A DNA stretch of 17,925 nt from Pedosphaera sp. (GTDB lineage Bacteria > Verrucomicrobiota > Verrucomicrobiia > Limisphaerales > SIBH01). Where the stretch lies: the NCBI GenBank assembly GCA_031414955.1, contig JANOQV010000076.1, positions 1-17,925 of the forward strand. Direction: 5' to 3'. Below the pieces are notes generated by a model. That model saw nothing but the letters and a program-made list of their open reading frames with translations, did not search any database and was not told the DNA's origin. Each line of letters starts with the position of its first letter. Position 1 is the first letter of the stretch. This document shows positions 1-17,925 of the stretch, in pieces. A program made the position numbers and the translations under genes.

Positions 1-1882
1 TGATGGACGGCACGCCGCTGCTGCGCGGGTAGGAATTGGGCCGGTCGCCGCTCGCGCTCAAGTTGCGGAAGCGCACCTGCTGCTCGCCGAGCTGGCTCTG
101 GAGCAGAGTCTCGAACCAGCCGTCGTGCTGCATGCGGTCGGGCAGGCCGTTGCCGAGGATGGCGACGACCTCGCCCTGCTTGAACGCGAACGGCAGCGGG
201 TCGCGGTAGTCGGCGGGCACCTCGGCGAGCGCGGGGCCGGCAGGTGCGGCTTTCTTGCCGTCGTTCTTCGCGGCCGCGACCTGCGCGGCGGCGACCTGCG
301 TGCCGCCCTTGCCGGCAGGCTGGCCCGCTTTGCCGTCGTAATTCAGGTAAGCCAGTTTGCCCCCGGCCTTCACATCAATCTCCATCGCCTGCGGCGCGGC
401 AATGCCCGCCGCGCGGAAAACTTCCTTCCGGTCCGCGTCCAGCAACGTGAGCGTGAACCTGTCGAGGCGAGACTCAAATCCGCTGCGGTTCCAAATCTGA
501 ATCTTCTCGACCGCGCTCGGCTGCCCGAGGTCCACCTCCCACCACGGATCTTTCTCGCCCGCGTTCACGGTGTGGGTTTGTCCGCCCTTGTTGAAATTCG
601 AATCCTTGTTGCCATCAATCGCCTTCGCCGCCCCGGCCGCCCCGTGCGTGCTCGACTGGCTGGCCTTCCCACCCGGCGCGACATTCTTGCCGCCGCTGAT
701 GACTTCCACTTCCGCCAGCGTGAGAATGCGTTTGTCGCCCGGCAGTTCGATGCGGACGAACCGCGCCGCTTTGCCTGTGGTCGTCGGCACCGCTTCCGCC
801 TTTTTGTCGTCCTGTTTGGCGGGTTTGGCGTCCGGCTTCTTCGCGTCGGCCTTCTTCGGCGCACCGCCGCCCGTGTTGTTGTTCGCCGGAATGGGACTCG
901 CGAAGCCCGCATACATCTCCGGCTTGATGCCGCGCGCATACCCGCCGCCGTTGAAGGTGTTCGGCTGGAACGGCCCGACGAACGCGATGTTCAAGTCCGG
1001 CTTGATCGCGTCCTCCAGGCCGAGTGCCCAGAGGCAGCCGTTCACGATCATGCGCCGGTAGCCATCGTTCGTGATGTCTTCCGACGCGCCATACTGCGTG
1101 GCGAAAACGCGGGCCGTCTTGCCCGAGGCGCTCTTGTAACTGCGCGTCCACTCCGACGGCATCGGCGGCTTCATGGCATCGGCTGGCGAGTCCGGCGTCA
1201 TGCCGTTGAGCGGTTGCGCCATCGTGAGGATCTCGCCGTCGATGGGTTTTCCCACATAGGCGCCCACCTGCACCCAGATGTCCTTCACGCCGCGCAGAAT
1301 CGGATGCCCCTTCTTGTCCTCGACGATCGTGATGCGCGTGCTCTGCTTGTGATTCGCGCCGTAGTGCCCGACCCACGTTTGCCCGAGCACCTGATGCCCG
1401 AAGCCCAGTTCGTAGCCGCTCACCTTGCTGTCGTAAGAATACTTGGCGAAGGGATAATCCTTGCTCGTCTTGAAGGCATGAGTCGCCGTGCGCAATCCGA
1501 CGACCGGCCCGCCGCGATTCAGATACGCATCGAAGTGCTTCATCTGCTCCTCCGGGAATTGCTGGAACCGCAGGAACACCACCGCGAGGTCGGCGGTGTC
1601 GAGCGCCTCAATGCCCGGCATGTTCTGCGGTTCGCCCGCGCCGATGTTGCCCTCCTTGTCGATGTTGAACAGCACCGTGCATTTGAAGCCCTGATGCTTC
1701 GCCAGCAGTCGCGCCAGCGCCGGCAACGTCTCCTCCGAGCGATACTCATGATCACCCGCGAGAAAGACGATGTGCTTCCCCTGGCCCGGCCCGTCCGTGC
1801 CCTGAAAGACCAGCGGCGCAGCGTTCATCGAAGTCGCCGCCAACGCGACGACCGACAGGAGAGAAAGGAGAATGTGTTTCAT
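1..1882 (-). CDS. Secreted multidomain protein, N-terminal part only (runs off the left edge): signal peptide, ThuA-like domain, Lys/Ala-rich linker, F5/8 type C (discoidin) domain, start of an SGNH/GDSL-like domain
   Basis: Hand translation; it is absent from the ORF track because there is no stop in the window. ATG at 1882 gives MKHILLSLLSVVALAA..., then ThuA-like KHIVFLAGDHEYRSEETLPALARLL...GGPVVGLRTATHAF, discoidin-like ILTLAEVEV...ASQSS...AIDGN...PWWEVDLG...IQIWNR, and VAILGNGLPDRMQHDGWFETLLQ...RFRNLSASGD. The frame is open to position 2. Confidence 0.85.
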   Translation of the reverse strand, partial: MKHILLSLLSVVALAATSMNAAPLVFQGTDGPGQGKHIVFLAGDHEYRSEETLPALARLLAKHQGFKCTVLFNIDKEGNIGAGEPQNMPGIEALDTADLAVVFLRFQQFPEEQMKHFDAYLNRGGPVVGLRTATHAFKTSKDYPFAKYSYDSKVSGYELGFGHQVLGQTWVGHYGANHKQSTRITIVEDKKGHPILRGVKDIWVQVGAYVGKPIDGEILTMAQPLNGMTPDSPADAMKPPMPSEWTRSYKSASGKTARVFATQYGASEDITNDGYRRMIVNGCLWALGLEDAIKPDLNIAFVGPFQPNTFNGGGYARGIKPEMYAGFASPIPANNNTGGGAPKKADAKKPDAKPAKQDDKKAEAVPTTTGKAARFVRIELPGDKRILTLAEVEVISGGKNVAPGGKASQSSTHGAAGAAKAIDGNKDSNFNKGGQTHTVNAGEKDPWWEVDLGQPSAVEKIQIWNRSGFESRLDRFTLTLLDADRKEVFRAAGIAAPQAMEIDVKAGGKLAYLNYDGKAGQPAGKGGTQVAAAQVAAAKNDGKKAAPAGPALAEVPADYRDPLPFAFKQGEVVAILGNGLPDRMQHDGWFETLLQSQLGEQQVRFRNLSASGDRPNSYPRSSGVPSI

Positions 1883-1963
1883 GGGTTGAGTTTGGGTATC
1901 AGTGCTGAAATCGCAGTTCAAGAAGCTATTCGTTCTACTGTTTATTCGGGTTCTTGACCGCCT
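1874..1963. repeat. Degenerate direct repeat, copy 1 (copy 2 at 8740-8830): gene 3' end + intergenic spacer + ATGAAACAC start of the next minus-strand gene
   Basis: Manual alignment of gtgtttcatgggttgagtttggg-tatcagtgctgaaatcgcagttcaagaagctattcgttctactgtttattcgggttcttgaccgcct against gtgtttcatggtttgggtgtgggcaatcagtgctctgttcgcaattcaagtggctattcgtccggctgtttcttcggacccttgcctgcct gives about 70/91 identities. Confidence 0.85.
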
Positions 1964-2030
1964 GCTCCGCGGCAAAGCACGGCCCGCAACAGAACGCCAC
2001 GACCACAACGATGGCGGCGGTGAATTTCAT
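1935..2030 (-). pseudogene. 31-aa gene remnant: a signal peptide joined directly to a degenerate sulfatase-like C-terminal tail
   Basis: Translation MKFTAAIVVVVAFCCGPCFAAEQAVKNPNKQ*, followed in frame by NE*. The first ~21 aa look like a Sec signal peptide. The tail QAVKNPNKQ*NE* aligns codon for codon with KAGKGPKKQPDE* at the end of the 8793-10229 sulfatase. Confidence 0.6.
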
Positions 2031-2191
2031 GGCCGAAGGATGCACCGCCCGCCCGGCGGAGACGAGAAAACTTCATGGCGGTCTGAACAGCCGCTCATGC
2101 ACGCCGTCCCCTTGCGTCGTCATCTGCCAGATACCGTCTTGCACTTTGGCGTTTCCACCCACTGCAGACTCGGTATGTTCTCTCGCGAAAC

Positions 2192-3532
2192 ATGGCCCAG
2201 ACCAACGCCACATCCACGCGACGGGGATTCGCCAGATACGGAGCCTACGTCGCAACGCTCCAACAATTGGCGCGTGAGCCCCGCACCGCCGCCGCGTGGG
2301 ATGAACGCACGGTCGCCGCCTTGGACGGCCAGGCCGGCGCGGAACTGCGCCGCGTCATCTCGCTGAAAACTCGTCGCAAGTTCGGCGCGTTCTTCACCGG
2401 CTCGAATCTCGCCGCGCGGCTTGTCGCGCATTGCAGTCCGTTCAACGCTCAAAGCGTCCTGCATGACCCGAGTCTGGGCATGGGGGATCTTCTCCTGGCT
2501 GGCGCTCAGAAACTTCCGCTGGGCTGGACCTTGGCCGACACGTTGCGGCAGTGGAGCCGCCAACTCACCGGCACCGATCTGCACCGCGAGTTCATCACAG
2601 GCGCGAAACTGCGATTAGTTTTGCTCGCGCGCCAGCGTCACGGGTTGAAGGCAGCACCCGTGAACTCAGTCGCCGGGCTGTTCCCCGGCATTCGCGTCGC
2701 CGATGGTCTCACACAACACGCTGCGTTCGCCCGCGCCACCAACCTGTTGCTCAACCCGCCCTTCGTCATCGCCAACGCGCCCGCTGATTGCCGATGGGCG
2801 GGCGGACGAATCACCAAGGCCGCGTCGTTTGTCGTCACCGCGTTGGAACGCGCCCGGCCCGGCACCGAACTCGTTGCCATTCTTCCCGACGTGCTGCGCT
2901 CCGGCTCCTTCTCCGCGCAATGGCGCAAGCGCGTCGAGGAATTGGCCGAGATTCAACTGGCCGAGCCGTATGGAATTTTTGACGACAGCGCCGACGTGGA
3001 TGTCTTCCTCCTCCGCGTCACCCGCCGCGTGGAGACTCAGAACCCTGTGCCACACGCGTGGACAACCGCCCCGCCGCCCCGCACCACGACCGTGGCCGAT
3101 TTCTTCGATGTCCACGTAGGCCGCGTTGTTCCCCACCGTGATAAAGAAGCCGGTCCCGAACGCCGTTACATTCACCCGCGCAACATCGACGTTTGGAAAG
3201 AAGTGACCCGCATTTCCGAAAAGCGCCGCCACGAAGGACTCACCTACCAGCCGCCCTTCGTCGTGCTCCGCCGCACCTCGCGCCCCGGCCATCCGTATCG
3301 CGCCGCCGCCACCGTCATTCTGGGCAAGAAACCCGTCGCCGTGGAAAACCATCTCATTGTCTGTGAGCCACACGACAAATCCGCCGATACTTGCCGCGCC
3401 CTCATGGAACAACTCCGCACCCAGCGCGTGAATGACTTCCTCGACCAGCGCATCCGGTGCCGTCACCTGACCGTGGGCGCAGTGGCGGCGATTCCATTCA
3501 ACTTCGCAAACAGTTCAGCGCACCGCAGATGA
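2192..3532 (+). CDS. Amino (probably N6-adenine) DNA methyltransferase, gamma-class motif order, with a C-terminal target-recognition region
   Basis: Motif X RRKFGAFFT, SAM-binding motif I LHDPSLGMGDLL, catalytic motif IV LLLNPPF (N188), then AILPDVLRSG and IFDDSADVDVFLL. The C-terminal VLRRTS...VENHLIV...VNDFLDQR region resembles PstI/BsuBI-like MTase C-termini (from recall). The stop overlaps the next ATG (ATGA, 3529-3532). Confidence 0.85.
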   Translation: MAQTNATSTRRGFARYGAYVATLQQLAREPRTAAAWDERTVAALDGQAGAELRRVISLKTRRKFGAFFTGSNLAARLVAHCSPFNAQSVLHDPSLGMGDLLLAGAQKLPLGWTLADTLRQWSRQLTGTDLHREFITGAKLRLVLLARQRHGLKAAPVNSVAGLFPGIRVADGLTQHAAFARATNLLLNPPFVIANAPADCRWAGGRITKAASFVVTALERARPGTELVAILPDVLRSGSFSAQWRKRVEELAEIQLAEPYGIFDDSADVDVFLLRVTRRVETQNPVPHAWTTAPPPRTTTVADFFDVHVGRVVPHRDKEAGPERRYIHPRNIDVWKEVTRISEKRRHEGLTYQPPFVVLRRTSRPGHPYRAAATVILGKKPVAVENHLIVCEPHDKSADTCRALMEQLRTQRVNDFLDQRIRCRHLTVGAVAAIPFNFANSSAHRR

Positions 3533-5865
3533 GCGCACCTGACAACCAACCTCCGGGCGAAATAAACCGGACGCTCCTTGATACCAGGGCGTTTTCGGTC
3601 TCTGCCCGCGTCGCCTTGCAACTTGGTCGAGAGAGCATTTCGAGTTCGGTCACGGCCATCCTTGAGTTGGTCAAGAACGCCTACGATGCGGATGCCACGT
3701 TGGTTCGGATTCGATTTCAGGGTCTCGGTTCTGCGCAGCCAAAGCTCGTGATTGAGGACAATGGCCGTGGGATGTCAGTGGATGACCTTTGCAACCACTG
3801 GATGGTCATCGGCACGGCGAACAAAGCGAAGACCCGCAAGACGGGTATGGGCCGCGTGCAGACCGGCGAGAAAGGGTTAGGACGACTGGGACTCGACAGG
3901 CTCTGCGAACGAACGCGCGTTCAATCCATCACGGCGAAGTCTGGCGAAGGCATCGAACTCGACGTGGATTGGCGACGATACGAGCAGTCGGAATCACGCC
4001 TCGAAGAAGTTCGGCACGAGATCTATGGCGTCCCCAATCTCGGCCACGATCCGCTCACTCAAGCTTGGGTGAAGTTCCCGAAGGGCACCCGCCTCATCCT
4101 GGATCAGTTGAAGGACGATTGGAGTCTTGAATCTCTCGCCGAGCTTCGAGCCGAGCTATCGTTGCTCGTTTCCCCGTTCTCTGCGCCGAATGATTTTTGC
4201 ATCGTGTTGGACACCGGCTTGCCCAACGAATCGCTCGACGGCCCGGTCAGCGTGCCGCCCTTCGTGTTGGAAGCAGCCAATTGGAAGGTTGTCGCCACCA
4301 TTGACGATCACGACATGGTGGCAATCAGGATGAATAACGCCGGGCACGATGTCGAATACCACCAAAAGCCAGTGCCGTGGGGAGAGTGGCAGAAGGGCAG
4401 CGGCACCAAACCGTTCTGCGGGCCGATGCGCTTCGAATTTTACTTCTTTCCGCGGAAGGAGGCGACAGTCGGTGGGCAAACTTTGAGCAAGACAGAGGTG
4501 TCGCAATTCCTCGATGCCAACCAGGGCATCCGCATCTACCGCGATGGATTTCGCGTCAAACCCTACGGTCAGCCCAACGGGGACGGCGACTGGCTCCAAC
4601 TCGCGTTCAAGAAGACCCGCAGTCCCGAAGGCGTGGCGCAGGATGCCGCCCCGGGCGCGTGGCGTTTGGGATACCATCAAGTGGTCGGAGCTGTCTTCCT
4701 CACTCTCGAAAAGAATCCCTCTTTGTCCGACCAGACGAACCGGGAGGGTTTGCTGGAAGGCAAGGCTTTCGCTCACCTCCGGGTGTTCGCTGCAAAGGCC
4801 CTGCGGTTTTTCGAACTCAAGCATCAGGAGTTTGAAATCGCCCGCAAACGAACCAAGAGCGTCGAGCCGGATGCCGAGGAGAAGGCCAAAGAGTCAGCGG
4901 TTGCGTCCGCAGACGCGATGAATCAACTGTCCGCGCTTCTGGCGAAACTCCGGCAGCAACCCGACAACTCGGGAACCGTCCCCTCACAAGCAGAGGAACT
5001 CGTCAATCTTCTCGCAAACACGCAGCAATCCTTGGAGAAGGCGAAGGCCTCCGCTGAGGAATCTGCACAAGCGGCCGCAGTGGAGAAGGCTCAGGTCGAG
5101 AAGCAAAAAAACATGCTTTCGAACTTGGCGTCGCTTGGGATTCTCGCGGCGGCGTTCGGACATGAAACCGTGGATTGGGCGGGCAATGTGAGCCAATACG
5201 CCAAGCGGCTTGACGAAGACGTCATCTCAAAAGCCTGGTGGATTCAGCCAGCAGAACTCCCCGACCTTCAAAAAACGCTCAAGTTCCTGATTTCAGAATC
5301 CAAGAAGCTGAAGAACTTCGCCAAATTTACTCTGGGGAACGTAAGCCGGGAGAAGCGCACCAAGAAGAGCGACGTCTGTTTGAGGCGAACTCTCGAAACT
5401 GTTTTCTCGGCATTTCGCGAGGTGATTGAAACCGACAAGAAGATTCGCCCTGAGTATCCGACGACAGGCGACTTTCTGGTGGAAGGATACTCGATGGATT
5501 GGGAGAGCATCTTCGTGAACCTCATCATCAACGCCGCGTGGGCGATGGAGATGAAGCCAGCCAACGAGCGCCAGATTCGCGTCGATATTCGCACGGAGGA
5601 TGGGTTCCACATTCTTCAGTTCGATGACAGTGGACGTGGTTTGGAAGCCGGAACCGAGGAAGCCATTTTTGAACCGACGTTCACCACCAAGCGAAACGAG
5701 CGTGGTGAAGAAGTCGGCACCGGGTTGGGGTTGACCATCGTGCGGGCATTCGTGGAGGAACACAGCCACGGCACCGTGATGGCAAAGCAAAAAGGCCCGC
5801 TGGGTGGCGCGAGCTTCATCATCACGGTTCCTGCCGCCACAAAAACACCGAAGCAACACTCCTGA
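3529..5865 (+). CDS. MORC/MutL-like GHKL ATPase fused through a coiled coil to a C-terminal histidine kinase (soluble, 778 aa)
   Basis: Start moved to ATG 3529 (ATGA overlap with the MTase stop). N-terminal GHKL motifs AILELVKNAYDADA, IEDNGRGM, GEKGLGRLG and KGT. S5-like region GIRIYRDGFRVKPYG...DWL...QTNREGL. Ala/Glu/Lys-rich coiled coil. H-box LGILAAAFGHE (H545), N-box FVNLIINA, G1 DDSGRG, F-box IFEPTFTTK, G2 GTGLGL. No transmembrane segment seen. Confidence 0.9.
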   Translation: MSAPDNQPPGEINRTLLDTRAFSVSARVALQLGRESISSSVTAILELVKNAYDADATLVRIRFQGLGSAQPKLVIEDNGRGMSVDDLCNHWMVIGTANKAKTRKTGMGRVQTGEKGLGRLGLDRLCERTRVQSITAKSGEGIELDVDWRRYEQSESRLEEVRHEIYGVPNLGHDPLTQAWVKFPKGTRLILDQLKDDWSLESLAELRAELSLLVSPFSAPNDFCIVLDTGLPNESLDGPVSVPPFVLEAANWKVVATIDDHDMVAIRMNNAGHDVEYHQKPVPWGEWQKGSGTKPFCGPMRFEFYFFPRKEATVGGQTLSKTEVSQFLDANQGIRIYRDGFRVKPYGQPNGDGDWLQLAFKKTRSPEGVAQDAAPGAWRLGYHQVVGAVFLTLEKNPSLSDQTNREGLLEGKAFAHLRVFAAKALRFFELKHQEFEIARKRTKSVEPDAEEKAKESAVASADAMNQLSALLAKLRQQPDNSGTVPSQAEELVNLLANTQQSLEKAKASAEESAQAAAVEKAQVEKQKNMLSNLASLGILAAAFGHETVDWAGNVSQYAKRLDEDVISKAWWIQPAELPDLQKTLKFLISESKKLKNFAKFTLGNVSREKRTKKSDVCLRRTLETVFSAFREVIETDKKIRPEYPTTGDFLVEGYSMDWESIFVNLIINAAWAMEMKPANERQIRVDIRTEDGFHILQFDDSGRGLEAGTEEAIFEPTFTTKRNERGEEVGTGLGLTIVRAFVEEHSHGTVMAKQKGPLGGASFIITVPAATKTPKQHS

Positions 5866-6497
5866 TGAAACCCACCATCCTGTATTTTGTAGATGAACGC
5901 GAAGAAGCGCGGTGGGCGATTGCGCCCTCGCTGGAACGTTTTTTGGCTTCACCAGAAATCAAGGTCGTGCCTCTTGCGCCTTTTGCAGAGCTTTCTCAAT
6001 TCGATGTGTTGCTCAAGGAACCAAATCTCGGCGGCTTCTTCATTGACCAAAAGATGCGGGGCGGCTCGGTGACCTACAACGGCATTGAACTTGCCGGGCA
6101 TCTGCGTGCGCTTCACCCAAAGCTACCCATCTACATCCTGACCGGCTACCCGCCAGATGATGAACTCAACAGCGGAGCCTACCGTGTGGAAGACATCGTG
6201 GATAAGGAGGTTCTTGAAGAGCGCACTTTGGAGAAGGCGCAGATAATCAAGGCGAGAATCCTGCGGCGTCTGGCAGTCTTCGGCGATGTGCTCAATGCAC
6301 GAGAGCAAAGGTTTCACGACTTACTCGTCAAAAGCTTGAAACAACCGCTGACTGCGGAAGAAGAGCGGGAGCTTGGCATCGTGGAGGCCGAGCGCCTGGT
6401 GCCGACGCAAGCCGAAGAATTACGCGACGCCAAGTCCTTGGAGAAAGCCATCGAGGAACTGAAAGCGAAACTCAGGCCGGATAAACTCAATCTGTGA
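5865..6497 (+). CDS. Response-regulator receiver (REC) domain protein with a helical C-terminal extension and no recognisable DNA-binding domain
   Basis: TILYFVDE (acidic pocket), GFFIDQKM (phosphoacceptor D61), NGIELAGHLR...LPIYILTGY (conserved Thr), IVDK (conserved Lys). TGATG one-base overlap with the kinase stop. Confidence 0.85.
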   Translation: MKPTILYFVDEREEARWAIAPSLERFLASPEIKVVPLAPFAELSQFDVLLKEPNLGGFFIDQKMRGGSVTYNGIELAGHLRALHPKLPIYILTGYPPDDELNSGAYRVEDIVDKEVLEERTLEKAQIIKARILRRLAVFGDVLNAREQRFHDLLVKSLKQPLTAEEERELGIVEAERLVPTQAEELRDAKSLEKAIEELKAKLRPDKLNL

Positions 6498-6500
6498 GCG

Positions 6501-7163
6501 ATGGACGCCAAGGCTGCCGCAACTTCATCTGAATTCTTCCCGTCGCTAAAACGGCGGGCACAATACACGACCAAACCAAACGGTGAGTTCTACGCCTACC
6601 GTTACTACCGAGAACACTTCCATCACGAAATCGCCGAGTCCTGCGTGTGCCGTTGTGTTTACTGCGACTCGCACGAGGCCGAGATAGGCGGACGGGAGCA
6701 GATGCAGATTGACCACTTCCGTCCCTACACGCGCGCGGGCTTCGAGCATCTGGAAGACGAGCCGGAGAATTTTCACCACGCGTGCGTACGCTGCAATTCA
6801 CTCAAGTCGGACAAATGGCCATCCACGCACCCGACCGCACCACACGACGGCACCGTTGGCTTCGTTGATCCGTTCGCAGACGACCGCCGCCGTTATTTCA
6901 AAGTCGAAGACGATGGCGAACTGGTTCCGTTGCAGCATCCGGCCGAATACCTCATCCGCGTGCTGGCTCTCAACCGCCGGCATCTGAAGCTGCTTCGGCT
7001 GCGGCGGATTCTGCACGCACAACTCCAAGCCTACGTTGCCGAGAATTCACCACGCTGGGAAAAGGCTGCGCGTGGTGAAGGCGGCATGACACAGCAGGAG
7101 TTGGGACAAGCACTGATGGAATGCAAACGGCTCTACCGTCTCTGTTCCTTTGGGACGCAATAG
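6501..7163 (+). CDS. Zinc-binding HNH endonuclease
   Basis: RCVYC...QIDHFRP...NFHHACVRCNSLKSDKW...FVDPFADD: two CxxC pairs and the DH...N...N core typical of HNH nucleases in defence operons. Starts 3 nt after the REC stop. Confidence 0.88.
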   Translation: MDAKAAATSSEFFPSLKRRAQYTTKPNGEFYAYRYYREHFHHEIAESCVCRCVYCDSHEAEIGGREQMQIDHFRPYTRAGFEHLEDEPENFHHACVRCNSLKSDKWPSTHPTAPHDGTVGFVDPFADDRRRYFKVEDDGELVPLQHPAEYLIRVLALNRRHLKLLRLRRILHAQLQAYVAENSPRWEKAARGEGGMTQQELGQALMECKRLYRLCSFGTQ

Positions 7164-7224
7164 CCCGTTTCAAAATCCTGGTGGGCGCTTGGCATTTTCT
7201 GCTTTGTCCCGCCGGGTCGGAGAC

Positions 7225-7246
7225 TGGCGCTCCGGCATCAGCGCCA
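7225..7246. terminator. Short GC-rich hairpin between convergent genes, possible terminator
   Basis: tggcgct-ccggcatc-agcgcca, a 7-bp stem with an 8-nt loop, in the gap between the HNH and sulfatase stops. No strong U-tract follows it. Confidence 0.25.
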
Positions 7247-7270
7247 ATTAGCGCGCATCAGCGGTTCGAC

Positions 7271-7299
7271 TTTTTTGCGCTCTCTGCGCGCTTTGCGGC
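7271..7299. repeat. Three-unit, 9-nt-periodic TGCG element; probable small interspersed repeat
   Basis: ttttgcgct ctctgcgcg ctttgcggc. Resembles the GCGCAAA-type intergenic repeats recalled from PVC genomes. Confidence 0.45.
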
Positions 7300-7345
7300 C
7301 AATGAACCACCGCGTTGGCGCAGTGGTTTCGGCAACCTGGGCGCT

Positions 7346-8748
7346 TCACTCCTTGCCGTTCTTCTCCACTGGCCTGGCCGGACTTTTGCCGCGCGCAGGC
7401 GGCGACCACGCGGCGGGTTTCGGGTTGGCGACTTTCAGCGGGTGCTGGTCGGCGTAGCGGGCCATTTCCTTTTCCAGCGACGCGGTGAGTTGGGCGACCT
7501 TCGCGGCCTGCTCCGGCTTTTCGGCGAGGTTGTTCAGTTCAAGCGGGTCAGCGCTGAGATCGAAAAGCTGGGTGCGATCCACGAGCGGGTAGCGAATGAG
7601 TTTCCAGCGATCATCGCGGATGGCGCGCTGGCCGTTGCGATACGCAGTGTAGAGCACGTCGCGGAGTTTCGTTTCCTTGCCGGTCAGGATCGGGACAAGA
7701 CTTTTGCCCTCGACGCCATCAGGGTTTTTCGCCCCGGCGAATTCCGCGAAGGTCGGGAACAAATCCATGAGATAGACCAACGCCTCGCTCTTGCCCTTGG
7801 AAATTCCGGGCCCGGCCACGACGAGCGGGACGTGCAGGCCGCCGAATTCGTAGAGGTTTTGTTTTCCGAACAAGCCGTGCTCGCCCATCGAGAGTCCATT
7901 GTCGCCGCTGAAGATGATGATGGTGTTCGTCCACTCACCGCTGGCCTTCAACGCGGCGAAGATGCGTCCGACGTGATGGTCGAGTCCGGTGATGCAGGCG
8001 TAATAGTCGGCGTTCTGCTCCTTCGTGTCCTCCGGCGTGCGGGGCCACGGCGCGAGCGCTTCATCGCGCACGGTCATCTCGCCGTTGTCGAAGGGATGCT
8101 GCGGCAGGAACGCGGGCGAGAGCGGGATCTTCGCCGGGTCATAAAGCTTGTGAAACTGCGGCTCGCCGAGCGCGGGTCGTGCGGGACAGGCGGCGCGAGA
8201 TAAATGTAGAACGGTTTGCTTTCGTTAGTGGCCGCGCGGGACTTGAGGAACTCAATCGTGCGGTCCGCGAGACGACGACTGTTACCCGCACGCTCACCGC
8301 CTTTGCCTTCGTCACGAATGCTGGTTTGAAACTCAGAGATCCCTGCCGGGAAACCATTGCCAGCCTTCCCCATGTGCCACGTCTGGTAGCCGGCGGCCTG
8401 GATGACTCGCGGCAGGAAGGTCGTTGGATCCTTGGCGTTGGCCGTCGCTCCCGGAGCGCCCGGAATGCGCTGCCACGAGCGGCCGGTGAGCATCATCGTG
8501 CGGCTCGGCGTGCAGACGGCGCCAATCATCGAGCCCATCGTGTAGGCGCGCGTGAAAGCCATGCCGCGCTCGACGAGCGTGTCGAGATTCGGCGTGACGA
8601 GCAGCGGGTTGCCCAGGGCGTGCAAGCCGTCGGCACGATGATCGTCCGCGTGGATGTGGAGAATGTTCGGCCTGGGTTTTTCGGCGGCGTGCAGTCCCAC
8701 GAGCGGCGCGAGCAGCAGGGTAGCGAGAAGTGTGATGGCGTGTTTCAT
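7346..8748 (-). pseudogene. Secreted Cys-type (formylglycine-dependent) sulfatase split by a 1-bp deletion near 8164; pseudogene or sequencing error; about 467 aa if repaired
   Basis: ORF 8074-8748 has a signal peptide, RPNILHIHADD, CTPSRTMMLTGR, GKAG and PVPHDPRSA, then loses similarity. Adding one base at ~8164 (tcg gcg [g]ag ccg cag) gives SAEPQFHKLYDPAKIPLSPAFLPQHPFDNGEMTVRDE, which joins ORF 7346-8077 (GDNG, GKQNLYE, WKLIRYP, QLFDL) and is collinear with the neighbouring paralog. Confidence 0.85.
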
Positions 8749-8830
8749 GGTTTGGGTGTGGGCAATCAGTGCTCTGTTCGCAATTCAAGTGGCTATTCGT
8801 CCGGCTGTTTCTTCGGACCCTTGCCTGCCT
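8740..8830. repeat. Degenerate direct repeat, copy 2 (copy 1 at 1874-1963)
   Basis: About 77% identical to 1874-1963 by manual alignment. Covers the last 12 codons and stop of the 8793-10229 sulfatase, the intergenic spacer and the start of the next sulfatase. Confidence 0.85.
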
Positions 8831-10229
8831 TGGGCGGACTCCATGCGGCGGGCTTTGGGTTCGCGACCTTCAAGGTGCCGGTGTCGCCGCTGCGGTGCAT
8901 TTCCTTTTCGAGCGCGGCGGTGAGTTCCGCGAGCTTTGAGGCGTGCTCGGGTTTCCCGGCGAGGTTCGTGATTTCCTGCGGGTCCGTCTGCAAATCGAAA
9001 AGCTGGGTGCGGTTCACTTGCGGATAGCGGATGAGTTTCCAACGTCCATCAGTGAAGCCGCGCTGCCCGCGCATGTAGGCGAACATCAACTGACTGCGCG
9101 CCGGCTGCGCGGGATCTTTGAGCGTGCTGGTGAAGTCGATGCCTTCGCTGGTCTTCGGCCCAGTCACGCCGCAGAGTTTGCCCAGCGTGGGCAGCACGTC
9201 GAAGAGGTAGCACATCGCATCGGTGCGTTTGTTCTTGGAGATGCCGGGGCCGGCGATGATGAGCGGCACGCGCATGGAGTGCTCATAGACGTTCTGTTTT
9301 CCGATGAGCCCGTGGCTGCCGCGCGCCACCCCGCTGTCGGCCGCGAAGGCGATGATGGTGTTCTTCGCCGCCGGCGATGCCTCCAGCGCCTCCAGCACGC
9401 GACCGATCTGCGCGTCGAGATACGAGATGTAACGGTAGTACTCGGCGAGGAAGGCGCGCACCTTCTCCGGCGTACGCGGCCAGGGGAGAAGCTTCTCGTC
9501 GCGAATCTCCATCTCGCCATTGTCCCAGGGATGCTGCGGCAGAAAATTCGGCGGCAGCGGAATTTGATCCGGCGTGTAGTGAATGGGGAAATCATCCGGC
9601 ACAATGTGCGGATCGTGCGGGCCGTCGAAGGGCAGATAGGCGAAGAACGCGTTGGTGTGCGGTTCGCGAAGAAACGCAATGATCTCGTCGGCGAAGGTGG
9701 CGCAGGCGTGCTTCGGAGAGATGGAAGCGGGACCCATCTTGCCGTCTTCCAAGCTGCTGAGCGGAGCCTTGAGCGGATCGGTCATGCCGCCGGTGAAGAG
9801 ACTGCGAGCGCGTTGGAAACTGAGCCGGACGGAGCCCGGAGTGTTGTGCCACTTGCCGCTGATGAACGTGGTGTAGCCAGCGCGACCGAAGGCGGCGGGC
9901 CACGTCTCGTCGCGGGTAAGTTTCTCGTCGATGTGGAAAAGCGACCGACCGGAGAGCAGCATCGCGCGCGACGGCACGCAAGTCGCGCCGTTGAACCCGC
10001 CCTGCATGTAAGCGCGATTGAACGCCGTGCCACGGCGGACGAGCCGGTCGAGATTCGGGGTCTGGATCACCGGATTGCCGAGCGCCGCGATGGTGTCCGC
10101 GCGCTGATCATCGGCGAAGAAGAAGAGGATGTTGGGTTTGCCGGCGTCGTTCCCTGCTGGCGCATCGGCCGCGTGAAGCGCGAACGGCGACACGAGCAGC
10201 AAGACGGCGAAGCTGAGGAAGCTCTTCAT
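8793..10229 (-). CDS. Secreted Cys-type sulfatase (478 aa), paralog of 7346-8748
   Basis: Start moved to ATG 10229 (MKSFLSFAVLLLVSPFALHAA signal peptide; GGAGG upstream). Motifs KPNILFFFADDQR, CVPSRAMLLSGR, GKWH, PHDP, ADSG, GKQNVYE. Shares the C-terminal LKVANPKPAAWSPP with its neighbour. Confidence 0.92.
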   Translation of the reverse strand: MKSFLSFAVLLLVSPFALHAADAPAGNDAGKPNILFFFADDQRADTIAALGNPVIQTPNLDRLVRRGTAFNRAYMQGGFNGATCVPSRAMLLSGRSLFHIDEKLTRDETWPAAFGRAGYTTFISGKWHNTPGSVRLSFQRARSLFTGGMTDPLKAPLSSLEDGKMGPASISPKHACATFADEIIAFLREPHTNAFFAYLPFDGPHDPHIVPDDFPIHYTPDQIPLPPNFLPQHPWDNGEMEIRDEKLLPWPRTPEKVRAFLAEYYRYISYLDAQIGRVLEALEASPAAKNTIIAFAADSGVARGSHGLIGKQNVYEHSMRVPLIIAGPGISKNKRTDAMCYLFDVLPTLGKLCGVTGPKTSEGIDFTSTLKDPAQPARSQLMFAYMRGQRGFTDGRWKLIRYPQVNRTQLFDLQTDPQEITNLAGKPEHASKLAELTAALEKEMHRSGDTGTLKVANPKPAAWSPPKAGKGPKKQPDE

Positions 10230-10243
10230 GGTTCCCCCTCCAT

Positions 10244-11503
10244 CTACTGCTGTGTGAAGACGAACACGCCTTTCTTGTTGGCCACGATGACGTCGGGTTT
10301 GCCGTCCTTGTTGAGGTCGCCGGTGGTGACTTGCGTGCCGACGCCGCTGTCGTCGTCGATGCGATGCGGGATGAACTCCGCGCCGCCCTTGCCATCGCGC
10401 TTGAGCTGAAACCAATAAAGCACCGGCGCGGCGGCCGGCTCCGCGTCCGCTGAAGGTCCATGCGCCCAGCGCCGTTTGCCGGTGACGAGATCCATCACGC
10501 CGTCGCCATCGACATCCACCAGGCGCAGCGCGTGAAGCTGGCTGAACTTCACGCCCTGCTTGTTCTCCTTGTTCGTGCTGCCCATGAACTTGTGCTCGAT
10601 GAAGCTGCCGTCTTTCTTCTGCTCGAACCAGCCGAGCCCGTAGCCGTGGGCATCGTAGCTCGTGATGACATCATTCCGGCCGTCGCCGTTCACGTCATAG
10701 ACATACATGTGCGCGCCGCCACGCGCGCCCGCCGGGCCGAAAGGGCCGGGATGAAACTTCCAGTCCTGGTCCTCCTTCGTGCTCGCCGGTTGTTCGTACC
10801 ACCCTTCCTTCGCGAGAATATCCACGCGTCCGTCGCCGTTCACGTCGCCCGCGCCGTAGCCGTGTGTGTAGCGGAAATATTTCTCGTCGTTCGCCGACGA
10901 CTTGGGCGTGATGGGACGGAAGCGCGCTTTGCCCAGTGGATTCGCCCAATCAATCTCCGCGTAGCCAAGCTGCCCGCCGCCCTTGCCATTGGCCGTCTTG
11001 GGCTTGTTCGCATTGCTGGAATGCACGAGCAACTCCGGTTTGCCGTCGCCATTCATGTCCTTCAAGTCCGGTGACTCGCCATCGGCCACGTCGAAGATGG
11101 CGTGCTTCTCCCAGTTCCCCGCCTTGCCCTTCGGATTGATGTACACGAGCGCCGGTTCACCCGGCAGGCCATAGACGAGAATGTCCGCCCACGCATCGCC
11201 GTTGAAGTCATGCGCGTAAGCCAGGAAATAGTCGGAGTAACCCTTCGCCGGATCGTAAGGCGTCTTGGTCGGGCCACTCTCATTCACACTGGGCGGCGTG
11301 AAGTTCGCGCGCCGCGCAAAGTCCGGCCCGTACCAGATGGAGCACCCGGCGGTGATATCCATGTGGCCATCATGATCGAAGTCGGCGAAGTCGCAGCCTT
11401 CGGCGACAAACTCAGTGGTGAGGGTTTGCTTTTTGAAGGTGACGCTGGCGGCGTGCAACGGCAGCGCCGCCATTACGGCGAGCAGGAGTGGAGTGAATTT
11501 CAT
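10244..11503 (-). CDS. Secreted FG-GAP/VCBS repeat beta-propeller protein (419 aa)
   Basis: Signal peptide MKFTPLLLAVMAALPLHAA from ATG 11503. Seven DxxxDGxxD-type loops: DFDHDGHMD, DFNGDAWAD, DMNGDGKPE, DVNGDGRVD, DVNGDGRND, DVDGDGVMD, DLNKDGKPD. Confidence 0.9.
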   Translation of the reverse strand: MKFTPLLLAVMAALPLHAASVTFKKQTLTTEFVAEGCDFADFDHDGHMDITAGCSIWYGPDFARRANFTPPSVNESGPTKTPYDPAKGYSDYFLAYAHDFNGDAWADILVYGLPGEPALVYINPKGKAGNWEKHAIFDVADGESPDLKDMNGDGKPELLVHSSNANKPKTANGKGGGQLGYAEIDWANPLGKARFRPITPKSSANDEKYFRYTHGYGAGDVNGDGRVDILAKEGWYEQPASTKEDQDWKFHPGPFGPAGARGGAHMYVYDVNGDGRNDVITSYDAHGYGLGWFEQKKDGSFIEHKFMGSTNKENKQGVKFSQLHALRLVDVDGDGVMDLVTGKRRWAHGPSADAEPAAAPVLYWFQLKRDGKGGAEFIPHRIDDDSGVGTQVTTGDLNKDGKPDVIVANKKGVFVFTQQ

Positions 11504-11589
11504 GATGAGTGAGATATGAACAGAAACTCCGGCGCGAGGGAATCGCGGGTTTTCGGCGGGTCGGCTGATGACCTGGTCTTGTGAATCTG

Positions 11590-13035
11590 TCACTCCTCCG
11601 ACTTCTTCCCTTGGCCCTTCTTCTTCTGCTCCGCAGTTTTCGTGGTGCCGTCATTCTTCGTCGGCATCGGGGCTTTCACCGCTGTGCGCCAGGCGACGAG
11701 GCGGGCGTGGAGTTCCTTCGCCTTGGCGGAGTTCTCCTGCGCGAGGTTCTTCGTTTCGCCGAGGTCGGTGCGGAGATTGTAAAGTTCCAGCCGGCCGTCT
11801 TCGAGAAACTCCATCAACTTCCAGTCGCCGCTCTGGATGAGGCTCACCGGCGTGGTGCGCCACGAGTCCACGCCCGCGCCGAGGTAGCCGGGGAAGTGTT
11901 GGTAGATGGCGTCGCGCTGGAGCGTCGCGCCCGGGTCGCGGAACAACTTCACGAGACTCTCGCCGTCCAGCACCTGCCGGGGCTTGGGCGCGCCGGCGAG
12001 TTCGAGCATCGTCGGAAAAATATCCACATGAATGGCCGGCACGTCGCACGCCGAGCCGGGCCTGGTCACGCCCGGCCAGCGGACGATGAACGGGTCGCGC
12101 GTGCCGCCCTCGTAGAGACTGCCCTTACCGCTGCGCAGCGGGGCGTTGTCGGTGATGTCGCCGGCCTTCTTGATGCCTTCGCGCACGTAGCCGCCCACGC
12201 CGCCGTTGTCGCTGGTGAAGATGAGCACGGTGTTGTCGGCCAGCTTCAACACATCGAGCGCCTTCATCACGCGGCCCACACTTTCGTCCACGCTGGCAAT
12301 CATCGCGGCGTAGGCCGGGTTGTTGTGGCCACCGACGCCGGGCTTGGTCTTGAACTTCTCGATGAGTTCCGGTTTCGCCTGATGCGGCGCATGCACGCCA
12401 AAGTGCGGCAGGTAGAGAAAGAACGGCCGCTCCTTGTGCCGCGTGATGAAGTCCACGGCTCTGTCGGTGAGGAAGTCGGCGAGGTATTGGCCCTTGGGAT
12501 ATTCAGTCTTCGGATTCGTGGCGAAAGCGAAGTGTTGCCCCGCGCTGACAATGGCTTCATCGAAGCCGCGCTTACCCGGATGAAACTCGCCGCCCTCGCC
12601 GATGTGCCATTTGCCGAACAGGCCCGTCGCGTAGCCGACGGCCTTGAGCTGCCTGGCGATAATATCGCGGTCGAGCGGAAGTTCCGTGACGTTGTCCACC
12701 GGACGCAACGGGCGTTTGCTCCAGTCGAAGCGATCGATGCCGCCGACGGTATAGACGCCCGTGCGCGCGCCGTACTGGCCGCTCAGCAGCGCGGCGCGGG
12801 TAGGCGTGCAATTCTGGCATTGATGGTAGCTCGTGAGCTTCAGGCCCTGCGCCGCGAGCCGGTCGATATTCGGTGTCTCGTAGTATTTGCTGCCGAAGCA
12901 CGCGACGTCCGTGTAGCCGAGATCATCGGCCATGATGAAGATGATGTTCGGCTTTGCCGTGGGCGCGCCAGCGGCGTGGACTGCGGCCAGCGAAGCCAGC
13001 AGCAGGGCGGCGATGAGAGTGAGGGTGTGTTTCAT
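11590..13035 (-). CDS. Secreted Cys-type sulfatase, arylsulfatase-A-like (481 aa)
   Basis: Own signal peptide MKHTLTLIAALLLASLAAVHAA from ATG 13035, preceded by GAGGGAACTCTTAAAACC. Motifs KPNIIFIMADDLG, CTPTRAALLSGQY, GKWH, SDNGG, KGSLYEGGTR, ELYNL. Confidence 0.92.
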   Translation of the reverse strand: MKHTLTLIAALLLASLAAVHAAGAPTAKPNIIFIMADDLGYTDVACFGSKYYETPNIDRLAAQGLKLTSYHQCQNCTPTRAALLSGQYGARTGVYTVGGIDRFDWSKRPLRPVDNVTELPLDRDIIARQLKAVGYATGLFGKWHIGEGGEFHPGKRGFDEAIVSAGQHFAFATNPKTEYPKGQYLADFLTDRAVDFITRHKERPFFLYLPHFGVHAPHQAKPELIEKFKTKPGVGGHNNPAYAAMIASVDESVGRVMKALDVLKLADNTVLIFTSDNGGVGGYVREGIKKAGDITDNAPLRSGKGSLYEGGTRDPFIVRWPGVTRPGSACDVPAIHVDIFPTMLELAGAPKPRQVLDGESLVKLFRDPGATLQRDAIYQHFPGYLGAGVDSWRTTPVSLIQSGDWKLMEFLEDGRLELYNLRTDLGETKNLAQENSAKAKELHARLVAWRTAVKAPMPTKNDGTTKTAEQKKKGQGKKSEE

Positions 13036-13350
13036 GGTTTTAAGAGTTCCCTCTCGAGCACGGCCACCGGCGCCGATGGTGCCCTTGACAATCTTCAGCT
13101 TCGGAAAACGCTGGTGTTCCATGGCCATGACCTCGGCCGAGAGATCAGCGGAGGCCCAGAGGCGCACCTCGGCCTCGGGGATGTGCTTCGCGATCAAGGC
13201 CAGCACGCCCGGCGTGTGCGCGATGTCGCCGATGTTCACGACCTGCCACGACGAACGCAGCAGGATGCGCGGCGCGCGCTGGTCGGCGGCGTGGACCGAG
13301 GCGGCGACGGAGGCAAGGACGGCGGACTTGATAAACGTGCGACGGTTCAT
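13036..13350 (-). pseudogene. N-terminal fragment (~100 aa) of a Tat-exported polysaccharide pyruvyl transferase-family protein, running in frame into the downstream sulfatase
   Basis: MNRRTFIKSAVLASVAASVHAA is a twin-arginine signal. RILLRSSWQVVNIGDIAHTPG...EVRLW matches my recall of this family's N-terminus (NxGD motif). Similarity ends near GTIGAGGRA (~13060) and there is no stop before the sulfatase ATG. Confidence 0.65.
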
Positions 13351-13865
13351 GAGTCGCCGCCGATTCTGCCAAAAGCCGTTCGCGGCCGCAGCGGCAACAC
13401 CGGCAACGGACAGCCCTGCCCGTAGGACCACGGGAGTTTCTTGTAGAGCGCGGAACGCTCGCGCTTGAGCCAGGCCGCCATCCAGTGGCGCATGAACATG
13501 AAAAGTGCATCCCGCCCCCGGTTGCCCGATTCATTCAATAATTTGTGAAACTGCCGGTGGTGGTCGTAGCAGTAATACGCCTTGGCGGCGAGGCGTTCAG
13601 TAAAACCGGCGGGAACGGTGGCGTTAAGAAAACGTTCCACTTCCTGCACCACGCTTTCGGCGACCCATTCGGGAGTGAGCGACGTGTCGCGTTCCAGTTG
13701 GGTGGGGAGTTCGGTGTGTAACCACGCGCGGGATTCTTGACGGAGCGTCGAACTTCGGTTCGGCGCGTTGATGTTTTGGGAACACGCCGATTTGGCAATC
13801 GGCGTTCCGTTACGCCGCGCCTTCGACGCGGGCGACTTCTTCGGGCGTGGGGTTGGAGAGTTCAT
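13347..13865 (-). CDS. Hypothetical protein (~172 aa): basic, low-complexity N-terminus and an aromatic-rich helical core
   Basis: ATG 13865 lies just downstream of the REP-like hairpin. Core LERDTSLTPEWVAESVVQEVERFL...GRDALFMFMRHWMAAWLKRER...LPWSYGQG looks globular. The stop overlaps the next ATG (ATGA, 13347-13350). Confidence 0.55.
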   Translation of the reverse strand: MNSPTPRPKKSPASKARRNGTPIAKSACSQNINAPNRSSTLRQESRAWLHTELPTQLERDTSLTPEWVAESVVQEVERFLNATVPAGFTERLAAKAYYCYDHHRQFHKLLNESGNRGRDALFMFMRHWMAAWLKRERSALYKKLPWSYGQGCPLPVLPLRPRTAFGRIGGDS

Positions 13866-13878
13866 ACACGAGTGGCTG

Positions 13879-14005
13879 TTTTGGAGTGCGCCGGCAGAGC
13901 GGAGCGGCGACGGCGTTTGCGGGCGCACGAGAACGCCAGTTCATCCGGTGACGTTCCGCCCGTGCGAAAGCGGTGTCGCGTCCGACTTGCCACCGCAGTC
14001 CAAAA
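13879..14005. repeat. REP/MITE-like long imperfect inverted repeat (~127 bp)
   Basis: Terminal arms ttttggagtgcg (13879-13890) and cgcagtccaaaa (13994-14005) pair at 11/12 positions. Inner pairing continues: ggcagagcggagcggcgacggcgttt with aaagcggtgtcgcgtccgacttgcc, and gcgggcg with cgcccgt. It starts 8 nt after the R-M gene stop. Confidence 0.75.
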
Positions 14006-14013
14006 GCTGGCGC

Positions 14014-17000
14014 TCATGCGTGGCCCTCCACGAGTTGGATTTCCTCCGGCGTCAGGCCGTAGAGTTCATAGACCAGCGCGTCGATTTGCTGGTCGGTGGC
14101 GGTGACGGCGTTTTGCAGCACGGCCTTTTCCGAATCCGCCGTGGCCGCGCGCAGCTTGGGCATCAAGCCCAGCAGCTTGTCCACCAGCACCACCAGCTTG
14201 TCGTGCCGGGATTTGTCAGTGACCGCCAGATTGGGAAAAGGAAGCGGTTCAAGTTTCGCGGCTTTTATCTGCGGAATCACCCGCGACTCCCCTTGATTGG
14301 AAACGCGATAAAGGAAAAGGAACAGCTTCGATTGAAGGATTCCGAGGGCCGCCTTGACATCCACAGGGGACTTAAACTTGAAGACATACATCGCGTCCGT
14401 CACAACCAAGCTGTCCTCTTTGTCGTAAACAATCTCAATGGTCTTTGTAGTCGTGAGTCCGATGAGCTTTGGCGACTCAAAGATCTCAGGGTCGCGCGCA
14501 CGGTGTAAAGCCCACCACGGATGCTTCCCCTCTTTGACTTCCACGCAAGTGTTCTGGCTTTTGAATTCCTCCAAGCGTGCGATTGCGTTTGGAATATTTT
14601 TCGGTGTCAGTCCTTTGTGCGTGTAGAGAATCCATTGGTCGGGAACAACGCACCCGTAACGCTTAATCTTCTTGCCGGAGATGCTCCGCCGCAAAACAAC
14701 TCGCTCGATTCTCCTGAGCGCTGGGTCTCGGTCGGGAATGACGTGCGCCTCGGCAATGTCCGGGCTCACTCCACGCGCGATACCGGACTGTGTGAACTCG
14801 CCTAGCGTGCTGTGCGATTTCTTCAACCGTAGCAGCATCGCGGTTCGCGCATCCGAATTCGCAAAGAAAGTGTTTGTTGCATCAGCCATGACTTGCTCAA
14901 CCCATACAGCAGAATTCACGAACCCTACTTGTACGAGAGCGGCGGCGCGGTCCTCGAGAGGTAAAGCTGACAAGTCACCGACAATCATTTGCGCCGGTTG
15001 TTTGCCGCCAGACGTCACGATAAGGGCAGTGGTGTTCAAGACTTTCGTGGTGAACACGTCCTTGCCAGCGTTGATGACTGCTGCGACGCCTGATTCGAGA
15101 AGCAATTTACGCAGTGGACCAGCGTCCACTTGATTCAGAACCGTCGCTGGAATCACAAGACCAACGCGCCCTTCCTTTCGGATGACGCGCAGCGCTTGGT
15201 CAGTGAAGTAGATGTAAGTGTCAACCATCCGCCCTACGACGCGGGAGAATGTTTCACTGAGATACTTCCTCACCTGGACTTCCAGTTCCGCACCCCAAGG
15301 CGGATTGCCGATGACGGCGTCGAAGCCGCCGGCTTTCATGATGGGCGCGAATTGCACCGGCCAGTCGAAGGCGTGAACGCGCACGAGGTCTTCGGGCATC
15401 ATCGAGAAGTCGGAAGCGATGAGGGAGTTGCCGCACTTGATGTTGTCCTGCAAGGGCGGCAGCAGGGCGATCTCGGTTTCGTCGGCCAGCAGTTCGCGCT
15501 GGCGCTGGAGAGTGGTGCGGTTCTCGCCTTCCAGCATCTTGAGGTAGAGCGAGAGCTGGGTGACTTCGACGGCGGCGGCGTCCAAGTCCACGCCGTAAAT
15601 GTTCTGGGTGAGAATCTGGCGCTTGAGCGCAACGGTCAGGTGAACGTCGTTGGTGGCGGCATCCACCCAGCAGAGCGGGCGGTGTTTCTTTTCCCAGGCG
15701 GCGCGTTCTGCTTTCTGCTCTTTGGGCGGGAGCGAGGCGGTGAGGCGTTTCTGCCAGTGTTCGCACACGCGCTCGAAGGCCCGGATGAGGAAGGAGCCGG
15801 AGCCGCAGGCGGGATCGAGCAGGCGCAGGGCGGCGGTGCGTTTCTCGAAATCCTTCAGTGTCGGGAGGAGCGCCGAGCAATGCTCGGCTTGGGCGGACGA
15901 TAACGCTGGTTCATGCCGAGCAATGCTCGGCGCTCCTCCGGCGATTTCATCCAGCAGCTTCCCGGCGGTCTGCTCGACGATGTAGTCCACGATGTAGCGC
16001 GGGGTGTAGTAGACGCCCCCGGCCTTGCGGACTTCGGGCTTCTCCTCGATGACGATGCCGCGTCCATGCGGGCGGACGACTTTGCCGAGGAAGCGTTCAT
16101 AGACGCTGCCGAGAATCTCGACGGGGATTTCGCTGAAGAGATAGGGCGATTCGTCGTCGCTCAGTTCGCCGATGAACCCGGCCAGCCATTCGTCGCCAAT
16201 GATGAGGCCTTCGGTGAAGTGCGGCTTGAAGAGGTTGCCGTTGAAAAAGGGAACGTGCGTGGGCGGGCGGCGGTCGAGCGCGCGGAAATGCCGGACCACG
16301 GCGCGCCACAGGGAATCCTTGGGCGCGCGGATGCCGCTGCTGCCGTAATCGGCGGGCGGTTCTTCGTGCAGTGAATCAAAGGGCTGCTGATGGGCGCGGC
16401 GTCCGGTGTCTTCGTGGCCGGTGTTCTTGCGCCACGTCTCGACAATGCTTTGCAGGGTCCGGCCGGTGTCAATGTCGCGGTCCTCGCAGATGCGGAGAAA
16501 CAGGATGCGGTCAATGATGCGCTGGCAGGCTTCAGTGAGCTTGTCGCCATCGAGCAGTTCGGTGTGGTCGTTGTTTTTGTAGATGTCGGAGGCGAGGTCG
16601 CGCCGTGACTCATCAAGAAACTTGAGAAACTCCACGTCCAGCGCGCGGGTGCGGTCAGGTTTGATGAGCCATTGCTGGCGGGCCTTGCCTTTGCCGGTGG
16701 GACGCTTGGGGAGGGCTTCGATGGCTTGGTCAATACTCCCGGCGGCAACTTTATCCCGCGCGAGCAAATCCCAAAGCTCGCGGGCGATGAGCGGGTATTG
16801 GCGAAAGTGCCAGGTCTTCCATTCGCCCACCTGCGGTTCGTCGAGATAGGGGCGGCTGCCGACGACATAGACCTTCATCTCCTCAAAGTCGGTGAGGATG
16901 CCGAGCGGCACGGGCTTGTTCCAAGCGTAGCGTTTGGTTTGGAAAGCGTACCGGGCGGAAAGTTCCTCGGCGGGCTTCTTCGCCTCGCAGACGAAGCGGC

Positions 17001-17274
17001 CGCGCTTGTCGGTGCGGAAAAAATAATCAGCACGCTTGCGTCCGCCGCCGATCTGCGTGGCGCTCTCGATCTCCACTTCGCGTTCCTGCTGGATCAGGCC
17101 GGCGCGGTTCTCCATGTCCCAGCCGAGCGCGCGAAAGAAGGGATTGAGGAAATCGTCACGGAGTTGCGCTTCGGCATAGCCGGGCTGCTTGAGTTCGGTG
17201 AGACGTTTGCCAAAGGATTCGACCAGCCGGTTCAGTTCCTTTTCAAAAGATTCAAAGCTGTGGTCGGATGGCAT
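14014..17274 (-). CDS. Type IIG-like (Eco57I/TaqI_C-type) fused restriction endonuclease-N6-adenine methyltransferase with C-terminal specificity region (1086 aa)
   Basis: N-terminal nuclease EAQLRDDFLNPFFRALGWD...EVEIE...RADY...VCEAKKP (D...ExK) and LTDFEE. MTase LGSVYERFLG, motif X RKAGGVYYTP, motif I LDPACGSGSFL, IYGVD, motif IV VIGNPPW. C-terminal LGILQSKL...LPFP and IDALVYELYGLTPEEI. Confidence 0.93.
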   Translation of the reverse strand: MPSDHSFESFEKELNRLVESFGKRLTELKQPGYAEAQLRDDFLNPFFRALGWDMENRAGLIQQEREVEIESATQIGGGRKRADYFFRTDKRGRFVCEAKKPAEELSARYAFQTKRYAWNKPVPLGILTDFEEMKVYVVGSRPYLDEPQVGEWKTWHFRQYPLIARELWDLLARDKVAAGSIDQAIEALPKRPTGKGKARQQWLIKPDRTRALDVEFLKFLDESRRDLASDIYKNNDHTELLDGDKLTEACQRIIDRILFLRICEDRDIDTGRTLQSIVETWRKNTGHEDTGRRAHQQPFDSLHEEPPADYGSSGIRAPKDSLWRAVVRHFRALDRRPPTHVPFFNGNLFKPHFTEGLIIGDEWLAGFIGELSDDESPYLFSEIPVEILGSVYERFLGKVVRPHGRGIVIEEKPEVRKAGGVYYTPRYIVDYIVEQTAGKLLDEIAGGAPSIARHEPALSSAQAEHCSALLPTLKDFEKRTAALRLLDPACGSGSFLIRAFERVCEHWQKRLTASLPPKEQKAERAAWEKKHRPLCWVDAATNDVHLTVALKRQILTQNIYGVDLDAAAVEVTQLSLYLKMLEGENRTTLQRQRELLADETEIALLPPLQDNIKCGNSLIASDFSMMPEDLVRVHAFDWPVQFAPIMKAGGFDAVIGNPPWGAELEVQVRKYLSETFSRVVGRMVDTYIYFTDQALRVIRKEGRVGLVIPATVLNQVDAGPLRKLLLESGVAAVINAGKDVFTTKVLNTTALIVTSGGKQPAQMIVGDLSALPLEDRAAALVQVGFVNSAVWVEQVMADATNTFFANSDARTAMLLRLKKSHSTLGEFTQSGIARGVSPDIAEAHVIPDRDPALRRIERVVLRRSISGKKIKRYGCVVPDQWILYTHKGLTPKNIPNAIARLEEFKSQNTCVEVKEGKHPWWALHRARDPEIFESPKLIGLTTTKTIEIVYDKEDSLVVTDAMYVFKFKSPVDVKAALGILQSKLFLFLYRVSNQGESRVIPQIKAAKLEPLPFPNLAVTDKSRHDKLVVLVDKLLGLMPKLRAATADSEKAVLQNAVTATDQQIDALVYELYGLTPEEIQLVEGHA
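15864..15939. repeat. REP doublet (REPIN-like) lying in frame inside the Type IIG gene
   Basis: 25-bp inverted arms ggaggagcgccgagcaatgctcggc (15864-15888) and gccgagcaatgctcggcgctcctcc (15915-15939), 24/25 complementary, with a 26-bp spacer. Each arm contains its own palindrome gccgagca-a-tgctcggc. Confidence 0.85.
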
Positions 17275-17282
17275 TGGCGGGG

Positions 17283-17311
17283 AGTTTGCCGGAGGTAGGC
17301 TAGTGGGACAA
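17283..17311 (-). promoter_or_regulatory. Putative sigma70-type promoter for the Type IIG gene, implying a nearly leaderless transcript
   Basis: Minus strand reads TTGTCC-N17-CAAACT-N8-ATG. No Shine-Dalgarno sequence precedes ATG 17274. Confidence 0.45.
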
Positions 17312-17333
17312 GCGTGAGGATTCTACCACGCCT

Positions 17334-17925
17334 TCAGCGTGAGGCGCGGGTCGGCGGCGGAATCGGCGCACCTTTCGCGATGGCCGTGAGTTTCGCCAAC
17401 TCCTCCGCGCTCAACGCTCGATTAAACACCGCCACGCCGCCAATCCAGCCCGTGAAGCCGACGCTGCGGCTGCTGTGGATGACGCGGCCGATGGTGAAGG
17501 GGCCGCCGGTGCCGTCGTTCTGCGGCTGGTAGAGGTCGTGGGGATACCACCAGGGATTGAGCCGCAGGCCGACGAGGTCGCGGCTGGCTTCGGTGAGCTG
17601 GCCGTCAGCGCCCTTGCGCAAGACGATCTCGATTCTTGTGTATCGATACTCACGCTGCTCGACACGTTCCCCGTCGGTTTCGCTGAGCACTTTCACCGAG
17701 AGCGGCTTGTCCTCGGGCGGGTTGTAATACTGATCTCTTGGAAAGGCGGCGTCTTCGCCGGGCTGCACGCCCGGGAGCTTCGCGAAATGGCCCTGCATGT
17801 AGGCGTGGTAGGCGGACTTGATGAGTCCGTCGTTCTTTGGGTTGTCGAGCCAGCGGTCGCCGGCATCGCCGTTGAGCCAGCCAGTGAGTTCGTCGCGTTC
17901 GTGATCAAAGGTCATCGCGAAACAC
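17334..17925 (-). CDS. LamG/concanavalin A-like jelly-roll domain protein, C-terminal part (starts beyond the right edge)
   Basis: The frame is open to the window edge (...CFAMTFDHERDELTGWLNG). C-terminal GPFTIGR...FTGWIGGVAVFNRALSAEEL is the LamG-like signature. Confidence 0.75.
   Translation of the reverse strand, partial: CFAMTFDHERDELTGWLNGDAGDRWLDNPKNDGLIKSAYHAYMQGHFAKLPGVQPGEDAAFPRDQYYNPPEDKPLSVKVLSETDGERVEQREYRYTRIEIVLRKGADGQLTEASRDLVGLRLNPWWYPHDLYQPQNDGTGGPFTIGRVIHSSRSVGFTGWIGGVAVFNRALSAEELAKLTAIAKGAPIPPPTRASR

Follow-up and report, generated by a model that had tools for sequence, protein, structure and literature searches.

A mobile, likely Ambrosia-type operon in a verrucomicrobial genome and a predicted contact between its receiver and its HNH nuclease

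Described systems and the layout of the operon

Ambrosia (AbrR-AbrA-AbrB-AbrC-AbrD) of Pseudomonas aeruginosa is a validated anti-phage system composed of an XRE protein, an N6-methylase, a kinase/HATPase, a receiver, and an HNH protein, each of which is required (van den Berg et al., bioRxiv 10.1101/2025.09.30.679545). According to the accessible part of that preprint, a D60A substitution in the receiver abolishes protection, phage grown on AbrA-expressing cells stayed sensitive to the system, expression rises upon infection, and no host toxicity was seen. Its authors describe AbrC as having a winged helix and propose that control is transcriptional. The methylase of Ambrosia is needed although it does not seem to protect DNA. 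A wider theme of such two-component-like defense elements has been predicted (PMC8011034 and PMC2292703); our statements about these and the other cited works apply to their accessible parts. Our literature search found Ambrosia in the van den Berg et al. preprint alone, a search joining HATPase_c_3, response regulator, HNH, methyltransferase, and phage found no paper, and the accessible parts of papers on Tiamat, VcSduA, DefensePredictor, and BREX do not describe the operon presented here.

We analyzed a 17,925-nucleotide stretch of DNA (the window) from Pedosphaera sp., a member of the Verrucomicrobiota (GCA_031414955.1, contig JANOQV010000076.1). It contains four plus-strand genes within a set of minus-strand genes:

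5' part ends near 1882, minus strand: ThuA/F5_8 gene, flank of the cassette
2192-3532, plus strand: DNA amino-methyltransferase, AbrA position, 446 aa
3529-5865, plus strand: paraMORC-like GHKL ATPase fused to a histidine kinase, AbrB position, 778 aa from ATG
5865-6497, plus strand: receiver with a C-terminal helical hairpin (as modeled), AbrC position, 210 aa
6501-7163, plus strand: PtuB-family HNH nuclease, AbrD position, 220 aa
7346-8748, minus strand: sulfatase, flank of the cassette
8793-10415, minus strand: sulfatase, flank of the cassette
11590-13431, minus strand: sulfatase, flank of the cassette

The genes are joined by ATGA at 3529-3532, TGATG at 5863-5867, and a 3-nucleotide gap (TGA-GCG-ATG) before the HNH gene, and the flanking sulfatase and carbohydrate genes all lie on the opposite strand. 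These junctions and this orientation had been reported in an initial annotation, and both read as claimed. Chance open reading frames were ruled out by the invariance of the catalytic residues in homologs and by the receiver and HNH genes directly downstream of the kinase gene in 5/5 kinase-anchored GTDB loci, the three of which with room upstream also carry the methylase gene. GC3 is 0.745 in the methylase gene, 0.69, 0.62, and 0.66 in the kinase, receiver, and HNH genes, respectively, and 0.77 to 0.85 in the flanking genes. Terminator-like sites were rarer than in shuffled sequences, and neither insertion-flanking repeats nor a sigma-70 promoter-like site was seen.

The order of methylase, kinase/HATPase, receiver, and HNH genes is the same as in Ambrosia, and the phosphoacceptor is D61 in the window and D60 in Ambrosia. 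Ambrosia is found in P. aeruginosa, whereas the window copy is verrucomicrobial, as its closest named kinase homologs also suggest; the window family also occurs in Gammaproteobacteria, including Pseudomonas. A receiver of this family from Pseudomonas viridiflava has D60 as the phospho-Asp and shares 29% identity with the window receiver over the full length. No P. aeruginosa record appeared among the named matches in our searches (receiver profile and cluster look-ups, and kinase against plasmids), or when the P. viridiflava receiver was compared with viral, plasmid, and phage sequences. Ambrosia includes a HipB-like XRE gene (AbrR), but the window operon does not: neither the three upstream ORFs in the window nor any of 70 small ORFs lying upstream in 23 related loci matched an XRE family, while a control ORF (L133) did. 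The Ambrosia receiver is reported to have a winged helix, whereas the tail of the window receiver models as two helices. Compared by published description, the two operons are likely members of one family, and we infer their orthology on that basis. The initial annotation knew of no characterized system with this arrangement and held that a match to a named system would count against its proposal; Ambrosia, with its N6-methylase, kinase/HATPase, receiver, and HNH protein plus XRE protein, is such a match at the level of domain content.

Three flanking genes have features of their own. The sulfatase gene at 7346-8748 is split into overlapping ORFs (8074-8748 and 7346-8077), and related contigs differ by one base in length near 8164-8168, suggesting a frameshift. 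The minus-strand ORF at 11590-13431 (613 aa) encodes a sulfatase from residue 161, preceded by the TAT-like leader of an apparent second protein, and it looks like two genes joined by a deletion. Finally, a 1,086-aa type IIG restriction-modification fusion (14014-17274, minus strand; PADLOC REase_MTase_IIG, 424 bits) is encoded 7 kb from the cassette amid minus-strand host genes.

The four proteins and the receiver-nuclease contact

Pfam has no methylase family match in the gene at 2192-3532, and we therefore identified its product by motifs and by a structure model as a DNA amino-methyltransferase with an M.TaqI-like fold. The protein consists of N-terminal helices, the motifs GAFFT, DPSLGMG, and NPPF, and a C-terminal target-recognition region that is strongly conserved among homologs. 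NPPF is invariant in 63/63 homologs, and the other two motifs are invariant or nearly so; 2,101 of 8,000 scored sequences are homologs at an E value of ≤0.001. The model (pLDDT 82.7) matches M.TaqI, BpuSI, and M.BseCI, and its similarity to M.TaqI-type adenine methylases (Foldseek E value of 7e-11, TM scores of 0.48 and 0.54) indicates that the enzyme is probably of the N6-adenine type. As a separate observation, the hexamers CACGTG, GTGCAC, GTCGAC, and CAGCTG occur in the genome at 5 to 9% of their expected counts, hinting at restriction-site avoidance that is not assignable to the window methylase.

The second protein contains HATPase_c_3 (PF13589, residues 40-156) and HATPase_c (PF02518, residues 659-770) domains, both above the Pfam cutoffs, with a middle domain and a coiled coil between the GHKL ATPase (E46/N50) and the histidine kinase (H545). 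Its best NCBIfam match, the BbrUII/HgiDII N terminus (E value of 3.6e-21), is far below the cutoff. E46, N50, and H545 are invariant in 73/73 homologs. The His box is GHET, and the residue four positions after the histidine (residue 549) is G, D, or N in the 73 homologs and never T, which, by rules that we take to apply here, may mean weak phosphatase activity. The initial annotation had called this protein MORC-like. The GHKL ATPase part of that label stands, but the protein is not a MORC in the strict sense: the MORC motif of the S5 domain is GhXhhpXXRhl (PMC2292703), and the window sequence, G333-IRIYRDGF-R342, places its Arg one position late. MORC is thus a loose label, and paraMORC-like is the better one; paraMORC ATPases are associated with restriction-modification (R-M) neighborhoods (PMC2292703; PMC8011034).

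The receiver matches Pfam Response_reg below the cutoff (E value of 0.0018), has the expected residues D10, D61, T93, and K114, and gives a model (pLDDT 81.3) with receiver-fold matches. D61 is invariant in 26/26 aligned receivers. The model ends in long helices at residues 123-159 and 164-202 with no strands; it contains no winged helix in this tail, and Pfam finds no helix-turn-helix or other DNA-binding domain. Solved structures related by sequence cover the receiver domain alone, apart from a weak match to the tail (E value of 0.32).

The fourth protein matches PF01844 above the Pfam cutoff and has C-terminal helices. In PADLOC, one of the checks named in the initial annotation, it is identified as PtuB (E value of 3e-16), and the solved structures that match it best are those of retron and Septu PtuB (E values of 1e-6 to 3.5e-4). 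H72, N90, N99, and the four cysteines of the Zn-binding CxxC pairs are invariant in 25/25 homologs. All of the catalytic residues listed in the initial annotation are intact at the positions given there (N188 in NPPF, E46, N50, H545, D61, D71-H72, C52xxC55, and C95xxC98).

Modeling of the receiver together with the HNH protein gave a score of 0.84 in three runs, compared with 0.00 for the best of three controls. The runs agreed in at least 85% of contacts, with a partner pLDDT of at least 87. This mark was reached by 116/157 solved complexes and 2/215 mismatched pairs, and also by 7/44 blindly picked neighbors; the score came from our own alignments, making these calibration counts approximate, and solved PtuA-PtuB complexes may lend likeness to the model. 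In the modeled interface, residues 147-159 and 174-203 of the receiver face residues 97-119, 146-178, and 207-215 of the HNH protein. Y150 and R159 of the HNH protein (25/25 each) and L154 (23/26), L192 (25/26), and E185 (21/26) of the receiver are conserved, and many other interface positions are variable (for example, HNH E149 and V154, 5/25 each, and receiver T181, 3/26).

The docking surface in the model is formed by the HNH C-terminal helices, the same element that PtuB nucleases use for PtuA. In Retron-Eco7, it is the C-terminal helices of PtuB that bind PtuA (PMC12673091); tRNA is cut in vitro by PtuAB but by neither protein alone, and PtuB depends on PtuA for tRNase activity and stability (PMC13376987). 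The model thus predicts that the receiver hairpin binds the HNH protein, and we regard direct control of the nuclease by the receiver as reasonably likely. The two-component pair would probably switch the nuclease by binding rather than by turning genes on. The proposal in the initial annotation that the receiver licenses the HNH protein is plausible on this basis, and the phosphorelay residues are invariant. PtuB relatives cleave either tRNA-Tyr (Retron-Eco7) or DNA (Septu) (PMC12673091), which leaves both DNA and tRNA as potential targets.

Conservation, mobility, and module exchange

The initial annotation had proposed looking for the four-gene order in other genomes. We classified 117 methylase-anchored loci from plasmids, metagenomes (the best 80 of 503), viral contigs (28), and genomes, 39 of which were too short to assess. 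The order MTase-kinase-receiver-HNH recurs in 32 of the 78 assessable loci, which form 25 clusters when methylases are grouped at 90% identity and include one broken locus, L011. A further 26 encode a metallo-beta-lactamase (MBL) hydrolase in place of the HNH protein, one is an MBL form with a deletion, and 19 lack a kinase gene downstream; in the last group, the kinase-receiver-HNH block of L012 lies upstream, and L038 contains a fragment of the MBL gene. Receivers of the HNH type are found in Klebsiella, Photobacterium, Psychromonas, Vibrio, Enterobacter, Citrobacter, Serratia, Pantoea, and Pseudomonas viridiflava, and the gene order is also kept in named Gammaproteobacteria. The receiver profile matched 580 clusters (50% identity) at an E value of ≤1e-10, and the phospho-Asp position is D in 259/259 aligned receivers.

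The distribution is patchy. The methylase was present in 3 of 400 genomes of the phylum and in 1 of 60 relatives, where it was partial at a contig end, and E. coli genomes had no DNA match to a Klebsiella-type copy of the cassette. Contigs of two studies, about 84 to 90% identical to the window, join position 1889 to 8756 or 1898 to 8768 and skip the cassette plus one sulfatase gene; they come from related organisms, and such joints can stem from repeats, so that these contigs lend weak support. One copy (L095) lies between P2-type gpA and portal genes, an interval that we take to be an anti-phage hotspot, and others adjoin prophage integrase or repressor genes. The four genes are a real, conserved, and horizontally mobile operon of the defense type, and by analogy with Ambrosia its role is very likely defense. 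This much of the initial annotation, a defense operon with a phosphorelay, has held up.

Two plasmid copies are decayed. In Klebsiella variicola (L011), the kinase is in three pieces and a short receiver lies near ppl; in Rhizobium phaseoli (L012), a split kinase-receiver-HNH block precedes the methylase, followed by an IS630-type element.

Comparison of loci with similar methylases revealed exchange of what follows. In four pairs of loci (L028/L041, L078/L074, L001/L018, and L024/L019), the methylases are 84 to 87% identical, the kinases are only 24 to 27% identical, and no BLAST match was found between the receivers or between the effectors, which indicates that the kinase, receiver, and effector genes are exchanged together as one block. 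A quick tree of 61 methylases requires 16 changes of the HNH label, 13 of which are forced by starred branches. Receiver type tracks effector type in 58/58 loci: no MBL locus (0/26) scored above 27 bits with the HNH-type receiver profile, and no HNH locus (0/32) scored above 23 bits with the MBL-type profile, each profile having been built from the very class that it separates. The share of helix-forming residues in the last 70 positions is 0.63 in HNH-type receivers and 0.43 in MBL-type receivers. The MBL loci (L010, L013, L017, L122, and 22 more) have receivers with a different, beta-rich tail, for which no Pfam or Atlas match was found; an Atlas look-up of the HNH-type receiver returned unnamed clusters alone.

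The methylase family also adjoins other modules. In eight prophage loci (L098, L103, L106, L107, L110, L111, L117, and L118), it is convergent with paired GmrSD_N and HEPN genes, and in most cases an S24 repressor gene lies alongside; the methylase and the pair together are a candidate three-gene defense unit. In L093 and L124, it is followed by GmrSD_N and RelA/SpoT-like nucleotidyltransferase genes (L123 has ORFs of the same sizes), and in L050 it is followed by a PDC-M23A/B, Hachiman-like helicase pair (L047 and L051 are alike in size).

Of 79 viral loci anchored on the kinase, 14 encode a short receiver directly before an HNH gene. Seven belong to the window clade, six begin with the kinase, receiver, and HNH genes and continue with a methylase-like gene that the window methylase-family profile does not score, and one has a different methylase upstream. 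The HNH protein and receiver of the rearranged loci are homologous to those of the window. The receiver-tail profile misses the receivers of this rearranged clade (E value of >3); therefore, the predicted receiver-HNH contact may not extend to it.

Mechanism and relation to known systems

On balance, we lean toward a mobile Ambrosia-type anti-phage operon with two modules, one being the methylase and the other a triad of co-adapted kinase, receiver, and nuclease. Upon infection, the GHKL clamp would read a state of the DNA that the methylase sets or flags, namely, the methylation status of incoming or replicating DNA. The fused kinase would then autophosphorylate H545 and pass the phosphate to D61. 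With its hairpin docked on the HNH C-terminal helices, the receiver would turn the nuclease on at the protein level, taking the place that PtuA has in Septu and retrons, and the HNH protein, which has no evident sequence-recognition domain, would nick DNA and halt phage replication. The contact in the third step is modeled, the defense role and the need for the phospho-Asp are drawn from Ambrosia by analogy, and the trigger (the weakest step), the direction of switching, and the nuclease substrate are conjectural. The docking model and the block swapping of the triad favor gating at the protein level and speak against a simple cognate methylase-nuclease pair. Further, free exchange of the triad behind similar methylases suggests a signal that passes via DNA or cofactor state rather than through a tight methylase-kinase contact. 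Against this mechanism, a protein-level switch needs none of the winged helix, infection-induced transcription, and required XRE protein of Ambrosia.

A broader reading, which is possible but which we hold to be less probable, is that the family forms a plug-in immune platform. In that case, the methylase would be a marker or bait in front of swappable response modules with no co-evolved interface to it (kinase-receiver-HNH, kinase-receiver-MBL, GmrSD_N-HEPN, GmrSD_N-RelA/SpoT-like, and the helicase pair), and these modules would read its state. In the kinase modules, an effector-specific docking tail on the receiver would let phosphorylation gate a separate nuclease in trans, the receiver replacing PtuA as the partner of PtuB. 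If true, this reading would overturn the transcriptional model proposed for Ambrosia.

Gated self/non-self restriction, in which the methylase marks the host, the GHKL clamp with the methylase finds unmethylated foreign sites, and the relay licenses the HNH protein, would fit the intact methylase with its conserved recognition region and the R-M ties of paraMORC ATPases (PMC2292703; PMC8011034). In addition, the negative Ambrosia test used AbrA alone, and methylation of phage by AbrA alone is not evident in the accessible text. We nevertheless consider this model unlikely: AbrA-grown phage were still sensitive to Ambrosia, near-identical methylases front divergent kinases and unrelated effectors, the same methylase family also adjoins other modules, and free exchange of the triad is a poor fit with a cognate self-protection pair and argues against a tight methylase-kinase interface. 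The claim in the initial annotation that the methylase marks self DNA is weakened accordingly.

Somewhat less likely still is a guard model with an abortive outcome, in which the methylase serves as bait, its stalling by DNA mimics or SAM-depleting proteins of phage is sensed by the kinase, and the activated HNH protein cuts host tRNA or DNA. That one methylase family fronts several unrelated toxic modules, that PtuB relatives cut tRNA-Tyr or DNA (PMC12673091), and that Detocs is a phosphorelay-gated abortive defense with swappable effectors (bioRxiv 10.1101/2023.01.24.525353) are in keeping with such a model, but no host toxicity was seen during Ambrosia defense. The Ambrosia authors' model, in which the receiver, when phosphorylated, acts as a transcription factor and induces the methylase and nuclease on infection, draws on an infection-induced reporter and the winged helix reported in AbrC, but it is very improbable for the window operon, where the receiver ends in two long helices without wing strands that are predicted to bind the HNH protein, Pfam finds no DNA-binding domain, no XRE gene lies upstream, and translational coupling of the four genes precludes independent control of the nuclease gene.

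If the two-module mechanism is right, it would add a mode of immune signaling, with a separate PtuB-type nuclease controlled through direct contact with a receiver. The predicted interface names specific residues to mutate, and triads can be swapped between natural locus pairs whose methylases are nearly identical but whose triads differ. With neither an XRE gene nor a winged helix, the window copy is a minimal test case.

Other described systems share parts of this design. HEF_HK/Response_reg_2 elements (Bellieny-Rabelo 2021, PMC8011034) likewise combine HATPase_c_3, a His box, and HATPase_c beside a receiver gene, with methylase and nuclease neighbors, but they have a receiver query of about 600 aa and mainly a C5 methylase, whereas the window has a 210-aa receiver, an amino-methylase, and a GHET His box. 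Membership in this group was ruled out, as the genome has no PF19191 or PF19192 match at an E value of ≤1. Prokaryotic MORC/paraMORC R-M ATPases (Iyer 2008, PMC2292703) likewise have methylase and HNH neighbors; the window protein differs in its fused kinase, in the absence of a helicase from the operon, and in its departure from the strict motif. In Detocs (Rousset et al., bioRxiv 10.1101/2023.01.24.525353), a His-to-Asp relay also directly gates a swappable effector, but the effector is fused to the receiver, there is a spare receiver (DtcB), and there is no methylase, whereas the window operon has a GHKL-clamp sensor. Detocs was ruled out by the single receiver and separate HNH protein of the window, and no Detocs model was among the PADLOC matches. 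Septu and the PtuAB of type I-A retrons likewise have a PtuB-family HNH protein that docks on its partner via C-terminal helices. There, the partner is the ABC ATPase PtuA; in the window, it is predicted to be the receiver tail, and there is no reverse transcriptase. These systems were ruled out, as no PtuA ABC ATPase gene is present in the operon or its flanks. By its domain content, the operon is of a kind whose anti-phage activity has already been validated in Ambrosia; what is new is the XRE-less form, a predicted receiver-HNH interface at odds with the transcriptional model published for Ambrosia, and the swapping of blocks behind the methylase.
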